In this document: one piece after another, positions 1-64,000 of the stretch
Position numbering within the stretch: position 1 is the stretch's first letter
Layout of the letters: the number at the start of each line of letters is the position of its first letter
IMG/VR virus record: IMGVR_UViG_3300025012_000053
Coordinates: 30,415 to 94,414 of that record
Strand: one strand, 5' to 3'
Source: a virus
Length of the DNA: 64,000 bases
Program-made: the position numbers and the translations under genes
The notes under the pieces: generated by a model
Databases searched by the model: none
Told to the model about the DNA's origin: nothing
The model's input: only the letters and a program-made list of their open reading frames with translations

Positions 1-67
1 TAGCATTCTGACCACTACCAATTAAAGTAGCTATCAGAAACGAAAATATTAATAGTATCTTTTTCAT
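1..67 (-). CDS. 5' end of a secreted/signal-peptide protein (runs off window)
   Basis: Manual translation MKKILLIFSFLIATLIGSGQNA...; ATG 3 nt after the stop of the 70..633 gene; Sec-type signal with Gln after the putative cleavage site. Confidence 0.7.
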   Translation of the reverse strand, partial: MKKILLIFSFLIATLIGSGQNA

Positions 68-69
68 AG

Positions 70-633
70 TTAGTCAGTTAAATCACCAAGTAAATCCCAT
101 TTATTAGCAGCTCTCTTTATTGCAGTTGCCCAGCCTCCTTTAAAATTGATAGTTGTTGAATCTTTTTTAGCATCTATCACGCTATTTGATTCATAGAATG
201 TCACTATACCCGCATTATCCATACTAAAGTTAAGAGTCGATCCAATCGGGAAATTAACTGTACTGTCAGGGGGTAAGAACACTTTGACCTGAGTTGCTTT
301 GTTGCACCTTATATAAGTATTAAGGTGAGTCAGTTGCGGTCTGAACTCTGTTGTGGTGACAAGTAAAGAATCAGGGTATTTCTTCATTGCTACGTCAAAT
401 AGAGCCAGCTGGTTTACATACGGTATCGTAGGATTCAGTGTGTCGCCTCCCTGATAGTGAGTGATGTTCCCGCCCGATACCTTTGTACTGTCAATCTTAT
501 CGGCTGCTTCTCCTTTCAAAGTGTTTATTATCCCACCCTTGGCCTTTAACACATACTTAAATGTATTAGACCCCTGACCGGATAAAGCACCGACAATCAT
601 AACCGCTATTAAAAAAACCATTAATCTTTTCAT
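70..633 (-). CDS. signal-peptide protein with phage tail-fibre-like C-terminal domain
   Basis: MKRLMVFLIAVMIVGALSGQ signal; C-terminal LPPDSTVNFPIGS...WATAIKRAANKWDLLGDL resembles a common phage fibre tip module. Confidence 0.55.
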   Translation of the reverse strand: MKRLMVFLIAVMIVGALSGQGSNTFKYVLKAKGGIINTLKGEAADKIDSTKVSGGNITHYQGGDTLNPTIPYVNQLALFDVAMKKYPDSLLVTTTEFRPQLTHLNTYIRCNKATQVKVFLPPDSTVNFPIGSTLNFSMDNAGIVTFYESNSVIDAKKDSTTINFKGGWATAIKRAANKWDLLGDLTD

Positions 634-645
634 TTCTTTATTTAT

Positions 646-1416
646 TTAATCCGTTACAATATCCCCAATTACGTTACAATTTAAAACCTGTGTATTAGTG
701 ACTCCTGTATAATGTATTGTCGTGCCACCTGCATTTTCATTTTCAATAGTTAAAGAAGCCCCTCCCGACTGACTAACCCTGCCATCAATCAAAACATTCG
801 CACAACCATTGAACAGAATCAAGTCATCTGCAAGATTACCAGTTATCGACAATCCAGATACCGTTGGGTAAATCGTTACTGATAGCCAATCAGAATTACC
901 AAGATAGCCCGTAGGCTGAAGCGTTGCTTTCGCTATTTCTGTACAGTCATCGATAATCCTTAAAACAATATGACCAGTCTGGTTTCCTGCATTTATATCA
1001 GTGAAAGCCTCCTGTAAAGTAATATAGTCCGGTCCAGTAGTGCCGATGGTGAGTATTGTCGGTACGACACTACCAGAAGTCGCATAGATATTCTCCCAAT
1101 CTGTATTTTCAACTCCGGCATAGCCCGTAGCTGTCAGAGTCTGATCAACATGGTACTCTAAATCTTTAATCCTGTGCCTGTAAACATGTGCCAAATCAAT
1201 TAAAACACTTTCTTCTGTCAGGTCAAGATTAAGAAGCTCCTCCCAATTAGCGCCTGCATCAGATGAATACCATAGTTTGAAATAGCCACCTGCATTGTTT
1301 ATCTCACGTCGATACCAGGTAGATCCGGATTTGAGGGTGTAATACATAGCACTCCACGAAGCACCGGAGGGGCGACCAACTCTTTTAATTCCAATATTTG
1401 TATTAACACCTGGCAT
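646..1416 (-). CDS. putative tail/fibre protein with beta-helix-like C-terminal domain
   Basis: ORF 646..1452; likely start MPGVNT at 1416 avoids overlap with the upstream gene; C-half resembles Bacteroidota secreted-protein repeats. Confidence 0.5.
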   Translation of the reverse strand: MPGVNTNIGIKRVGRPSGASWSAMYYTLKSGSTWYRREINNAGGYFKLWYSSDAGANWEELLNLDLTEESVLIDLAHVYRHRIKDLEYHVDQTLTATGYAGVENTDWENIYATSGSVVPTILTIGTTGPDYITLQEAFTDINAGNQTGHIVLRIIDDCTEIAKATLQPTGYLGNSDWLSVTIYPTVSGLSITGNLADDLILFNGCANVLIDGRVSQSGGASLTIENENAGGTTIHYTGVTNTQVLNCNVIGDIVTD

Positions 1417-1427
1417 GATTATAAGGG

Positions 1428-1781
1428 TTAAATATTCTGATAAAATACCCAAAAGGATCCTGCACGTAATTTAATATGAGTAACAGGATTATCAAAGAGA
1501 ACCCATTTATTATCATTGATATCTACTCCTCCTGATGCAGCTGTAGTATCAGTCTTTGAAATATAGCTTAATCCACTTGCTCCAGTTACATCAACTATAT
1601 CAGCAGTAGTGCCAAGATTACTTTTTATCTCAGTTATTTGTTCTATCTGAGATCCATCAGCATTAGATGTAACTCCTCTAATCTTTCCGAGTCTTGCCTT
1701 AAAGGTCCCGGTCCCAGTAACAAGATCACATCCTATTCCTCCCTGGAGGATCTGTAATGCATTAAATTCATTCTGATTCAT
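1428..1781 (-). CDS. hypothetical virion protein
   Basis: 117 aa beta-rich ORF in a tightly packed tail operon. Confidence 0.6.
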   Translation of the reverse strand: MNQNEFNALQILQGGIGCDLVTGTGTFKARLGKIRGVTSNADGSQIEQITEIKSNLGTTADIVDVTGASGLSYISKTDTTAASGGVDINDNKWVLFDNPVTHIKLRAGSFWVFYQNI

Positions 1782-1792
1782 GGCAATATTTT

Positions 1793-2086
1793 TTAAGTAT
1801 TATATTTTTCCAGTTGTCTGTAAGAATCATCAATGATATCCTGAATGTCCTGTACTGTAAGAACATTATAATATTCTGTTATTGATACATCAGATATTAC
1901 TTCATACCTATAAAGAATCTCGATATACTTTGAGATCATTATATTACGTTCATTAAGTTCTTTCAGGAATATAAAGTTACCTGTATGATATGCAAAGCTT
2001 TTAGAAAGATCCAATCCAAGCCTTGAATGTAATAGTTGTATCGTTGCGATATCACTATTTAATTGTGTTTGACTGAATGCTTGCAT
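1793..2086 (-). CDS. hypothetical protein (small helical, tail region)
   Basis: 97 aa ORF collinear with operon. Confidence 0.6.
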   Translation of the reverse strand: MQAFSQTQLNSDIATIQLLHSRLGLDLSKSFAYHTGNFIFLKELNERNIMISKYIEILYRYEVISDVSITEYYNVLTVQDIQDIIDDSYRQLEKYNT

Positions 2087-4427
2087 TTATCAGTAAATTA
2101 TCTTCAACTAATTTATCAAGAATATACTTAATATCAATATCTTCTGTTATCCAGCGGATCAATAAATCTCTTTCTGCTATAGGGTTATGATGACTTGACG
2201 GACGAACATTTTTCTTCTGAAAATAATGACTCTGTTCAGATTGAAAAAATGTAAAGCCGGAGATGATTATCTCCTTGAATCCCATCCATCTTGCCAGGGC
2301 AATAGCCATTATCCCTACAGTAGGAAATGCTTTTATCTCTTCTGATACATATCTAAACACTTCCGAAAACTCTTCATTATCTCCATACATCCAGACAACA
2401 TTACCCATCTTAATAAGTTTCTCTCCATTATCCAGCCAGAACTCATGCATCTTCTTAGCATCAGTATACTTCTGATACATTGTTTCTGATATAGGAAGAA
2501 TTCCAAGAATAGGATAATCAACTTTATGGTCCGGAATAATTTCATGATAGAGACTGGATATATTAAGATCGATCCTGGATCCTATTTCCGGAAACCCAAG
2601 TTTAAAGTTATTACATCTCATTACAAAAGAATCATCAATCTCTTTTGATAGGTCTGTTTTGAATGGTCCATTACCAATAACTGAACAAGATGTTTTACCA
2701 CTGATGATCTTCTGTACTTCCCTTCTGATTATTCTATCATATTCCAATGGTTTACTTATAATATTCATCTTGTCTTTAAATCTTCTGGATGCCTGGTTAT
2801 GTATTATAACAGGCTTATCACATTGCAAGTATTTATTGTCTGCAATATGAATATACTCTTTTGGAAGATCAACGATCTTAACCCCCTGTAATCCTTCCAT
2901 TACTGCCTGAAAGTTTATAGCATCGGGATTATTGTTTTCAGAATTAAGAACTGTCCATCTGTTAATCACTTCCCGGGAAACAGTATTGTTTTTAAAGAAC
3001 ATGGTACCTGTCATCTTCTCATTCCACTGCTTAAGATAATGAAATGATATATCGCAATCGACAGTATAGAAGAATTCCGGCATTGCAAGTATCTCAGCAT
3101 CGGCATCGATCCAGATAACATCCTTCTTATACTTGTCCATTACAGATTTAAGGACCTGTGGTTTCATCTGAGTATTCTTCTCCCAGGATCCCTGATGACG
3201 AAGACCAACTATCTCATATGGAAGACCAAACTTATCAAGACTTGCTTTAAGGACTTTTACCTCTTCTTCATATGGAGTATCTGCAGTAAACATACTTACA
3301 TAGACAATATCATTACGTCCCGTGATCTTGCCTTCAAGCTTTTGGTTTATGAACTTAAGATTTTCTTCATTCTGTTTTCGAATATGATCAGCCACACCAG
3401 ATTTCTCTTTTACTATTAGTGCATGCTTCTGTGCTGTTTCATATTCACCCATCCAGTAATAACAGATCCCAAGTTCAAAGTCTGCCAAGTATGATTTATT
3501 TGTAGCATGAATAAATAATTTATCATTTACAGGATAATCCATCCTTAACACTTCTTCCTGAAGTAACCGGGCCATATGATATTTCTTCCGTTCTCTATAG
3601 ACAAGGCCAAGCAGATATAATGCCTCAAATCTTGAAGGACGGAATGAATAAGCTTCAATAAGCTGAAGAATGGCACTATCCATACTTTTAAGATGATATT
3701 GCATTACAGCTATCTGAAATAAGGAATAATATACTTCTTCCGGCCAGCCACCTCGTTTTGCTCTTTCCTCGTAATACTTTATGGCTTTATCATATTCCTT
3801 CATGTTGGCATATGTCTGTGCCAGGTAAAAGTAATTACGTGTATCGGATGGATTATCAATGATTGCCTTTTCAAGAAGATCGCGATCCCTGGTTAACTTC
3901 TCACTTCGTGTACCACCATCAGCATGATGTATTACTGCAAGAGATCTTAACTCAGGACTCTCCCCGCAATTCTCTCCATTAATATATTCATGTGTTACTC
4001 CAATATATCTGAATTTCTTTCTACCTGATATAAGTAAGATCTGTGCAAAATCAAGATCTCCCATGTATCTTAAATGATACCAGTCATATTTCAATTGTGA
4101 TTTGTCAAATAGATCTGATACTTTATATTCAAAGTCAGCATCGGCAAGAAGAAGATAATCTGCTTTATCATAGGCAAGAGCCATGAGCTCTGATCTGTTA
4201 TGTCCGAAGTTAACCCAGGGTCTTGCATGAAGTTCTCCTTTTATCCCGGCATCTTCCATTACATCAACGATTATCTTCTGTGTTTCATCAACAGATCCTG
4301 TATCAATAATAACATAGTAATCAATAAATGATTTACAGCTATCTATCATTCTTGCAATTACTTTCGCTTCATTACGAACTATTGCACAAAGGCATATTGT
4401 TTTTTTATCATTCATTTCATTTGTCAT
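2055..4427 (-). CDS. multi-domain glycosyltransferase: GT2 + TPR + nucleotide-diphospho-sugar transferase + GT29 (sialyltransferase)-like domain
   Basis: GT2 motifs ICLCAIVRNE, IIDTGS, LADAD, HEY; TPR repeats (YFYLAQTY, EVYYSLFQIA); second GT-A domain VIWIDADA; C-terminal CSVIGNG..IDDSFVMRCN, PTVG, HYF, HHNPIAE resembling sialylmotifs L/S/III/VS. Confidence 0.8.
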   Translation of the reverse strand: MTNEMNDKKTICLCAIVRNEAKVIARMIDSCKSFIDYYVIIDTGSVDETQKIIVDVMEDAGIKGELHARPWVNFGHNRSELMALAYDKADYLLLADADFEYKVSDLFDKSQLKYDWYHLRYMGDLDFAQILLISGRKKFRYIGVTHEYINGENCGESPELRSLAVIHHADGGTRSEKLTRDRDLLEKAIIDNPSDTRNYFYLAQTYANMKEYDKAIKYYEERAKRGGWPEEVYYSLFQIAVMQYHLKSMDSAILQLIEAYSFRPSRFEALYLLGLVYRERKKYHMARLLQEEVLRMDYPVNDKLFIHATNKSYLADFELGICYYWMGEYETAQKHALIVKEKSGVADHIRKQNEENLKFINQKLEGKITGRNDIVYVSMFTADTPYEEEVKVLKASLDKFGLPYEIVGLRHQGSWEKNTQMKPQVLKSVMDKYKKDVIWIDADAEILAMPEFFYTVDCDISFHYLKQWNEKMTGTMFFKNNTVSREVINRWTVLNSENNNPDAINFQAVMEGLQGVKIVDLPKEYIHIADNKYLQCDKPVIIHNQASRRFKDKMNIISKPLEYDRIIRREVQKIISGKTSCSVIGNGPFKTDLSKEIDDSFVMRCNNFKLGFPEIGSRIDLNISSLYHEIIPDHKVDYPILGILPISETMYQKYTDAKKMHEFWLDNGEKLIKMGNVVWMYGDNEEFSEVFRYVSEEIKAFPTVGIMAIALARWMGFKEIIISGFTFFQSEQSHYFQKKNVRPSSHHNPIAERDLLIRWITEDIDIKYILDKLVEDNLLINASIQSNTIK

Positions 4428-4488
4428 CTTCCTGTCTCTTTAATTAATACTTTAGTATCTCCATAAAACCAAAGGTAGATTATTTATT

Positions 4489-5460
4489 TTAATTTGTAGT
4501 TACAGATATTCCTTTTGCAATCAAACTATTTTTAGCAGTTATTCCTGCACCTGTTGGCGCAGCATTAGTTCCACCTTCAAGATAAATAAATCCCATTGTT
4601 TTAGTGGAAGCATCTATTTCTATAAGTATGTTATTTATATCGGCTGCAAGTATAATATCATTTTCTCGTGCATCAATTTGTATTGACAGCGATAAATCCC
4701 ATTCGCTATGTGCTTCAAGCGTGGCTAATCCTGCATCATAAACATTTATTCGATAAAAATCAACCCATGCAGCAAATGTAGTTATTGCACTTATCGGACA
4801 ACTCGTAAGTTCTATACTCTGAATATCTACCCATGCTGCATAAGTACCTCCAATATTGACTAAACCATAATTATCATGTAAGTTTATGTTGATTATTTTT
4901 ATCCATTCAGGTCTAAGAACAATTGCTGTAAGTAAATTTTCACTTGCTCCAAGAACTTCCAATAACACCCATTCTGCATGAGTAGCAAGTGTTATTAACT
5001 GGTTGATATCAAGGGTCAGGCTTACTAAATTAACCCATGTGGCATAAGTATTGAATGATGTCAAAGCATTATCCCCTGCTGCAAAGATCATCAGATTTAC
5101 CCATTCAGGATAGGTTTCAAATGATGTAAGTAAGTTCCCCTGAACATTTATCTGTTCAATATTAATAATTGTACTTGGAATGAGGATATCGGTTATATCC
5201 TGATTAGGTGCAGAAATATGCGTGATCACAGTAGCACCGGATATAATTACAGTCCCTCCTCCTATATAAAAATGATCTACAGTAACATTACCCATTCCTA
5301 ATAATGTTACTGTCTCTAAAATAGAACCATCCGTCCAATCAATAATAACATTTCCTAATCCTTGTAAGTCCATACTAAATGTACCAACAATAGATGTTTC
5401 AATAATAATTTTTATACCTCGAAATCTTGTCAATGATCTGAATGTACAACCTTTTCTCAT
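4489..5460 (-). CDS. leucine-rich-repeat-like virion/adhesin protein
   Basis: ~22-aa repeats NxLTSFxTYxxWVNL; C-cap INNILIEID...NAAPTGAGITAKNSLIAKGISVTTN. Confidence 0.65.
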   Translation of the reverse strand: MRKGCTFRSLTRFRGIKIIIETSIVGTFSMDLQGLGNVIIDWTDGSILETVTLLGMGNVTVDHFYIGGGTVIISGATVITHISAPNQDITDILIPSTIINIEQINVQGNLLTSFETYPEWVNLMIFAAGDNALTSFNTYATWVNLVSLTLDINQLITLATHAEWVLLEVLGASENLLTAIVLRPEWIKIININLHDNYGLVNIGGTYAAWVDIQSIELTSCPISAITTFAAWVDFYRINVYDAGLATLEAHSEWDLSLSIQIDARENDIILAADINNILIEIDASTKTMGFIYLEGGTNAAPTGAGITAKNSLIAKGISVTTN

Positions 5461-5462
5461 AA

Positions 5463-7313
5463 CTATTGTGTATATGGTCCACCTTTATTAAACCAGAAAG
5501 CACCACTCTCATCATAAAGGAATGCTAACAGATCCCTGTCATTAGGACCTGTATCAAAAGCAAATCCTGCCTCAGTATAATATGTTCCTGTAAGAGACAA
5601 GACATGATCTCCTGTATTATCCTGGATTATCTTTAAATTACCCTGATCTCCACTTACTACATTTGATATTATAAGAGTACAATCCTGAACAAGAGTAAGC
5701 TTTGCATTATATCCCTGCGTTACATCCCAATGAATTCCTGCTGTAGCATTATCAAGAATGATAAATGTCTTTGGCGCTTCTGCAGGTCCTGTAGGACCAG
5801 TACTACCAACTCCTGTTGCACCTGTAGGACCTATTGATCCTGTAACACCAGTTGGTCCTATTGCTCCCTGTGTGGCAAAAACTACAAGATCAACCCTCGA
5901 TACTCCCACAACACCTGTACCGGAATATCTCCTCATCCTTCCCTTAACATTATATGTTCCGGCAACAAGTGATGATGATCTTTTAACAACAGGGATAACG
6001 ATATAAGTAGGAGTGGTAGTAAGATAGGCAAATACCTCATCGGTATCAACACCATTGATCTGAAGAGTTAATCCTATTACTGAAGCACCACCGGAAACAA
6101 GTTCACATTGACAATTCATAATAGCCATTATCTCAACAGTAGATTCAAGAGTTATTGATGTTGTCACTCCTGTAATATCTATGAGTGTTGCTGAAGTGGT
6201 AGTTCTTAATGTCTCCATCTCGACAAATGAACTTGGGATCTTTCCCGCTACAGCATCAGCCCCTGCAGCACCAGTAGGTCCGGTTGCTCCTACAGCACCT
6301 GTCGCTCCATCTGCACCTGTGACACCCGCACCTGTGGGCCCTACTGGACCAGTGATTGAAGGTCCTGTTGGTCCAATGGATCCGGTTACACCATCAGCAC
6401 CTGTAGGACCTGTTATACTTGACCCTGTCGGTCCTGTAGCTCCGGTAGGTCCAGCAACAGTAGAATCTGCACCGGTTGGTCCGGTTGATCCTGTAGGTCC
6501 TGCAGGACCAGTAGCACCAGGTGAATATGCTCCACCATAAAGATTTATAATCCAGTCTGAATACGTACCTGATCCTGTATGGTTAACAGAAACCATAGAT
6601 AACTCTCCTGAAGCTGCTGTATAATTTACTACAGTAGCACGGAATAGATTATTAATATCATAAGCAACAACAATATCCTGTCCTAATGTAAATGCTCTTC
6701 CTGTAGAACATATCATATCTATTCCTGTAGGATGAGTTGTTGGAAGTGTTTCTGTTCCAGTAGATGTAGATGCAAATCTATCGGCATATCCTGTTGGACC
6801 TATTGATCCTATTGGTCCTGAAGGTCCTGTTGGTCCTGCCACTGTTGAGTCAGTGCCCGTTGGCCCTGCATTACCTGTTAATCCTATTGGACCAGTTGCT
6901 CCTGTAGAACCAGTTGGACCTGTATTCCCATCTGCACCTGTCGGACCAGTATCTCCTGGTATTATTGATGCGGCTCCTGTCGGACCTGTAGCACCAGTAG
7001 GTCCATCATCTCCTGTATTACCATCAGATCCTGTTACTCCTATAGGTCCTGTTGGTCCTGTAGAACCGGTTGCACCGTCTGCACCTATATCACCTGTTGG
7101 TCCTGATGGACCTGTAGGTCCAGTACCAGAAGATCCTGTTGGTCCAGTCGGACCTGTGGCTCCTATTCCTATAGGTCCGGTAGCACCGGCCACGCTAATA
7201 GTTTCTCCTGTAAGAAGAATAATATTTTTCTTATCATCCCTGGCCGGTTCAATAAATATATTACCACCATCGAGTTGTGGAGAAGGACCTAAGAATTGTG
7301 CACCGGTTGACAT
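5463..7313 (-). CDS. collagen-like (Gly-X-Thr) fibre protein
   Basis: Three blocks of GPT/GAT/GST triplets separated by globular domains; C-terminal phage fibre-like domain. Confidence 0.85.
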
Positions 7314-7429
7314 ATCTTTATTTTATTAATATAATCCAGGTATCATATTTGTTTTTTTCTTAATGGCAGCAAGTTCCGTGCTATTGTCATCCATTTCTGT
7401 TCTTATCTCCACAGCCGTAGGCAAATCAC

Positions 7430-8080
7430 CTAATTGTGTATCAAGGTTTCACCACCATATCTACGAGCATTACCAGCCTTGAACCAATCTATATAAGTAA
7501 GCCCGATGACTGTCGTTCCATATTGACGTAATGTAGTAGTTCCTGTCGTACTGCCACTACTTGTACTACAATCAACCGCAGAAGCCTGTAAAACTCCATT
7601 TAAGTAAACATCAACGACCCCAGCAGCTTGCATAGTCCATACAAAAGTCCACTCTTGCCAAGTATCCTGTTGAACTAAATCAGCACCTACCTCGTTCCAT
7701 GCTGCACCATCATAAACATATAGTCCATCAGAAGCCCAACGAATACCAAGATAGTAACTTGTAGCATAACAAAGAAGTTCAAAATAATCTGAATTAGCGA
7801 GTGTTCCTAAAGTGTCATGGTATAGTTTAATTGAAATAATATTCGGGTTTGTTTGATATGAACCTATGTCAAGAGTACGGGAAGCTAAGTTACCAGCACC
7901 AGCAGCAACAACATCCATTTTAAAACAACTCTTGGAATCAAAGAAAATCTGTGAGCTCACACCTGTTCCTGTATCGCCATCTGTTGTCCAATCGACAATA
8001 TCAGCGCAATCCTCATCCTTGATTGTACCACTTGAGAATGTTAATTCGTCTAAATACTTATTTTCGGTTATTATTGACAT
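7430..8080 (-). CDS. lectin/concanavalin-like beta-sandwich virion protein; probably continues to 7326 across a 1-nt frameshift
   Basis: WQEWTFVW...VDVYLNGVL LamG-like motif; the -1 frame 7448..7326 continues with a phage-like sequence. Confidence 0.55.
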   Translation of the reverse strand: MSIITENKYLDELTFSSGTIKDEDCADIVDWTTDGDTGTGVSSQIFFDSKSCFKMDVVAAGAGNLASRTLDIGSYQTNPNIISIKLYHDTLGTLANSDYFELLCYATSYYLGIRWASDGLYVYDGAAWNEVGADLVQQDTWQEWTFVWTMQAAGVVDVYLNGVLQASAVDCSTSSGSTTGTTTLRQYGTTVIGLTYIDWFKAGNARRYGGETLIHN

Positions 8081-8083
8081 TTT

Positions 8084-8470
8084 CTATGAATATGTTACGC
8101 TCGTTAAATCATCTCCTGTAAAACCAAATGTTTTTGTAAGACTTATTCCTGAAGGGGTGTCACCTGATAAAACAAGGCTTGTTAGAACGCCAAGAGTATA
8201 ATTAAATGTCTTTACTATTTCAAGACTACCACCAAGATCATAAGTTATATAGTCAATATCATCACCATTATAAGTTATCACATAAGGATAACTTTTAAGA
8301 TTTTTTGACACTGTTTCAAATGCTTCTGATAATCCACTTACAGATCCCCATTCAACATCATAATCTACTGTTCCTTTTTTCTTAATAATCTGACCAATAG
8401 AACCACCTTGTGGAAGAGTATTCTTATAATTCTTAGAATATCTTATTTCTCCAATAGGTTCTCCTGACAT
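8084..8470 (-). CDS. hypothetical virion protein
   Basis: LPQGGSIGQIIKKK..DYDVEW phage fibre linker motif. Confidence 0.6.
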   Translation of the reverse strand: MSGEPIGEIRYSKNYKNTLPQGGSIGQIIKKKGTVDYDVEWGSVSGLSEAFETVSKNLKSYPYVITYNGDDIDYITYDLGGSLEIVKTFNYTLGVLTSLVLSGDTPSGISLTKTFGFTGDDLTSVTYS

Positions 8471-8475
8471 GATAA

Positions 8476-9240
8476 TTATAAGTTAGGGTCAACATCATAA
8501 AAATCAAGTATCTGATCTATCTCTCCCTGTATTGTTGTTAATGCAGTAAGATTGGATGAACTGATAGCACTCTTTAATGAACTGAGAAGTCCCCAGGCTG
8601 TAAGAGCATCATCAAGATATTTCTTTCTTGTATTTCCGGGCACCATCCTTGCAAGATTAGAAAACATCTTATCAACTCCTGCTTCAGATCTACAATATAC
8701 ATAAGGATAGAATGTACTTTTATATTCTCTTGTACCTGTACATGCACCATCATTTGCTACCCAGGTATCAGCAATATAAAAGTTATTTGCATCAATCTTG
8801 GTAACAAGATGTTCTCCATTATAACTTGTTGATCCGGTAATATCAACATACATACCACCAGTTAATCCATGTGTAGCAGCTGTTACTTTTACTGTTCCAT
8901 TTACGGTAGATCCATAATTTGAGAATGCAGATATGGTAAAGTCACCAGTCTTAAGCTTATAAACAATATTATGAAGTCCATCCTCGCTTGTACCCGTAAG
9001 ATCATCAAACCACCAGGTACCTGTTACCGGATCAGGTATCTGACTAAGGATATCATATTCATCTGATGCTACCCCGGAAGGATTTATTATTTGAATTATG
9101 GCAGAAGTCAATGTCCCTGGATCCAACCCTGAAACACCACTCCATTTTGTCCCATCTCCTGTATCAACACCAGTCTTGTCCTGTATGCTGAACTTAGTAC
9201 AACGGGTTACTACTTTAAGATCAAGATCTGGCGTAAACAT
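8476..9240 (-). CDS. virion structural protein with inserted beta-barrel (THGLxxGxxVxI) module
   Basis: VTAATHGLTGGMYVDITGSTSYNG motif common in phage tail proteins. Confidence 0.55.
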   Translation of the reverse strand: MFTPDLDLKVVTRCTKFSIQDKTGVDTGDGTKWSGVSGLDPGTLTSAIIQIINPSGVASDEYDILSQIPDPVTGTWWFDDLTGTSEDGLHNIVYKLKTGDFTISAFSNYGSTVNGTVKVTAATHGLTGGMYVDITGSTSYNGEHLVTKIDANNFYIADTWVANDGACTGTREYKSTFYPYVYCRSEAGVDKMFSNLARMVPGNTRKKYLDDALTAWGLLSSLKSAISSSNLTALTTIQGEIDQILDFYDVDPNL

Positions 9241-9272
9241 GACTTATCTGTTTTAAATTGATTAATAAATTC

Positions 9273-9308
9273 AAAAAAGGGGAAGAGAAAATATCTTCCG
9301 CTTCCCCC
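9273..9308 (-). terminator. intrinsic terminator
   Basis: GGGGAAG/CTTCCCC stem followed by T6 on the minus strand, after the 9337..10644 gene. Confidence 0.6.
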
Positions 9309-9336
9309 GATTTGAAATATGGCAGATAAGCGGTTA

Positions 9337-10644
9337 TTATACGCCTATTGAACTTGTCTGTGTAGTATAAGCCTGAAGTATATCAGAGATAGTATCAGGT
9401 GGTTCTCCATTGGAGAATCCTGTTTCAAGGGCAACAAGAAGTTGTTTCAGTCTCCTTGGCGCTCCACCAATACCTCCGGTAGTAACATCAGTATAATAAC
9501 TGACCGACATTTGATCATACATCTTTCCTGATGTAGCAAGGGCCCTGGCAGCTGTCCACATGAAGTCTCCGGCATAGGCATTACCATCATTACCAAGGAG
9601 TCCCCATTCCAGTTCAGCTATCTGTTCATAATTACCCTGCCCAAGAGTCATAGCAGTCGTATAGGTAATAGGTGTTGTTCCAAATGAACTTGATGTATCA
9701 AGCCCTATCAGAAATGATACTTTTGAGAATGGAGTTTTCCCAACAGAGAATGCCCTGGCAACACCAGAGAGTTTAATACCAAGATCAGCAGAAGCCATCT
9801 TGGCAGCGGTAAGAACCGTGCCTGCAGCCTTCCCTGCAGCTACTGCCGAGAAACTTTCTTCCTCAATAGGTCTGTCAACCTTGAACACGGTAGTTGAGGT
9901 AAGCTCCTCGACCCTGTATATACCATCAGTGACAAGACACCCGGTTACTGCCTGTGCATCAGAAAAACGAACATAATCACCTACAGCCAGGTCCACGTTG
10001 GTATTATAATCAGTATTAGTACCGCATGTTACATATTTTTCTCCTTTAACAAAGGTTACTGTTCCAGCAAAAGCAGCTGTAGCTGCATAAGCAACATCAG
10101 AAATAAGTTCAGCCTGGATAGGAACAACAGCCTGCCTGCGAAGAGTACGACTCAACTGCTGAACAAGACCAAGAGCAACCTCAAGTTGTGTAGCCGAAGC
10201 ATCACTCTTGTAAGCTGAATTGATTATCATTTGTTGTCCGATACCTGTATAATCCTGTTCTTTCAGAGAAAGTCTTACGACATACAGTTTGCTGTTTGCT
10301 ACTTCAATCTCACCTGAGGTACCATTATACCCGATATAGGATACCTGTTCTGCGGCTGCTACATCGACCTGTGTTTTGAACGCGAGGATATTGGCCTGTT
10401 TGATAAGATCACTCTGGATCAGATCGGTACCATTACGGAGAATGAGTTTAATTCCAGATTCTGCAACAATGTCATCAGTAAGCACTGATGTTGCGCTAAG
10501 AACCATGTTGTGGGCATTACATACGGCGATCTCACCATCAGTCAGTCCTGCATAGGTGGATATTACGCCGTTAATGGCAGTAGTTGGAGTTACTGCTCCA
10601 AGGTCCTTGCCGATAAACAGTTGCATTACATCATTTTGTGTCAT
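9337..10644 (-). CDS. crAss-like conserved structural protein (auxiliary capsid protein-like)
   Basis: EQVSYIGYNG...YVVRL and C-terminal GNYEQIAELEW..GNDG pattern; position downstream of MCP/ring genes. Confidence 0.55.
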   Translation of the reverse strand: MTQNDVMQLFIGKDLGAVTPTTAINGVISTYAGLTDGEIAVCNAHNMVLSATSVLTDDIVAESGIKLILRNGTDLIQSDLIKQANILAFKTQVDVAAAEQVSYIGYNGTSGEIEVANSKLYVVRLSLKEQDYTGIGQQMIINSAYKSDASATQLEVALGLVQQLSRTLRRQAVVPIQAELISDVAYAATAAFAGTVTFVKGEKYVTCGTNTDYNTNVDLAVGDYVRFSDAQAVTGCLVTDGIYRVEELTSTTVFKVDRPIEEESFSAVAAGKAAGTVLTAAKMASADLGIKLSGVARAFSVGKTPFSKVSFLIGLDTSSSFGTTPITYTTAMTLGQGNYEQIAELEWGLLGNDGNAYAGDFMWTAARALATSGKMYDQMSVSYYTDVTTGGIGGAPRRLKQLLVALETGFSNGEPPDTISDILQAYTTQTSSIGV

Positions 10645-10668
10645 GTCTTTGGAATTTAAAATTTATAA

Positions 10669-10926
10669 TTATAATAATTGGTTCTCAGAGTTCCATAAGA
10701 ATCCTTTGTACTTTGTACCATTCTTGATAGCTTTATTGATATTGGTTTTATCAAAACCTTTATCTATTGCTTCTTCCAATGATTCAAAGATCTCAACGAT
10801 CTCACCTGTCTTTGGATCTTTTGTAGCTATCTTTGTTTTTTCAACAACTGGTTCTTCAACTTCTATAGAGACTTCAGGGATATATCCCTTGGCTTTCTCC
10901 CTTGCAAGTATTGCCCTGTTTTTCAT
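10669..10926 (-). CDS. stand-alone NUMOD1-like HTH DNA-binding protein
   Basis: EIFESLEEA...NINKAIKNGTKYKGFLW. Confidence 0.6.
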   Translation of the reverse strand: MKNRAILAREKAKGYIPEVSIEVEEPVVEKTKIATKDPKTGEIVEIFESLEEAIDKGFDKTNINKAIKNGTKYKGFLWNSENQLL

Positions 10927-11603
10927 TCTGTTGCTTTTTTAGGTTCATTAATTTTACTTATCATGGCAAGAGCAATGACTATTGCCCTGTCAACAATCTC
11001 CTCATGAAGACTTTCATGTAACTGACAATCTGCACCTGTAATAATATTTATAGCTGAAGGTTTACTCAGATATCTTAAGTTGTAAGATGTAATAGTATTG
11101 TCACTTGCATGTATCAGTTCATGTTTCTTCGTTCCTGTAGCTCCATAGTCCATTCTCCAGACAAGATTCTTATATGGTTTGCCAAATGGATTCTTGACAT
11201 TTTTTGTATATTCATCATGACGGATTGGAAGTACTTCTACAGATCCTGTAGCGCTGTCATCATTACAGTCAGTATATCCTACAACACACATCTCCTGCAG
11301 GGAATAAAGAAAGTCTGAAGGAAGGTTAGCAAACTGACCTCCTGGATGAAGAGCTGCATCGGCTGTTACAAAATTTGTTATTACAGTATTCTTTATAAGA
11401 CTACCGAGTTCAAGTCTTGTCTTTTCATCCGCTTCAAAATACGATAGATTGCTTCCTGCTTTCTTTGAATACCTGTCATCTATAAGTTGATCCTGGGCAA
11501 GGTTAAGGAACACAGCAATATCAGTCGATGTATATACCTTATTCACCGTATTAAACTGATTAAGCTTCAGTTCAAAATGATATTGCATCTGTTCCGCGAT
11601 CAT
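10923..11603 (-). CDS. tail ring/adaptor protein (paralogue 3)
   Basis: IAVFLNLAQD...LRYLSKP...LHEEIVDRAI, shared with the two neighbouring paralogues. Confidence 0.65.
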   Translation of the reverse strand: MIAEQMQYHFELKLNQFNTVNKVYTSTDIAVFLNLAQDQLIDDRYSKKAGSNLSYFEADEKTRLELGSLIKNTVITNFVTADAALHPGGQFANLPSDFLYSLQEMCVVGYTDCNDDSATGSVEVLPIRHDEYTKNVKNPFGKPYKNLVWRMDYGATGTKKHELIHASDNTITSYNLRYLSKPSAINIITGADCQLHESLHEEIVDRAIVIALAMISKINEPKKATE

Positions 11604-12574
11604 TATAAATCAGGAACTATCGTTGTCGGTGCACCAAGTGAACTCCATGTTTTGACGACCCATTTAGTATTACTTACTTTTACAGCTTCAAAATAGGATG
11701 CAGTAGCATCACTGAGTTGTAATTCATTACCACCGGTTACTCCATTGATATATTTCGTTCCTGTCTGATCAGTAGGATGAACCCTTAATTCCCCGCCTGT
11801 ATTCAAAGGAGTACCACTTATCATGCCACCAGTAGCAAAGCTTGAAAGAAGAGGAAGGGAAACAATATGATCAGCATTTGTGAATGTGATCACGACATGT
11901 TGTTCTACAGCAGATATTATAGCTGCTCCTCCTCCGGTAGAATTCGCGGTAATGGCAGTAGTTGCACCTTTCTTACCATCTTTAATAAGAAGAGAATCAA
12001 TAGTAACACCAGATCCTGGTGTCTTTTCTGAAACAGTATCTGCCACTAAACCTGATATTGTAAATGTAGCACTATCAGTAGAAATATCCTGATCTCCTCC
12101 CATTGTAAGCGTGACTGCAGCATCAGTATCATTTTTTAATTTCATTAATCTGCTTGCAGTACCTTCACCCTCTACTTCAAAAGTCTGTTCATCAAGAGTT
12201 ATTGAAGAAGCCGCATCTTCTGCAGCTAAAGTAACACCAAATCCAGCGGTAACGGCAAAATCATCATTAATATCAACTGCTGCACCTGCAATAACATCTA
12301 ATGAGGCCGTTCCATTTGTTATATTAAAAGTGTTAGTTCCACCTGTAATAACAGTAGCTCCACCGTCTTTTAATTTAACACCATCAATGGTTACACCTGC
12401 ATCCGTTGTTTTTTCAGATATCGTATCTACAGTAAATGCTCCTGCTTCTGTAAGAACTGTCTTTAACAGAGCAATAAGATTATTCCAAAATCCAGATCTT
12501 ACAACAAATCCATTATCCGGATTACTGTTGAATTTACTGGCATTATCTCTACTAATCGACTCAAGGTTTGCCAT
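11603..12574 (-). CDS. putative head/tail fibre protein
   Basis: Thr/Gly-rich; internal repeat DTISEKTTDAGVTIDGVKLKDG / DTVSEKTPGSGVTIDSLLIKDG. Confidence 0.55.
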   Translation of the reverse strand: MANLESISRDNASKFNSNPDNGFVVRSGFWNNLIALLKTVLTEAGAFTVDTISEKTTDAGVTIDGVKLKDGGATVITGGTNTFNITNGTASLDVIAGAAVDINDDFAVTAGFGVTLAAEDAASSITLDEQTFEVEGEGTASRLMKLKNDTDAAVTLTMGGDQDISTDSATFTISGLVADTVSEKTPGSGVTIDSLLIKDGKKGATTAITANSTGGGAAIISAVEQHVVITFTNADHIVSLPLLSSFATGGMISGTPLNTGGELRVHPTDQTGTKYINGVTGGNELQLSDATASYFEAVKVSNTKWVVKTWSSLGAPTTIVPDL

Positions 12575-12579
12575 GACTT

Positions 12580-13464
12580 TTAGTTTTTAGTTATTAATTT
12601 TAATTTTGCTTCTTCAAGAAATAATGATACAGCCTGATCAAGAATACTATCATGAAGATATGCAGGAAAATCAGGAGTATCTGTTAATCCCCAGGGATAA
12701 CCAACAACGATCTGCTCATCATCATAAGTGATAGTATTATACCCCGCTACCTTTAGTACTTTATCTCCGGGTTTGAATGTAGTAGCAACCCCAACAGAAT
12801 TAACATATGTCATCCTTGCCTTTGCAAGAAAATAAGATCCATTGGTTATTGCACTTATACTTAGATTACCGGTACCAACGCCGGATAATTCAGTGTATAA
12901 AAAATCAAGTTTATATGGTTTTCTGAGGTAAGTCAATACTCCTGCAGTAAGAGATGTAGTATATGCATCCCCAATAAGCATAATATAATAAGGATCTTCC
13001 CATACAGATATAGGTTTTGGATACATGACCTTATCAGATGTATTGCTTATGACTCTCTGTGCCTGACGGCGTGACATCCATTCTGCAAACATACTCTGAT
13101 CAGTCATCGGATATATCTCTGTCCGGGTTACAGTACAAACAAGACTTATAGGAATAAGTATATCATCAGGCGTACGATATCTCTGGCCCCTGGTAGACCA
13201 GTTATATTCAGCAAGATCTTTAGCTGCTGTTAATGCCCCATTGGGGATAATAAGATTATGCAGTTCATCTATATTAAGATCTATGGCGCTTAGTCTTTGT
13301 TCATATGTCGGAAGTGCCAGGTATTTCTTTTCAAGATACCTGTCAATAGATCTGTTGAGGTAATTACATATAGTGAATGTATCAGGCCTTTGCTGAACCT
13401 CAAAAACAGGATTAGTATCCTGTATCTTCTGCTGGAACAATATTTGTAACTCCGTGAGATTCAT
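12580..13464 (-). CDS. tail ring/adaptor protein (paralogue 2, with insertion)
   Basis: ICNYLNRSID...LTYLRKP...LHDSILDQAV. Confidence 0.65.
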   Translation of the reverse strand: MNLTELQILFQQKIQDTNPVFEVQQRPDTFTICNYLNRSIDRYLEKKYLALPTYEQRLSAIDLNIDELHNLIIPNGALTAAKDLAEYNWSTRGQRYRTPDDILIPISLVCTVTRTEIYPMTDQSMFAEWMSRRQAQRVISNTSDKVMYPKPISVWEDPYYIMLIGDAYTTSLTAGVLTYLRKPYKLDFLYTELSGVGTGNLSISAITNGSYFLAKARMTYVNSVGVATTFKPGDKVLKVAGYNTITYDDEQIVVGYPWGLTDTPDFPAYLHDSILDQAVSLFLEEAKLKLITKN

Positions 13465-14132
13465 TAGTTCGATTTAATTTTTTCTTCCTGTACACTTGTC
13501 TGCCAGCGTGGATCCTGTATTGCCTGCAGTGCCTGTCTTACTGCCATATCAATGATCTCCTGATGTGTATGCGCGGGAAGATCACATGATCCTGATGAAG
13601 CAAGCGCCATGGGTGTCTTTATATAATTTAAAAGTAATGCCGTGTTTGTGGTAAATCTGTCTATTATCAGTTTTGCATATGTACCGGAAATAGACAGATA
13701 TGGTTTAATGAAATGAGTTTTGTTTGTTGTCGTGTTAATGAACTTTGATACATCTTCACTCTTTATAAAGTTACATTCAAATCCCTCTGATGCTAAAACA
13801 AGAGGATATGTTGACCTGGTACATGTAGCAAATGCCTTTATCGCGAACATAAAGTTTGCAGGTAATGTATATTGTCTTGCTCCATGACTGTCATTAGAGA
13901 CATATGTAAGAGCAAGGTTTGTTACAATGGTTCGGAGATCAGCAACCCGCCTCTGGTTATCTTCAAAGGCAGGTGGCTGAAAATTTTGTCCGAACATACG
14001 ATCTTTGATAAAATCATCCTGAGCATTATTAAGGAATACCAATATCTCTGCGGTCTGGTATCCCGGAGCCGAGAAACTGGTTATCCTGTCATAATACAAC
14101 AGGAAGGATTCTATCATCTGATCGACAGTCAT
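13464..14132 (-). CDS. tail ring/adaptor protein (paralogue 1)
   Basis: EILVFLNNAQD...LNYIKTP...THQEIIDMAV; typical crAss-like ring protein. Confidence 0.7.
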   Translation of the reverse strand: MTVDQMIESFLLYYDRITSFSAPGYQTAEILVFLNNAQDDFIKDRMFGQNFQPPAFEDNQRRVADLRTIVTNLALTYVSNDSHGARQYTLPANFMFAIKAFATCTRSTYPLVLASEGFECNFIKSEDVSKFINTTTNKTHFIKPYLSISGTYAKLIIDRFTTNTALLLNYIKTPMALASSGSCDLPAHTHQEIIDMAVRQALQAIQDPRWQTSVQEEKIKSN

Positions 14133-15094
14133 TATTCAACGTTTTCAATTTGATGTTTTAACTTCATACGTACATCCTGGTTCTTGGGATCATCAAGAAA
14201 GTCGATAAGATCTTCAATTGTTCCTATCGGATGATCAGACCCGGGAAGAGAATACAGATGCCTGTTACGCTGCAGGGAGCCATTAGCTATTGACTTTTGG
14301 ATCAACAGTTTTAAAGTATAGAAGTCATCATTGAGAATCGAAAGATAGGTCTTAAGATCATCTTCAATAATTTGTCCTATAGCTTTTCTTAACTGGTCAA
14401 GTGTAGCATTACGCGGTGGCTGCTTGGCATCTTTTTTAGTAAGATAGTAAACATACAGGAAGTCCTTCATCTTATCAAGGCTCGAATCCATCTTGCCAAA
14501 GAGAATATATGCATTCTTCTTCTCTTCCAGGTTGCTGACATCGTCCAAAAGCTCTTCTCCTTCTTCCACAAGCGCGAACTTGTACGTCCCACGATCAAAT
14601 CTCGAACTCCAGTTTGGAGCAATGCGATCTGTATCGGAACGGAGAACAAGAAAATTGATAAGATCTTCAATCCTGTCAAGATGAAGATGCAGTCCATTAC
14701 GATCAAGAGTAACTGTCTTTCCTCTCCAGAAACATTTTGGAGTATAAAGATTGAGTTTCTTTATATCTTCAAGACCAAGTTCTTCAGCAAGAAGAACAAC
14801 ATCCTCTTTAGTAAACTCCGGCATAGGATTGGCAAGTATGTTCCCTTTTAACACTGGTACTACAATACCTATCTTTGCTCCATCATTCATGAAAGAAGAA
14901 TCATGGTCGCTTGTCACCCATTGTCCTTTACGGCGAATAGGTCTTACGACATATCTCTTCTCTCGCAGATTCCTGACCTTTATTGAATAAGGTCTTTCCA
15001 TTTCAAGTACTTCATTTAGTACATCAGGCTCAGGAGCCAGCGTAGATTTTACGCCGGCTTTTCCTTTACCTGTATTGCCTCTTTTTGTTTCCAT
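14132..15094 (-). CDS. crAss-like conserved protein downstream of MCP
   Basis: Synteny directly after MCP; FW..K.V.L...G..L.L and final KNQDVRMKLKHQI pattern. Confidence 0.6.
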   Translation of the reverse strand: METKRGNTGKGKAGVKSTLAPEPDVLNEVLEMERPYSIKVRNLREKRYVVRPIRRKGQWVTSDHDSSFMNDGAKIGIVVPVLKGNILANPMPEFTKEDVVLLAEELGLEDIKKLNLYTPKCFWRGKTVTLDRNGLHLHLDRIEDLINFLVLRSDTDRIAPNWSSRFDRGTYKFALVEEGEELLDDVSNLEEKKNAYILFGKMDSSLDKMKDFLYVYYLTKKDAKQPPRNATLDQLRKAIGQIIEDDLKTYLSILNDDFYTLKLLIQKSIANGSLQRNRHLYSLPGSDHPIGTIEDLIDFLDDPKNQDVRMKLKHQIENVE

Positions 15095-15127
15095 GCTTTT
15101 AGTCTCCTAACTAATTTATAGATTCAG

Positions 15128-16612
15128 TTAATTCAATACGCTTGGTTTAATGGTAGCGCACCTGGTAGGATCGTTAACCAGACAACCGCCAACGAATGCA
15201 CGGTGGAATGTGTAGCCATCTTCAGGAGAAGACATGAATCTCCGTGGTCCCTGTGCCTGGAACGGATCTCTCAAACCGGGTTGATAACCCATGAAATCTT
15301 CCATTCCTTCATTATATACAGGACGGATATTATCCTCTCCACCGGTACGTCCAACATTAAGGATCTGGTATACATAACTCTGTGCAACACCTTTTCCGGA
15401 TGGATGCATGATCTTATTACGTTCCCTGTCATCAAATGTTGAATCAACCATGACACCAAGTTGTGTTCCATCAGGACCCCAGTATTCTACATAGTTCTCA
15501 TGATATCCCCAGCCATTACCGGATTTATATTTCTCATCTCCGGAATAGAAAGGTGTATAGAGAGTAGTATAGTTCTTGATTGCCTTATGGAAGTTATATG
15601 CTCCCCACTTACCGGTACGCATGATCACTTTTCTTGTCTGACCATAACCACCTTTAGTATCATCGGTAAGATCCATGATAGCTTCGGTAAGCCATTCGAT
15701 ATCAACATCAAAATCATTGTAATAAAGAACATTCGATGCTTCAATCTGCTGTTCGAGGCCGGCACCCTGTTCGATCTTGAACCCGCTGTAACCAATTTGC
15801 TTGAAAGTACCATCGTCTGCACGGTTGGTAGTTGCAAAGTTGATCAGCTTATCCTTCATATCCTGGAACTGTGTTTCAAATTCCCAGTCTGCATACTGAG
15901 TCCATGTAGTCATGATTTTCTCTTTGCCATTCGAATCCATTGCCTTCCATGAGAAAGCTACCGGCCTTGAGATCATATTACCTGGTCTGGTGTCCTGCAT
16001 CCTGATCATCGAGAAGGTGTTCTTCATCGAGAAAGGACTGGTATAGTTCGGGGTTCCACCTTTTATTGATAGTGTCTTTTCAACAATGGACCATTCTTTT
16101 GAAAACCTTTTTCCGGCTACGAGTTCATCGTAAGGAATATAGAGATCAGTGTCTCCTGTGAAAAGTTCGCATTCATAATCCCACATGGTCCCGTTTGGAA
16201 CCGGTATAGCTACAATCCTGATCGGGTATACAGAATTCTTTTCACCAACTATCAGGTTAGTGTCTGAGAAATACTGTTCCGGGAATGTAAGAGTAAACCT
16301 TGCACTGCTACGGCCAACCTGTGAGGTTGCAGAAATAGCACTGCCATTTACTGTACAAGCAATCAAAGGCACGTTCTTTTTTGAAGAACCCTGTAGCCTC
16401 CAACGAAAATCGTCATCTGTCTTTAAGGTCAGAGGACTGAATTTCTGAAGAACAAGACCGAAGTTTGTTCCCCTGTTGGCGCGATACAGCATGTTGATCA
16501 TCTGGCTCGTGTCCTGTGGTTTGTTTTGATAGATCGCACCCAAGTGGTTTTTGGTTGTTAAACCAGACCAGTCTTTGGGTTCATACTCCTGAAGTGGTGA
16601 TACTCGTTGCAT
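15128..16612 (-). CDS. major capsid protein (crAss-like HK97 fold)
   Basis: 494 aa; WSGLTTKNHLG start, DDDFRWRLQG, GAGLEQQI, GLRDPF, DPTR end; downstream of portal and scaffold. Confidence 0.85.
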   Translation of the reverse strand: MQRVSPLQEYEPKDWSGLTTKNHLGAIYQNKPQDTSQMINMLYRANRGTNFGLVLQKFSPLTLKTDDDFRWRLQGSSKKNVPLIACTVNGSAISATSQVGRSSARFTLTFPEQYFSDTNLIVGEKNSVYPIRIVAIPVPNGTMWDYECELFTGDTDLYIPYDELVAGKRFSKEWSIVEKTLSIKGGTPNYTSPFSMKNTFSMIRMQDTRPGNMISRPVAFSWKAMDSNGKEKIMTTWTQYADWEFETQFQDMKDKLINFATTNRADDGTFKQIGYSGFKIEQGAGLEQQIEASNVLYYNDFDVDIEWLTEAIMDLTDDTKGGYGQTRKVIMRTGKWGAYNFHKAIKNYTTLYTPFYSGDEKYKSGNGWGYHENYVEYWGPDGTQLGVMVDSTFDDRERNKIMHPSGKGVAQSYVYQILNVGRTGGEDNIRPVYNEGMEDFMGYQPGLRDPFQAQGPRRFMSSPEDGYTFHRAFVGGCLVNDPTRCATIKPSVLN

Positions 16613-16637
16613 TTTTATTTAATTTAGAACGATTAAG

Positions 16638-17939
16638 TTACATGTTAATAAACTGTTGTGGAAATTGAAAGTCATCCTTTTCCTCTTTTTCTCCTTTACC
16701 CTTATTTACTTCAGAGCCTGGCTTCCCTACAGTTCTTCTCTCTCCATTGAGGATACTTCCAAGACGTTTTGTAGCTGAAGTCTCAACTTTTTTAGTAAAG
16801 ACATCGAATGCCCCGTCTTTAATCTTGTCATCAAAGAATCCATTTTTGATAAAGTAAGCCAGGCGCAGTTCAAAAGCAAGAGGGTTCTTTGCTCTTTGGG
16901 CCATTGCAGCACTCATGGGGATCTTCTCTCCTTGTTTATTAGTAAAATAAACAGGAACAGTAAGTGACTTGATGAGTTCTTTCTTTTCTTCTTCTGTTAC
17001 TTCAATTCCAGGGATGATCTCTTTGGTTGCTTTTACTGCAGACTGAACAGCCTCTTTTGTCTTTCTGATGGATTCATCTTTTGCAGTCTTTTGTCTTTCT
17101 GCCTGAATCCTCATCTCTTTTCTCTCTTCTTCGATGGTACTCTGGATCTCTCCAAGTCCTTCTGTAGCTTCCTCGAGAAGATCTTCCTTTTCTTTAGCTA
17201 TAGCTACCATCTTGTTGATTTTTGCTTCAGAGAATCCCTTTAATGTCAAAAGGTCCTTGTAGACCTGTTCCTGAAGTTTCTCATCTTCTGCAAGGGATTT
17301 CTTTGTAATGGATCCGTATCTTTCTTCAAGGCTATAATTATCAGCCAGTGATTCAAATGGAATTCCCTTTTCAAGATCGGCAATAAACTTAACAGCTTTA
17401 TCACCTATTGTAGATTTGTATTCTTCTACACCTTCCTGAATAGACTCATCGATTTGTGTCTGTATGTGCTCATTAAGTTTTATGATTGCCGCTACAGGTT
17501 CCAGACCATCAAGGCTTTTTAAATCAAAGTTTGGGAGTACGCCGTGTTCCAGAAGAGCCGCAGCATGGAGATAGACAGGAGATTCGTTCCCTTCATCTGG
17601 CGCACCCCCGCCCTTTTTGTCTTTCCCTGGTTTAACTGTGTCCTTCTTATTGTCATCATCATCAGGATTTTCATTATCCTGTACGTCTACGATTAATGTA
17701 TCGTCTTTAGCTTTCTTCCCGGGTTCGGATTTATCCTTCACGGGTTTTTGACCTTTACCTGGTGCTCCACCACCTGGTTGCCCTTTTATCTTTTCATCGT
17801 CACCTGGTTCATCCCCGACACTTAATTCATCGTCAAGTTCATCTGTTACAGGTTGATCGACATCAAGAAGAGCACTCTCAAAACCGGATATATCCATGTT
17901 CTGAAAGAGATCGTCATTGTCATTTTGCTGCTTTCCCAT
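16638..17939 (-). CDS. scaffolding-like protein
   Basis: Acidic disordered N-terminus, coiled-coil C-half; located between portal and MCP. Confidence 0.65.
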   Translation of the reverse strand: MGKQQNDNDDLFQNMDISGFESALLDVDQPVTDELDDELSVGDEPGDDEKIKGQPGGGAPGKGQKPVKDKSEPGKKAKDDTLIVDVQDNENPDDDDNKKDTVKPGKDKKGGGAPDEGNESPVYLHAAALLEHGVLPNFDLKSLDGLEPVAAIIKLNEHIQTQIDESIQEGVEEYKSTIGDKAVKFIADLEKGIPFESLADNYSLEERYGSITKKSLAEDEKLQEQVYKDLLTLKGFSEAKINKMVAIAKEKEDLLEEATEGLGEIQSTIEEERKEMRIQAERQKTAKDESIRKTKEAVQSAVKATKEIIPGIEVTEEEKKELIKSLTVPVYFTNKQGEKIPMSAAMAQRAKNPLAFELRLAYFIKNGFFDDKIKDGAFDVFTKKVETSATKRLGSILNGERRTVGKPGSEVNKGKGEKEEKDDFQFPQQFINM

Positions 17940-18067
17940 TTAAAATTCTCCTTTAAATTAATACAAGTTTAGAAATTAGATTAATACCAGACAAGAGTAT
18001 CACCATACACGAGTCTTTTTAAAAAAATACTTCTATAGATAAAAACTATAAAATTAAATTTTATAAA

Positions 18068-20521
18068 TTATTTTTTTATAGTTGCAGGTTTTGGTCTTGA
18101 TCTCGCGATTTTCTCAGCACTCTGAACCTGCATTCGCACGATATTTCTTTGTTCTTTAAGTTTCTCATTGAACTGTCGGATCTTCTCTTTCATCTCTTCT
18201 TTACGCTGCGCGAGCTGCAGGCGAAGCTTTTCAAGTTCAAACTCGCGTTTTTCTGATTCATCATCCGTGATCTTACCGAGATCCTTATCTTCTCCAAGCT
18301 TAGCGTATTCAACTTCTATCTGCATCTCTTTCATGTAGATCTCAGCATCAAGCCGGTTATTCTCAATTCTTTCTGCCTGTTCAAGTTTCATGAGTTCAAG
18401 TTCATTCAATGCCTGTTGAATTCTTTCCTGGCTTTCAAGTTGTTCTTTACGTACATCATCTTCTCTTTGATTGCGTTGTTCTTCACTATCTTCAAGTTTA
18501 CGGATCATACCAGCGACACTTGTATCACGATATATTGTAAATAGATCTTTAAATGTAGCCTTGTCATTCTGAAGAGCTGCAAGAGATAATTGTTTTATCG
18601 CTGCTATGAGTTCTGCATCATTCTGTCCATCGGATATATAATAGCCATAATCCGTTTCAGCAAACTTCCTTCCGTCAACTTCAAAGAGATGTGTTATCAT
18701 ACCATCATCAACATACTGAAGTTTTTTAATATTCTCTCCTGTTGCATTCTTCCATGCATACTTGGCTGTCTCAAGAAGACATTCAAGTACACGAAGTTTT
18801 GTATTATCGTGTACCCTAAACCATTCTTCAGTAATATGTGAGCTCTGGGTAACGGATCTTTCTACTCCTCCATATGTTTCCCTGTTATCAATCTGTCCTT
18901 CGCGTTGAGGAGTAATACCGGCTACTTCACCAAGTTCATTTTTTACATATTGTGCCAGTTTAAGATTAGCAAGAATAACTTCTGAACTATTGAGATTAAG
19001 AACATTGGAATTCCTTTGTTTTATCGTAGACAACAATTTACCCTGGGCAATACCTTTTTTACCTTCCTTGAACGAATCAGTGACCATGTATCCATTGGCC
19101 TCTGCATACATCATTACAAGTTCCTCATCCCATCCATCAGGAATCTCTGCCAGGTCCAGTTCTGCAATAACTCCTTTATTACGTGCCGATGCAAGTTCCG
19201 TCCTGCGCATGTATACATTATAAAGGTATTTATATGGTTTAACACGGTCCATAAGCGATACACCTGTGCCTCCACCTATCGAATATATTGTTCCTATATA
19301 TGGCGGAAGACATATTGACGGATTGGAAAACTTACTTCCTATCCTGGGAAGAGACTCAATACGCTTATACATATCAACTCCTATCTTATGCCCCTGCCAC
19401 CATTCATTTATCCATCTCCAATCGATCTTCCAGCCAAGATTCTTAAACTGATCGATAGGGAAGTTCTCATCAACGATAGTCTCCTGTTCATCTCCTTTAG
19501 GATCATAATATGTCAATCTCCCTATCTTACGTCTGCTCTTCCATACAATCTTCGCAACGAAGATATTTCCTTCTGAATCAAACTGTCCACCAAAGTTACG
19601 GGCATCAGGACCATCAACAGTAATAAGTTGTGTGGCACCAAGACCACGAACATTAGGTTCATCTCTGTCAACGGGTCCACTGAATACTATGTTTGATGCA
19701 AATCTATTTTCCCGGGCTCCTATTTCCAAGGTGTCAATCTCATCAGAAGTAAGGACATCCCAATAATCATCAATAACCTTCCCGATAGGAACATAACCGC
19801 TGTCAATGATTATCTCTGAATCCTCTATCTTATAACTATCTCCTCCTCCAAATGTTGATATATTAAGTACATTCCGTTTACTGACAACCGGTTCTCCATG
19901 CAGTATTGGCACCTCATATATTTCCTCGGCACCAACAAGAACATCATAAAAAGCATCTGAGAATATGTTCTTAAGCTTTTGAGTGTACCAGAAATAATCA
20001 AGGATCCGTTGGCCCATCACTTCACCGTAATCCTGGTATTCATAATTATGATAATGTTGTAATTGTTTTAACCTTCGGGCAACCTGTTCCTCATTATATC
20101 CACCACTGGTTATCTCCTGGGAAATAAGACCAAAGACCTGTTCCCTCATCATGAACTCTTTCTCACTGACAACATCCGGGTTAACACTTCGTAATCGCCA
20201 TTCAAACCTGCGCTTCCCCTCTTCTCCTTTTAGTACATTGAACTTTGTCAGTTCGATAGGATAGTTCTGGATCTTTGCAGGAAAGTTAACTCCTTTTATT
20301 CCCATAGGATTAAATGCCTTCTCTATGTCACTCTCATCAATGATCCCATTTATAAGATCATAGTTGATCTGTTTTGCAACCCGGGATTTACGAATCTTAC
20401 TTGTATCGCCATTGGTTATTGTCAGGCCAGCCTCAATACATTCCTTACCCCATTCTTCTGTTTTTTCACGAAGTAGTTTTTTCTGAGAAGGAAATTGGTA
20501 AATAGTCATTGTAGTTGCCAT
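18068..20521 (-). CDS. portal protein
   Basis: 817 aa; FPAKIQNYPI, WINEWWQG, SLMDRVKPY, AGITPQREGQI, ERSVTQSS motifs; C-terminal coiled coil; next to TerL. Confidence 0.85.
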   Translation of the reverse strand: MATTMTIYQFPSQKKLLREKTEEWGKECIEAGLTITNGDTSKIRKSRVAKQINYDLINGIIDESDIEKAFNPMGIKGVNFPAKIQNYPIELTKFNVLKGEEGKRRFEWRLRSVNPDVVSEKEFMMREQVFGLISQEITSGGYNEEQVARRLKQLQHYHNYEYQDYGEVMGQRILDYFWYTQKLKNIFSDAFYDVLVGAEEIYEVPILHGEPVVSKRNVLNISTFGGGDSYKIEDSEIIIDSGYVPIGKVIDDYWDVLTSDEIDTLEIGARENRFASNIVFSGPVDRDEPNVRGLGATQLITVDGPDARNFGGQFDSEGNIFVAKIVWKSRRKIGRLTYYDPKGDEQETIVDENFPIDQFKNLGWKIDWRWINEWWQGHKIGVDMYKRIESLPRIGSKFSNPSICLPPYIGTIYSIGGGTGVSLMDRVKPYKYLYNVYMRRTELASARNKGVIAELDLAEIPDGWDEELVMMYAEANGYMVTDSFKEGKKGIAQGKLLSTIKQRNSNVLNLNSSEVILANLKLAQYVKNELGEVAGITPQREGQIDNRETYGGVERSVTQSSHITEEWFRVHDNTKLRVLECLLETAKYAWKNATGENIKKLQYVDDGMITHLFEVDGRKFAETDYGYYISDGQNDAELIAAIKQLSLAALQNDKATFKDLFTIYRDTSVAGMIRKLEDSEEQRNQREDDVRKEQLESQERIQQALNELELMKLEQAERIENNRLDAEIYMKEMQIEVEYAKLGEDKDLGKITDDESEKREFELEKLRLQLAQRKEEMKEKIRQFNEKLKEQRNIVRMQVQSAEKIARSRPKPATIKK

Positions 20522-20532
20522 TGCAGTATGGT

Positions 20533-22659
20533 TTAATTTTTATTACGATTTTCTAACTGAAGTCTTTTATTGATTGTTGAGAATGGATTCGATTCCTGTT
20601 TCAGTTTTTCCTGGAACATCTCCATCCTTTTAAAGAAAGGGCTTAAAGCATCTTGTGGTTTCTTATCCATGTCATCAGGGTGAATATGCTGCATGTCCTC
20701 TTTAAGTATCATAAGCATCTGTAAAGCATCAACCCTATCAAAGTTACCCTTTGGATTCCAATATATTAACTCCTGTAATAAAGGAATTGAACGGATTCTA
20801 TGGAGATTTAATATTTCACTACCAGGTTCTATAGATGTTGTCAGCCAGATAAGTATTTGTTCTCTTCCCCATTTCTGTATAGGAGCCGTTCCTGGCGTTC
20901 CTTTACCTCTGTTTAACAGAGACTTATCGAATATCTTATCAACGATTATCTTGGGAGTATCACATAGTAAATGTGCTGAGTGTCTGTTATTTAAATATGT
21001 AAATAAACCTTTCCAGTTATTTTCATAGTTACAAATAGCTCTGTAATAGATTAGTAACCTTCTTACTCCTTCATAATATTCATTTGCAGTGGAGGGACGA
21101 CCGGTATATTCTGCAACTATCCTCTCCGTAATCCGGTTCATTATGAATGTACTACCAAGAGAATCAGTAGTACTCTTATCATGATCATAAGTATCATTAC
21201 CGGCAATATATATACCCCATGGAATAACACCATCTATAATAACCGGTTGTTCGTATATTATTATTGCACCCTGCAGATTGCGTTTATCAAGTTCCGGGAA
21301 CCTTCTTATAGGATGAAGATCGGCACTTGGTTTCCATTCTATCTTTTGTGTCTCTTCATTTATCTCAAGAAAACCAACATATTCCTGTTCTTCATATTTT
21401 TCAGGATTAGAAGTAAGATGATTAAGATGATGTTTAAGATCATTGATAGGAAAGATAGTCCCACCAATACGCATAACAGCTTCCTGGGGTGTACGTGGTT
21501 CTTCTGCAATGAATCTTATAATGGTTTCAGGGTTCTTTGTTGCTTTAATAATCTTATTCCTTGAATGATCAACCATCTCCCTGGCAATATCTTTTAATGA
21601 ATTTCCATCCTTATCCATTGCTCCTTCAAGATTCTGTTCAATAGAAACAAAATGACCACACTTACTATTCAAAGATCCTTCATCCCATATATTAGGAACC
21701 TGATGAATATTATATGCATCACCCTGGTAGAATAACTGTTCAAGTCCCATAAAATCAGAGTCTTCCGTACCCCCGGTCCCAAAACTTACGGCTAAACCAT
21801 GAGTAAGACGACCCTGTTGCATGCTTTTTAACGAGATGTTCCATGCCTGAAGAAGATTAGGATTCTTACCCGATTCCTCATAGATCAAAAGTTTACCACC
21901 CTTCCCCCTTACTTTTTGATAATCATTCTTCATTGAGATACCCATTATTTCACTCTTGAATCCTTTCTCAATCTTAAGACCTTTCTGATCTACTATATAA
22001 GATGATCTCTTATACATTGTAGTATCATGCTTCTGTCTTCTTTTTCCCCAGGGTGTATGTTGTTCGATATGATCCATCATCTCCCATGCTTTTGAGAGAA
22101 GACCATCTTCAATAAGGAATGCTTTATCATCTGCAAATACAAAACTCTTGGATCCTGGAATAAGATAATAGTTCCTATCGCACATTGAACCAGCCTTGTA
22201 ACTATATCCTCTACGTCTTGATTTAATTACAACGCCATGTTCACCATTTGCTTCTGCATCATCAAGATACCAGAAATACTGATAATCACCATCCCAGAAA
22301 TCAGGAAGAGTAAAAACACGATCTGCTTTTGCCTGTTGGTAAAGTTTAGCGACTGCATCCTGATCCGTTTCATCATCAGGAATATCAATTTCTATAGCTT
22401 TATAAATAGGACTGTAATTAAGGTAGAAATAAAAATAGCCGGGGATCTTATCCCGGCCTATATCATATCCATATACTGATCGTCTTGCTTCTTCTTCCCA
22501 GAATTTATAATACCTGGATGACGGATGATCATTTACAGGATAGTTAGTATATCTTTCAAACTCGTTAAAATGTAAAGCGCTCTCGCGCCATACCTCAGTA
22601 TTATAGTGTAATGTATTCTTAAAATAACCTGTTTCTATAATTGCCTTGTTGTCATCCAT
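20533..22659 (-). CDS. terL: terminase large subunit
   Basis: KSRRRGYSY Walker A variant, LIYEESG Walker B, FGTGG, IAGNDTYD RNase-H motif, GNFDRV. Confidence 0.9.
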   Translation of the reverse strand: MDDNKAIIETGYFKNTLHYNTEVWRESALHFNEFERYTNYPVNDHPSSRYYKFWEEEARRSVYGYDIGRDKIPGYFYFYLNYSPIYKAIEIDIPDDETDQDAVAKLYQQAKADRVFTLPDFWDGDYQYFWYLDDAEANGEHGVVIKSRRRGYSYKAGSMCDRNYYLIPGSKSFVFADDKAFLIEDGLLSKAWEMMDHIEQHTPWGKRRQKHDTTMYKRSSYIVDQKGLKIEKGFKSEIMGISMKNDYQKVRGKGGKLLIYEESGKNPNLLQAWNISLKSMQQGRLTHGLAVSFGTGGTEDSDFMGLEQLFYQGDAYNIHQVPNIWDEGSLNSKCGHFVSIEQNLEGAMDKDGNSLKDIAREMVDHSRNKIIKATKNPETIIRFIAEEPRTPQEAVMRIGGTIFPINDLKHHLNHLTSNPEKYEEQEYVGFLEINEETQKIEWKPSADLHPIRRFPELDKRNLQGAIIIYEQPVIIDGVIPWGIYIAGNDTYDHDKSTTDSLGSTFIMNRITERIVAEYTGRPSTANEYYEGVRRLLIYYRAICNYENNWKGLFTYLNNRHSAHLLCDTPKIIVDKIFDKSLLNRGKGTPGTAPIQKWGREQILIWLTTSIEPGSEILNLHRIRSIPLLQELIYWNPKGNFDRVDALQMLMILKEDMQHIHPDDMDKKPQDALSPFFKRMEMFQEKLKQESNPFSTINKRLQLENRNKN

Positions 22660-23192
22660 GTTGCTTTCTCAGTATCTTCGAAAATACCAACTTTACCACC
22701 ACCGCGTATTGACATCTGATCCTCTTCACCATAAATCTTTTTTTCCCATTTCTCAAGATCCTCAACAATAGATCCTACATCTTTCAATGCTTTAGTGGCC
22801 AGGGCCGGGTTATATGATTTGGTATCATTGTCACTATTAAACTTTAAAGCTTCATTGAACTTGATTATTGAATCAACAGTGTCACGTATACTGCGAAGAT
22901 ATCTCATTGATGATGTCTCCTGCAGTTTAATATATTTCTTTATTGCTTCTTCAATAATATCATCAGTTACATATTCCGGATCTTCCATTACTTCCCGGGA
23001 TATCATGGAACGTTTTTCAATACCATAAATATTATACTCACTTTTATAGTCTGCCACAAAATAAACATAGGCGAGTTGTTTGGTCGCTTTTTCTTTATTC
23101 TTTGAAATATCTCTATCCCATATCTTCCTGAACTCCGGGATCAACAGCATCCTGGGTTCTATCGTTACCTTGTTCTGATTGAGAATAAACAT
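22635..23192 (-). CDS. conserved protein upstream of TerL (possible small terminase)
   Basis: Position immediately upstream of terL; helical; C-terminal IRGGGKVGIFED. Confidence 0.45.
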   Translation of the reverse strand: MFILNQNKVTIEPRMLLIPEFRKIWDRDISKNKEKATKQLAYVYFVADYKSEYNIYGIEKRSMISREVMEDPEYVTDDIIEEAIKKYIKLQETSSMRYLRSIRDTVDSIIKFNEALKFNSDNDTKSYNPALATKALKDVGSIVEDLEKWEKKIYGEEDQMSIRGGGKVGIFEDTEKATWMTTRQL

Positions 23193-23436
23193 CTTCTATT
23201 GTTTTTTTACTTTTGTTTACAAAGAAATTACGCTTACCTTTTTTCACTTTGAAACATCCAAAATATTCTAATCGCACATAAGGGAAATAATTATTATAAG
23301 AATCAACTTTCTTCATCGTTTCCTTGACCATCTCAAATTCAACAGAGACAATCATCTTAACGGTATTTTTATGTATTCCGTGTTTCTTAGCTATTTCTTC
23401 GCATATGCGATCAATTCGTTTTGAGTGGATGTCCAT
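23113..23436 (-). CDS. IHF/HU-like DNA-binding protein
   Basis: EEIAKKHGI...VRLEYFGCFKVK HU-fold signature. Confidence 0.7.
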   Translation of the reverse strand: MDIHSKRIDRICEEIAKKHGIHKNTVKMIVSVEFEMVKETMKKVDSYNNYFPYVRLEYFGCFKVKKGKRNFFVNKSKKTIEDVYSQSEQGNDRTQDAVDPGVQEDMG

Positions 23437-23824
23437 TTAACCTGAATGTAAAAGTTAAACTACGATCATCAGCTAATATTACAAATATCGGCTTAATATT
23501 CTTTCCTTCCAAAATGCCAAGATTTCTTAATTGAGAAATATATATATTAAGATGATGCTCCTTCATTTTAAGATTATCACAGATCATCTCCTTTACTTCT
23601 CTTGAAAAAAGCTGAGCAGATCTATCCTTTTCAGGTATATTCTTATACTCATCATTAAAGTAAAGTAGTTGTGCAAGGACTCTCATAGGTTTATCGCTAA
23701 GAGTAGCCTTACGATTACCGGTAATATGCTTGAGCATGGAATCTATAGCCGGCTTCTTGAGGATCAGATACTCGAGAAAGAATTTTTCCCTGGTTGTTGT
23801 GATATTGATATTTTCTGCGAGCAT
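23411..23824 (-). CDS. winged-HTH putative transcription regulator
   Basis: LSDKPMRVLAQL...KEMICDNLKM..HLNIYISQLRNLGIL. Confidence 0.55.
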   Translation of the reverse strand: MLAENINITTTREKFFLEYLILKKPAIDSMLKHITGNRKATLSDKPMRVLAQLLYFNDEYKNIPEKDRSAQLFSREVKEMICDNLKMKEHHLNIYISQLRNLGILEGKNIKPIFVILADDRSLTFTFRLNGHPLKTN

Positions 23825-23871
23825 GATTAAATTTTATAAAATCAAAATTTATAAATTTCAATTTAATACAC

Positions 23872-23903
23872 AAAAGCCAGGTGAGGAACATCCCCCCTGG
23901 CTT
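23872..23903 (-). terminator. intrinsic terminator-like hairpin
   Basis: AAGCCAGG/CCTGGCTT inverted repeat followed by T-run on the minus strand. Confidence 0.5.
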
Positions 23904-23959
23904 AAGTTTTTTAAGACGATGATTTAATAATTCTCCATACTGCAATCAAGTTACTTCGT

Positions 23960-23967
23960 CAAAGGTA
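23960..23967 (-). promoter_or_regulatory. Bacteroidota sigma-70 -7 element (TACCTTTG)
   Basis: Matches the TAnnTTTG consensus in an intergenic gap upstream of the head operon. Confidence 0.5.
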
Positions 23968-24014
23968 AACTTGATTTTTATAAATTCCAAATTTATATTT
24001 TTCAGTTTTATAAA

Positions 24015-24443
24015 TTACTTTATGAGATTCGCTGCAGGAACCGTACAGAATATATCATGATCCTTTATGACCCAATAGAGCTCTTTGCAGATAACAAGAG
24101 GTTCTCCGGACTTTCCACGGTATAGAATATGGTCCCCTGTCTTGACAGATGGTTTAAGGAGTGTCCCCCCACCTATATCCCTTCCCGGGCCCACAGCCAT
24201 AACAACACCCTGGTTAGGATGCTCATCCCATTTATTCTTAAATTCAATATCTGCCACCTCATAACGAAGTGCATCTGCTGTTTCTCTTTGTTCTCTTTCG
24301 AGTGCATTCTTAGGAGCCGGAGCATCGGCAAGTATAAGCTTGCCTTTCTCTGCACGTTTTTGATTTACATCCTTGATAAGCAACCTTCTTATTATTATAT
24401 TGTCACTACAAGGTTTAACCGGAAATTGTTTTGTTGTACTCAT
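24015..24443 (-). CDS. groES: GroES/Cpn10-like co-chaperonin with extended loop
   Basis: VKPCSDNIII, GVVMAVGPG, VKTGDHILY, VIKDHDIF motifs. Confidence 0.75.
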   Translation of the reverse strand: MSTTKQFPVKPCSDNIIIRRLLIKDVNQKRAEKGKLILADAPAPKNALEREQRETADALRYEVADIEFKNKWDEHPNQGVVMAVGPGRDIGGGTLLKPSVKTGDHILYRGKSGEPLVICKELYWVIKDHDIFCTVPAANLIK

Positions 24444-24466
24444 AAATATTGGTTATTAGTTAATTA

Positions 24467-24910
24467 TTAAAACGAGAGATCATCTTCTATAGGAGTAGCA
24501 TTATCGGATTTCACTGACAATATATCATCCTCATCATCGCTATCAATTCCAGGGAACTGATCTGAATAACTGTTAGACTGTGGTCTTATATCTGCTTTGA
24601 TGATGTCATCAGCCTTATTGATTATCTTGATCTCCATTACATCAAGATTGGTGTAGAATGATTCTTCTTCATCCTTTCCTATCTTTCTCCCGGAGATCTT
24701 AAACTTACAGATTACAAAGTCTCCTTTCTTTGCACCATCTAACTGACTCATTATTTCATTGATACATTGGAATCTCAAGTATTCAATGAATGTCCCTTTT
24801 TCGGTAGGGTTGTTGACCTGGATAATAAGTTCCTGCTTTTTGAACTTATCTGATTTAACCTGTGGCTCCATGATCTTATAGATCTTTCCTTTCTCTGTAT
24901 AAATTTGCAT
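24467..24910 (-). CDS. DUF3127-like OB-fold ssDNA-binding protein
   Basis: SDKFKKQELII...GD.V...F.ISGR...YTNL; acidic tail ending DDLSF. Confidence 0.75.
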   Translation of the reverse strand: MQIYTEKGKIYKIMEPQVKSDKFKKQELIIQVNNPTEKGTFIEYLRFQCINEIMSQLDGAKKGDFVICKFKISGRKIGKDEEESFYTNLDVMEIKIINKADDIIKADIRPQSNSYSDQFPGIDSDDEDDILSVKSDNATPIEDDLSF

Positions 24911-24934
24911 TTTATAAAATTGAGATTTATAAAA

Positions 24935-27454
24935 TTAAGAATTACTTTTTGCTTGCCCAATTCTTTTTACAGTTACTCCATCCTGATCAGAAATATATCT
25001 GAAAGGATCTATCACTATACTTCCTGCAGGAAACATGCAGTTCCTGAACACTTCATGCTTAGTTCCTATAAAGAATATTCTTGCATCACCAAGAAATTGA
25101 TATAGCTCATTTTCTTTCTGACCTGAATTTGGATCCAATTCTCTGCTCTTGCTGAACATATATACAGGATCAACCCATGGATCATACATCTTTATTTGTT
25201 TCTCGTCTATCCCTCTGTCAATTAATAAAAGTTCTTTTAATAAAAGAGATGGACTACCTATGGTAAGATTTGTTTCCGGTTTGAATGTATAGCCAAGGAT
25301 CATAATATCAAGATTACAGTCATTATTGAAATACTCATCTTCTATAAGCTGAGCAAGCCATTCTGTCTGTTTCTCCCGGGCCATCATAAGATTCTCCCAC
25401 CAGTCATAAGAGATATTGAGTTTCTTTGCAATATGACTCAGGGCAATATTATCCCTGGGATGACAATTATGAACTGTACCACAAGGTACAACATAAGTAT
25501 TATGTCTATCAATCCAGAGATTATAAACTGGTCCTTTAAACCATGTTTTATGTATCTGTATTATATGACGAAAAGTTCCTTTATTGGTGACTACATAGTT
25601 TTGAATGTCTACTGGATTTTCAATTTTATCCCATCCAATAATATCACATAATTTAGAAGCAAGATATTTATTTCTAACTCTTACTTCATATGCTTTCTTA
25701 TGAATACCTCTTGGTGGGATAACCCTCAACGAAGGACAAAGATCAAGACGATGTAGTATTATAAAACTCCCCCAAGCAAGATCTTTCGAAATTGTACTAT
25801 ATGAAATTCCATTCTTATTTCTATGTCCATCTCCAAGAATTAATCCTTTCAAAAGCAATAGCGATTGTTTTGACCATAAAATTTGAGGAGGAATATATTT
25901 TGTAGCTGCGCCTTTACCAAAATCATTAAATAATAATTCTGCAAGTCTTTTTGATCCAAATCTTACAGATAAACTATTCCCTTCTATTTTAATAGTAACT
26001 CTTGAAAAAAGACCTCTTAAATTTTTCCTTTTTGGAATAAGACCAAATCTCTCTGATGTTATTCTTTCAATTAATTCTTTAATTCGTTCAGCATACATCA
26101 TTTCTTTTGCATGCAAATCGAATCTTATTCTTCCCCTTCTCGAATTTAATTCAAGAGATCCCTCGCTTAAATACCAACCTGCAAGTTCAAGATATTCAGG
26201 AGGCATTCCAGGTTCTCTTCCTTCGTTAATCTTAGGCCAATACAACATATTATCATATGTTAGATCTGATGCTTTTATCTCATTGTCATCTGACATCAAT
26301 TCTGATATCTTTAATAAAGTATTCCTTCTCCCATCAGGAACCCTTGTTCTCAAATCAGTTGAAGCAATAACAGGATGATCAGCAGTCATTAATGTATGAG
26401 GAAGTCCTTTTGTTTTTAACAAAATCATATCTCCTTCATAATCCCTTACATATGTTTTTATTACTTTGCAAAATTCACCATTTCCCGAAAGCACCATGTC
26501 TCCTTCATTTATTTCTTCGATAGGTTTCATTCCATTATATGTCATTACAAGTTGTCCTGCAGGAAAACAGCCGCCTCCATCCCCCATTCCTGCTCTCATA
26601 TATGAAGCTGAAATGATTCTCCTATCAGCTAAGGATAAAGCATCAATAAGATGATCCACATCGGCTCCGGTCTTTTCACATAACTCCATAGCTGCATTAG
26701 CAAAGCAGATCTTACCTGTAATGTAAGTATTGTATAGGACCTTGATTGCCTCAGCTGTATTGATAGAGCATTCAAACACTTTAGGAAAATAATCAGCTTC
26801 CCGTGGAAATGGATTTAATACTTTTTTATAGAAATCCTTAACAATTTCTGCAGCATAAGGATCATCAACCCCCAGGAGAACGAATTCCGGATAAAGGAAA
26901 TCCTGTATTGTAGTACCCATTGCAATAAAGAATGGATTATAAACAATATGTAGATTAGTTAATTCTTTTGGTACTAAAGGAAATATCTCGCGGTACATCG
27001 TTCCGGGAAGCACCGTTGATATTATACTTACAACGAATTGCTTCCTTTCTGTTTCATCAGACATTCCATCCAAAATCATACCATTTATATATTCATTATA
27101 ATGAACAATCTCCTGAATGATATCCTTCATTCCGGCAATAAGATATGAATAGTCGAAATCCACCCTTTCTTTCGGAAGAGGTGTTATTCCTTCATACCTG
27201 GGATCATGTGGTGTCTGGATAGATACAAAACAGATATCACTTTCTGTAAGCACAGAAAATAGATTCTTTACTTCTATTTTCGTTTTTTGAAGTAACTCTT
27301 CCGCTCCCTCTTCGCGATACGGAATCTTCTTTTCATCGATGTATCTTTGTATTTGTGGATTAACATCATATCCACATACCTGATAGCCTCTTGACTCTAC
27401 AGCGAGAGCACAGGGCAAGCCCAACTTACCTAAAGCCACAAAACCGATTTTCAT
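24935..27454 (-). CDS. ugd: UDP-glucose/GDP-mannose 6-dehydrogenase family, intein-containing
   Basis: Rossmann KIGFVALGKLG, QTP, STVLPGT, YNPFF, AEAIKVLYN, GDGGG/CHPRD catalytic motif split by the intein, LGYTFKPET. Confidence 0.9.
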   Translation of the reverse strand: MKIGFVALGKLGLPCALAVESRGYQVCGYDVNPQIQRYIDEKKIPYREEGAEELLQKTKIEVKNLFSVLTESDICFVSIQTPHDPRYEGITPLPKERVDFDYSYLIAGMKDIIQEIVHYNEYINGMILDGMSDETERKQFVVSIISTVLPGTMYREIFPLVPKELTNLHIVYNPFFIAMGTTIQDFLYPEFVLLGVDDPYAAEIVKDFYKKVLNPFPREADYFPKVFECSINTAEAIKVLYNTYITGKICFANAAMELCEKTGADVDHLIDALSLADRRIISASYMRAGMGDGGGCFPAGQLVMTYNGMKPIEEINEGDMVLSGNGEFCKVIKTYVRDYEGDMILLKTKGLPHTLMTADHPVIASTDLRTRVPDGRRNTLLKISELMSDDNEIKASDLTYDNMLYWPKINEGREPGMPPEYLELAGWYLSEGSLELNSRRGRIRFDLHAKEMMYAERIKELIERITSERFGLIPKRKNLRGLFSRVTIKIEGNSLSVRFGSKRLAELLFNDFGKGAATKYIPPQILWSKQSLLLLKGLILGDGHRNKNGISYSTISKDLAWGSFIILHRLDLCPSLRVIPPRGIHKKAYEVRVRNKYLASKLCDIIGWDKIENPVDIQNYVVTNKGTFRHIIQIHKTWFKGPVYNLWIDRHNTYVVPCGTVHNCHPRDNIALSHIAKKLNISYDWWENLMMAREKQTEWLAQLIEDEYFNNDCNLDIMILGYTFKPETNLTIGSPSLLLKELLLIDRGIDEKQIKMYDPWVDPVYMFSKSRELDPNSGQKENELYQFLGDARIFFIGTKHEVFRNCMFPAGSIVIDPFRYISDQDGVTVKRIGQAKSNS
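25466..26569 (-). mobile_element. intein (368 aa) with LAGLIDADG homing endonuclease
   Basis: Begins CFPAGQLV, block B TADHP, LAGLIDADG motifs LAGWYLSEGS and LKGLILGDGH, ends VYNL...GTVHN followed by +1 Cys. Confidence 0.9.
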
Positions 27455-28080
27455 AATATATGAGTTTTAAGTTTAAAAAATCCATTAGATTCTTTATTCG
27501 AGTTCCAGTTCTCTTTTATCCCTTTCATACTATATCCGGACCATACTACTTCAATAAGATGACTCTGGAATGTATTACTCCACCATGTAATATCTTCTCT
27601 TATTATATGTGTTGAATCAAGTTCGTATGCTGGTTCGTTATATGTCATGCCATTATTAGACAGTGGTACTATAACGAAGATATTATCTGAACAAGATCGG
27701 ATCTCTTTTATTATATCATTGATCTTATCATAACCAATATGCTCAAGAACATCTTTACAGATGATCCAGTTCCATCTTTTCTTTTTCCAGAATTCTCCGC
27801 TATAAATATATTCATCTATATCAACAGGTACATTCTCAAGAGCATATTCGCTTATATCATATCCATAGGCATTAAAACCAAGTAATCGGAAAGCCTTAAC
27901 AAGATATCCCATTGCGCAACCAAAATCCAAGATGGTATCTTCATCAAGTATTACAAGTTCATTTGATAGTCTGTATGCCAATGGTATTGTTAATTCAGGC
28001 ATCCACCGGTACTGAGAATAAAGACTCTTTCCCGTTTCTAATCCCCTGATGTAATAATCCTCATCGTACTTTTCCATCAT
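27451..28080 (-). CDS. class I SAM-dependent methyltransferase
   Basis: ILDFGCAMG motif I, YGYDISEYA, DVLEHI. Confidence 0.85.
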   Translation of the reverse strand: MMEKYDEDYYIRGLETGKSLYSQYRWMPELTIPLAYRLSNELVILDEDTILDFGCAMGYLVKAFRLLGFNAYGYDISEYALENVPVDIDEYIYSGEFWKKKRWNWIICKDVLEHIGYDKINDIIKEIRSCSDNIFVIVPLSNNGMTYNEPAYELDSTHIIREDITWWSNTFQSHLIEVVWSGYSMKGIKENWNSNKESNGFFKLKTHIL

Positions 28081-29090
28081 ATAAAGTTTTCATATTCAAT
28101 CTTTTCTTTGATCCATATAGGATTATCGTTATGCATAAACCCTTCAAGCATATTGACATTATGAGTGAATACACATCCCTGGCAATCTCTGTTTGCATTG
28201 AAAGGCTGATCTATACTTCTACTCATATATTGCTTTATATCTTTTGCCACGCATAATGCATATTTCATATCAAAATATCCTGAATTATCGTTTAATGGTA
28301 TGCTATCACAAGGAAATACTATGCCACCAAAGATCTCACTTAAATATGGACGAAAATATGACTGATGACAGATATTACTTACTGGTGCTTCTTTCTTCTT
28401 ATGTTGAATAAAGAACCTGTTGTCATATTCTCTTCCAAGCCATTGATCGATCTCTTTATAACTATCTTCAATTTCTTCGTCTGTTTGCAGACAATCTGGA
28501 AGTACCCTGATATACTTTGCATTTATATGATCCGCTATTGTTACAAGATCATCCGGAGCGAATCTTTTATTTTCCCCTGAATAAACGAAACTCAGTCCTA
28601 CAGTGGTATTCTTTCCAAATTGCTTACTATTATCCATGAAGGAGCGTATCCAGTAATCATCATAATTGACACTTACGCGCACCCAGGAGAAAGGATACAT
28701 ATATATATAAGGTATGGTTGTTCCATTTGTTATAAGAGCTATTTCTTTTATTCCAGATCTGTGACTTCTGAGTAAATGAATAAGTTTATCAAACTGAGGA
28801 TATAATGTAGGTTCACCACCACCGGTTAATATGACAGCTTTACAGCCAAGATCAACTACATCTTCAATGTATCTTTTAATAACATCGAGTTCTAATCGTT
28901 CATGTTTTGCCCTTTTTATAACACTACAATACTTACATTTAAGATTACATCGGCCTTCAGGTGATATATGAGTTGAGACTATTGTTCGTGAATAACCTTT
29001 TTTGTAATTCTCCATCTGAGATTTATGTCTGAAAAACTTCAATCCTGTTGAAGTATATATGTCTATATTTCTCATAATCGTATTCTCCAT
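28077..29090 (-). CDS. radical SAM enzyme with SPASM/twitch-like C-terminal Cys cluster
   Basis: CNLKCKYC, LTGGGEP, LITNG; C-terminal C..., FPC, CQGC. Confidence 0.85.
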   Translation of the reverse strand: MENTIMRNIDIYTSTGLKFFRHKSQMENYKKGYSRTIVSTHISPEGRCNLKCKYCSVIKRAKHERLELDVIKRYIEDVVDLGCKAVILTGGGEPTLYPQFDKLIHLLRSHRSGIKEIALITNGTTIPYIYMYPFSWVRVSVNYDDYWIRSFMDNSKQFGKNTTVGLSFVYSGENKRFAPDDLVTIADHINAKYIRVLPDCLQTDEEIEDSYKEIDQWLGREYDNRFFIQHKKKEAPVSNICHQSYFRPYLSEIFGGIVFPCDSIPLNDNSGYFDMKYALCVAKDIKQYMSRSIDQPFNANRDCQGCVFTHNVNMLEGFMHNDNPIWIKEKIEYENFI

Positions 29091-30562
29091 AGTCTCTTAG
29101 GATAACCAAGTCTATATCTTACAACATCTATACATACCTGTAAAAGCTTCAATTGATAGTGGGCAATATTAGAATAAGTGGCATGTTTGATTTTTTCTTC
29201 TCTTAATATCTTATTCATATAAATCCCTTCCCTGTTTTTATATTCTATCTGTATCTCTTTAACTGTAGAGTCGATAGCATATATCATCTTGTTCTCTTTT
29301 ATAAAGATAGTTTTGTTTCCTGTATTTTCAATTTTAGTGACATAAGTTTCAAAATCAAAATACTCTTCATAGAACTGAGAACCTTTTGTAGGTCTTATCC
29401 CCAATGATAACCCACATGTATAAAAAGGATCCTGAATAAATTCTATTGTCTTCTCTATTGTTTCTTCAAGATCCCATAATAGCGTTCCGGGTGTTATAAG
29501 CATCAATGTCATGAATGTTTCAATATTGTATTCCTTCAATTTGACAAGTGCTTCGATATTCTTTTCTGCAGTGCACTTTTTTCCTATCTCAATAAGTACA
29601 TTATCGGAGAATGATTCTATACCGATATTGAGTCTTCTGAACCCTGCCTTTTTCATTATAGGAAGGATATCGTCATTGATATCATCGGCCCGGGCAAAAC
29701 ACATGTACGATAAATCATCAAGTCCTTTATCAATTACTCTTTGACAGAACTGCATAACAGTTTTCTTATTGATGCAAAAATCGTCATCGGTAATATATAT
29801 GGTCCGTACAAGAGGATGTGCCTTCCTTATTCTTAAGATCAGATCCGTCAATATATCGGCATCAATCCCATAAGAAACTACATTACATCCTGCAGCATCA
29901 GGTAACTGATTCGTAGATGTACAGAACTTACAATGATGAGGGCACATGTTACGCGAGTATATCCTTATTGTATAGATCTGCTGAAGTATCTCATCGGTAA
30001 TATTGTCTCCATATTTCTTAAGATAATAATCCCAATATGTTTCATAATTTATATTTTCCCAATCTATCTGAGAAGTAAATATCTCGAATTCTTCCTGGCT
30101 TAGACTTCTTGCTTTATTCTTAATGATTATTCCGGGTATTAACTCAAGATCATACTCATCACATATTAATAGCATAGGCATCTCTCCTTCTCCAATTACA
30201 ACTATATCGCATGGAGACTTATCGAGTATTGTCTGGTAGTTGTACTGAGCTTCTATGCCACCGGCAATAAGCATTGCATTTGGAAGAATATCTCTTGTGG
30301 TCCAAACATTACTGAGATCTTTAGCAAGTGTCTCTTCAAGACAGGAGAATCCTATTATATCCCAATCTTTCTCTTTGAGTTTATCTTCAACAGACATATA
30401 AGAATCACTAAGATCATGGAGGTTAGGATCGAATGCCTCTGCATAATGACCATTGGCATTAAGTACTCCTGCTATCCTGTTAACACCCATAGCAGGACTT
30501 ACATACCTGCTTTCATTAAGTCTGTTCGAAGAATGCGGCGATATCAGAAGGATTTGTTTCAT
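29072..30562 (-). CDS. cobalamin (B12)-binding radical SAM enzyme (class B methyltransferase-like)
   Basis: N-terminal B12-binding fold (DIIGFS, IAGG, VIGEGE), CPHHCKFC, DDDF, GIES; likely start MKQILLISP at 30562. Confidence 0.85.
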   Translation of the reverse strand: MKQILLISPHSSNRLNESRYVSPAMGVNRIAGVLNANGHYAEAFDPNLHDLSDSYMSVEDKLKEKDWDIIGFSCLEETLAKDLSNVWTTRDILPNAMLIAGGIEAQYNYQTILDKSPCDIVVIGEGEMPMLLICDEYDLELIPGIIIKNKARSLSQEEFEIFTSQIDWENINYETYWDYYLKKYGDNITDEILQQIYTIRIYSRNMCPHHCKFCTSTNQLPDAAGCNVVSYGIDADILTDLILRIRKAHPLVRTIYITDDDFCINKKTVMQFCQRVIDKGLDDLSYMCFARADDINDDILPIMKKAGFRRLNIGIESFSDNVLIEIGKKCTAEKNIEALVKLKEYNIETFMTLMLITPGTLLWDLEETIEKTIEFIQDPFYTCGLSLGIRPTKGSQFYEEYFDFETYVTKIENTGNKTIFIKENKMIYAIDSTVKEIQIEYKNREGIYMNKILREEKIKHATYSNIAHYQLKLLQVCIDVVRYRLGYPKRLWRIRL

Positions 30563-31385
30563 TATATATTTTGAGTAAGATTTTTTCCGGCAACTCCCTT
30601 CCATTATATGGTATTGCACGGGATATTGAGGACCTGTATTGTTTTGATATCTCAAGATCCCTGTTATTAGTTTCATAATCCCATGTCATCCACATATCAA
30701 GCCAGTTTTCATCAGGGATCGAGTCTCTTATCACGGCAGAGAACGCGAGGGCTGTAAGATGCTTCCAGTACATCACCTTCTCTGATATAGCAAATCCGAA
30801 ATTATGAACAAAGCTATTGAGGACTTTTATGTTACTTGTCTCTCCATTTCCTTTTGTTACCGGTAATTTTGATAAGTTTGTCATGTTCCAGAATACTACT
30901 CCTGTCCTGGCTGGTCTTTCCGGAATACGAAATAAATGAGTCTTCCATAACTCTACCTGTTTTGTCTTCGCGGATTGATATCCTTTCTCGATAAACTCAT
31001 TAAAGGATGCTTCAACCTGGTCCTTTCGAAATACATGATCAACTTCCGGGATAATAAATATATCAGGTTTGCCATGATTGGGAATGACATAGTTGTTTAT
31101 AAGTGTGGTGTAAAGATTCCAGGGTACGGAATAAGGATTCATCTCTTTAGTCTGCTCGATAAGGATTATCTTCGAATTATTAAGATCCCTGATCTTTTGA
31201 ACCACGTCATCAAACTTCTCAGGAAACTTAATCTTTACACCTTTATATATACACTCAGATACATTTCCCCAGGGTTTGTTTGTCCAGAATACAAATATTC
31301 TATCAACGTGATCAATGATCGATAATATAGATTCCTGAATGTAATCTTCCCCATAGAGACACCGGTAGACCGCGTATGTTATCAT
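30516..31385 (-). CDS. GT-A fold glycosyltransferase-like protein
   Basis: YGEDYIQESILSIIDHVDRIFV N-terminus; EVD in place of DxD; HNFGFA. Confidence 0.65.
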   Translation of the reverse strand: MITYAVYRCLYGEDYIQESILSIIDHVDRIFVFWTNKPWGNVSECIYKGVKIKFPEKFDDVVQKIRDLNNSKIILIEQTKEMNPYSVPWNLYTTLINNYVIPNHGKPDIFIIPEVDHVFRKDQVEASFNEFIEKGYQSAKTKQVELWKTHLFRIPERPARTGVVFWNMTNLSKLPVTKGNGETSNIKVLNSFVHNFGFAISEKVMYWKHLTALAFSAVIRDSIPDENWLDMWMTWDYETNNRDLEISKQYRSSISRAIPYNGRELPEKILLKIYNETNPSDIAAFFEQT

Positions 31386-31603
31386 ATCTTAAACCTGTCA
31401 AGTTTCTCCTGCAGTTCCTTTATCCTATCCTTAAGCTGGCCAATAACCATTATAAGTACAAATATTGTCATCCCGGATACAAGTAACCAGTGACCAATTC
31501 TTGGTATACCAAGGAACCAAAGTAACCAGGCAAGAATGGTTGTTAGCCAGATAATAGTTGAAGTCATATTTTCTTTTAAATAACGTAAAATAATGTTTGT
31601 CAT
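31382..31603 (-). CDS. small membrane protein (2 TM)
   Basis: Two hydrophobic stretches; ATGA overlaps with both neighbours. Confidence 0.6.
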   Translation of the reverse strand: MTNIILRYLKENMTSTIIWLTTILAWLLWFLGIPRIGHWLLVSGMTIFVLIMVIGQLKDRIKELQEKLDRFKI

Positions 31604-32349
31604 TTTGCTGTGTTTTTAAGGTTTAAGTATTTCTCGATTCTCTCCGTGATCATTTCTGCTGTAGCCATCCGGTTCTTATCGGATAACTTGAATACTGTTG
31701 TATCTACATTATGAGTATCATTGTTTCTCCACTGCATGTAGGTATTGTCTCTTGGTGAACTGCCATTACTGAAATGAAGATGTTTTATTACTACCTCAGG
31801 AATATACTTTGTTACTCCTGTTTTTTTTGCAATATCGAACACCCAGGTATCATGATAGAAGAAATGGAAGCAATCAGGAACGAAATATCCCAGGGCCCCG
31901 ACCCAATGTTTTGTAACTATAGGAAACGCACAATGCTTTTCACCATTTATACTATCATCAAAATAATAACAGAAAAATGGATGTTCTGCTGCCATCAGTC
32001 TTTCTTCAAGGATAATATCCCAATCAGGTGTGATATAAACAAGATCATCATTTCCCATTATAAATACATCAGGACTATCGTTCCATGCTTTCATTCTGGC
32101 CAGTTCATTCCAGATCTTACCTATCGGCCGGCGTTCCTCTTCAATCATGGTCATTATAATATTGTCATGACTATGATCCTGCATCATACGAAGTATATCA
32201 TAATAGTCTTTTTTCCCTGGATCATCTGAATCTATTCCAAACAGGAAATAGATTTTATTTTGCCGGCTTACAGTCTTATTAATACTGTCAAAAAACCTGT
32301 AAAGCTCTTTTGGTCTTTGTCTTGTTGGTGTAAGGATAGCTATCTTCAT
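31600..32349 (-). CDS. glycosyltransferase family 2-like
   Basis: MKIAILTPTRQRP, IDSDD, MGNDD, HFFYHDTW, IKHLH. Confidence 0.8.
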   Translation of the reverse strand: MKIAILTPTRQRPKELYRFFDSINKTVSRQNKIYFLFGIDSDDPGKKDYYDILRMMQDHSHDNIIMTMIEEERRPIGKIWNELARMKAWNDSPDVFIMGNDDLVYITPDWDIILEERLMAAEHPFFCYYFDDSINGEKHCAFPIVTKHWVGALGYFVPDCFHFFYHDTWVFDIAKKTGVTKYIPEVVIKHLHFSNGSSPRDNTYMQWRNNDTHNVDTTVFKLSDKNRMATAEMITERIEKYLNLKNTAK

Positions 32350-32654
32350 ATTTTTTTCATTATTAAATTCTTAAATATTATAACTTTCTCAGCAGTATAT
32401 GGAGTCCTGAAACTTGTACCAAAAGCATAGAATATAATATCTCTTGTCATAGTGTCATCATCTATATCCGGGTCAACCCAAAAAGCGCCGATCTCATTTT
32501 CATCAATATATAAATCAGTAAGTTTCTCTTTAACATCAAGATCTGCTTTTGTGACTTTGTTTTTCTCAAAGCCCATAGTCTCATTTTCATCCAGAAGTTT
32601 CTGTATCTTTTCTTTCTTTGAAGTATCGACAATATATATCTGTAGTAGTATCAT
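32346..32654 (-). CDS. hypothetical protein
   Basis: 102 aa ORF with ATGA-coupled overlaps. Confidence 0.6.
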   Translation of the reverse strand: MILLQIYIVDTSKKEKIQKLLDENETMGFEKNKVTKADLDVKEKLTDLYIDENEIGAFWVDPDIDDDTMTRDIIFYAFGTSFRTPYTAEKVIIFKNLIMKKI

Positions 32655-32929
32655 TTAATATAATATTTTGCATATTCATCAATCGCTTTATTGAAATTGA
32701 TCAATCCCTGTTTTCCAGTAAACATTATATAAACTCTATCTGAAACTACAGGATCACAACCAATATAATAATTATCTCTTATTGTAGATAACTTGTTCTT
32801 CCAATTGATAGGTTGTACAAGTTGCATAGGGGCAAGTTTGACAGGTTCTTCTGGAATAAGTAGTTTTGGTGCAATAACACCAGCTGCTACAACTGCAGGG
32901 ATTAACCTGAGAAATTTTCGTCTATCCAT
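32651..32929 (-). CDS. small protein with Tat-like signal and a capsid-like peptide
   Basis: MDRRKFL twin-arginine motif; C-terminal 22 aa are 13/22 identical to a segment of this phage's MCP. Confidence 0.65.
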   Translation of the reverse strand: MDRRKFLRLIPAVVAAGVIAPKLLIPEEPVKLAPMQLVQPINWKNKLSTIRDNYYIGCDPVVSDRVYIMFTGKQGLINFNKAIDEYAKYYIK

Positions 32930-33305
32930 AAATTAATGAAATATCATATATCCCTAATTCTCTCCTTTTTTTTATTATCTCACCTATTTCGATAGGCAGA
33001 TACGCAGTTATTTCTGTAGACATCATAAAGTCATAAAAAACTTCTCGTGGTAAATATTCAGCAAAATGAAACATTATATCAGTACATCGTTTTGACCATA
33101 TAAAACATTCATTTAATTCTTTTCTGAATCGTTGTCTTTCGATATTTCTCTGTCTGAATTCTTCATGTATTTTTTCTCTGTTCGATTCAATCTCAGACAT
33201 ACATTCACGATATTCTTTGTCTGATTTAATATTATTATTCATATCACTCCATTTAATATAAAAATAGATTGCAACGAATATTGGTAATAAATATAATATT
33301 TCCAT
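32922..33305 (-). CDS. hypothetical protein with N-terminal TM helix
   Basis: MEILYLLPIFVAIYFYIKW. Confidence 0.55.
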   Translation of the reverse strand: MEILYLLPIFVAIYFYIKWSDMNNNIKSDKEYRECMSEIESNREKIHEEFRQRNIERQRFRKELNECFIWSKRCTDIMFHFAEYLPREVFYDFMMSTEITAYLPIEIGEIIKKRRELGIYDISLIYG

Positions 33306-33506
33306 TTAACTCATTGAATAATTAAAGATTCTTTTCTTTCCGCTTCTTCTCCTTCTGATAGTAGTTCCATTATGAATGATACTATAGAGGTTATCATTAT
33401 GATCGAAATAAGATATAGAAGTTGCAATAAGATTCATAAACTGAATCTCCTCTACACACTGATAATAGTACTGTCCTGCCTCTTCTATGTAATCAATCCT
33501 TATCAT
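33306..33506 (-). CDS. hypothetical protein
   Basis: 66 aa ORF in operon. Confidence 0.5.
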   Translation of the reverse strand: MIRIDYIEEAGQYYYQCVEEIQFMNLIATSISYFDHNDNLYSIIHNGTTIRRRRSGKKRIFNYSMS

Positions 33507-33856
33507 TTTACTTCTTTAAAAAAATCATCAAATCCACTACCATCTCTCTTATCCGGCTGCCTGGTTTCTCTCCGGACTTTAACTTGCTCAGATTGCTTTA
33601 TATGTTCAATAGGTCCGGTATTATCGTTACTTCTTACTTCTCGTCTTTCGATTCGTCCGACTTTCTGTATTCGTTGTTTTCCCCGGACCAGATCTGAACA
33701 TCCACAGATTACCGATTCATCAACATAGAGTACATTACCATTAATGAACCAACCTCGTATCTTGTTATACGATATACCTGAAAACTCTTCCAGGGCACGG
33801 ATGTTTGTGCTCTGGATGAATCTCCGGGTTTGTATTTCGTAGTAAAAAAATGTCAT
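33503..33856 (-). CDS. putative HTH DNA-binding protein
   Basis: NIRALEEFSGISYNKIRGWF HTH-like segment. Confidence 0.45.
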   Translation of the reverse strand: MTFFYYEIQTRRFIQSTNIRALEEFSGISYNKIRGWFINGNVLYVDESVICGCSDLVRGKQRIQKVGRIERREVRSNDNTGPIEHIKQSEQVKVRRETRQPDKRDGSGFDDFFKEVK

Positions 33857-34434
33857 TATTTTTTCTTTTTGTCTGTCTTTTCTTTTCCGAATACATTATC
33901 AAGGAATTCTTCGTTGCCGGCCATCTGATTCCATATCTCAGTCTTTTCATAATCAGGTATATCCTTAATCTTACAAAGCCTTAACTGCTTATCAATGTAA
34001 GTAAAGAAGTAATATCGGCCCTTGTATGCAAGTCGCGCAGTGAACTTCTCATCCAGGTTCATCTCTACCAGTCCTCTTTTGATCTTTGCAGCTGTATCCT
34101 TTACATTCTGTACTGTTACATTGTAAGCTTCAAGAGCCCGCTTCTGATTCTCCTTAGCTGCTGATAATTCCAGTTCGGCTTTTGATAATGCTTCACCAAA
34201 CTTAGGAAGAACATCTTCGAGTATCTCTGTATAGTTCCTTCTTAATTCAACCTTCTCATGAGTATCCATTAACCGGTTGGTTGTTACCGGTTGATTAAAT
34301 GAAGTGAAATGAGTACCAAGAAACTTTGCAGCTTCATCCCAATCAGGGAATTCTCCAAGAGATTCCGGAACTCCTGTTCCGTCATTTGAAATAGCAAACT
34401 CAATGTTTACAGGGCGATAGAATTCTTCTTTCAT
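33856..34434 (-). CDS. hypothetical protein (coiled coil; Bacteroidota phage-type)
   Basis: 192 aa ORF in operon. Confidence 0.6.
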   Translation of the reverse strand: MKEEFYRPVNIEFAISNDGTGVPESLGEFPDWDEAAKFLGTHFTSFNQPVTTNRLMDTHEKVELRRNYTEILEDVLPKFGEALSKAELELSAAKENQKRALEAYNVTVQNVKDTAAKIKRGLVEMNLDEKFTARLAYKGRYYFFTYIDKQLRLCKIKDIPDYEKTEIWNQMAGNEEFLDNVFGKEKTDKKKK

Positions 34435-35129
34435 TTTAATAATCGTTTTAAGTTATACTTCTTATCTATTGTAGTGAACATCTTAAGCTGTTCTATAAGT
34501 AACTGTATATTAACAGATGATGGTTCAGGCATATCATTATTACCACTATCAGCACCTATATTGACCTGCTGAGGATGACATACCTTAATAAGCCCAACCA
34601 TTGACTACAAATCAAAGTCCATGATAGGTTCGATAGTTACATATGTCTTAAAGTACTTTGAGATCCTATCCATGGCTCCTGATCTCTGTATAGGTCTGGG
34701 ACAATTTCCCATTATCTCAGGATACCACCTGTTAGTCTCTATTGTAGTACATATCACGGAATTCTTAGGTATCTGACCCAGGTAGTCAAGGATCCTCCCT
34801 GGATTCTTTGTCTGAAATAGATACTTTGCATCATACTTCCTGCAGTGATTGAGAACATCAAGGATGACACATCCTGATACTTCATACGAGAATAGATCAT
34901 TCTGGGCTGCTACAAAGATAAACTGATCACTGGTGAACACATCCTTCATACAAGAGTCATCAAGATGAAGAGGTCCTGAATACTTCTTTGCTATAACAGG
35001 ATATCTCTTTGACAGCTTATAAGTACTACAATAAGTACACTTATGAGAACATTCTCCGGCAAGAGGGTTCCAGGTATGAGTTATAAATTGGTACATGTTA
35101 GATCCTGGTTTGACTTTATTTAGTGCCAT
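34431..35129 (-). pseudogene. DUF5131/Gp37-Gp68-type radical-SAM-like protein interrupted by an in-frame TAG at 34605-34607
   Basis: TWNPLAGECSHKCTYC, FQTKNP, VTIEPI; the frame continues past TAG as SMVGLIKVCHPQQVNIGADSGNNDMPEP...KRLLK to a TGA overlapping the next ATG. Confidence 0.75.
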
Positions 35130-35286
35130 CTTGTTCTTTTTGTATGTTCCATTTATAATCGTGTTCAGGTAATTCTTTTGGCGGAATAGAATTCTTATTA
35201 AAATAACTTGCAATATATATCATTGCTTGGTTATACATATTATAATAAGGTATCATTAATTCAATGATGGATCTTTTCTTTTTCAT
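35116..35286 (-). CDS. small hypothetical protein (56 aa)
   Basis: MKKKRSIIELMIPYY...; fills the gap with overlaps at both ends. Confidence 0.5.
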   Translation of the reverse strand: MKKKRSIIELMIPYYNMYNQAMIYIASYFNKNSIPPKELPEHDYKWNIQKEQDGTK

Positions 35287-35596
35287 AATCCTATTCCTAA
35301 TCGTTTAAGTTCATTCTCCTGGTTCTCGTCCAGCAGTTGACAAATAGGTCTGCCACTTTCAGCCTCAACAGCATTCTTATTAAACTTCCAGAAGAGAAGT
35401 ATCTTATATGCTTCTATGTTGTGTCTTACAACAGCTCCTGACATATCATGCCAGGGCTCCTTATACTCTTCCTTCGTGATAACTGGTATTAAGTACCACT
35501 TACCAAAGCGCTTCCTTACATAAGAGGTGATTGTAACCTGGCCACTTTTGGTTTAATCAGGATCTTATGAAGTTCTTCTTTTGTAATCTTTGCCAT
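35283..35596 (-). pseudogene. hypothetical gene with a 1-nt frameshift near 35550
   Basis: MAKITKEELHKILIK then, in a shifted frame, TKSGQVTITSYVRKRFGKWY...GIGL*; the 314-nt span is one base short of 105 codons. Confidence 0.55.
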
Positions 35597-35630
35597 AACT
35601 TTACACTATGTATTTTTTAATTCATCAATA

Positions 35631-35638
35631 CAAAGATA
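35631..35638 (-). promoter_or_regulatory. Bacteroidota -7 element TATCTTTG driving the leftward operon
   Basis: TAnnTTTG consensus about 35 nt upstream of ATG 35596. Confidence 0.55.
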
Positions 35639-35853
35639 AAACAGAAAATAACAATTTACGGCATGTAAAATGATAAACTTATCAACACACGGCATGTAAA
35701 GTAACATTCCCCTGTACATAAGAGCACCCACCCCTTTATCTGTAAACCCCCGCCGTCTTCAGCTGGTCCCAAAAACACCCCCACCCCACCCTTATTAACA
35801 ATAATTTACAGACCGTAAAGTTATCATTACATTAATTTACACCACGTTAAATG

Positions 35854-35881
35854 AAAAAACCCTTCCATTTCTGAAAGGGTT
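35854..35881 (-). terminator. intrinsic terminator
   Basis: AACCCTT/AAGGGTT stem plus T-run on the minus strand after the 35901..36224 gene. Confidence 0.55.
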
Positions 35882-35900
35882 AGAAACAGTCTTTTAATGA

Positions 35901-36224
35901 TTATTCTTCAAAGAAACAAAAAAACACATCTACCGTTTTTCCATTATCCATGATATAACACTCTGCTTTTGGCAAAATAAGTAAGTCGTTTTTTAAACAA
36001 CGATCTTCATCATATATATTAACTTCGGAGACAGTAAATTTCTGTGTACCTGAAGTTTCTACCATATCGCCAAGAATCCAGGTATCTGAATTCTTTTCTT
36101 TTGTCTTAGCGGCAATACAATGATCGGAACTAAAATATTCCTTATGAACAATTGAATCCCCATTTAGAATGTGGGTTTCTGCCTGACCTTCAAGGTCTGT
36201 AGTGACTACTTTTAATGTTAACAT
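35901..36224 (-). CDS. stand-alone hypothetical protein (moron-like)
   Basis: 107 aa; own TATCTTTG promoter at 36278-36285 and own terminator. Confidence 0.65.
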   Translation of the reverse strand: MLTLKVVTTDLEGQAETHILNGDSIVHKEYFSSDHCIAAKTKEKNSDTWILGDMVETSGTQKFTVSEVNIYDEDRCLKNDLLILPKAECYIMDNGKTVDVFFCFFEE

Positions 36225-36579
36225 GATTTCTGATTTTTAATGATTACTACTAATTCTATTTCGACTGCTTCTAAATACAAAGATAAACAATTAATCCAAA
36301 TAACATTCAATGGCTCCGCGCACATTACACCCCAAACAAGCCGATAAAAACCACTCCCCTATACCTCATGCGACCAGAGAAGCCCCAGGGGGCAACCATC
36401 CTCAAAAAACCAGATGAACGACCTGGATCAATCCCGGGGATATATCAGAACACGCGTAATGCCTCACCAAACCCCGGTATGTCTCTGCTCCGCAGGGCCT
36501 CCCCCGTGGTGCTTCCGCAGGACTCTTCCAAACGGAATATAGATATGGAGGAAAATAATTAAACCAATACATTATTATT

Positions 36580-37011
36580 ATGAATGAAGTTAGTATTAGC
36601 AACTTTGCTAAAGGTATGACAAGTTCACCAATAGGACAAAGGACTGTTTTACCACAGGGAACTCATTACAGGTTTGAGAAGAAAAACAATGATTATAATA
36701 TCATTGTGGAAATTGCACCTAAAGTATGGCAGGCCGTTAAAGATAGTAACGGCAAATTTACTTACTTTGATGCTGTCAGTAAGTCAGAGAAACCAATTCC
36801 AACGGATTCACGTTGGATAATGCTTAACACCGGGTTTGAACAGACAACAAAGAAAACCATTGATACTTCAGTAACTTTGGATTTCAAAGATGTACCGCTC
36901 AAATCAGTGTTAAGAATGAAAGTTACCAATGACAAAGGTTATTCAAGTCTTGATCTTGTACCTTTGACAACTAAGGAACTGAAAGCACTGACGGCAACAG
37001 AGATTAATTAA
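36580..37011 (+). CDS. hypothetical protein, first rightward gene
   Basis: 143 aa; followed by a terminator. Confidence 0.7.
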   Translation: MNEVSISNFAKGMTSSPIGQRTVLPQGTHYRFEKKNNDYNIIVEIAPKVWQAVKDSNGKFTYFDAVSKSEKPIPTDSRWIMLNTGFEQTTKKTIDTSVTLDFKDVPLKSVLRMKVTNDKGYSSLDLVPLTTKELKALTATEIN

Positions 37012-37015
37012 GAAG

Positions 37016-37037
37016 AGGGGAGAAATCCCCTTTTTTT
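37016..37037 (+). terminator. intrinsic terminator
   Basis: AGGGGA-GAAA-TCCCCT followed by T-run. Confidence 0.75.
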
Positions 37038-37252
37038 ATATTATCAGCTGCTTAAGGTTAATTTACATGCCGTAAAGTTATTATTGCATTAATTTACACT
37101 ACGTAAAGTGATATTGTCTCTAATATAATATTAAGGTATACCTTATTATATATAGGTGTGCTTTTTTATTACTATTACTGCTCAAGGCTGATAATGTCAC
37201 TTTACACTGTGTATTTTAATATTATTGTTAATTTACACGGTGTATTGTGATA

Positions 37253-37444
37253 TTAACTAATAATACAAACTATACCTATATATATAGGATATAATTCAGG
37301 ATTGTCTTTTATTAATTGATCCAATTCTGTTTGATTAAGAATTTCCTTTTCAATTAATATACCCTGTTGATTATCAATAAGAATAATATATTTTCTTTCA
37401 ATAATCAATGTTTTCTTTCCTTGTAATAAGCTTTTTGTTTCCAT
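37253..37444 (-). CDS. small hypothetical protein
   Basis: 63 aa; TATCTTTG promoter at 37464-37471. Confidence 0.45.
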   Translation of the reverse strand: METKSLLQGKKTLIIERKYIILIDNQQGILIEKEILNQTELDQLIKDNPELYPIYIGIVCIIS

Positions 37445-37463
37445 GATATATAATATTAGAATT

Positions 37464-37512
37464 CAAAGATAATGCTATTTTTTGTTTATACGGTGATTAT
37501 GCATTATATTTG
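37464..37512. promoter_or_regulatory. back-to-back divergent Bacteroidota promoters
   Basis: TATCTTTG on minus (37464-37471) and TATATTTG on plus (37505-37512). Confidence 0.55.
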
Positions 37513-37769
37513 TGCAGTTGGTCATGTTTAATATAATTGAAATGAAGAGAAAAACACATTATTATGTAGTAATAGATCTATATGATCTACGTAAGACTAC
37601 AATAGAACAATCAAAGATTCAAGTATCTGTAATGGTTGGAAAGCATCGTAATACTATTGATTTTGAACAAGATAACATATATGGACACTATCTTGTTCTT
37701 CCCAGATACATAAAAAGTAGATATATTAATCCACCTCCAGGAAGAATACAAAATCTAATACATAAATAA
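37512..37769 (+). CDS. small putative DNA-binding protein (true start probably MKRKTH)
   Basis: SKIQVSVMVGKHRNTI HTH-like segment; lies within the palindrome array. Confidence 0.45.
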   Translation: MQLVMFNIIEMKRKTHYYVVIDLYDLRKTTIEQSKIQVSVMVGKHRNTIDFEQDNIYGHYLVLPRYIKSRYINPPPGRIQNLIHK

Positions 37770-38256
37770 TTATTAACTTTACACTGTGTAAATTTACATA
37801 TACAACAAAATACACTGCGTAAAGTGATAAATAAGCTGGCTTTTTATTTAATAATATTAAGCAATTATTGTCATATAAGCTGTAATATTATTGACTGGTA
37901 AACAGTGCGCAAAGCGCCATTCTACCTACATTTGATGCTTTTAAGCCTCTGAACAGTATATCTGAGATACCATAGAGTGTTATTGGAGATATATACTCTT
38001 TATGTATCTATCATAAGTATATTATGGATAAAAGATGATATTAGTTAAAATATCTACATTTGTTATTAATTACAATCTACGCTCAGATTATGATACCACA
38101 TGATGATCTTATGAGTCCTGAATGAAAAGGGTGCTGTAAAGTCAGGATAGCAGCTAAAAGATAATTCTCATCCAAGAGCCGGTTCAATCAGGGGTTGCAA
38201 CCTTGTGAGTATTATCTTTATTTAGTCAATAGAATATTAACTTAATATTATATGTC

Positions 38257-38466
38257 ATGAAAATTATTGAAATTACTGATGGCTTTCTCAGTGAAGAAAC
38301 TACTCTTAAAGTGGCTATTACTGAGCTTCTTAAGGAAAGACAGGATACATTTAATAAGCTTAAGAAAGCTAATCCTGCTTTTGTTCCTAATCAGCATTTG
38401 TATATGGCTCATATTAAGAACTGTAAATCATTACTTAAAAAATTAAACAATAAATATATGTCATGA
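38257..38466 (+). CDS. hypothetical early protein
   Basis: ORF with ATGA coupling to the next gene. Confidence 0.55.
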   Translation: MKIIEITDGFLSEETTLKVAITELLKERQDTFNKLKKANPAFVPNQHLYMAHIKNCKSLLKKLNNKYMS

Positions 38467-38669
38467 AAAAACCATTTAACTTTCGTAATGTAGATCCAGA
38501 CAGAAAATGTCTCGATTGTAATGTTCCTCTTAAGCTTAATTTGTTATCTAAGAATCCAAATGCCTTAAGATGTTATACTTGTAATACATTGAAATCCAAT
38601 AATCTTAATATTAATCGTATAAGATTGTTAGAAGTTCAAAAACATAATATACTATCTTATAAGCCATGA
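38463..38669 (+). CDS. small zinc-finger protein
   Basis: CLDC...CYTC. Confidence 0.55.
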   Translation: MKKPFNFRNVDPDRKCLDCNVPLKLNLLSKNPNALRCYTCNTLKSNNLNINRIRLLEVQKHNILSYKP

Positions 38670-38878
38670 CTGCTAAAGACATTAAACTTGCTATGAGTTG
38701 TGAGCATAACTATTTATGGTCATGTAAACATAACTCTTCATATGGCCAGGATTGTACCGGACCATGTAAATACTGTACTTCTATTCAGCTCTTTACAGAT
38801 AGTATTATTTGTCCTATATGTGATAATCCTGTTGAATCAGGCTATTGTGTTAATCTTAATTGTGTTAATCATGGCTGA
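38666..38878 (+). CDS. small Cys-rich protein
   Basis: Multiple CxxC motifs. Confidence 0.55.
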   Translation: MTAKDIKLAMSCEHNYLWSCKHNSSYGQDCTGPCKYCTSIQLFTDSIICPICDNPVESGYCVNLNCVNHG

Positions 38879-39110
38879 TATAATCAATAACTTTGATCTA
38901 TTGAATTATGGTAAAGACATAATTCTCTGGCAATCACCCGATAAGCCTCATAAATCTCTTGTTTATCATACTCAGGTTATATTATCCGGAATTAATATTG
39001 TTTCAATGATATCTACATTTAGAGTTATTGATGCCCTGGGAAAGATAAGATATTCAGGATATCATCTTAATCTTGCTGTTCAAGCTTATAATAAGCTTTA
39101 TAATGAGTAA
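38871..39110 (+). CDS. hypothetical protein
   Basis: ORF 38700..39110; likely start MADIINNF at 38871. Confidence 0.5.
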   Translation: MADIINNFDLLNYGKDIILWQSPDKPHKSLVYHTQVILSGINIVSMISTFRVIDALGKIRYSGYHLNLAVQAYNKLYNE

Positions 39111-39133
39111 TTTGTTTATATTATAGATAAATC

Positions 39134-39412
39134 TTGATTGTTATGACTATTGATGATGATTTTTTTAATAAGATCAACAGTATCTGGATGAACAACATAA
39201 ATCAGAGATCTGGTAAAACACAAAGTATCCGTGATATTATTAATGACAGATATGGAATACATAATGATCGTGTAACTCCACATTATTCATTATTCTCTAA
39301 ATCAAGATTAAGGAAAGATCTTCAGACTCATGATAAGATCATAATATTCAGATTTTTTTATAATCTGCGTAATCCAATTGATATTAAACCATTTGAACCT
39401 TTAATTTTCTAA
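39134..39412 (+). CDS. hypothetical protein
   Basis: Contains isolated QRSGKT Walker-A-like peptide. Confidence 0.5.
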   Translation: MIVMTIDDDFFNKINSIWMNNINQRSGKTQSIRDIINDRYGIHNDRVTPHYSLFSKSRLRKDLQTHDKIIIFRFFYNLRNPIDIKPFEPLIF

Positions 39413-39431
39413 ATTTAATAATGTCACACAA

Positions 39432-39869
39432 ATGAAAAAAACATTTCTTATTTTAACGTTATTGTGCCTTACATTCGTTTTAAGCGCACAGGACTATGAA
39501 CTATACAAATGTTCCAGATCAGGATTTCGATACAAAAATGATAATAGATCCTGGTCACAATGGGCATTTTCTGAAGTCGATATGATATTACGGCTTTGCA
39601 TCAAAGAGAATAAACTGGAATTTAATAATAATAATAAAACAGTTTTTTATTTTAATTCTAAATTATTAAATGAATCAGGTGTTGACAAGGATAATGATAA
39701 ATGGACAAAAGTAATATGGTCCGGATTTGATGATGATGGTCTTAAATGTAATCTTGTTTCAATTGATTATCCAGAACTCACTAATAGAAACTTTGTTCTG
39801 GAATATTTTGATTATGAATTTATCTTTGAATGTATAATTCTTAACCCATTTAAAAATACATCAATATGA
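39432..39869 (+). CDS. secreted protein
   Basis: MKKTFLILTLLCLTFVLSA-Q signal peptide. Confidence 0.65.
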   Translation: MKKTFLILTLLCLTFVLSAQDYELYKCSRSGFRYKNDNRSWSQWAFSEVDMILRLCIKENKLEFNNNNKTVFYFNSKLLNESGVDKDNDKWTKVIWSGFDDDGLKCNLVSIDYPELTNRNFVLEYFDYEFIFECIILNPFKNTSI

Positions 39870-40168
39870 AAACATTAATTTATCTTTTCTTCGCTATTAT
39901 CGGGCTTATATGTGCTATTTGCTCGATTGCTATACTTTCTATTCATCCTGTTAATTGTGTTCAGGTTGTAGGACTTCTTTCATTAGCAGTCTTCTCTATG
40001 GCTTCTATGATGATCTTTGGTTATGCATTCTATCATCAAGTTAAAGAAAATCGATTATATGACCTGGCAGCCAAAGAACAACTTGAGAATGATTGGTATT
40101 ATTACGAATTACAATGTAATGAACAGTTATTCAAAGTTGGTAAAGAAAGTTTTGAAAATATGAATTAA
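39866..40168 (+). CDS. membrane protein (2 TM)
   Basis: Two hydrophobic helices. Confidence 0.6.
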   Translation: MKTLIYLFFAIIGLICAICSIAILSIHPVNCVQVVGLLSLAVFSMASMMIFGYAFYHQVKENRLYDLAAKEQLENDWYYYELQCNEQLFKVGKESFENMN

Positions 40169-40293
40169 TACTACACTCTGTAGATTTATTTGCTTTTGTT
40201 ATCTACAGGATGTAATTTTGTTTATGATTTGGGGCTTTACTCATGGTTGGTTTGACAGTATAACCATCTTAGGTAAGTAAAAAACTGTCAAAT

Positions 40294-40366
40294 AGTCCTT
40301 TGGTGTAATTGGCAACACATTAGATTTTGATTCTAAGGAGTTCAGGTTCGATCCCTGAAGGGACTA
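40294..40366 (+). tRNA. tRNA-Gln (anticodon TTG)
   Basis: Acceptor AGTCCTT/AGGGACT, D-arm GTGT/ACAC, anticodon arm TTAGA-TTTTGAT-TCTAA, T-arm TCAGG-TTCGATC-CCTGA; no encoded CCA. Confidence 0.9.
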
Positions 40367-40389
40367 CAAATAATAATATACTCTTAATT

Positions 40390-40513
40390 TGGATGGACCA
40401 TAGAAATATGCCATATTAAGGAAGGGGAACAGTCCAGTTCCCCGAGAGCTACCGGCCATATAGTCAGTCTTCTGTTGGTGACATAGCAGACAGCTGGTAT
40501 CACTTGGAGCTGC
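40390..40513 (+). ncRNA. candidate structured RNA downstream of the tRNA
   Basis: GC-rich island with several stems (CATA-GAAA-TATG, GGGGAAC/GTTCCCC, TACCGGC/GCTGGTA, GTGA-capped stem). Confidence 0.35.
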
Positions 40514-40545
40514 GGCCCGGGATAATATCCTGGGCCTTTTCTTTT
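40514..40545 (+). terminator. intrinsic terminator
   Basis: GGCCCGGGAT/ATCCTGGGCC followed by TTTTCTTTT. Confidence 0.75.
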
Positions 40546-40567
40546 TAAACCAATTAAACTATTATAT

Positions 40568-40852
40568 ATGAAAAATCTTGATGTTGCTGAGATATTATCT
40601 ATTGATGCCAACAATCTCAAACAAAAGCAATTTGAGGCATTGAAACAACATGGAATTGATGTTCTTACTGAAATTATCGATTTACTTAAAAAAGATAAAT
40701 TTGATGATATACGTCAAAGAACATTTTATTCTCCTGCAGGTGATGGAATGGGATCAAATAATAATTGTATTGAATTCAATTGGTGTAATGATAAAGATTC
40801 TGTCGATATTGATTCTTATCTTGATACGCTTGAATCACTAAAAAAGAAATAA
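40568..40852 (+). CDS. hypothetical protein
   Basis: 94 aa; SPAGDGMG motif seen in small phage proteins. Confidence 0.6.
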   Translation: MKNLDVAEILSIDANNLKQKQFEALKQHGIDVLTEIIDLLKKDKFDDIRQRTFYSPAGDGMGSNNNCIEFNWCNDKDSVDIDSYLDTLESLKKK

Positions 40853-40922
40853 CTTTGCTTTCCATTGAATAATATTATAATTTTAAAGTTCACTTAGTAT
40901 TAACAATTAAAAACGCAAGAAA

Positions 40923-41393
40923 ATGAAAAAAAGAAAAGCTTTTCTTCTCGGGTTCCTTGTGTTGGCAATGGTTACTTTGCTGAGTGGTATGGTACGGAGT
41001 AATAATATTGTTGATCAATCTTCAACTATTGTTACGACTGTACAACCACCTGGTGAGTTAATGCCAACTATTATTAATGAAAACATCACTTCTCCGGCCA
41101 GTATATGGATTTGCACCATTAATCCGGGATATGCGGTTAACGCATCCGTAGTCATCTCTGATGCCATTTTATTTACGGACATGTTAGACATACAATGCTA
41201 TACTTATTATATTATTGAAAAACCGGAGTTCAAATTGCAACCATTGGAAGGTTATATCAATCAAATAGATAAATATCCCTTTGCCCGATTGCAAAACCAG
41301 TTAAGGATTCATAAATACTTAGCTACTCAATCTGCCCGTTCATGGGTTTATCGTCAGCCAAGAGATGGACTTAGACAGAGTTGGCAAGCATAA
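40923..41393 (+). CDS. signal-peptide/TM protein
   Basis: MKKRKAFLLGFLVLAMV; TAACTTTG promoter at 40850-40857; own terminator. Confidence 0.6.
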   Translation: MKKRKAFLLGFLVLAMVTLLSGMVRSNNIVDQSSTIVTTVQPPGELMPTIINENITSPASIWICTINPGYAVNASVVISDAILFTDMLDIQCYTYYIIEKPEFKLQPLEGYINQIDKYPFARLQNQLRIHKYLATQSARSWVYRQPRDGLRQSWQA

Positions 41394-41417
41394 CATATCT
41401 AAAAGATCTTAAATTTC

Positions 41418-41448
41418 AAGGACCGGTCAAAAGCCGGTCCTTTTTTTT
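41418..41448 (+). terminator. intrinsic terminator
   Basis: GGACCGG/CCGGTCC followed by T8. Confidence 0.8.
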
Positions 41449-41467
41449 ATCTAATATTTAAATTATT

Positions 41468-41653
41468 ATGGGAGAAATAGCTGATAGTATGATTAATGGT
41501 GAGTTCTGTCAATCATGCGGTGAATACATTGGTAATGCAACTGGTTATCCAAGACATTGTTCTGGATGCAAACCAAAAAATAATAAGAAGAAAAAGCATG
41601 TTACAGTGAATAATAATATTATTGCATATAATTCTTTACCAAAAAGACCATGA
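41468..41653 (+). CDS. small Zn-binding phage protein
   Basis: MGEIADSMINGEFCQSCG...GYPRHCSGC. Confidence 0.65.
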   Translation: MGEIADSMINGEFCQSCGEYIGNATGYPRHCSGCKPKNNKKKKHVTVNNNIIAYNSLPKRP

Positions 41654-42018
41654 AAAACCATACTGAAGAAGAACTTAAAGCAATGATGAAAGATGTTCTA
41701 CTTGAGAGTATTGATAAAATAGCATCTGCAGTAACTAAGAAGTTAAAAGTTGCTATTAAAATGGATCGTAGTCAACATGTTCGTAATGAACATAGATTAG
41801 AATTCGTTAAGAAATATTCTACTTTGTGCAAAGAAGCATTTGGAGATGATCATGATAATGTTCATCACAGAGATTATAAAAAATCTGGTTTGGGGAAAGC
41901 TATTGTTGCACTTGCTCGCGAAGAACCAAATTATAAACTAACTACATACTCAGGTGATATTTATCGTTTAGTCGGAATAACATATTTCAAATCAATTAAT
42001 AAATGGCCATACAAATAA
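41650..42018 (+). CDS. hypothetical protein
   Basis: 122 aa ORF in operon. Confidence 0.55.
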   Translation: MKNHTEEELKAMMKDVLLESIDKIASAVTKKLKVAIKMDRSQHVRNEHRLEFVKKYSTLCKEAFGDDHDNVHHRDYKKSGLGKAIVALAREEPNYKLTTYSGDIYRLVGITYFKSINKWPYK

Positions 42019-42024
42019 TTAATA

Positions 42025-42216
42025 ATGAAAAAATTGAGTTTTCGAACAATCAATTCTGTAATGGGGAAAGAACAGAGCCCCATACAAAGACAGTTCTCCA
42101 ATAAGATCAAAGGTCTTGGTAGAACTAAACCTATTAAATTAGGCAATAAACCTGGTAATAATGATCCATGTCCCTGTGGATCCGGAAGAAAGTTTAAGCA
42201 ATGTTGTAAATCATAA
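42025..42216 (+). CDS. SEC-C motif protein
   Basis: [16 protein letters not shown]. Confidence 0.85.
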
Positions 42217-42220
42217 TTAT

Positions 42221-42490
42221 ATGGATGCTAATGAAGCAAACTATAAATTAGATGATTTAGTAGCATTAGCTAAATCAACTACAGTAAGCCTTACATTGAA
42301 TCAACTGAGTCAATATATGAGCCTGTATCACTAACGCAGAGATGATGAATCTTTAATAAAGATGAATTATTGTATGCTTATTCTTCTTATGAAACAAGGA
42401 CTATTTAATATTGAACAAACGAGAAAAGATATGTCTTTTATGTTGAATCAACGAGAATTATTACAAATGGTTAAAGACTTCAAATCATGA
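42221..42490 (+). pseudogene. 89-codon gene with an in-frame TAA at 42332-42334
   Basis: MDANEANYKL...SLYH*RRDDESLIKM...KDFKS*; final TGA overlaps the next ATG. Confidence 0.6.
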
Positions 42491-42717
42491 CAAGAGAAAT
42501 AGCTATCCGATTGGCTCCTATCTTTAAACATGATTTTAAGAGAGCCAGATATCAGCAGGCTTGTATGCATAATCTATTTGCAAATCCTCATGTAAAATCT
42601 AAAGAGATTGGTCGATTTGATCGTAAAACAATTCTCTTTGATATTACTAAGGCTTTATATCTTGAATGCAGACAAGTTCTTGGTTTAAAATATAACGATC
42701 CATTACCAACTAAATAA
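42487..42717 (+). CDS. hypothetical protein
   Basis: 76 aa ORF. Confidence 0.55.
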   Translation: MTREIAIRLAPIFKHDFKRARYQQACMHNLFANPHVKSKEIGRFDRKTILFDITKALYLECRQVLGLKYNDPLPTK

Positions 42718-42725
42718 AATATGTC

Positions 42726-42956
42726 ATGAGTAAAAACAGAGCTATTACCGCTAATATATCCGCACATTACGGATATAATTTCCTTGATACTTCAGCTACA
42801 AGAGTTGTAAGCGAAAGTGAACGTAAAGGAATAAAGAGAATGAAAAGAAGAGTACGTAATGAAGGTCCATTCAACGAATCCCGGATAGTACGTATTCATA
42901 CTCTTGATGAACCTAAAGCTTTAAGAGTAATAAGTAATCTTCTCAAGAGATATTGA
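42726..42956 (+). CDS. hypothetical protein
   Basis: 76 aa basic ORF. Confidence 0.55.
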   Translation: MSKNRAITANISAHYGYNFLDTSATRVVSESERKGIKRMKRRVRNEGPFNESRIVRIHTLDEPKALRVISNLLKRY

Positions 42957-43016
42957 TCTTATAACAAGGAATGACTATATGTTATTCCCTATTTCTTTTA
43001 ACTAATATTAATAATC

Positions 43017-43598
43017 ATGTATGATAACTTATTATATCGTCAGATAAAAGATGTTCCTATTGCTGTTATTCAGGAAAAAGTATCAGAAGCAACAAAAATT
43101 CCTTTATCCTTAATATTACTTGGAAATAAAGCACCAGGAGCAAGGAGAAAAGAATATGTTATGGCAAGACAGATATCTATGTATCTTTCTAAAGATCTTA
43201 CCAGATTTAGTCTCGCTGTCATTGGTGTTGAACATGCCGGCAGGGATCATGCTACAGTATTACATTCAATAAAAACTATTACTAATTTTATCGACATAAA
43301 TGATCATGATGTAACATTGAATGTAAAAAAATCTATAGATCTTATCAGAACATGGAATAATAACAGGCCAGATAAAATAAGACAACCTACCCTTAAAGAA
43401 CTTATACGTAAAAAGAAATATCTTTCTTATGATATAAAGGTTGTTAACGAACAAATCAATGCTTTACTTATGCCTAATATTCCAGGTAAATCTAAACTTG
43501 TTAAAACATGGATCCTTAATAAAGTTCCTCTTGATGTCAGACAAAAACTTCTTTTAATTCTTGTAAATATAAAAAATTATGAAAGCAAAAACTATTGA
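43017..43598 (+). CDS. DnaA C-terminal-like HTH protein
   Basis: RKEYVMARQISMYL...SLAVIG..AGRDHATVLHSIKTI. Confidence 0.85.
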   Translation: MYDNLLYRQIKDVPIAVIQEKVSEATKIPLSLILLGNKAPGARRKEYVMARQISMYLSKDLTRFSLAVIGVEHAGRDHATVLHSIKTITNFIDINDHDVTLNVKKSIDLIRTWNNNRPDKIRQPTLKELIRKKKYLSYDIKVVNEQINALLMPNIPGKSKLVKTWILNKVPLDVRQKLLLILVNIKNYESKNY

Positions 43599-44490
43599 AC
43601 AAATTCTTCGCGGATCATTCGCTAAATTCCTTAAATCTATTACCGATGAAAAGGTAAGAAGTCTGGTTAAAGATAATTCTATTATAACTGGTGGAGCTAT
43701 TGTGTCTCTTATTCAAAATGAAGAGGTAAATGATTTTGATGTATATTTCACTAATAAAGAAACTGTTGTTACTGTATGTGAATATTACAGGAATTTGCTT
43801 ATTAAAGGAGATATATCATTTGAAATGATAAGAATAGAACAAGTTGCTGATGCTAATGGTAATATTTACCCAGATACTGGCCGTGTTAAATTCTATATTC
43901 CAAGTAATGGTATACGAAAGATAAATGCAACAGGTAAGAAATATTTCCCTGCAGTGATAACTGATAATGCTATATCTCTTACAAATAAGTTTCAACTTAT
44001 TATAAGATTTTATGGCCCAGCTGCTGAGATTCATAAAAATTATGATTTTGTTCATGTAAGATCATATTGGCTGTCAAAAGATGGTAATTTGTATCTTAAT
44101 CCTAATTCTCTTGAATGTATCCTTACAAAAGAATTGCGCTACATAGGTTCTTTGTATCCTCTCGCCTCTTTATTCAGGTTGCGTAAGTTCTTATCCAGGG
44201 GATGGACAATAAGTGCCGGAGACATCTTTAAAATAGCTTTTCAAGTATCTAAGCTTAACTTCACTGATCCTTCAACAATATATGATCAGTTAATCGGTGT
44301 TGATATACATTATTTCCAATACATGATCTTTAGAATACAAGAAGATCTTAAATTGGATAAAATCAAAGAAGTTGATCAGGATTATTTATCGAAGCTTATT
44401 GATGAGATCTTTCATTCATCAGAAGAATATAAAGTTGATGCATATCTTAATGCTGAAGAAAAAGATGAAACAATTAAATCTGAAGAATAA
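43579..44490 (+). CDS. phage nucleotidyltransferase-fold protein
   Basis: ITGGAIVSL...NDFDVYF (GG + DxD), YDFVH, SLFRLRKFLSRGW. Confidence 0.7.
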   Translation: MKAKTIEQILRGSFAKFLKSITDEKVRSLVKDNSIITGGAIVSLIQNEEVNDFDVYFTNKETVVTVCEYYRNLLIKGDISFEMIRIEQVADANGNIYPDTGRVKFYIPSNGIRKINATGKKYFPAVITDNAISLTNKFQLIIRFYGPAAEIHKNYDFVHVRSYWLSKDGNLYLNPNSLECILTKELRYIGSLYPLASLFRLRKFLSRGWTISAGDIFKIAFQVSKLNFTDPSTIYDQLIGVDIHYFQYMIFRIQEDLKLDKIKEVDQDYLSKLIDEIFHSSEEYKVDAYLNAEEKDETIKSEE

Positions 44491-44831
44491 TGTCATATAC
44501 AAAAGGTAGTTGGGAACCTGTATATCAGTTATACAAAAAGGCTCCTAAGAAAATATGTACTGGTGTTGGTATTAATACAAAATTCCAGGGTGGTATGTAT
44601 ACTGAATTTGTTTGTAACTCAATATTACCAGAGACAGATGAAGATTATATTAAACAGGCAGATGAGATTGAAAGTAACATGAAGCTAATTGCAGCTGCCC
44701 CAGATATGCTTGAAGCATTAATATCAGCAAATAATTATTTTGTTGATCTACAAAATAAATGTGCTCTTACTAATTCAGATGAAAGAGCATGGAAATTAAT
44801 TTCAAAAGCAATTAAAAAAGCAACAAAATGA
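44490..44831 (+). CDS. hypothetical phage protein
   Basis: NMKLIAAAPDMLEAL motif common in phage early proteins. Confidence 0.65.
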   Translation: MSYTKGSWEPVYQLYKKAPKKICTGVGINTKFQGGMYTEFVCNSILPETDEDYIKQADEIESNMKLIAAAPDMLEALISANNYFVDLQNKCALTNSDERAWKLISKAIKKATK

Positions 44832-45487
44832 GTAAAAATCGTATAATAACAGAAGATCCCCTGCAACAAGTATTATTCCAGGGCATTAATTCATTAACAG
44901 ATGCTGAAACACTTTCATTAGTAATAGCAGGAAGAAATTCAATAAATAAAGCTAAAGAATTACTTACAAAAGTTAATTACAATTATGTTGATCTTGCTAA
45001 AATGTCATATCATGAACTGGTTAATGAAGGTTTAACTGCAGGACAAGCAACAAGAGTAATAGCCTGTAATAGTTATTCTAATCGTAAAGCAAGCCAGGTA
45101 GCAGAAGAAAAATATCAGATTAAATGCTCCAAAGATGTATTTGATATAATGTCTCCATTGTTAACAGATCTTGTGCATGAAGAATTCTGGATACTATTTC
45201 TTAATAGATCTAATAAAGTAATAGGCAAGATGAAACTCAGCCAGGGAGGAATAAGTGGTACCGTTACCGACGTCAGACTGGTGATGAAAAAGGCGATCGA
45301 ATGCCTTGCCTCCGGAATCATTGTTTGTCATAATCATCCATCAGGTAATCTTAATCCCAGTGAATCAGATTCTAATATAACACAGAAGATTAAAGAAGCT
45401 GGAAAATTAATGGATATACAACTTCTTGACCATGTAATAATATCAGAAAAAGAACATTATAGTTTCGCCAATAATGGTCTATTATAA
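44828..45487 (+). CDS. radC: RadC / JAB-domain protein
   Basis: LTDAETL, EEFWILFLN, HNHPSGNLNPSESD, LLDHVII. Confidence 0.9.
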   Translation: MSKNRIITEDPLQQVLFQGINSLTDAETLSLVIAGRNSINKAKELLTKVNYNYVDLAKMSYHELVNEGLTAGQATRVIACNSYSNRKASQVAEEKYQIKCSKDVFDIMSPLLTDLVHEEFWILFLNRSNKVIGKMKLSQGGISGTVTDVRLVMKKAIECLASGIIVCHNHPSGNLNPSESDSNITQKIKEAGKLMDIQLLDHVIISEKEHYSFANNGLL

Positions 45488-45501
45488 CTAACAACTAACC
45501 A

Positions 45502-45777
45502 ATGGAAAAGATACTTGAAATACTAAGAAAAAACTGGGGGACTGCCAATATTGACAATCATCCCAATGCAGAGAAAGGATTTGCAGAACTCGCTCAACTA
45601 ATGAACAGTGACCTACGAAGTTAACTTGTTCAATTTTTGTCTGAATGTATAATTGAATTACCTGAAGGTAAAGATTGTATTGATTTGGTTGACGAATACC
45701 TCGCATCCCGTCCCGACAGTAAGGCTGTAACGGATTTAAAGGATGATATTTTATTAGATAATAAAGAGTATGATTAA
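45502..45777 (+). pseudogene. 91-codon gene with an in-frame TAA at 45622-45624
   Basis: MEKILEILRKNWG...DLRS*LVQFLSECIIE...VDEYLASRP...EYD*. Confidence 0.6.
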
Positions 45778-45796
45778 ACAATAAAAAGATTAACTA

Positions 45797-48700
45797 ATGA
45801 GAATTGAATTAGATGAAAATCAGATTTTAGAAGCTGCAATGGACTTTGAGGGAGATGTTGATTTTATGGAGAACCTCATTAATAAACTGACTCGAAATTA
45901 TAGCGAATTAAATGAGTTAATTATAAGACTTTATGAAACACTTCCTTATGATAGAAAAGAATCATTAATAAAATATATTACGCAAAGGCACTCAGAGACA
46001 ATAAAATAAAATAAGATGAAAATAGGAGATAAAGTAAAGTTCGTAAGTGCTGACGATGATCAGGTTAAATGGGGTAGTAATGATGATCCCAGATTAGTAT
46101 TAAATACTGATGATGTATATGAAATTGAATCTATTGAGGTTCATTCATGGCATACCAAAATTTATCTTAAAGGAATAAAAGGTAAGTTTAATTCTGTCAG
46201 TTTTAAATTAGTTTAATCACTAAATAGAAAGAAGATGAAAAGACCGGTTTGGTGTCCTCATTTAGATTGTAATTTTAAAACTCATTCTCAAAACTTAATG
46301 TGTGTTGGTTATTTACCAAAGCCTGAAAGGCATGATGATAGTTTAAATGATTATCGGTTATGTATTGATACAAGAGAGACAGGACACGATATATTTGATT
46401 TGCAAATAAATAAAGGTGATGTATGGAATTTAATAAGGATTTTGAAAACAATAACTTAACAAATAGACTATGAAAGACGAACTATATAAAAAGGTATTTA
46501 TCCACAGTGAAGAGGATTTGCCAGAAGTAAAGGACAATTATGTTATAAAAGAAAAATTAAGAGTATATCCTACAAATTATACTTTTGATCCTTTAAGTGA
46601 ATATGATAAAAAAACACTATTATCAATAGTTAACTGGTACTTACAGCCTATTTCTCAGCCAGAGTTAAGCAACGACAAAACCATTATAGAGAAGATGGAG
46701 GAGCTGATAGCTTATTATGACTTAGAATATTGTCCTTTAGCATCAAAATCAATTACATTTAGACTTATTGAAAAAGGTAAAAATAAACTTAAAAGAGAAC
46801 TATCATCACTGAAGGATAAGAGTAATAACTAATAAATATTAAAACAATGAGTTTATACAACATGATTAATGGAGTAAATCCGGCAACATTTTTTATACTA
46901 CCGATGATAGCTGAAAAACATCCTGATAATTATCCGAGATTTAGAGATTGTTTCATCGGAGAATTGTTAAATAGTGATGAAGATGATCAATTTGGTATTC
47001 CCAAAAAGAAAACCGATGATTCAAAAACTATAAGCATATACACACGTACAGGAGGTGGTAATCGTAGTGATTATTATGAGCAGATAAATGAAATACGTGC
47101 AATTCCAGGCTTTATAAAAGACTACGATGATGACTTTGACTCTACATTTATGACTTTTCTTTTTGCTGTGCCGGACGAATTTAAATCTGATTTTGACTTA
47201 ATAACCAATGGCAAAATTAAAGAGATAAGCGAAAATTATAAGTCACGGTTATATAAAGTATTTCCAAAGCTAAAAGATACATTCGATAAAATATTTAGTG
47301 AAGAGTAACCAATAACAAGAGATATGACAACAATTGAAAAATTAAATTTCAGGTTACACCAGTCAAGTAATGATGAAAATTCTGCAATTATTAATAATCT
47401 TATTGATAAGGTAAATGAACTTACCGAAAAAGTTAATGAGCTGAATTATGAAGTTGGAACCATACATGAATGGAAGATTGAAAAGGAAGGTATTTAACAA
47501 CTAAACCTACAACCATGTCAGACAAAAAGATAGAAATTATAGTAGATGCGAAAGAACTATTAAAAGGTACGTCATATCCTGATTTAAAGCCACAGGAACC
47601 TTTTATTATAACTGCACCGCCAATATATGAGAGATCATTTGAAGATTACCAAGACGGTAAAGCATGTCGCAGAGAAAGAAGATTAAAGAAACGCAATAAA
47701 CCAACAGAGCAATGAAAACAATACGAACTTATCCAAAAGTATGTGATTCTTGTAAAAGTACAGGAGTTATATCCGAACCATTCCCGTCAACTACAAGCAT
47801 TACTAAAATGTGTCCAGCCTGTTCAGGCAGTGGTGTAGTTATAGTAACAGAAGTAATTGAAACAGATGAGTTATCCGCCTTAGAAAAGGAAGTGCCGGAA
47901 GAGAAGAAGTGCATTGTAGCTAATCATAATTTTATTTGTGATGATAAAGGAATTACTACTTGCAAGGATTGTCATTTAACAATTAATTATCCATTTGAAT
48001 AAAATATATTAAAAATGAGTACAACTGCAGGTAATGACAAAACGAACATGGAATGGATTGAAACTATTCCAGAAAAAGCTGAAAGCCTTAAAGAATCAGA
48101 TAAAATTAACTGGTTCAATTCTTGCCTACAAATAGCCCTTACAGACTTAAATGCGATTGAATGTATAGATTGCGGATATGTTTGTAAAGAAAAAGATTTA
48201 GACAATAGAACGTGCAAACATTCAAAAGATGAGATATTAATTTGTCCAAAATGTAAATCACGTGATCTTAAATATTATTAATACTAAAAAGATGAGATAT
48301 GAAAGCTAAAAGTGCAAAAGAGTACTGGAAAGAAAGATTCGGAGAAGATCCAAAGAGTGATTCGGATAAGTTTGCAGTAGGGATGATGCAGGATTACGCC
48401 TCTGAATGCCAGCAAAAGTCATTGTCGGATGAAGAAATAGAAAATGGTATAACAGTTCTTGCTACACTCCATGCAAAACAATCAGTCGGTGATTGGGCTA
48501 CTGGATATATAACAGGCGCAAAGTGGGCCAGGGACAAACAGAAGGGAGGTAAGCCATGAAAGCAACAGAGCTGAGACTTGGAAATTTAATAAAGATTGGG
48601 GGTAATACGATTGATACATATCAAACGTATAAATCAACCAAGGTGACACTTGCAATATTGAATGAAATTGCAGGAGAAAATGATGAAAGGCCAGATGCTG

Positions 48701-49307
48701 AATTATCAGTCTTTATGCCTATTCCCCTCACAGAAGAGTGGTTGCTGAAGTTTCATCTAAATGAGGACATAGAGAAAAGTACAAGATTCCCAAATGAAAT
48801 AACTATTTATGATCGCTTTTTATTCATCTGGAAAGAAAATTATAAATACTGGTACGTAATGACGAGTAACCATAAAGAATTTCTCACAAAGATTGAATTT
48901 GTTCATGAGTATCAGAACTTTATATTTGCTTTGACTGGAAACGAATTAACATATGAGCCATGAGTAAGTATTATAAACGAGTGAAAGCCGATAATTACGT
49001 TTTCGGTACAAATATTAACGGTACGGATGAATCAGGAATAATGAGTTTAACAAACCCTCCTGTATTAATATGCCTATGCCCTAAAGATAGATCAAAAGTA
49101 TTACTTGACTCTTTAAATGCCGGGTTTGTCGAAGCAGAGGCGTATGAACGAGAATTTGTAGGGTGGTGGTTTACAAAAGGATTAATGGAATTTGCAATAG
49201 AGGCATTTTCAACCCCAGTGTTGTTTATCAAATTTGCCGAAGGGAGTAAGAAAAAATACACTCTTGGCGAACTGCACGAATATTGGCAGAAGGAGGTAAA
49301 ACAATGA
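45797..49307 (+). other. cluster of small hypothetical early genes (45797-46009, 46016-46216, 46235-46459, 46470-46832, 46847-47308, ~47324-47497, 47515-47715, 47712-48002, 48015-48281, 48299-48559, 48556-48963, 48960-49307)
   Basis: Tightly packed plus-strand ORFs; several carry motifs typical of Bacteroidota-phage small proteins (MKATELRLGN...PIPLTEEWL; YPRFRDCF...YTRTGGGNR; Zn ribbons). Confidence 0.65.
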
Positions 49308-49324
49308 ATATAAATAAATAATAT

Positions 49325-51160
49325 ATGGCTGATTTTAAAGATAAAAAAATAAAACCCTTACCATTGATAGATTATGGTAAAGTTCCACCAACTGCAATTG
49401 ATCTTGAAGAAGCCATTCTCGGTGCTTTAATGATTGACGGAGATGCTTATACAAGAGTAGCTTACCTTTTGGATGCTCCTGATAAAATGTATAAAGAAGC
49501 CCATCAAAAGATCCTTGCTGCTATAATAGATCTTCATAAAAATAAAATGGCAATTGACCTTCTTCTTGTTACTGATAAATTAAGAAGTAATAATGAGCTT
49601 GAATCTGTTGGTGGCCCATTATATCTTACTCAGTTAACAAGTAAAATTGTTACATCTGCCAATGTTGAATTTCATTGTATGATCATTACTGATAAATATC
49701 TTTTGCGAGAGTTAATAAGAATAAGTGCAGAAATACAAACAAAAGCATTTGATGAAACTAATGATCCAATGGAAATAGCCCAATGGGCTGAAGAAGAATT
49801 GATGAATAAGTTTGACCTGGATATTGAAGGCAGGGCTACATTTAAAGATGCTCTTTATTCTACTATGATGGATATAACAAATAAAGCAAAAGGTCTTGTT
49901 AGTGCATTCATTAAAACAGGAGATTCAGAAATAGACAGCAAGATATCATTCCGAGCAAGAAGCGGTATTCTTATTGCTGGTGCAGAGAGTTCAGGTAAAA
50001 CTAAATATGTTTCTTATATTGTTAAATCTATCCTGGATAATAATGAAAATGTCCGCGTCCTCTGGTTTTCAATGGAAGATTCAAAAGAACAAATTGTCAG
50101 AAGTTTTATCTCAATGGGATGCAAACTTACTACCAAACAAATGCAGAGTGTAAACTATACAATTAAAGATGACGACTGGACAAGAATAAATGATGCAGTT
50201 AACCAATTTGAAGATTATAACATTGAATTTATTGACCGGGTATGTTCTATTGCTACTATAATGCGTAAATCACGTAGCTACCGGGAAAAACATAAAGAAT
50301 GTCTTTTAGTAATTGTCGTTGACAACCTGGGCCTTATTGAAACAGATTCATTTTATAGAGGCAATGAGAAAGATGATTACCTGGCTGGTAAGCTAAAAGA
50401 TATTTATGATACTACCGAAGCATGTATGTTTATTCTTCATCATATAACAAAAGAGAGTAAAAACAAGCTTAATATCAATGAAGGATACAGACCAAGATCA
50501 GAATATATTAAAGGATCTACCCGTATTCTTGACTATATACAACAGGCTATACTTGTTAATCTTCCGCGTAAATATAAAGATCTTGTCTCTGAAGAAAAGA
50601 AGAAGGCTGAAATGTTTAATGCTAAAGAGATAAAAGGAAAGTTTAATGTAGAAAGATTTAAAAACGAATTCTGGTCTATTAATCCAAAAGGAGATAAAAA
50701 TACTAAAGCAATAACCGATCTGTTTGATAACACCTGGAATGAACTTAAGTTTGTTTGCGGATCCGAAACACTTGATGATGGAATGCCTATCACAGTAGGT
50801 TATCTTATGAGAAAGTATATTGAGTATTCCATATCAATTGATGAAGTAAACCGTAACAGAGAAGTAAAATATCAATCAGAGAAATTCAGTATCTATACAT
50901 TCCTGAACCATAAAAAGTTCAAGGAAGACTATAAACCACAACCAAGTTCAAGGACATTCTATTTATATGGCAATGATATAAGCAGAGCGCAATTTATCCA
51001 AAACCTGTTTATTGCCGAATGTGTAAAAAATAGAGATGGTAGTGATATTGATGACATGAATATTATCCGGTATAATGCCAACCTGGATTATAATATATTT
51101 ATTCCAATGACAGATTCCGGATGGGAAGAACTTAAAAACAGTAATGATGGGAAAAATTAA
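49325..51160 (+). CDS. dnaB: DnaB-like replicative helicase
   Basis: PPTAIDLEEAILGALM N-domain, AGAESSGKT Walker A, FSMED, VVDNLG Walker B, KNRDG motif. Confidence 0.85.
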   Translation: MADFKDKKIKPLPLIDYGKVPPTAIDLEEAILGALMIDGDAYTRVAYLLDAPDKMYKEAHQKILAAIIDLHKNKMAIDLLLVTDKLRSNNELESVGGPLYLTQLTSKIVTSANVEFHCMIITDKYLLRELIRISAEIQTKAFDETNDPMEIAQWAEEELMNKFDLDIEGRATFKDALYSTMMDITNKAKGLVSAFIKTGDSEIDSKISFRARSGILIAGAESSGKTKYVSYIVKSILDNNENVRVLWFSMEDSKEQIVRSFISMGCKLTTKQMQSVNYTIKDDDWTRINDAVNQFEDYNIEFIDRVCSIATIMRKSRSYREKHKECLLVIVVDNLGLIETDSFYRGNEKDDYLAGKLKDIYDTTEACMFILHHITKESKNKLNINEGYRPRSEYIKGSTRILDYIQQAILVNLPRKYKDLVSEEKKKAEMFNAKEIKGKFNVERFKNEFWSINPKGDKNTKAITDLFDNTWNELKFVCGSETLDDGMPITVGYLMRKYIEYSISIDEVNRNREVKYQSEKFSIYTFLNHKKFKEDYKPQPSSRTFYLYGNDISRAQFIQNLFIAECVKNRDGSDIDDMNIIRYNANLDYNIFIPMTDSGWEELKNSNDGKN

Positions 51161-51377
51161 AGAGTTTTTTCATGATGAAATCGAAAGAGCATCAAGAGAA
51201 ACTGATGACTATGAGTACCAGTATAATAAATGGTGCACTGAACAACAAGAATTAGAAAGACAGAGATATTTTGAAAACCAATTAAAATTTACAAAATGGC
51301 AAAAACTAAGAATTCAATTCAAAGTTTGGAAATTCCAATTCATTTCCATAATATTACGTATCTTTAGAATTGGATAG
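51144..51377 (+). CDS. hypothetical protein
   Basis: 77 aa ORF. Confidence 0.5.
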   Translation: MMGKIKEFFHDEIERASRETDDYEYQYNKWCTEQQELERQRYFENQLKFTKWQKLRIQFKVWKFQFISIILRIFRIG

Positions 51378-51461
51378 TCGGGGGTAATTGCCTGATAACA
51401 AGGGAAACCAGAACTCCTTTCCAATTCTATTTTTGTTCTGGAATTATTAATAAACTGGAAT

Positions 51462-51968
51462 ATGAAACAAATTACTTTAACTAAAGGAATGTTTGCATTG
51501 GTTGACAATGATGATTATGAATATTTAAATCAATTTAAATGGCAAGTATTTAAAACGCCTTATACTTATTATGCCAGTCGAGCTATTTGGATTAATCAAA
51601 AAGTTATTCATATACTAATGCATAGGGATATAATGAATACACCTATAGGAATGGTATGCGATCATGCATTTCATAATGGATTAGATAATCGTAAATTCAT
51701 TGAAATTGATGATATATTAAAACCTAATTTAAGAAATTGCAGTTCAAGCGATAATCAGAGAAATAAAAAACCAATCGGAAAATCTAAATACATGGGTGTT
51801 TATTTCAATAATTTAAACGGTAAAAAAATATCTATTCAAGCTGCAATAACTATAAATAAAAAAAGAATTTATTTAGGTGTGTTTGAAACTGAAGAACTTG
51901 CTGCAAAAGCATATGATAAAGCAGCAATTAAGTATAAAAATGAGTTTGCTAATTTAAATTTTAAATAA
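51462..51968 (+). CDS. HNH-AP2 homing endonuclease-like protein
   Basis: ALVDNDDY, MHRDI, DH...LDNR..NLR, YLGVFETEELAAKAYDKAA. Confidence 0.85.
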   Translation: MKQITLTKGMFALVDNDDYEYLNQFKWQVFKTPYTYYASRAIWINQKVIHILMHRDIMNTPIGMVCDHAFHNGLDNRKFIEIDDILKPNLRNCSSSDNQRNKKPIGKSKYMGVYFNNLNGKKISIQAAITINKKRIYLGVFETEELAAKAYDKAAIKYKNEFANLNFK

Positions 51969-51970
51969 TA

Positions 51971-53467
51971 ATGAAAAACGAAAAAATATCTATAAAATCA
52001 CTTGAAGTACCTATTCTATTTCATAATTACAAACTTCTTCAAGACAAAGAATTTGTTCTGAAAGGATCGAACATTTATTTTGTTCAAGGTCCAAACAAAG
52101 TTGGTAAAACTTCATTTCTTAAGGCTCTTACAAGTCTTATGATAGCAAATGATGATACTCCTGATAAAGTAACACGTGGTAGTGATGAAGCAGAAGGATA
52201 TTATGAGACAACTATTCCTGCAGCCGATGGAGAACTTCTTACTATCCGTCATGAGTTTACTGCAGATGGTAAAGGTAAATTCTTTGCAATAAAAGAAGAT
52301 GGCACAAAGATATCACAAGTAACTGAGATACGTAGATTGTTTAACTATACTCCTATCAATGTAAATGAATTCTTTGCATGGAGTAATTCAGCTGAAGGAA
52401 GAAGAAAACAAAGAGATGTAATCCTTAAACTTCTTACTGATACTGACAGGAAAGCATTTAATGATCTTGATCTCCTTGAGACAGGTTATTATAATGAAAG
52501 AACTGAAGTAAACAAAAAAGTTGAAACAGCTGAAAGTACTATCAAATCTATTGTTCTCAATAAGGAAGATGAAGCATTAATTCCCAGGGAAAAAGAGGCA
52601 AGAGATCTTATTACTCTTTATCGAAACATAATAGATCTGAGAAAATCAAATAAACCTATTCAGGAAAAGATTAATGATCTTAAGTTACGAAAAGAAAGAC
52701 TTGAATTTGATCTTAAATATATCAATGAAGAAATTGGGAAGGGAGAAGAAGCTATCAAAGAAGGAAATAAAGCTGTTGAGAAATATAATAATCTTACAGA
52801 TGAAGATCTGGCATTAAAACTTGAGAAAGGAAATGAGATCATAACTAAGATTACATCACTGTCAACTAAAACTGATCTTAAAAAAGAATGGCAGGTAAAG
52901 TTTGACGAAAACAAAAAGAAAAGTGAAGAAATAACTATGGGGATCAATAATTGCAGGGATTCTAAAGCTGCTATTGTTTCCGGATCCGATCTTCCTGTAG
53001 AAAACATATCATTCGATGATGGATTTCTTACTATTGATGGTTATCAGTTTAAAGAAAATCAGATATGTGAGAGTGATGCAGTTCTTATTCTTGCCAATAT
53101 CCTTGCAAAGATTAATCCTGGACCTATTCAGATCATAGGTGATGCAAGTATCCTTGATTCAGTTAAACTTGACATGCTTAATGATATAGCAGAAGCAAAC
53201 AATAAGGTTATGTTTGTTGATGAAGTTGTAAGAAATGCAAATGATATGGTTGTGGTAGGTTATGAAGACCTTGTTAAAGCAGATATGGAAAGCAATTTCA
53301 AAAAGCTTGATGGAAAGGGAAAGAAGAAAGAACCAAAACCAAAAAAAGAAGTAAAGGTTGAAAAAGATCTTACTGAACCAACAGCAAAGGATATTTACGA
53401 TAATAATCCTAATGAAGATAAAACGCCAGAGGGTGGTGAAAATGAAGAACCTTCAACATTATTTTAG
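51971..53467 (+). CDS. SMC/RecN-like AAA ATPase
   Basis: GPNKVGKT Walker A, long coiled coil, C-terminal degenerate Walker B. Confidence 0.75.
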   Translation: MKNEKISIKSLEVPILFHNYKLLQDKEFVLKGSNIYFVQGPNKVGKTSFLKALTSLMIANDDTPDKVTRGSDEAEGYYETTIPAADGELLTIRHEFTADGKGKFFAIKEDGTKISQVTEIRRLFNYTPINVNEFFAWSNSAEGRRKQRDVILKLLTDTDRKAFNDLDLLETGYYNERTEVNKKVETAESTIKSIVLNKEDEALIPREKEARDLITLYRNIIDLRKSNKPIQEKINDLKLRKERLEFDLKYINEEIGKGEEAIKEGNKAVEKYNNLTDEDLALKLEKGNEIITKITSLSTKTDLKKEWQVKFDENKKKSEEITMGINNCRDSKAAIVSGSDLPVENISFDDGFLTIDGYQFKENQICESDAVLILANILAKINPGPIQIIGDASILDSVKLDMLNDIAEANNKVMFVDEVVRNANDMVVVGYEDLVKADMESNFKKLDGKGKKKEPKPKKEVKVEKDLTEPTAKDIYDNNPNEDKTPEGGENEEPSTLF

Positions 53468-53491
53468 TATTAATTAAAAGCCGAAAAGCAA

Positions 53492-54115
53492 ATGGCAACA
53501 CTAACAGAAAAAACCGGTAAACCGGTAAGTATTGAATGGAACCGTGAATGGGAAGGACCCAATGGAACAGTTCATTATTTCGACATCGAATTTGATGATG
53601 ATGATTTAACTAAAGGTCAGTTCTCAACAACGAAAAAGAACCAGACTAAGTTCACTATCGGAAAAGAAGTGAAGTTTACCACAGAAGTAAAGACTAATAC
53701 ACGTGGTGAATATTTTAAGATTGACATAGCAAAAGATCCTAACGCAGGTAAAGGTGGTACAGGAGGGGGCAATAGAGGCTCAGGAAGCCACATGAGTCCA
53801 GAAGTGGAAGCAAGTATCACAGCAAGTGTATGTCTTGATTCAGCTGCTATATGTATCCTTAAAACAGGTAAAGCAGATCAGGTGAAAGAAGATCTTGTTG
53901 CTTTACATGCAATAGCCAATAAATTCTTTAAACATATCATGGAGAAAAGTAATGGTGATCGCCAACTTTCTATTAACTATCAAAGCCGGCTTAAAGAGGT
54001 TGTTGGTACACTTATGGATTATCCAAGCCTTAATATTAAGAGTACAGATGATATTCTCAGATATGTCGATCTTGAAGTTTCATTCCTACAAATGAAAATG
54101 ACACAGGCAAAATGA
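53492..54115 (+). CDS. putative ssDNA-binding/recombination protein
   Basis: OB-like N-domain, Gly linker; located between ATPase and nuclease. Confidence 0.5.
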   Translation: MATLTEKTGKPVSIEWNREWEGPNGTVHYFDIEFDDDDLTKGQFSTTKKNQTKFTIGKEVKFTTEVKTNTRGEYFKIDIAKDPNAGKGGTGGGNRGSGSHMSPEVEASITASVCLDSAAICILKTGKADQVKEDLVALHAIANKFFKHIMEKSNGDRQLSINYQSRLKEVVGTLMDYPSLNIKSTDDILRYVDLEVSFLQMKMTQAK

Positions 54116-55044
54116 ACTTCCACGATTTTCCTATAAACCAGTCCATAATACGGACATTTCTGCATAATGGAGAAGAAAAGGAGTATTGTTTCAGAAGGAT
54201 CTATATTACTAAAATAAAAAGATCCCTGAAAGAAGTTCCTTCTGATCCTATGCTTTATGGTAAGTACTTCGAAACAAAGTGTCTTGGCAAAAGTTCAGGA
54301 TATGATGTTAAAGATCTTCCACGAAAGAAACTTACCAAAAAGATGGAAGCAGAAAATGCAGTACGGAAAGCAGAAGGGAAACCTTTGCTTCCTGGAGAAA
54401 AGTACCTTGATCATATCAGGGTTGATGATCAGATAAACAGGTTTAATGCTCTTATAAAACAACATAAGATTATAATAGCTGATCATAATGTTCAGGTACC
54501 TATACTTACAGTATGGGATCAGGATCCTGATGTACTACTAAGTGCAGAGCTTGATGTATTTCCTACCACTATACTTATTAAGTTAAAAGATGATGTGGAA
54601 CCAAGGCTTTATGCTGCTATTATCGATCTTAAGCTTACTGCAGATATAAATGCTACATATGGAGATTACTGTTATGGTAGTCCCCAATACCTGGATCTTA
54701 TTCAGGCTAAGATGTATCATTATGTGGTTCGGAACATCAACAAGAAGTTTAATCCTACATTATCCGGGTTGATAACAAATACAATACAAAGTCTTATTGA
54801 TAAGAATCTTATTGTATTTCTGTTATGGGTCTTCGGATATAAAAAAGATGTCCTTGAAGATAAATTCATTGATGTCTCCTGGGATAAAACAAAAGAAGCA
54901 GAATTACATGAGAGTATCCGTAAAACAGTAAGTAGCCTGGAAGCAGGTGAAAAACTCGATTGGCCAACAAACCCGGTATTTCATCTATGTAAATCATGTC
55001 CCTGGTTTGCTTGTCCAGACCGTGTTCGTATACAAACAGTTTAA
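54112..55044 (+). CDS. PD-(D/E)XK Cas4-like exonuclease
   Basis: N-terminal Cys, ELDV, IIDLK, QAKMY, C-terminal CKSCPWFAC. Confidence 0.75.
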   Translation: MNFHDFPINQSIIRTFLHNGEEKEYCFRRIYITKIKRSLKEVPSDPMLYGKYFETKCLGKSSGYDVKDLPRKKLTKKMEAENAVRKAEGKPLLPGEKYLDHIRVDDQINRFNALIKQHKIIIADHNVQVPILTVWDQDPDVLLSAELDVFPTTILIKLKDDVEPRLYAAIIDLKLTADINATYGDYCYGSPQYLDLIQAKMYHYVVRNINKKFNPTLSGLITNTIQSLIDKNLIVFLLWVFGYKKDVLEDKFIDVSWDKTKEAELHESIRKTVSSLEAGEKLDWPTNPVFHLCKSCPWFACPDRVRIQTV

Positions 55045-55058
55045 TTAAATCATTTAAT

Positions 55059-55238
55059 ATGGAAAACGTAAAGTTTGAAAAGAAAGGAAACATCCTTACA
55101 ATTACTGTAGATTTATCAGTAAAAGGATCTCCAAGTAAATCAGGTAAAAGTATTGTTCTTGCCTCAACTCTTGGAAACAAAAAAGTTGATGGTACAGAAG
55201 ATACATTTATTGGATTGAATGTCTATAAGACAAGATAA
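55059..55238 (+). CDS. small conserved protein
   Basis: MENVKFEKKGNILTITVDLS..SKSGKSIVLASTLGN. Confidence 0.65.
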   Translation: MENVKFEKKGNILTITVDLSVKGSPSKSGKSIVLASTLGNKKVDGTEDTFIGLNVYKTR

Positions 55239-55300
55239 TATGTCCTCAATAGAGGATTAGCCCCGGAGAGTTTTTAGATTACAAGAGTGAAATATGGTTG

Positions 55301-55340
55301 GAAGGGATGTTACTACCGAGGCGGCATCCCTTCTTTTTTT
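55301..55340 (+). terminator. intrinsic terminator
   Basis: GAAGGGATG/CATCCCTTC followed by T7. Confidence 0.75.
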
Positions 55341-55359
55341 ATTAACTAAACCAATTAAA

Positions 55360-55830
55360 ATGTCAAATAAACTATGTTCTGAACCTGGCTGTATTCAACC
55401 TCTTTATGCAAGAGGATGGTGTATAAACCATTATAAACAGAAATATCTTAAGCCTAAAGAGGATAAAAAGGTTAAAAAGACCTATGTAATACCACACAGG
55501 ACAGAAGATCGTGCAAAAGAAGAGCGACAGTATTCCATAGACAGAAAGTTGTTTATAGAGGACGAAAGAGCTAAAGATCCACAGGGAAGAATATTCTGTA
55601 TCTTTTGTCAGGGAGAAATAGGAAAAGAACCTGATTGTCATCATCTGGATGGAAGAGATGAAGATAAACTACTCAATAAAGATGACTGGTCGCTGGCACA
55701 TCATAAGTGCCATATGGATTATGATTCTATGCCATGGAGAAAATTAATATGGTGGATGGATTATATTAAAAATATTAAGATCTCACATCCACATATTTAT
55801 CAAAAAGAATTAAGAAAAATGGAAAAATGA
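55360..55830 (+). CDS. HNH-type Zn-binding nuclease-like protein
   Basis: CSEPGC..RGWC..HY; CIFC...DCHH...HHKCH. Confidence 0.65.
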   Translation: MSNKLCSEPGCIQPLYARGWCINHYKQKYLKPKEDKKVKKTYVIPHRTEDRAKEERQYSIDRKLFIEDERAKDPQGRIFCIFCQGEIGKEPDCHHLDGRDEDKLLNKDDWSLAHHKCHMDYDSMPWRKLIWWMDYIKNIKISHPHIYQKELRKMEK

Positions 55831-56612
55831 AAGACGATATATTAAAATTTCGTAAGATCTATACGATTCTTACAAAAGAAAAAGGTAAACAAAAAAAGTA
55901 TGTTTATCATGAAATGAGTATATCTGAACCATCATTAGTAAAGATTTTAACAGCTGATCTTAATGATCTCAAAGGACTAAGAGCATCCACTCTTGGAGTA
56001 ATTCAGGACTTTAATAAAAGACATATGGATGATTTCAATTATTCAGGAATCAAATCTATTACTGAACCAGTATCAAAAGAAACATCTACTGCCAGGTTAG
56101 AGTTTATGGAAAATAATAAGAAAAAAGATCCTGAACCTATAATATTACCTCTAAAAATAATGGAAATTGATGAAACAATTACCGGACAAAGAGTACATTG
56201 GGTAAGAATTTTAGTTTCAGATACTCTTGGAAGCGCAGAAATAACCAGGTTATATTGGGAAGTTCCATGGACATTAAGACTTAAATATAACTGGTATTTC
56301 AAATACAGAGCTGCGCTTCTTCAGGTACAAAATCCTAAGAAATATGTTGAAATGACATGGGGTAACTTTTCAAAACTTTCTCCTAAAGAAAAAAAACTAC
56401 ATGATCTTAAAAATAAAATTATTGCCAAAAAGAGAAAAATAACTGAGTTCACAAACAAATTTAATTATGTTAAGCAACAATGGAACGAATTATTTCCTAT
56501 TGAAGATGATCCTCAATATAACAATGTAATTGCAAAACTCGAAAGATTAAAATGTGAATTAATCAGTTTTGAAAAAGAATTTGAAAAAACTGAATCAGAT
56601 GAAACAACTTGA
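55827..56612 (+). CDS. hypothetical protein (possible N-terminal HTH)
   Basis: 261 aa ORF. Confidence 0.55.
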   Translation: MKDDILKFRKIYTILTKEKGKQKKYVYHEMSISEPSLVKILTADLNDLKGLRASTLGVIQDFNKRHMDDFNYSGIKSITEPVSKETSTARLEFMENNKKKDPEPIILPLKIMEIDETITGQRVHWVRILVSDTLGSAEITRLYWEVPWTLRLKYNWYFKYRAALLQVQNPKKYVEMTWGNFSKLSPKEKKLHDLKNKIIAKKRKITEFTNKFNYVKQQWNELFPIEDDPQYNNVIAKLERLKCELISFEKEFEKTESDETT

Positions 56613-57042
56613 AAAAGAAGAATGGGATCGACAACTCATTGATTTTATCAACAAAAATCCCATTCCAGAAGAACCTATTATTCCACTAGAAATCACATTC
56701 CCTTTCATGATGGTGTACTATCGTAAAAAACTATCTCTGCGTAATCATAATTATTTACTTGCAGTAGCAATATTTTCAATAGCTGATTATGCATCGAGTA
56801 AGAGAAGTATTGTTCATAAAGGTTGGGCCACTCCTACTTTAATGTTTGATCTACCAGAATTCATGAAAGATGATCATCTTAACAATAGATATATCTATTA
56901 TAAATTTCATGATTGGAACAGCATTGAACATATCTTAAGTGTTCAGGATAAGTTACTTATTCCTAATATGGAAGAATTATTTCCATGTAATAAATTGGTT
57001 AAACTGAGAGAAAAAAACGGACAATATAAATTTATCATATGA
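56569..57042 (+). CDS. hypothetical protein
   Basis: 157 aa ORF. Confidence 0.55.
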   Translation: MKKNLKKLNQMKQLEKEEWDRQLIDFINKNPIPEEPIIPLEITFPFMMVYYRKKLSLRNHNYLLAVAIFSIADYASSKRSIVHKGWATPTLMFDLPEFMKDDHLNNRYIYYKFHDWNSIEHILSVQDKLLIPNMEELFPCNKLVKLREKNGQYKFII

Positions 57043-57278
57043 AATATTATTTTGGTATATATGTCGATTATATAGATGCAAATCGACCACGAATAGCACA
57101 GGTAATGACATCTGTTGATGATCTTAGTTGTGAAATGCTTGCAGATCCGGGATTAATAACATTCTATTTCTCAGAAAAAAGAAGATGCAGAGAACATATT
57201 CATCATCTTGCAAGACTTCATAACTGTAAATTCATTGAATTTGGTTGGGGTAAATATCAATTAATAAAAATCAGATGA
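57039..57278 (+). CDS. hypothetical protein
   Basis: 79 aa ORF. Confidence 0.55.
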   Translation: MKYYFGIYVDYIDANRPRIAQVMTSVDDLSCEMLADPGLITFYFSEKRRCREHIHHLARLHNCKFIEFGWGKYQLIKIR

Positions 57279-57514
57279 ATAAAAACGAACAGATTGCTCT
57301 TACAAGAGCAATAACAAAAGATATTACTGATTATATGGTTGAAAAACTTGAGAAAGGAAGTGTTCCTGAAAACTGGGATGGCTTTGAAATAAGACATTGG
57401 CTACAAAAAATTGTAGAAAGAGAAAATCTATGATCTGATAAATTCCGTAGAAAAACTTATCGTAAAAGGATACGTGATTGTGAAAACACTATCATTGTTA
57501 ATAATCTCTATTAA
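57275..57514 (+). pseudogene. 79-codon gene with an in-frame TGA at 57431-57433
   Basis: MNKNEQ...VPENWDGFEIRHWL...ENL*SDKFRRK...CENTIIVNNLY*. Confidence 0.6.
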
Positions 57515-57531
57515 TTTTGTATATTTAACGT

Positions 57532-57849
57532 ATGATAATGAGTCAGATATTAGAATTTGATTGCCGGTCTATTTGTCAGGGAAGGAGATGTCCATATCTC
57601 CATCCTGGCAAAGACCTCAAAATAAACAAAACAATTAAGATGTTTATCTGCAAGGATAAAAACTTAGTGATTGTACCAGAAATACTTGATCCGGGAAAAC
57701 CATCTGAAAAGATAATAATCGTAGGACCCTTTAATAGTTGTATTCAGATGAGAAAGCTTCAATCTGAAGGATTAGCTCAATGGGCCGAAGCATCAATAAA
57801 TCCTGATGGAACTATAACACATTGGAATCCACCATTAAATATAATTTGA
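57532..57849 (+). CDS. hypothetical protein
   Basis: 105 aa ORF. Confidence 0.5.
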   Translation: MIMSQILEFDCRSICQGRRCPYLHPGKDLKINKTIKMFICKDKNLVIVPEILDPGKPSEKIIIVGPFNSCIQMRKLQSEGLAQWAEASINPDGTITHWNPPLNII

Positions 57850-57929
57850 TATGGTAAAATTAAATCCTTTGACAATAATTACTTTGATAGTTTTTGGAGT
57901 AATAGCTTTATTTGTTTTCGCCTGGATAG

Positions 57930-58418
57930 TTGTTGAACTTTATAATAAGTATTATGATCAGGACATTTGAAGACTATACTTCTGAATTAACAGAAGATGA
58001 GGCAAATTATATCATGCCAAGAATTTTAAAGATACTTACTCTTGCAATAGGCAAGGATAAGGCGGTTAAAAATGATCAAATTCTAAAAGATATAAATGTT
58101 TTAAATCCTATGTATAAACCGGATAATGAAGATCCTGATCTTTCATGGATAATTAAAACAAGACCAGCAAGGATAAGACATATGATACATATACTCCGGG
58201 TAACAGATACTATCCCTTTCCTTGTAGCTACAGCTGTAGGGTACTTTATCTCTAATGAGAAAGAGGAAATAGAGAATTACATAGGAAGTATTGATGACCG
58301 GTTAAGATCGATCTACCAGATCCGCAGAGCCCTTAAACGTCAAATGAAAGAATGGGGGAAGAAGCCTGAAGGAATACAAAGACAAATATCATTCGCTAAT
58401 GGTGAATTAACCTATTAA
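57930..58418 (+). CDS. winged-HTH-like protein
   Basis: FEDYTSELT...ARIRHMIHILR...GYFI. Confidence 0.55.
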   Translation: MLNFIISIMIRTFEDYTSELTEDEANYIMPRILKILTLAIGKDKAVKNDQILKDINVLNPMYKPDNEDPDLSWIIKTRPARIRHMIHILRVTDTIPFLVATAVGYFISNEKEEIENYIGSIDDRLRSIYQIRRALKRQMKEWGKKPEGIQRQISFANGELTY

Positions 58419-58420
58419 AA

Positions 58421-58804
58421 ATGAGAAATTTTATATTTGAAATAGATCCGGTAGCTAAACCGAGAATGGTACGATCTGATAAATGGAAAAAACGTCATGT
58501 AACAGATCATTATTGGGCTTTTAAAGATCTTTTCAGGCTACAAGCCAATAAGTACGGATTGAAAACATTACCCGATTCCATAGAATATCTTATCTTTGTA
58601 ATTCCAATGCCAGAAAGCTGGTCGCAAAAGAAAAAGGTAGCTTATGAGGGTAAACCACATAAACAACGTCCTGACCTGGATAACTTCACAAAAAGCTTTT
58701 TTGATTGTCTGTGTGAAGAAGATGACAGTTATATTTGGCAAATCAGAAATCTATCTAAGATGTGGGGATATACCGGTAAGATACTTATCGGGACAAACGA
58801 CTAA
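58421..58804 (+). CDS. rusA: RusA-like Holliday junction resolvase
   Basis: PVAKPRM, PMPESWSQKKK, HKQRPDLDNFTKSFFD, DD. Confidence 0.85.
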   Translation: MRNFIFEIDPVAKPRMVRSDKWKKRHVTDHYWAFKDLFRLQANKYGLKTLPDSIEYLIFVIPMPESWSQKKKVAYEGKPHKQRPDLDNFTKSFFDCLCEEDDSYIWQIRNLSKMWGYTGKILIGTND

Positions 58805-58893
58805 TTTAATTGGTTTAATTAGGATGGAACTGGATCGAACCCTTGAGTGCTAAGATCCATTTTCCATTTATAATATTCACTTAAAAAAGCGAT

Positions 58894-59325
58894 ATGAAAA
58901 TTATGACACTAACTTTAATAATCAGCTTGTTTTGTGCCCTTTTAACGGCTCCTCCATCTCCAACCATGGTAATATTCGCACCATCAGAGATAAAGCCCTA
59001 TGAGGCACTATGGAACGCTACCTGTGCTATAGAAAGTAACTTCAATCCCTATGCAATCGGGGATAAGCACATGAAAAAATGGTCATATGGTATTGTTCAG
59101 ATAAGATTATCCCGGCTTGATGACTTTTACAAACAGACCGGGATCAGATATTATGAGACTGATATGTTTTGTCCGGTGAAGTCAAAACAGGTTTTTATTC
59201 ATTATGCAGTAAAAAATCATTATTCTGAATCAGAACGTATAAGCAGAGATTGGAATGGTGGCCCTAAAGGAATGCAAAAGAAATCAACATATAAATATTA
59301 CCTTAAGATAAAAGAGCACTTATGA
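58894..59325 (+). CDS. lytic transglycosylase (lysozyme-like) with N-terminal signal
   Basis: AIESNFNPYAIGD catalytic Glu, YGIVQI, WNGG. Confidence 0.75.
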   Translation: MKIMTLTLIISLFCALLTAPPSPTMVIFAPSEIKPYEALWNATCAIESNFNPYAIGDKHMKKWSYGIVQIRLSRLDDFYKQTGIRYYETDMFCPVKSKQVFIHYAVKNHYSESERISRDWNGGPKGMQKKSTYKYYLKIKEHL

Positions 59326-59723
59326 ATGAAGTATTAAGTCATGATATGAAACTTCTTGGATTACATATGCCATATGGTGATGATCCGGAGACACCTATTC
59401 TTTGTAGTTACTTTGATGAATTACCGGACCATTTTACCAAATGCCTTAATTTCCGGGATCTTTATCGTCTTAAAAAACATAAAAGAAGCGATAATAAAGA
59501 TAATCTTGAGATCTTTGAAGGGCTTGATGTACTTATTCATGTACAATCAGAAAGTAGATATTATTACCGGATATTACAACCCTATACAGACATGAATAAA
59601 ATGCTTAAATATTTTAAAGATGGTAATCTTTATATTCTAAAGGATGAGCTCAGACAAAAAGAAGAACCGGTTGAAGAACCGGTCCCTGAAAAGAAAGTTG
59701 ATGATACAGAATTGTTGTTTTAA
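59322..59723 (+). CDS. hypothetical protein
   Basis: 133 aa; last plus-strand gene, converging on the giant gene. Confidence 0.55.
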   Translation: MNEVLSHDMKLLGLHMPYGDDPETPILCSYFDELPDHFTKCLNFRDLYRLKKHKRSDNKDNLEIFEGLDVLIHVQSESRYYYRILQPYTDMNKMLKYFKDGNLYILKDELRQKEEPVEEPVPEKKVDDTELLF

Positions 59724-62700
59724 CGCCATTTATTAGCCCAATGTTCAGTCCACCATGCTTCTGTCTGTGATGCATTTTGCAATTTCATTGCCATATCATG
59801 CCAGGCAGAAGCATATGGTACGGATCTCATAAACTCATTCCAGCCTCTTAACTGTCCTTTCTGAGTGAAAGCAGATTCTTTATCTCCAAGTGCAAGGTTT
59901 GCTGAGGCAAGCATCATCTGACCAAATGCTTCAGTAAACTTAAATGCTCTGGCAAATGATACAGGTCTTGTTACTGTCTCCATTGTACGAAGCATCTCTA
60001 TAGGATTATACTGCTGTGACTGGTTCTGTATAATATAATTCATCCACCATTTTTTAAATGTATCATCATCGTCTTTGTCATCGAATAATGCTAAATAACC
60101 AGCATATGAAAGAGCTATCATTCCAATACTGAGAATAGCATCGACAATATTCTGTTTTTGTTCTGTAGATAATGAACTCCATTTATAATCAGGACTACCA
60201 ATTTTAAGAGCTGTAAGAATAACATTAATAAGTGTTCTCCATCGTCCTTCATTAGTTCTTGCAAGCCATTCATACACATCCATCTTCTCTCCTGTTACTG
60301 GATCTATACGTGATTCTTCCATCTTTTTATATGTTCCAAGATCCACCTCTTCGCGTTTACTGCCAAGGGCATTTATTACAAGCCTCATGAAATATCTCTT
60401 AAACTGGACAAAAGCTTTCCCAAGCACATACAGTTCCAGGTTGGCAGCTTCTTCCTTGCGATATCCCCCCTGCATTCTTTCATGTACTTTCTTTAGTTTT
60501 GCTATCTCATGACCTGTTAATTCTGTTATCGGTGTATAAGATGCTGCACCACTCTTACCTGATTTTTCATATCCCCTGGTACCACCTATCCAGTAAACAT
60601 CTGTTATTCCATTTTCTGTTCTTACCTCATAAGAATCCCATAATGACTTTCCTGTCTTGGGATGCTTAAGATGTTTCATCTGGGCTGTCATAGTAGTAAG
60701 TGATACATATTCTTCACCTATACTATAAAATTTATACATTGATGATTCTGATAATGCCTGGTTACGAGTAGATAAAAGAAACCTTCTGTTAGTAGCATAA
60801 TCATAGTTATCAGGGATGTAATTTAATTTCCTTGCAAGCAGGAACATCTTATTCTTACGAAGATCTCCTATCATTGCATCTTTTATAAATGATCCCCAGT
60901 ACACTCCATCAGCAAAAGCATTATCCGATACTGTAAAGTCAATAGCATCGCCATCTATATGAAGGAACTTGCTTGCTATCGTACCTTTAAGTGCCTCTCT
61001 ATGGGTAAGCATCTTGGCAAATATAGCATTACCGGTACCCTGAACAGGTCTTAACCACATTATAGAAGCACTTGTCCAATGGACTAATGCTTCAAGGATC
61101 TTATCAGGAGATATATTTGCTTTGCCAAATGTTATAGGCTTGCCGGTATATTTAATTGGCTCTACCCTATTTTGAATATCAGCAATAAGCTTCTTCTCAA
61201 GAAACTTAGCAGTATTTTCAAACATAGGTTGACCATTGGAATACTTCTGCAATTCAAGATATACTTTTAATGCTTCTCCAACTACATATACATTATCCAT
61301 ATACTGTTTATGTAACATTGACTTATTGAACTGATCGAACATATATACTGCATTCTTGGTATAGTTACGGTCATTGATAACTATAGGATTATCCATGTAT
61401 TTCAAAGGAAGAGACATGGTAACATCATTATACATCTCAAACTCCTGTTCCGTGAACCATGTAAACTGTCTCTTGGCAGCTTCTTTTATTCTTTTAGCTG
61501 AAAATCGTCCAATAATATTAGCTCCCATTATATCACCATGTCCAGGAATCTTTCCAAGAATCTTTGCTCCCTCTTCATAATTTATTTCTTCATAGGTCTT
61601 CATAGTTTTTGGAAACCATCCGGGATAATATTTCATCTTACTCTCTTCTGTCTTATTCTTATTGAATATATCGAGCCAGGAATAAGACTTACCTTTCATT
61701 ACTGTAGCCTGCTGATTAAGATAAGCTTTTTCTCCAACGAACCATGAAGCAAATGTATTATTAAGAAACGTAAGAAGATCTTGCTTATTCTTATTAAGTC
61801 CTTTCCATTCCGGATCTGTTTCTGTTAATAATCTTTCTTCTTTAACTCCATTCTTTTCGAATTCTTTATACATAAATCCAAAGAGCTCTGCATAATTAAC
61901 ATTAGCCACCCTGCTATATCCTCCCCTGGAAATATTTAACTTTCCTTTCATATACTCTTTAAGAATAGGTTCTACAAATGTATTGAGCCTGAGAAGATCC
62001 ATTTCATGTTTCTGGGTATATGCATTCCATCTCTCATTACGTATTTTTACCCAAGGCTGGAATATTCCCATGTTAACATCAGAATAGTTACCTATCCATT
62101 GTGTTGCCCATCCAATATCTCCCTGTGGATATACATCGAGCTGCAGGGAAGGATCAGATTTTATATGCGCTATCTCTCTATAGAGCTGTGCAAGCCTTTT
62201 CTTTTCCCATTCCGGAAGCTCATCAACACGTATCTTCCTGTCAGTTACAAACTTTCCAAGTATTATCTGGATCTCATTTACTCTTCTTCTATATTCTTCT
62301 TCAGGGCGAAAAGGTGAATCTTTAAGGTTCTCGAATAATTCATCACCTGCCTTATCGGTATATTCTCCTACATTAAATATCTTAGGACTCTTTTCAAGAA
62401 TCTTCTTCATAACATTAGGATCAATACCAGCATCTTTAAGAGCCTGTTTGTCATTAAGGAACATCTTTATCATACTCAGGTATGATGATACTTCAACAAA
62501 CCTGTCCATGTCTTCTCTTTCAGCAACAAATCTTCCCGGGACCCATACTGTCATAAGATCCCTGAATTTCATATCAGGAAACTCAAGCTTGTAAAGGAAT
62601 GCATACCACATAACCTGAAGCTTTGCTCTCTCTCTCTGATTGTCTGAAATATATATATCCTGAATACCATATTTCATTGCTTCAGCGTTGAATCTCTTAC

Positions 62701-64000
62701 CAAAATTCTGACCGGTCTTCCAGTCTATAATACTAACTTTACCATCTGAATGGAATATCATAGAGTCTGTCGTACCGCCTATACCAAGGAGCTCACTATA
62801 TATTGATTGTTCAGGTAAAGCTATTATATCTCTCAAAGCATCAGGGAACCTACCAGGATCTTTAAGTATGTTCACTCCTGCCTGACTTAATATACGGTCC
62901 TGTATGCCTTTATCTTCAAGCCAGGAGTAATGTTCCGGCCTGGTTGACCCTTCACTCATGGATGCAATATCATTCATCTTCTTGAGTATATCTGTTTCAT
63001 TATACCCGAGATTGAATATCTTATTAAACATCTTCTTGAAATAAAGGTGCATGATATTACCTTTTATCATACCCTGCATAAAGTCTTTCTCTCTTCTCTC
63101 TTTGTATTGGTCATAGTTCTGCTCAATACCATCAATAGTAAATTTATGATCATGAGGCACTGTTCCCCAGCGAAGATCTGCCATATGCTGGCCAAAAGAT
63201 ACATTAGGATCAATTTTTGTATTGCTGAACCATGACATTGCACCGCCTACATTATCAGTGATCCTTCTTATCTTACGTGTAATACCATTAACAGAATATG
63301 TTGAAAGCTCTCTTCCTGTAGCATCAGTATCTACTTTTACCCTGGATGATATCTCCTGAATCTTCTTAGCACGCTCCAATACAGCCTTTCTGACCTCATC
63401 CACGTTCGTTGCTACTACCGATTCCACTTCTACCTCAAAAGGCATAGAAACCTTACTATATGCCTTTTGAGGTAGACTACGGAATATCTCTCCTTCTTTA
63501 GTAAATGATGGAGTATAAGGACTATGAAGTATTATCTGCAAGAAATCATATGACAAATCCTTTCCTATATTAAAGAATTCAAGTATCTTGTCTATAATCT
63601 TTCTCAGTAATGACTTCTCTTCTCCTTCTCTTTTGACCCGGTTCATTATCCTGGCAAACTCATCATTAGATAACAGTTCAGCTATAAATTCTTCTTTTGT
63701 CCTTAATCCCATAAATAACATAAGATCCTTTGTTGATGTATCAGGATCATAACCGTTATCAACAAGATACTCCTGTATTGCAATTTTAGCATGAGGAAGC
63801 GATATTAGATTGCCTGTCTTGCTATCTATGCTAAAGTGTTCATTTATAAGAGCCATTATATCTTCACTAAATTTAGCATCTTCAAGCAAACCAAGTACCG
63901 ATAATCCATGAACTATCTCATGAAAGAGAATCCTGTCTATCTTATCAATGTCAAGCCGACCATCATCTTCATAAAGGTTAACAAGATCAAGAGTTATATT
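59720..64000 (-). CDS. 3' part of a giant virion cargo/ejection protein with zincin and PD-(D/E)XK nuclease-like domains
   Basis: Frame stays open to the window edge (1427 codons); HEIVH at 63922-63908, EEFIAE, GGTTD...IIDWKTG...LQVMWY. Confidence 0.75.
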   Translation of the reverse strand, partial: NITLDLVNLYEDDGRLDIDKIDRILFHEIVHGLSVLGLLEDAKFSEDIMALINEHFSIDSKTGNLISLPHAKIAIQEYLVDNGYDPDTSTKDLMLFMGLRTKEEFIAELLSNDEFARIMNRVKREGEEKSLLRKIIDKILEFFNIGKDLSYDFLQIILHSPYTPSFTKEGEIFRSLPQKAYSKVSMPFEVEVESVVATNVDEVRKAVLERAKKIQEISSRVKVDTDATGRELSTYSVNGITRKIRRITDNVGGAMSWFSNTKIDPNVSFGQHMADLRWGTVPHDHKFTIDGIEQNYDQYKERREKDFMQGMIKGNIMHLYFKKMFNKIFNLGYNETDILKKMNDIASMSEGSTRPEHYSWLEDKGIQDRILSQAGVNILKDPGRFPDALRDIIALPEQSIYSELLGIGGTTDSMIFHSDGKVSIIDWKTGQNFGKRFNAEAMKYGIQDIYISDNQRERAKLQVMWYAFLYKLEFPDMKFRDLMTVWVPGRFVAEREDMDRFVEVSSYLSMIKMFLNDKQALKDAGIDPNVMKKILEKSPKIFNVGEYTDKAGDELFENLKDSPFRPEEEYRRRVNEIQIILGKFVTDRKIRVDELPEWEKKRLAQLYREIAHIKSDPSLQLDVYPQGDIGWATQWIGNYSDVNMGIFQPWVKIRNERWNAYTQKHEMDLLRLNTFVEPILKEYMKGKLNISRGGYSRVANVNYAELFGFMYKEFEKNGVKEERLLTETDPEWKGLNKNKQDLLTFLNNTFASWFVGEKAYLNQQATVMKGKSYSWLDIFNKNKTEESKMKYYPGWFPKTMKTYEEINYEEGAKILGKIPGHGDIMGANIIGRFSAKRIKEAAKRQFTWFTEQEFEMYNDVTMSLPLKYMDNPIVINDRNYTKNAVYMFDQFNKSMLHKQYMDNVYVVGEALKVYLELQKYSNGQPMFENTAKFLEKKLIADIQNRVEPIKYTGKPITFGKANISPDKILEALVHWTSASIMWLRPVQGTGNAIFAKMLTHREALKGTIASKFLHIDGDAIDFTVSDNAFADGVYWGSFIKDAMIGDLRKNKMFLLARKLNYIPDNYDYATNRRFLLSTRNQALSESSMYKFYSIGEEYVSLTTMTAQMKHLKHPKTGKSLWDSYEVRTENGITDVYWIGGTRGYEKSGKSGAASYTPITELTGHEIAKLKKVHERMQGGYRKEEAANLELYVLGKAFVQFKRYFMRLVINALGSKREEVDLGTYKKMEESRIDPVTGEKMDVYEWLARTNEGRWRTLINVILTALKIGSPDYKWSSLSTEQKQNIVDAILSIGMIALSYAGYLALFDDKDDDDTFKKWWMNYIIQNQSQQYNPIEMLRTMETVTRPVSFARAFKFTEAFGQMMLASANLALGDKESAFTQKGQLRGWNEFMRSVPYASAWHDMAMKLQNASQTEAWWTEHWANKWR

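Follow-up and report, generated by a model that had tools for sequence, protein, structure and literature searches.

The window, the whole 64,000-nucleotide stretch that we analyzed, comes from the 97%-complete genome of a groundwater phage and contains a tightly coupled seven-gene operon running from position 32349 to 24935 on the minus strand. The crAss-like label given in a preliminary description was borne out, in that this is a divergent Crassvirales-like phage whose TerL is 42% identical to that of gut crAss phages, and the seven minus-strand open reading frames described there are all present. The features are as follows:

31600 to 32349, minus strand: predicted 249-aa GT-A (GT2-like) glycosyltransferase, first cassette gene (phrog_14945; AF2/Foldseek fold)
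31382 to 31603, minus strand: 73-aa protein with two hydrophobic helices, outside the conserved core (translation, Kyte-Doolittle)
30516 to 31385, minus strand: 289-aa protein of divergent GT-A fold, second glycosyltransferase candidate (AF2/Foldseek fold)
29072 to 30562, minus strand: 496-aa B12-binding-domain radical SAM enzyme (PF02310 and PF04055)
28077 to 29090, minus strand: 337-aa radical SAM enzyme with twitch/SPASM-like C-terminal cysteines, core gene (PF04055)
27451 to 28080, minus strand: 209-aa class I SAM methyltransferase (PF13489, phrog_27380)
24935 to 27454, minus strand: 839-aa Ugd-like nucleotide-sugar 6-dehydrogenase precursor (PF03721, PF00984, PF03720)
25466 to 26569, minus strand: 368-aa intein with a LAGLIDADG homing-endonuclease domain, inside the dehydrogenase (Hint, LAGLIDADG_3)

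Translational coupling had been claimed, and every successive gene pair does overlap, by 4 to 47 nt. Read 5' to 3', the overlaps are 4, 4, 4, 47, 19, 4, and 4 nt; the first of these joins the 249-aa glycosyltransferase gene to an upstream 102-aa gene, and the coupled chain therefore begins before the region originally flagged. The SSB-like, GroES-like, and TerL/portal/MCP genes all lie downstream of the cassette, in agreement with its placement upstream of GroES and the head module. Its late-strand position had also been used as evidence about the target of the pathway. The strand is correct, but the argument does not carry the weight it was given: the single Bacteroidetes-type promoter match on the cassette strand falls in the interval from GroES to the packaging genes. 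It separates the cassette from packaging and structural genes, and the cassette may therefore form a unit of its own. Nucleotide-metabolism genes are the cassette's neighbors in other phages, which also counts against the late-strand argument, and myophage cassettes adjoin nrd and thyX genes, not structural genes.

The first gene product matches a PHROG family annotated as glycosyltransferase (phrog_14945, E = 2.5e-44), and its AlphaFold model (AF2; pLDDT 92.2) has a GT-A fold, with WrtF, PcManGT, SpsA, and K4CP as top Foldseek matches. D101-D102 (in an N-D-D motif) and H190/H192 are invariant across 25 relatives, 12 of which match PF00535; neither this protein nor the 289-aa protein itself has a Pfam match. 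Searches of NCBIfam and PHROG with the latter were also without a match. Its family is small (169 representatives among 1.8 billion), and its AF2 model (pLDDT 96.6) is closest to SunS, with SpsA, WrtF, and TarS also matched (TM about 0.45). Elsewhere, the 289-aa domain is fused to TPR, GT29, GT2, methyltransferase, and MptE-like domains, and both glycosyltransferase domains also occur joined, together with a GT29 domain, in single proteins of 1000 to 1224 aa. The modeled folds and the PF00535 matches agree with the two glycosyltransferases originally proposed, and we infer that both proteins are soluble GT-A enzymes, although the fold is common to sugar nucleotidyltransferases as well (Foldseek), which counts against a firm assignment. 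The 73-aa protein encoded between them has hydrophobic spans at about residues 15-33 and 36-56, consistent with its description as a 2-TM protein; it has no family match in Pfam, NCBIfam, or PHROG, and in the relatives L022, L103, and L107 the gap between the two glycosyltransferase genes is too small for it.

The last gene had been annotated as a UDP-glucose dehydrogenase. All three UDPG_MGDP_dh domains are indeed present, together with a match to phrog_9148 (E = 4.5e-66), but this is not a plain Ugd. The protein is divergent and scores below NCBIfam cut-offs (171 bits against 189.8 for TIGR03026, the intein-free L022 ortholog also falling short), and directly before its catalytic Cys it carries the 368-aa LAGLIDADG intein, which the preliminary description did not mention. 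Alignment with four intein-free orthologs, crAss relatives included, placed the junctions at GDGGG/C...VHN/CHPRD, with TADH as block B. The exteins alone amount to 471 aa, and the intein-less protein is, as predicted from its domains, a divergent NDP-sugar dehydrogenase.

In the 337-aa radical SAM protein, a PF04055 match is accompanied by C43/C47/C50 and an auxiliary pattern (C236-X14-G-X4-C256, C275, C298-X2-C301), all invariant in 18 relatives. The proposed SPASM-like character is upheld by this cysteine pattern but not by Pfam, which gives no SPASM match for the protein itself; the atlas clusters closest to it are viral, with PF13186 (SPASM) present in one. The family is mostly viral, with 202 IMG/VR matches. 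The protein lies below all curated equivalog cut-offs, and its N-terminal core alone aligns to any solved structure, weakly resembling BlsE, viperin, and MoaA. The 209-aa protein is, as claimed, a SAM methyltransferase (class I; phrog_27380, E = 2e-36). This methyltransferase adjoins a 337-aa-type radical SAM gene in 69 of 80 viral loci and is 35% identical to that of cyanophage SynMITS9220M01, where the pair lies within an ADP-heptose and glycosyltransferase cluster; elsewhere the pair is found beside GT9-like, TylF-type O-methyltransferase, and GT2 genes.

A B12-binding domain (PF02310, 48 bits) and a Radical_SAM domain (PF04055, 63 bits) confirmed the annotation of the remaining enzyme as a B12-dependent radical SAM protein. 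Its reading frame is open back to 30676 (534 aa), while a start at 30562 agrees with the database gene call, the entry of 100% identity being 496 aa long. The CPHHCKFC cluster motif is invariant. The protein scores under every NCBIfam equivalog cut-off, and an INPHARED search gave no match. Relatives of 43-49% identity are located in bacterial and archaeal sugar clusters, the bacterial neighbors being RmlD/epimerase, UDP-galactopyranose mutase, rSAM-SPASM, nucleotidyltransferase, TIGR04372 glycosyltransferase, and ABC-transporter genes. The enzyme is itself co-conserved, being kept at the identical cassette slot in four metagenome contigs (L102 to L104 and L107), and the cassette B12 enzymes form one clade separate from cellular sequences (FastTree topology). 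Judging by these relationships, it is a rare add-on of bacterial type in a variable slot. OxsB and AprD4 are its only solved relatives by sequence, and very distant ones (E = 5e-7 to 8e-4). Since B12-domain radical SAM enzymes also cyclize, dehydrate, and contract rings, the "methylated" sugar of the preliminary description is an assumption.

Rather than being scattered in relatives, the operon genes keep the order glycosyltransferase-glycosyltransferase-radical SAM-methyltransferase-(variable)-dehydrogenase in 48 to 50 of 80 IMG/VR loci, and among the cassette loci are those of four crAss-like relatives, in which the genomic slot is the same. The five-gene core is also collinear with gp156-162 of Pelagibacter phage HTVC008M at 31-44% identity (249-aa glycosyltransferase, 38%, gp156; 289-aa protein, 31%, gp157; 337-aa radical SAM, 44%, gp158; methyltransferase, 42%, gp159; dehydrogenase, 33%, gp162). 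Elsewhere the variable positions hold a carbamoyltransferase, a sulfotransferase, extra methyltransferases, or a GT32-like glycosyltransferase; carbamoyl, sulfo, and methyl groups and extra glycosyltransferases are classic glycan decorations. Cassette presence is patchy, in a hypervariable slot, and all carriers seen are of virulent type (crAss-like or T4-like). As the preliminary description had stated, we found no account of such a pathway in a crAss-like phage in the literature, but the pathway is not peculiar to one, its core being already present in the cultured pelagiphage HTVC008M. On gene order and identity, this core is common to unrelated aquatic phages and not specific to crAss phages.

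Taken together, the gene content suggests that the cassette very probably serves in sugar tailoring plus transfer. Of the earlier proposal that the phage makes and attaches a tailored sugar, the unit of oxidation, tailoring, and transfer survives, whereas methylation, the collagen target, and uniqueness are unsupported or overstated. In the scheme we propose, the Ugd-like enzyme would be active only after intein splicing and, by homology, would then oxidize an NDP-hexose to a uronic acid. The twitch/SPASM-like enzyme might perform hydrogen-abstraction chemistry on the sugar (for example, oxidation, epimerization, or dehydration), after which the class I methyltransferase might methylate the processed sugar. 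A bacterial-type B12 gene would have been captured into the variable decoration slot, and its product could conceivably carry out one more radical reaction, in the simplest case C-methylation. The 249-aa and 289-aa enzymes, from their fold and conserved acidic motifs, would add sugars in turn to the acceptor. Fe-S assembly, reductant, SAM, and cobalamin would be supplied by the host.

As acceptor we tentatively favor one or more of the phage's own virion proteins, giving this somewhat less than an even chance; a mobile phage cassette would then make and decorate a sugar and transfer it to the particle. We favor such an acceptor because the conserved enzymes are all soluble, because the phage lacks lipid-carrier or flippase parts (no GtrA or Bac_transf family member in the 97%-complete genome), and because among the fusion partners of the 289-aa domain are modules (TPR and Maf-like, MptE) typical of protein glycosyltransferases. 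Counted against it are the promoter-like separation from structural genes, the myophage nrd/thyX setting, and the MCP, which among 11 relatives has no Ser/Thr-rich extension or indel tracking cassette presence. The Gly-X-Thr collagen fiber once suggested as the target shows no covariation with the cassette: collagen repeats are absent from HTVC008M and from two further carriers whose genomes are complete or nearly so, and a crAss relative with a different cassette still keeps the fiber and the neighboring GT2-TPR enzyme.

We consider it rather unlikely that the same enzymes instead remodel a host envelope glycan (LPS O-chain/core or capsule) during infection, working on lipid-linked host intermediates on the inner side of the membrane, for instance to prevent superinfection or change recognition. 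This is how homologous glycosyltransferase, Ugd, and radical SAM genes are currently interpreted in pelagimyophages and cyanophages (PMC7029224; PMC12801897), the pelagimyophage genes being read as host O-chain modifiers (PMC7029224). It would also suit the cellular B12-enzyme relatives in polysaccharide clusters with ABC transporters, the 2-TM protein inside the operon, and a patchy distribution in a hypervariable slot like that of host-range or arms-race genes. However, the genome is without a flippase, GtrA, initiating phosphoglycosyl transferase, polymerase, or ligase, the 2-TM gene is missing in relatives, virulent-type carriers would be short of time for rebuilding a surface polymer, and the TPR and Maf-like fusions indicate protein acceptors.

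It appears improbable that the product, in place of a polymer decoration, is a soluble small molecule acting in the cell (such as a nucleotide-sugar carrying modifications, or a compound resembling a nucleoside or aminoglycoside), which might for instance counter host defense or serve as a metabolic decoy. OxsB and AprD4 make a nucleoside and an aminoglycoside, the 337-aa core has its weak similarities, and nucleotide-metabolism genes neighbor the cassette in several phages, but the solved-structure similarities are restricted to the common radical SAM core (E = 1e-4 to 1e-8), and two to three glycosyltransferase domains with carbamoyl and sulfo decorations better suit an oligosaccharide. Hypermodification of phage DNA with the tailored sugar, the alternative raised previously, is very improbable. 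In three lineages the cassette adjoins SSB-like and nucleotide-metabolism genes, and Bacillus phage SP-15, with its glucuronate-containing DNA hypermodification, counts as a precedent. Yet a ThyA-family (hydroxymethylase-type) gene was not found in the 97%-complete genome, the cassette glycosyltransferases are GT-A/GT2-like in fold and not GT-B like T4 beta-glucosyltransferase, the multi-glycosyltransferase fusions with GT29 and the carbamoyl and sulfo decorations are glycan-like, and the 337-aa enzyme has no match in any phage whose DNA is known to be hypermodified. We give hardly any credence to maturation of a RiPP by the radical SAM enzymes and methyltransferase, with the 73-aa protein as a precursor glycosylated by the glycosyltransferases. 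Radical SAM enzymes of the B12 and SPASM types often serve as RiPP maturases, weak NCBIfam matches to such families occur, the operon contains a small ORF, and SunS, the top fold match of the 289-aa protein, is a peptide S-glycosyltransferase; against this, that ORF encodes a 2-TM protein missing from all relatives, no RRE/PqqD domain was found, even in the N-terminal extension of longer radical SAM homologs, the conserved partners are always sugar enzymes, and the B12-enzyme relatives lie in sugar clusters.

Transfer of a tailored sugar to virion proteins, the reading we favor, has a counterpart in the mycobacteriophage virion glycosylation operons reportedly described by Freeman and colleagues in Cell Host Microbe in 2023 (cited in PMC12801897), in which soluble glycosyltransferases and methyltransferases decorate the phages' own capsid or tail proteins. 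The cassette likewise encodes soluble glycosyltransferases and a methyltransferase and, in the reading favored here, would act by the same mechanism; there is no detectable sequence relationship, and those operons are not known to contain radical SAM, B12, or dehydrogenase genes. The phages matched by the 249-aa glycosyltransferase are HTVC008M and phages of Streptomyces, Arthrobacter, and Actinoplanes; the organisms listed include no Mycobacterium phage. Like the class B enzymes GenK/GenD1, OxsB, and AprD4, which are cobalamin-dependent radical SAM enzymes for sugars or nucleosides, the B12 enzyme has its B12-binding domain at the N terminus, ahead of a CX3CX2C core, and lies in a sugar-pathway context, but the phage protein falls under every curated NCBIfam cut-off. 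BtrN, DesII, and BlsE, twitch/SPASM radical SAM enzymes acting on sugars, share with the 337-aa enzyme the CX3CX2C and C-X14-G-X4-C ... C-X2-C pattern; the 337-aa protein, always found among sugar enzymes, differs in its mostly viral family and in having no Pfam SPASM match.

UDP-glucose dehydrogenase is listed among metabolic intein hosts (PMC2874743), and the present intein shares with those the Hint and LAGLIDADG domains, Cys1, a TxxH block, terminal His-Asn, and a +1 Cys, whereas the gene it interrupts is part of an auxiliary cassette in a phage. In HTVC008M, gp156-gp162 are part of the pelagimyophage "host recognition cluster" of glycan genes (Zaragoza-Solas et al. 2020, PMC7029224), in which methyltransferase and dehydrogenase are separated by a carbamoyltransferase and a bona fide NadE; HTVC008M lacks the B12 radical SAM enzyme, the intein, and the 2-TM gene. 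The two phages differ in kind, HTVC008M being a T4-like myophage whose host is marine and aerobic and the present one crAss-like and from groundwater, yet both carry the five core genes in the same order.

The cassette lies in a 94.4-kb contig that is 97% complete by CheckV and of which the window covers bases 30415 to 94414. The phage is a divergent Crassvirales-like virus: its TerL is 42% identical to those of gut crAss-like phages, and its portal and major head protein (MCP) match crAss-type PHROGs. Window DNA was found in groundwater and soil metagenome DNA runs, which may be the contig's own source, and no RNA runs were listed among the sequencing runs containing it. The cassette itself comprises the following genes.

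32349 down to 24935, minus strand: seven ORFs of 249, 73, 289, 496 (open to 534), 337, 209 and 839 aa

All seven ORFs described in the preliminary description were present. Their junctions overlap, in order, by 4, 4, 47, 19, 4 and 4 nt, and the operon-like arrangement is therefore real; a 102-aa gene upstream also overlaps the first cassette gene, encoding the 249-aa protein, by 4 nt. The 73-aa protein, with two hydrophobic helices, is encoded by a gene that was not found in the cassettes of relatives. A scan for sigma-70 promoters and terminators performed no better than shuffles, while the Bacteroidetes promoter pattern TTTG-N18-21-TAnnTTTG gave 6 matches in the window, compared to 2.0 expected by chance. 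One of these lies on the cassette strand.

23960-23991, minus strand: the only match to the Bacteroidetes promoter pattern on that strand, between GroES and the small genes preceding TerL

With the sole match on this strand located between GroES and the packaging genes, placement on the late strand, previously offered in support of a virion target, is weak evidence for one.

Neither the 249-aa nor the 289-aa protein matched Pfam. Alignment-based AlphaFold models of the two (pLDDT 92.2 and 96.6, respectively) both adopt a GT-A fold, with a Foldseek probability of 1.0 to SpsA, SunS, WrtF, TarS and K4CP and with PcManGT also among the top structural matches. Members of the 249-aa family share an invariant N-D-D motif (D101, D102), and PF00535 is matched by 12 of 25 relatives of the 249-aa protein; in the 289-aa family, D116 of an E-V-D motif hardly varies. 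Together, these models and motifs identify both proteins as predicted glycosyltransferases of the GT-A fold (GT2-like) with a DxD-type acidic motif. The 289-aa protein belongs to a small family that accounts for 169 of 1.8 billion cluster representatives, and the domain occurs fused to TPR repeats and to GT29, GT2, methyltransferase and MptE-like domains. Scanned against IMG/VR as a single-sequence pattern, the 249-aa protein gave no match.

The 337-aa protein is a radical SAM enzyme by Pfam, and its cluster cysteines are invariant in 18 homologs. Also invariant in these homologs is a C-terminal set, C236-X14-G-X4-C256, C275 and C298-X2-C301, in a pattern typical of twitch/SPASM auxiliary clusters. 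The SPASM family PF13186 was not matched by the 337-aa protein itself in Pfam, and it is found in 91% of the members of one related viral cluster. The 209-aa protein is a class I methyltransferase (Pfam, PHROG), and its gene adjoins that of the radical SAM enzyme in 69 of 80 IMG/VR loci. Other viral contigs carry the pair beside GT9-like, TylF-type and GT2 genes. A homologous pair is also present in Synechococcus phage SynMITS9220M01 (L021:1-10447), together with a heptose-7-phosphate kinase, a phosphoheptose isomerase, an ADP-heptose epimerase and two glycosyltransferases; in this ADP-heptose cluster, therefore, the same tailoring pair is joined to a different sugar supply.

The last gene had been called a UDP-glucose dehydrogenase (Ugd). 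Its dehydrogenase domains were confirmed (Pfam PF03721, 66 bits; PF00984, 64 bits; PF03720, 28.6 bits, just below the cut-off of 30), but an intein within it had been overlooked and its scores fall under the Ugd cut-offs.

25466 to 26569, minus strand: 368-aa intein with Hint_2 and LAGLIDADG_3 domains (Pfam), splitting the 839-aa Ugd-like precursor of a 471-aa dehydrogenase

Alignment with four intein-free orthologs from other phages places the insertion point directly before the catalytic cysteine (GDGGG/C...VHN/CHPRD, slashes marking the borders), such that predicted splicing would restore the context GGGCHPRD. The intein carries Cys1 (CFPAG), a TADH block, a terminal His-Asn and a +1 Cys, and thus has every feature of an intein with a homing endonuclease (Hint, Cys1, TxxH, His-Asn, +1 nucleophile, LAGLIDADG). 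Contigs from four groundwater runs contained neither an intein-less junction nor any variant, their sequence being identical. UDP-glucose dehydrogenases with inteins have been recorded before (PMC2874743). None of the NCBIfam cut-offs was reached by the dehydrogenase (TIGR03026, 171 vs 189.8; AglM, 119 vs 670; TuaD, 110 vs 700), and the intein-free ortholog of another cassette locus (L022) gave the same sub-cut-off picture, including for TIGR03026. We therefore file the protein only as a divergent NDP-sugar dehydrogenase. The intein adds a post-translational gate and signals mobile-element traffic in an auxiliary gene. Separately, the TerL genes of several crAss-like relatives (L128/L129, L124, L131 and L135) and of INPHARED relatives match the uninterrupted TerL of the window in two pieces, with a gap of ~1 kb near residue 290 at which one INPHARED relative has an annotated LAGLIDADG protein. 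The two-piece match suggests an intein or intron in the terminase genes of these relatives.

A search of the operon DNA against INPHARED gave no match. At the protein level, the best phage match of the 249-aa glycosyltransferase is Pelagibacter phage HTVC008M, in which gp156, gp157, gp158, gp159 and gp162 correspond, in the same order, to the glycosyltransferase, the second GT-A protein, the radical SAM enzyme, the methyltransferase and the dehydrogenase (38%, 31%, 44%, 42% and 33% identity, respectively). The HTVC008M cassette differs in having a carbamoyltransferase and a true NadE between the methyltransferase and the dehydrogenase; gp161 (L020:14378-15133), annotated as NAD synthetase, scores 178 bits against a TIGR00552 cut-off of 64 and is thus a bona fide NadE, and its gene adjoins that of the NAD-dependent sugar dehydrogenase. 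A profile of the 337-aa enzyme gave 202 matches in IMG/VR, from which 80 loci were kept for gene-order counts. In 48 to 50 of these 80, both glycosyltransferases and the dehydrogenase accompany the radical SAM-methyltransferase pair in collinear order. In three loci, the two glycosyltransferase domains are fused in one protein of 1000 to 1224 aa; the one fusion that we scanned with Pfam (locus L084) also contains a GT29 domain. Additional genes in other cassettes encode carbamoyltransferases, sulfotransferases, methyltransferases and a GT32-like glycosyltransferase. Given this collinear core in HTVC008M and the IMG/VR loci, the genes are clearly not scattered among relatives; scattering with no co-conservation was the outcome named beforehand as counting against the proposed pathway.

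The 496-aa protein has an N-terminal B12-binding domain (PF02310, residues 55-167; 48.2 bits, cut-off 32.1) together with a radical SAM core (PF04055, 62.9 bits) in which the CX3CX2C motif reads CPHHCKFC, and C207, C211 and C214 are invariant across 16 homologs. By domain and motif, it is a predicted class B (B12-binding) radical SAM enzyme, whose activity may be cobalamin-dependent methyl transfer or instead that of a cyclase, a dehydratase or a rearrangement enzyme. No curated NCBIfam equivalog scored above its cut-off, the best being BchE (98 bits vs 481), and the only solved relatives found by sequence, OxsB and AprD4, are very distant. We found no match to this enzyme in INPHARED (tblastn, 50,697 genomes) or in IMG/VR pattern scans. 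Homologs at 43-62% identity number in the hundreds, and four metagenome contigs (L102 to L104 and L107) carry a gene for a 55-69% identical protein at the same position, between the 289-aa glycosyltransferase and the 337-aa radical SAM enzyme; in L103, it is accompanied by crAss-type neighbours and a sulfotransferase. Contigs of 47 kb, 25 kb and 10 kb, whose sizes match in both homolog searches, also appear to carry the two radical SAM enzymes together.

Cellular relatives of the B12 enzyme (43-49% identity) come from SAR11-type, Rhodospirillaceae, Patescibacteria and archaeal MAGs, where their neighbours include genes for RmlD/epimerase, UDP-galactopyranose mutase, radical SAM-SPASM, nucleotidyltransferase, kinase/HAD, methyltransferase and TIGR04372 glycosyltransferase proteins and ABC transporters. 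The nearest atlas clusters are bacterial for the B12 enzyme and viral for the 337-aa enzyme, and the cassette-borne B12 sequences group in a single clade, separate from their cellular relatives (FastTree, topology only). We read the B12 gene as a putative bacterial-type gene captured into a variable decoration slot of a viral cassette. In four bacterial MAG loci (L001, L002, L003 and L013), we observed a recurrent order of radical SAM-SPASM, UDP-galactopyranose mutase, radical SAM-SPASM and B12 radical SAM genes, continuing with a TIGR04372 glycosyltransferase, a methyltransferase and an ABC transporter; such loci seem to encode a polysaccharide pathway, as yet uncharacterised, in which three of the steps use radical SAM chemistry.

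Comparison with crAss-like relatives whose TerL is 60-84% identical points to the site upstream of the SSB-like, GroES and TerL genes as a variable slot. Some relatives (L128/L129, L124, L131 and L117) have a cassette there that lacks both the B12 gene and the intein, and others (L112/L125 and L122) have no cassette at this site. In a further relative (L135:1030-5500; IMGVR_UViG_3300033388_004609), the same slot holds genes for a 417-aa B12-domain radical SAM enzyme, a GT11 protein (fucosyltransferase family) and a 369-aa radical SAM enzyme. These gene contents suggest that radical-SAM glycan cassettes have this slot as a hotspot.

To consider what the sugar might be attached to, we turn to the tail region, where a collagen-like fibre had been suggested as the target.

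2055-4427, minus strand: 790-aa GT2-TPR-MptE(Maf)-like enzyme, beside the collagen-like fibre
5463-7313, minus strand: collagen-like Gly-X-Thr fibre (GPT/GAT/GST triplets), beside the 790-aa enzyme

The enzyme (52-69% identity) and the fibre (54-64%) are kept together in all four long crAss-like relatives, including L135 with its different cassette, and three cassette carriers from other lineages, all with complete or near-complete genomes, contain no collagen repeats. The fibre thus does not co-vary with the cassette. The 790-aa enzyme, the only PF00535 match in the phage genome, showed no relationship to either cassette glycosyltransferase family by hhalign, and together with the fibre it looks like a separate fibre-glycosylation candidate. 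An MCP alignment likewise revealed no indel, extension or other feature tracking with the cassette. The proposal that the phage makes an unusual sugar and transfers it to a virion target is upheld in part: the co-conserved cassette supports the making and transfer of a sugar, the fibre as target is not supported, and the late-strand argument is weak.

Three observations favor an acceptor in the cytoplasm, probably a protein: the conserved enzymes are all soluble, GtrA and an initiating phosphoglycosyl transferase are absent (no match to PF04138 or PF02397 in the 97%-complete genome), and the 289-aa domain occurs in TPR/Maf-like fusions. A serious rival is that the cassette modifies the host envelope, which agrees with the published reading of the pelagimyophage homologs (PMC7029224). 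Transfer to DNA, the alternative raised at the outset, is unlikely, as the genome has no ThyA-family gene (PF00303) and both cassette glycosyltransferases have GT-A rather than GT-B folds. We give low weight to a role of the cassette in RiPP maturation.

Among these readings, we tentatively favor one of glycosylation of the particle itself, as a possibility rather than an expectation. The mostly viral core (two GT-A proteins, the twitch-like radical SAM enzyme and the methyltransferase) might constitute a widespread, so far unrecognised virion self-glycosylation system of crAss-like phages, T4-like pelagiphages and other lineages, into which the groundwater lineage may have recruited a bacterial cobalamin-dependent radical SAM enzyme, so that the particle surface would bear a uronic-acid sugar in C-methylated or rearranged form. 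If so, viral glycan pathways would gain their first B12-dependent step, and a glycan on virions would mean that virion glycosylation reaches beyond actinophages into crAss-like and T4-like phages, with bearing on adsorption, particle stability and recognition. The label "LPS genes" has been given, without test, to the sugar genes of abundant aquatic phages. Our analysis defines a compact, conserved five-gene core, and as it occurs in a phage that is in culture with its host (HTVC008M on Pelagibacter HTCC1062), its product and target are directly testable. Two families of radical SAM enzymes, of which one is mostly viral and the other captured from bacteria, together with the variable slot (carbamoyl, sulfo, methyl, B12-radical), amount to a natural and unstudied library of sugar-tailoring chemistry.

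The cassette departs from two known phage glycosylation systems. Gtr-type serotype conversion (GtrA/GtrB/GtrC) employs a GtrA flippase/polyprenyl-phosphate glycosyltransferase system that was not matched in the phage genome. T4-type DNA glucosylation needs a ThyA-family hydroxymethyl-pyrimidine synthase, which this phage lacks, and a DNA glucosyltransferase; the T4 beta-glucosyltransferase has a GT-B fold, unlike the GT-A enzymes here. The marks of virion glycosylation of the mycobacteriophage type would be a glycan on capsid or tail proteins and structural proteins extended by a Ser/Thr-rich acceptor stretch; the phage here has a Gly-X-Thr fibre, which does not vary with the cassette, and an MCP with no cassette-linked indel or extension. 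We found no paper describing a pathway of this sort in crAss-like phages. Phage glycan cassettes of this kind are already known, though uncharacterised; what is new here is the B12 radical SAM insert, the intein-gated dehydrogenase and the crAss-like carrier.

Follow-up and report, generated by a model that had tools for sequence, protein, structure and literature searches.

A small accessory gene of an uncultured crAss-like phage with a putative Tat-type leader and a tail probably descended from the capsid protein

Satellites use capsid or scaffold mimics (CpmB, Ccm): SaPI CpmB, a scaffold mimic, and SaPIbov5 Ccm, a capsid-protein homologue, are head-protein derivatives that compete at capsid interfaces. 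The N-arm and the A-domain core take part in subunit contacts in HK97-fold shells. Some bacterial defence systems also sense capsid proteins or peptides, for example CapRel, and Lit through the T4 gp23 peptide Gol; to our knowledge, Gol is not encoded by a gene of its own, carries no leader and plays no part in counter-defence. Small membrane proteins encoded by phages frequently act in exclusion or lysis (T4 Imm, Sp, RI), and conflict genes often sit in variable genomic slots. No paper on genes joining an export leader to a fragment of the phage's own capsid protein was found in the open literature searched, and the design is also absent from Pfam, PHROGs and NCBIfam. Here we describe a mini-protein that appears to be built in this way, and compare its locus with these systems.

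The mini-gene and its variable surroundings

The window analysed, a stretch of 64,000 nt, covers positions 30,415-94,414 of the IMG/VR virus record IMGVR_UViG_3300025012_000053. This record (94,414 bp, estimated completeness 97%) encodes its own capsid protein (MCP), portal and terminase (TerL), and its source is an uncultured crAss-like phage. The mini-gene lies near the start of a leftward transcription unit, surrounded by small ORFs, between two coupled neighbours:

32651..32929, minus strand: mini-protein gene, 92 codons plus a TGA stop
32922..33305, minus strand: upstream coupled ORF, 127 aa, with an N-terminal hydrophobic segment
32346..32654, minus strand: downstream coupled ORF, 102 aa, followed by a glycosyltransferase / radical-SAM operon

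The ATG of the mini-gene is 8 nt inside the end of the 127-aa ORF, its TGA overlaps the ATG of the 102-aa ORF (ATGA), and the same start/stop coupling is found at the homologous gene of the related contig L001. The exact mini-protein is recorded on 38 contigs from four sources, and the leaders of the window and L001 proteins share 21 of 28 residues, with seven synonymous codon differences. Because of the coupled starts and stops in both phages, the 38 contigs and the synonymous differences in the leader codons, the ORF is almost certainly a real gene, and it appears from these codon patterns to be under purifying selection. Searches of Pfam, PHROGs and NCBIfam assigned the mini-protein to no family.

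The genes downstream encode a methyltransferase, radical-SAM enzymes, a UDP-glucose dehydrogenase fusion and two glycosyltransferases; the two glycosyltransferase genes are separated by a 73-aa ORF (window 31382-31603, minus strand) that has two hydrophobic segments and no PHROGs family match. A RiPP precursor (conserved leader, variable core, radical-SAM/glycosyltransferase neighbours) was considered and set aside, since the operon is present in the related genomes G001 and G002 without the mini-gene. L001, which carries an MCP 90% identical to that of the window on the same contig (L007), has the gene arrangement of the window. The downstream 102-aa ORF is conserved in L001 (118 aa) and in G001/G002 (121 aa), and no homologue of the upstream 127-aa ORF is present in L001 or G001. 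In G001 and G002, whose MCPs are 88% identical, the flanking genes are present and the syntenic slot contains no family member; G011 (88% complete) has no family member either. Since the slot is empty in G001/G002 and G011 has no member, the mini-gene is accessory, one of the small accessory genes in a variable slot.

Other small genes of this island were noted. A 51-53-aa ORF with one hydrophobic segment (L001:6122-6277, plus strand; L057:2566-2727, minus strand) separates the mini-gene position from the conserved 102-121-aa gene in L001 and G001, and is absent from the window; it adds one more variable gene of small membrane type to the island. In L001, the family member is immediately preceded by a leaderless 55-aa ORF (5657-5824, plus strand) in which the strand-helix motif described below recurs (BLASTP E 0.004 to the window mini-protein, within the genome ORF set); this ORF may be a tandem paralogue that lacks the export-type leader. 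The phrog_2045 gene of the window (34431-35213, minus strand) has one in-frame TAG at 34602-34604, where an intact 231-aa homologue in L001 (2611-3306) has Gln. The only tRNA-Gln of the genome is an ordinary tRNA-Gln(UUG) (40294-40367) and TAG ends 7 of the 57 long ORFs, which makes a nonsense variant seem likelier than recoding at this position; recoding of stop codons that would alter the ORF limits is, for the same two reasons, unsupported.

The tail of the mini-protein and the capsid protein

The initial annotation had proposed, from the letters alone, that the C-terminus of the mini-protein is a copy of a peptide of the phage's own capsid protein. The segments compared are the following:

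15128..16612, minus strand: MCP gene, 494 aa, crAss-type HK97 fold (Pfam Crass_capsid, E 2.9e-120)
15557..15634, minus strand: MCP residues 327-352, counterpart of the mini-protein C-terminus, with a predicted strand (327-333) and helix (335-346)
32660..32743, minus strand: probable homologue of the A-domain strand and helix, mini-protein residues 63-90 (MCP 325-352)
16523..16606, minus strand: N-arm of the MCP (residues 3-30), the counterpart of the family's N-arm-like motif
32801..32839, minus strand: candidate degenerate copy of the MCP N-arm motif, residues 31-43 (MCP 3-15), weak for the mini-protein alone and clearer in relatives
32744..32800, minus strand: linker, residues 44-62, with the motifs KN.LST.R and Y.IGCDP, disordered in the AF2 model

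The MCP matches PhiCrAss001 gp32 (PDB 7QOF) with an E of 7.7e-85, but its identity to the MCPs of crAss-like phages in culture or in GenBank is low, at about 37%. Residues 65-90 of the mini-protein align without gaps to MCP 327-352 with 14 of 26 positions identical (pairwise BLASTP E 1e-5), in a region where R327, R332, T333, G334, W336, G337 and A338 are invariant among 27 MCPs. As the initial reader had been free to compare any pair of proteins, the comparison was corrected for the whole genome using its full set of 430 six-frame ORFs (40 aa or longer), among which the MCP is the top non-self BLASTP match of the mini-protein (E 0.001). The shuffle-based control that had been suggested together with the original claim was also significant: the Smith-Waterman score of the two proteins is 63, compared to 29.0 +/- 4.3 for the shuffles, the best of which reached 61 (0 of 2000 at 63), and the C-terminal match is thereby borne out.

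The profile comparisons gave the same result. On a profile of 44 clade MCPs the mini-protein scores 11.7 bits, exceeding all 3900 shuffled family sequences and likewise all 4600 of a second set, and this profile finds the mini-protein as the sole non-self match over the genome ORFs (E 0.0015; runner-up 0.54). The match covers the clade profile at 325-352 only, compared to about 490 aa for a full-length HK97 fold with I-domain. On Pfam Crass_capsid (PF23898) the score is 11.3 bits (E 0.11, profile positions 320-345), below the gathering cut-off of 27. The mini-protein thus scores alike on the general crAss profile and on that of its own clade (11.3 and 11.7 bits), giving no sign that the piece tracks its own MCP. 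Because the pairwise, shuffle, whole-genome and reverse profile tests agree, descent of the mini-protein from a crAss-type MCP is considered very probable on sequence grounds.

The word copy was less fortunate than the claim of capsid origin. Nucleotide identity between the C-terminal segment and the MCP gene is 54%, and third codon positions are identical in 9 of 26 cases, which is near random; a recent copy or a gene conversion from the MCP gene was therefore rejected, and the relation is an old one held at the protein level, that of a diverged homologue. A second BLASTP HSP joins residues 31-53 of the mini-protein to MCP 3-30 (pairwise E 0.011), and the protein may also hold a remnant of the MCP N-arm. 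The linker may originate from MCP 197-216, from MCP 284-300 or from TerL.

In the linker, the initial annotation had likened YYIGCDP to the terminase nuclease motif and had called the protein a mosaic. The strings do exist (IYIAGNDT is present in TerL at residue 483), but the mini-protein, run against a 28-sequence TerL profile alongside shuffled controls, reaches E 0.8 at positions 489-501, which is at chance level, and the resemblance was rejected. What is left of the mosaic is the MCP piece and the Tat-type leader; the terminase component is unsupported. P0014 alone among the relatives has a marginal TerL match (9.5 bits, BLAST E 4.8e-5, with 1 of the 3900 first-set shuffles scoring higher). 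It pairs P0014 residues 42-74 with TerL 122-154 (window 22201-22299) over a 34-residue stretch, 47% identical, that takes in the P-loop-like K-S-R-R-R-G-Y-S in the ATPase domain together with the residues directly preceding it, and not the nuclease motif; this stretch is not clearly common to other members. As separate observations on this gene, TerL is found in six related IMG/VR contigs (L075, L076, L079, L090, L078, L082) as continuous ORFs of 893-1077 aa compared to about 708, which suggests in-frame, intein-like insertions of roughly 190-370 residues, and in L080, L081 and L083 only TerL residues 289-708 were matched, which suggests a split or interrupted gene.

The AF2 model of the mini-protein (13-sequence alignment) has helices at 3-24 and 73-90 and disorder at 30-66, with a mean pLDDT of 64 and about 85 in the leader helix. 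We read the product as three parts: a nearly invariant Tat-type leader forming one predicted helix, a linker predicted to be disordered, and a C-terminal strand with an amphipathic helix. A fold search with this low-confidence model (pLDDT 64) gave no matches, a result that carries little weight. The MCP model was poor (pLDDT 47) and its secondary structure alone was used; the mapping of the peptide on the MCP, another check proposed at the outset, could accordingly place the strand (327-333) and the helix (335-346), within the limits of that model.

The small homologues that the initial annotation had proposed to look for do exist. A family of at least 23 members (sequence clusters), all metagenomic, emerged from exhaustive and word-indexed searches of proteins together with one IMG/VR locus; its members are 68-127 aa long and include the L001 gene. 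No relatives were found in GenBank phages or bacterial genomes, nor in IMG/VR besides L001, and a protein search with the leader alone gave no further members. P0013 (1745 aa), from the library search, was discarded as a tandem-repeat artefact. The members share the leader M-[DNKE]-R-[RK]-x-F-L, followed by a hydrophobic stretch and an invariant Pro21, and diverge in sequence after it. For 20 of the 23, the best match to the clade MCP profile is at the N-arm (residues 3-22, with hits in P0009, P0006 and P0010), at the hairpin and start of the long spine helix (residues 217-261) or at the A-domain helix, strand and helix (residues 283-355), and the order of these three sites is always that of the MCP. 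P0007 and P0023 have two or three MCP pieces each, in order. P0019 aligns to the MCP over 60 residues (MCP 284-350); it reaches 29.3 bits with the clade profile and, at 284-345 of Pfam Crass_capsid, 40.4 bits, above the cut-off of 27; in a tblastn search with P0019 over 50,697 phage records, all matches lie inside crAss MCP genes. Crass_capsid is among the Pfam matches (E <= 1) of 9 of the 23 members, more than any other Pfam family, and hhalign of the family against MCPs gave E 1.6e-4. The W..AEW.F sub-family has its best MCP site at 235-254 (E 0.0056), with a weaker alternative at 305-353 (E 0.29). The family profile, built without MCP sequences, finds the MCP gene alone in G001, G002 and G004, records without the mini-gene. 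Similarity is thus above chance after genome correction and recurs at the same MCP positions in independent relatives.

The tails may be one contiguous A-domain piece with deletions, or several pieces. The simplest reading of these sequences would be a single MCP-derived ancestor followed by lineage-specific losses. The retained residues are those of the conserved strand-turn-helix core, which plain descent predicts with no need of mimicry.

The low-confidence fold, the small size of the family and its patchy distribution are what a functionless ORF would show, either a decaying remnant of an MCP duplicate or a chance ORF. Set against this are at least 23 diverged intact ORFs of similar size, a leader conserved despite synonymous changes, neighbour coupling conserved in two phages, and capsid-like residues kept though silent sites are saturated. 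A relic is disfavoured because every lineage retains capsid-like residues, and absence of function is very improbable.

The leader and its putative targeting

32846..32929, minus strand: twin-arginine-type leader or signal-anchor, residues 1-28, with RRKFL, an Ala/Val/Gly h-region, invariant Pro21 and a basic c-region

Tat accepts small unstructured hydrophilic proteins, and SlyD and other chaperones bind Tat leaders (PMC13673990).

The twin-arginine-like N-terminus noticed in the first reading holds up as a pattern. Residues 2-7 are D-R-R-K-F-L, in agreement with Z-R-R-x-hydrophobic-hydrophobic, and R3, F6 and L7 are invariant and R4 nearly so among 13 members. The h-region of 13 residues has a mean Kyte-Doolittle value of 2.23 and is followed by Lys, as expected for the hydrophobic and basic regions of such leaders; the best 19-residue window has a mean hydrophobicity of 1.92, so that a membrane anchor is equally possible. 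On TIGR01409 the mini-protein scores 12.3 bits, short of the curated cut-off of 16.7, which four relatives pass (P0019, P0027, P0029 and P0031; 17.0-18.1 bits), the match being weaker in others. In the PDB, the family profile matches the TorA signal peptide best, at a non-significant E of 0.39, and atlas features indicate Tat-signal clusters. Among the ORFs of the genome this is the sole Tat-like N-terminus. The leader pattern search also recovered L004, a secreted bacterial glycosidase with a genuine Tat signal, which was excluded as a relative. Taken from its sequence, the leader probably gives Tat-type targeting.

There is no AxA-type signal peptidase site in the leader. Its sole candidate, the Ala-type site V-I-A, is directly followed by Pro21, invariant in the family, which makes it plausible that the leader is an uncleaved signal-anchor. 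A lipoprotein, with I-G-C as lipobox, was rejected: the Cys is residue 58, far from the leader, and is missing in L001. The leader is the best-conserved part of the family, with a mean pairwise identity of 49.5% compared to 23% elsewhere, which points to purifying selection stronger than that acting on ordinary signal peptides.

This conservation bears directly on the main idea of the initial annotation, a decoy or sponge that would act in the cytoplasm by occupying an MCP-sensing host defence protein and not triggering it. The mini-protein is capsid-derived, conserved, accessory and carried in a variable island, as such a decoy would be, and L001 has the leaderless 55-aa ORF, a possible paralogue of the strand-helix, just upstream. 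The most conserved element is, however, an export-type leader, leading out of the cytoplasm or to its edge, and the hosts have no known cognate sensor. A plain cytoplasmic decoy is disfavoured because the leader is both the most conserved part and of export type, and we regard it as doubtful; a mimic at the membrane is still compatible with these data.

Proposed function and comparison with known systems

The reading that we tentatively prefer, with a probability of about 0.3, is a capsid mimic that would act at the envelope (membrane or periplasm) in phage-host or phage-phage conflict. The leader would take the mini-protein to the cytoplasmic membrane or the Tat translocon, where the protein may stay as an uncleaved signal-anchor, and the tail would be unfolded until a partner binds it. 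Once bound, the tail could mimic a capsid surface or strand and titrate or mislocalise whatever normally recognises the MCP. The partner might come from the host, as a sensor or a chaperone, or be some component of a related phage that co-infects or superinfects, and the mini-protein would then be a conflict or exclusion device and not a building block of the virion. It counts against an envelope mimic that no partner is obvious for a piece of capsid located beyond the cytoplasm.

Several of the same observations would also be accounted for by exaptation without mimicry, in which an MCP fragment was recruited long ago as the strand-helix module of a small membrane protein; that protein could now exclude superinfecting phages at the envelope, time lysis or help the adjacent glycosylation operon. 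The similarity to the MCP is old, the tail is mostly disordered, the best-conserved part is the leader, and the gene is flanked by small ORFs of membrane type and by the glycosyltransferase / radical-SAM operon, all of which suits this explanation. It sits less well with lineages that keep different capsid pieces with capsid-like residues, which is odd for a generic helix, and help to glycosylation is opposed by the presence of the sugar operon in G001/G002 without the mini-gene. We consider exaptation possible, if on balance unlikely.

The pieces retained by the family, N-arm and A-domain core, would further suit an assembly modulator or a chaperone handle, in which N-arm and strand-helix dock on MCP, scaffold or chaperone. 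The Tat-type leader would in that case be a chaperone-binding or membrane-tethering handle, and the protein would time assembly or poison that of co-infecting relatives. Chaperones including SlyD bind Tat leaders (PMC13673990), and capsid and scaffold mimics of satellites offer a precedent; the mini-gene is, against this, dispensable in close relatives, and both forms of the explanation seem improbable.

Extended beyond this locus, the envelope mimic would become a broader proposal: Tat-type leaders on pieces of a phage's own virion proteins as a general, so far undescribed conflict device of tailed phages, Crassvirales included. The leader would drag or tether a capsid-peptide binder (a capsid-sensing immune protein or a rival phage component) to the Tat translocon or the periplasm, with removal by 'hitchhiking' and not by simple titration. 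Such a generalisation is speculative and, at present, rather unlikely to hold.

An export-type leader on fragments of the phage's own shell protein recurs across a family of diverged crAss-like phages. Most crAss-like accessory genes have no assigned role, and this one now has a defined origin and a testable localisation. If the tails do mimic capsid, the genes would point to still unknown capsid-recognising factors of host or phage, and would provide a simple experimental handle, the proteins being small and easily expressed.

Compared with the systems described, the closest relative by descent is the crassvirus MCP itself (PF23898; PhiCrAss001 gp32, 7QOF), to whose A-domain strand-helix residues 63-90 are very probably homologous; in the relatives the N-arm, MCP 196-256 and MCP 283-355 follow one another as they do in the MCP. 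The mini-proteins differ in keeping about 30-70 of the 494 residues and in missing the I-domain, the P-domain sheet and the C-terminal half, an HK97 fold being for this reason impossible; the mini-protein has in addition an export-type leader and its gene sits outside the head module. The leader resembles Tat signals (TIGR01409, PF10518), including the uncleaved Rieske-type signal-anchors, in its RR-x-F-L, its Ala/Gly/Val h-region ending in Pro and its basic c-region. It differs from them in being phage-encoded, far more conserved and without an AxA site, and its cargo, a putative export substrate, is a predicted unfolded capsid fragment and not a cofactor enzyme.

The exclusion and lysis proteins of the envelope (T4 Imm, Sp and RI, HK97 gp15) are similar in size, in their single N-terminal hydrophobic segment and in being accessory, whereas they are unrelated in sequence, not built from capsid, and Sec-type rather than Tat-type. 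With the Gol peptide of T4 gp23 and the Lit protease, the mini-protein would share the use of a short internal MCP segment as the recognised unit, but Gol lies within the capsid protein and sets off a defence, and T4 gp23 belongs to a different capsid family. SaPI CpmB and SaPIbov5 Ccm are, like the mini-protein, small or paralogous and derived from head-assembly proteins; they are encoded by satellites, cytoplasmic and leaderless, with a complete fold or a binding helix, whereas the mini-gene is carried by a phage, in a 97% complete genome with its own MCP, portal and TerL.

Follow-up and report, generated by a model that had tools for sequence, protein, structure and literature searches.

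Paired palindromes in the control region of uncultured ~90-kb phages as probable operators for a phage regulator

What role do repeated palindromes play at the point where the two gene arms of a phage diverge? The window analysed here (the whole stretch of 64,000 nucleotides, from a genome record of 94,414 bp) raises this question. The original prediction had listed 11 palindromic sites at its strand switch, and offered origin iterons, an operator array or packaging/partition sites as possible roles. Comparison with related phages favours the operator array and weakens the origin. The carriers of the motif are a small group of uncultured ~90-kb phages with sites around the promoters of their diverging gene arms, and the most likely function of the paired palindromes is to dock a phage regulator protein, as in an ordinary gene switch. 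More specifically, they are probably operators: a phage transcription factor would bind them cooperatively and control promoters of the host RNA polymerase in the early/late control region.

Sequence and spacing of the palindromes

All 11 sites were recovered at the coordinates given earlier, and every one of them is non-coding, as had been stated; none has a strand. The single site S0 (TTTACACTATGTATT, positions 35600 to 35614) lies just downstream of the box of a leftward promoter, P_L, and pair A (35655-35669 and 35686-35700) sits beside this box. Pair B (35805-35850, sites starting at 35805 and 35836) comes directly after the terminator of a 107-aa gene. Pair C (37062-37107, sites at 37062 and 37093), in which both sites are perfect, lies 22 nt past the terminator of a 143-aa gene. 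Both sites of pair D (37201-37246, sites at 37201 and 37232) have GTATT as right half, and the pair is located just past the stop of a 63-aa minus-strand gene. Pair E (37778-37823, sites at 37778 and 37809) begins 9 nt after the stop of a 75-aa gene. The distance of exactly 31 bp between the starts of paired sites was borne out in all five cases, and the sequence said to be shared by pairs B and C amounts to 83-85% identity over 52-60 nt. A further site (TAAACAGTGCGCAAA, 37899-37913) is weak (~9 bits) and may be due to chance; its centre is 21 bp upstream of a predicted rightward -7 box (TACATTTG, 37927-37934). The 143-aa gene (36580-37011, plus strand, function unassigned) is kept in the control regions of relatives, and there as in the window it is always preceded by a C-rich non-coding element. 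An Rfam scan of 34-40 kb returned no credible match.

The form TTTAC-N5-GTAAA, as first described, is perfect in five of the 11 sites, and the other six carry one to three mismatches at outer positions (mismatched halves include CACAC, AATAC, GTATT and GTTAA). The consensus is looser, a 15-bp WWTACR-N3-YGTAWW with a core, AC-R-N3-Y-GT, that is invariant across sites. The exact form has 5 matches in the window against 0.16 expected, and the whole 94,414-bp genome holds none beyond the same five. The relaxed consensus has 9 exact matches, all in the strand-switch region (~1.4 in shuffles), and a leave-one-out weight-matrix scan placed 10 of the 11 sites among the top 12 of 94,400 positions. The probability of at least two pairs at exactly 31 bp among 11 random gap positions is ~0.003. 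A chance origin of the sites is excluded, and the motif is confined to the control region rather than genome-wide.

Palindromes of this kind might also act as hairpins. In the crAss-like phage phi14:2, the virion polymerase uses denatured DNA as its template, and the early promoters have yet to be identified (bioRxiv 10.1101/2020.03.07.982082). It is extremely unlikely, however, that the present sites are N4-like hairpin promoters for a phage virion RNA polymerase, or sites of a host transcription factor. Palindromic form would suit a hairpin, but the stem has only 5 A/T-rich bp and the loop 5 nt, as opposed to the 5-7 bp stem, 3-nt loop and compensatory change of the N4 type, and seven of the 11 sites have a mismatch at the loop-closing pair. 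Complementary bases at positions 6 and 10 occur in only four of the 11, without covariation or compensatory change; such independent variation fits independent half-sites and recognition by a dimer, not a hairpin. Moreover, the sites are tied to host-type -7 boxes. Against a host factor stands that the paired motif is not enriched in bacterial genomes: 596 Gb of prokaryote sequence held only 21 exact pairs, scattered over phyla, and 968 kb of other phage loci held only five stray motif matches, which makes a widespread host regulon unlikely. To judge from their sequence, the sites look like protein-binding dyads on one DNA face, suited to cooperative binding, as the original prediction proposed. 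Their spacing is kept in relatives, with 30-32 bp (about three helical turns) in 12 of 13 pairs from four phages.

Position of the sites at predicted promoters

The motif scan of relatives found both motif and layout in four related phage contigs (G013 with locus L136, G007, G002 with locus L012, and the fragment L103), although the intergenic DNA otherwise fails to align. This conservation is a new finding of the present work. Nearly all 10-mers common to the control regions belong to the motif, to -7 boxes or to one C-rich element. The sites of G007 have AATAC/GTATT halves and were for that reason missed by a strict TTTAC-N5-GTAAA search, while G009 and L012 carry a variant motif. Searches farther afield gave little. 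The region had no blastn match among 50,697 phage records, and no relatives were found in IMG/VR with either the 143-aa protein or a DnaA-C-like protein of the right arm. Loci retrieved with a 303-aa protein and DUF5131 were many, but were discarded as unrelated or distant phages without the motif. The exact paired pattern occurs at seven IMG/VR loci, none of which shares proteins with this phage. In the genome record itself, stop-codon recoding at positions 1-10.8 kb was considered and rejected, the stretch being actually one minus-strand frame, which exceeds 3,590 codons and continues beyond the contig.

P_L is predicted from a match to the Bacteroidota-type consensus TAnnTTTG. Its -7 box (TATCTTTG) lies at 35631-35638 on the minus strand, where pair A abuts it as originally noted, and no TTTG -33 element is found at the canonical spacing upstream. 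The box is conserved in L136, G007 and L012 as TATATTTG, TACCTTTG or TATCTTTG, and so is the arrangement around it. Counted from the start of the box, site centres lie at -55/-24/+31 in the window (pair A, with its proximal site filling the -33 region, and S0, about +17 from the predicted transcript start), at -55/-24/+30 in L136, at -65/-24/+35/+66 in L012 and at about -53/-23/+20 in G007. The proximal site is 23-24 bp upstream of the box in all four phages, at the normal place of a -33 element, with a second site 30-41 bp farther upstream and a third just downstream of the box. In three of the four, the outer half of the distal site is degenerate in the same way (nAnAC).

A degenerate pair F (40170-40216; sites ACTAC..GTAGA at 40170 and TCTAC..GTAAT at 40202, 32 bp apart) is interleaved with the predicted promoter of a tRNA-Gln gene (40294-40367, plus strand), of which the -33 TTTG lies at 40189-40192 and the -7 box (TAATTTTG, 40213-40220) overlaps the second site. 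This pair is orthologous to a strong pair of G007 (42413/42444, 31 bp apart) with the same -33/-7 placement. In L136, the orthologue of pair B (9712/9743) overlaps a rightward TATTTTTG box, and sites of L012 likewise overlap predicted promoter elements. Promoters being consensus predictions throughout, core elements are overlapped at P_L in four phages and at tRNA-Gln in two. The operator array is favoured because the positions relative to the P_L box are kept in four phages and because the tRNA-Gln promoter is overlapped in two.

In the mechanism that we propose, a phage-encoded dyad-binding factor would bind cooperatively, as a dimer of dimers, to the two sites of a pair, which are three helical turns apart. 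At P_L, one site would replace the -33 element, with a second 31 bp upstream and a third just past the start, a placement which implies that occupancy would have to set the activity of this promoter. We infer that P_L is repressed, by occlusion or looping; because P_L lacks a -33 element, activation from the -38 position would be the alternative. The tRNA-Gln promoter has a site on either side of its -33 element, with overlap into the -7 box, an arrangement that would lead to repression.

Pairs B, C, D and E count against operators, as they lie at gene 3' ends and overlap no recognisable TAnnTTTG box. They are probably auxiliary operators that raise the local concentration of the factor or loop to P_L, or else duplicates carried along with inserted gene cassettes. 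Taken further, the latter idea would make all sites boundary repeats of mobile cassettes or recombination sites, with small genes gained and lost between copies of a 52-nt unit. Each of pairs B to E does follow a small gene, the similar pairs B and C flank a block whose 107-aa gene is lacking in relatives, and two small genes lie within a 48-nt inverted repeat made up of pairs D and E. Still, no nearby recombinase was identified, sites at P_L and the tRNA promoter keep their position without cassette turnover, and duplication may be a mere by-product of repeats, which leaves this explanation highly improbable. The order of gene and pair seen at pair E recurs in L136 (gene 10716-10889, sites 10894/10924).

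Could the pairs be replication-origin iterons, where a phage initiator such as the DnaA domain-IV-like protein, with a DnaB-type helicase, would open adjacent AT-rich DNA? The lambda origin has dyad iterons, and as in lambda and plasmid origins the repeated dyads lie near replication genes at a skew turn. The right arm encodes both the DnaA-C-like protein and DnaB, the cumulative GC skew has its minimum at ~37 kb and, in our own reading, the half-site TTTACAC matches the DnaA box at positions 2-8, though only in its relaxed form TTWTNCACA. Yet the skew evidence is confounded, since the turn coincides with the transcription strand switch. Known iterons form a compact tandem array of at least three repeats beside an AT-rich unwinding element, whereas the present pairs are dispersed over 2.2-4.6 kb, 100-1,200 bp and genes apart, with positions fixed relative to promoter boxes. 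The flanks of the sites are AT-rich, as is the whole right arm (28-33% GC). Canonical DnaA boxes (TTATCCACA-like 9-mers, one mismatch) number 24 in the window, where 26 would be expected, and the region has no cluster of them. We consider an origin unlikely here. A point in its favour is that two predicted origins have been proposed for prototypic crAssphage, 2.6 kb apart at the strand switch (PMC10983915).

Some crAss-like phages have been reported to live as phage-plasmids (PMC10983915), and the sites could serve a double or a structural function, either in partition, in the manner of a centromere, or in packaging, as recognition sites of the terminase close to the true genome ends. They are palindromic, clustered and restricted to one locus, and in a sister assembly, G008, the contig is interrupted on either side of the region. 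Meanwhile, a scan of 20 right-arm proteins detected neither ParA nor ParB, the assembly of G007 runs straight through the region, and the geometry linked to promoters is left unexplained. Such a role is very unlikely.

Candidate binding proteins

Which protein would bind the operators? Of the binders originally proposed, the protein at 33503 is the best supported, while the one at 37512 lost ground, being missing from a relative with the same motif. The former, HTH117 (117 aa, 33503-33856, minus strand), is our best guess for the binder. Its N-terminal domain has a confidently predicted beta-beta-helix-turn-helix-beta-beta fold; the linker that follows is basic and disordered, and the C-terminal tail, FDDFF, is conserved. 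All five genomes with the motif encode HTH117, and G001, a distant relative that lacks the motif, does not; this co-occurrence is inflated by shared ancestry, since the comparison covers five related genomes only. Of the recognition helix (YNKIRGW), G013 has an unchanged and G007 a nearly unchanged copy, and both have the same motif; the helix differs in G009 and L012, both with the variant motif.

A total of 44 homologues of HTH117 were found. The protein had no match in Pfam, including NUMOD1 (PF07453), lacks a nuclease domain, and gave no significant match in a Foldseek search. Structural alignment was weak (Z 4.5 to I-HmuI residues 121-174, Z 3.6 to the I-TevI DNA-binding domain), and its structure neighbours in an atlas include HNH_3 and NUMOD1 clusters at TM ~0.4. 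Modules of I-TevI (PDB 1t2t) and I-HmuI (PDB 1u3e) are the best structural matches of the N-terminal domain, and the I-TevI HTH module autorepresses through an operator that overlaps a promoter, a likeness to what is proposed for HTH117. In contrast to HTH117 as proposed here, these modules belong to nucleases and bind asymmetric sites as monomers. That its nearest folds are monomeric homing-endonuclease modules and that no dimerisation domain is visible both argue against HTH117 as binder, as does its transcription from P_L, the very promoter under its proposed control.

The second candidate is a 75-aa protein (37542-37769, plus strand), which may be a helix-turn-helix protein. It is the one previously placed at 37512; its real start is probably the ATG at 37542. 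Four homologues were found, its model has a mean pLDDT of only 57.8, and Pfam assigned it no helix-turn-helix family. Kinship with HTH117 was considered and dropped, with homology not detectable by hhalign (probability 0.1).

The third is the DnaA-C-like protein (193 aa, 43017-43598, plus strand), with a DnaA domain-IV-like helix-turn-helix, a possible replication initiator. It matches Bac_DnaA_C (PF08299) with 60.1 bits against a cut-off of 31.5 (61.7 in the genome search) and bears an RDH-TVLH signature. Its earlier nomination as binder is weakened, as variation in its recognition residues does not track the motif: G000 and G009 have similar residues with different motif variants, and G007 has the same motif with other residues. 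This also speaks against the origin. One of the seven IMG/VR loci, from an unrelated AT-rich phage of 41 kb (G004), carries four exact sites in a span of 150 bp but encodes neither the DnaA-C-like protein nor a homologue of HTH117; the lack of the latter counts against HTH117 as binder.

Known switches and the biology of crAss-like phages

The arrangement is reminiscent of the OR/OL operators of lambdoid phages, bound by CI and Cro. Both have dyads of ~15-17 bp grouped on one DNA face, sites that overlap core elements of divergent promoters, and separate clusters ~2 kb apart that could loop together. Three traits of lambdoid operators were found here, namely dyads with independent half-sites, (predicted) promoter overlap and phased neighbours. 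The differences are the spacing (31 bp centre to centre, 23-24 bp in lambda), several pairs at gene 3' ends without recognisable promoter, promoters of the Bacteroidota type TAnnTTTG, and the fact that no CI/Cro-type (HTH_3/Xre) protein or lysogeny module was identified here. A lytic parallel is the small protein p4 of the Bacillus phage phi29, whose multimers bind imperfect inverted repeats between divergent early and late promoters, repressing the early ones and activating the late one from beside a missing -35 element. Several imperfect inverted-repeat sites at divergent early/late promoters are common to both; motif, spacing and type of host polymerase differ, and the function proposed here is inferred.

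A bolder reading would make HTH117 a domesticated homing-endonuclease-type HTH protein with an SSB-like acidic-aromatic tail, acting as the master early-to-late switch of this crAss-like lineage, bound to the paired palindromes. Its tail would recruit RNA polymerase or replication proteins, and the array would be at once an operator set and an organiser of replication or transcription. We regard this as unlikely.

The timing of expression in crAss-like phages after the early transcripts of the virion polymerase is largely unknown. For phi14:2, only a middle-promoter motif has been described; the literature searched yielded no regulator-operator pair of a crAss-like phage. The cis-element that our analysis provides is conserved and sharply defined, and its geometry around the structural-arm promoter is fixed. 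With this element and three short candidate proteins, the question of the switch can be put to a direct test in vitro, although the phage is uncultured. Control regions of related metagenomic phages can be annotated with the relaxed consensus and its geometry. If HTH117 were indeed the master switch, this would be the first defined regulator-operator pair for crAss-like phages.

Paired dyad sites at the strand switch

The window takes in positions 30415-94414 of a 94,414-bp IMG/VR record with an estimated completeness of 97%. Besides structural genes, the leftward arm (from about 35.6 kb) carries accessory genes and a sugar-modification operon. At its far end, an ORF of more than 3,590 codons (minus strand, genome 1-10770, upstream of the window) runs off the contig start; such phages typically encode a giant virion protein, and this is presumably it. 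The rightward arm (about 37.5 kb to 59.7 kb) encodes a DnaA-domain-IV-like protein, RadC, a DnaB-type helicase and many small genes. Since leftward genes begin at about 35.6 kb and rightward genes at about 37.5 kb, the palindromes do lie at a strand switch, as first noted, and this switch is the genome's only divergent one. The start context TATATGTCATGA is conserved before several small right-arm genes in three phages (window 38230-38263 and 38436-38469; 12089 of L136, a locus of relative G013; 40415 of relative G007).

All the sites first listed were confirmed: a single site at 35600 and five pairs spaced exactly 31 bp, namely A (35655/35686), B (35805/35836), C (37062/37093), D (37201/37232) and E (37778/37809). 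Perfect TTTAC-N5-GTAAA occurs at five sites against 0.16 expected, and these are the only perfect copies in the genome; the remaining six sites differ in their outer bases. The core AC-R-N3-Y-GT is invariant, and a useful consensus is WWTACR-N3-YGTAWW, which has nine exact matches genome-wide, all in the control region, versus about 1.4 in shuffles. A leave-one-out scan placed 10 of the 11 sites within the top 12 of 94,400 positions. Positions 6 and 10 are complementary in just four of 11 sites, and therefore the halves behave as independent TTTAC(A/G) half-sites, which would be expected of a protein dimer and not of a hairpin. Pairs B and C share sequence as proposed, with 83-85% identity across 52-60 nt, and the 52-nt units have one common orientation.

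Close relatives are scarce, and four were informative: an 18-kb fragment of record G002 (L012/L095, 60-72% protein identity), L136 (40-82% identity, orientation as in the window), G007 (65 kb) and the more distant G009 (86 kb). Apart from the motif, intergenic DNA could not be aligned among them, and the 10-mers common to at least three control regions were nearly all motif, -7 boxes or one C-rich element. Paired sites recur in L136 (9542, 9596, 9627, 9712, 9743, 10894 and 10924; pair spacings 31, 31 and 30 bp), G007 (38698, 38741, 38771, 39879 and 42413/42444; 30 and 31 bp) and L012 (four sites, one pair spaced 31 bp). G009 and L012 carry a variant motif with a CTAGC outer half and an inner half that continues into TTTG. 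No sites occur in the distant crAss-like genome G001, and the 968 kb searched in other phage loci contained five stray matches.

G008 and G007 are one phage, but the G008 contig stops about 2 kb short of the control region and picks up again beyond it; assemblies seem to break here. Four exact TTTAC-N5-GTAAA sites, two of them forming a 31-bp pair, lie within 150 bp of each other in an unrelated AT-rich 41-kb phage (G004; L005, 19805-19958), and several GC-rich phages (L006-L011) have GTTTAC-N5-GTAAAC pairs spaced 31 bp. These phages have no proteins in common with the window phage, and lack both HTH117 (a small helix-turn-helix protein) and the DnaA-C-like protein.

Association with predicted promoters

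The promoter-like boxes of the control region are of the Bacteroidota type, TAnnTTTG. Taking the leftward -7 box of each phage as anchor and counting from its start, site centres lie at -55, -24 and +31 in the window (box TATCTTTG), -55, -24 and +30 in L136 (TATATTTG), -65, -24, +35 and +66 in L012 (TATCTTTG), and about -53, -23 and +20 in G007 (TACCTTTG). In Bacteroides-type promoters the G of the box lies at -7. If this holds here, the proximal site would be centred near -38, the exact place for a -33 TTTG element; none of the four leftward promoters has a -33 TTTG at canonical spacing. The first gene downstream differs in every phage, and the conserved unit is the predicted promoter-plus-sites module itself.

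The tRNA-Gln promoter is a second conserved case of sites at predicted promoter elements. In G007, the -33 TTTG falls between the two sites of the strong pair 42413/42444, and the second of these sites is overlapped by the -7 box TAATTTTG. The window pair 40170/40202 is a degenerate orthologue, with -33 and -7 elements placed alike at 20-nt spacing. The L136 orthologue of pair B overlaps a rightward TATTTTTG box.

Each of window pairs B-E sits immediately past the 3' end of one of four small genes, no recognisable promoter box was found at them, and two of these genes (107 aa and 63 aa) have no counterpart in L136 or G007. Hence, these pairs may serve as auxiliary operators, or may be copies generated when cassettes were inserted. 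The 107-aa (35901-36224) and 63-aa (37253-37444) genes, both on the minus strand, each have their own predicted TATCTTTG promoter and resemble accessory cassettes that were inserted here, flanked by copies of the 52-nt pair unit.

Other elements occur nearby. Pairs D and E form a 48-nt inverted repeat (79% complementary). Directly after pair E stands AAATAAGCTG (37829-37838), also present after the orthologous pair in L136, with AAATAAGCTA as its counterpart in G009; the palindrome at 37275-37288, CCTATATATATAGG, has a counterpart, ACCTATATATATAAGG, in the control region of G009. Long C-rich non-coding stretches, amid 30-36% GC, are always upstream of a gene of the 143-aa family (window 36300-36560 and 35700-35800; L136, 9770-10150; L249, 3240-3830; G009, 42800-43090). 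Three phages share an identical 16-nt block, TCTGCTCCGCAGGGCC (window 36484-36499), which can fold into a hairpin of 8 bp with a 3-nt loop. The element is possibly a structured RNA or a leader, and the long, highly transcribed intergenic regions of phi14:2 are perhaps a parallel.

Candidate binding proteins

Among the three binders initially put forward, HTH117 (33503-33856, minus strand) stands out: it is encoded in all five motif-bearing genomes and missing from G001. Its 44 homologues are all unnamed. An AlphaFold model built on their alignment gives the N-terminal domain (residues 1-55) a very high confidence of about 95, with a predicted topology of two strands, a helix-turn-helix and two strands. 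The rest of the chain is a disordered basic linker and a conserved FDDFF tail. The solved structures nearest to the N-terminal domain are helix-turn-helix modules from two homing endonucleases, I-HmuI and I-TevI, with Z scores of only 4.5 and 3.6, and Atlas structure neighbours agree; this modelled likeness is a lead, not proof. The putative recognition helix reads YNKIRGW in the window, YHKIRNW in G013 and YHKIYGW in G007, which share the same motif, and YHTLSNW in G009 and YTWLYDR in L012, which carry the variant. Neighbouring L012 proteins are no more divergent than those of G013. Across these five genomes, it is suggestive that the helix appears to track the motif variant. After the linker, HTH117 and most homologues end in a conserved acidic-aromatic peptide, RD..FDDFFKEV, resembling the protein-recruiting tails of SSB-type proteins.

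The other two candidates fared less well. Homologues of the 75-aa protein (37542-37769, plus strand; proposed at 37512) occur in G013 and in four metagenome clusters, and its gene is always followed by pair E; the protein is absent from motif-bearing G007, matched no family and gave a poor structure model. The DnaA-C-like protein (43017-43598, plus strand) has a bona fide Bac_DnaA_C domain. In its RDH-TVLH recognition segment, G000 and G009 resemble each other and G007 differs, the reverse of the motif pattern.

A probable operator array in the control region

The palindromes are a real, conserved and lineage-specific set of paired dyad sites. Of the roles first suggested (genetic-switch operators, origin iterons, or packaging or partition sites), an operator array of the early/late control region is the best reading, and probably the correct one. 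Iterons fit poorly, the sites being spread out and not forming a single compact array. A replication-origin role for the pairs is improbable: there is indeed a turn in cumulative GC skew at about 37 kb, but the direction of transcription changes there too, and canonical DnaA boxes are at chance level and unclustered. In prototypic crAssphage, two origins 2.6 kb apart were predicted at the strand switch from Ori-Finder, skew and coverage (PMC10983915), and an origin somewhere in the control region is thus plausible here, although nothing links it to the palindromes. That the sites belong to a widespread host regulon is unlikely, because 596 Gb of prokaryote genomes contain just 21 occurrences of the exact paired pattern, and these are spread across phyla.

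Of the phi14:2 promoters, the early ones that serve the virion polymerase are not known, and the host polymerase uses the middle ones, many of which precede tRNA genes (bioRxiv 10.1101/2020.03.07.982082). Regulation of host-polymerase promoters by the operator array would fit the tie of its sites to predicted host-type boxes, including the tRNA promoter. In kind, the paired sites are an ordinary phage switch element; their value is a concrete handle on regulation for a phage group in which none is known.
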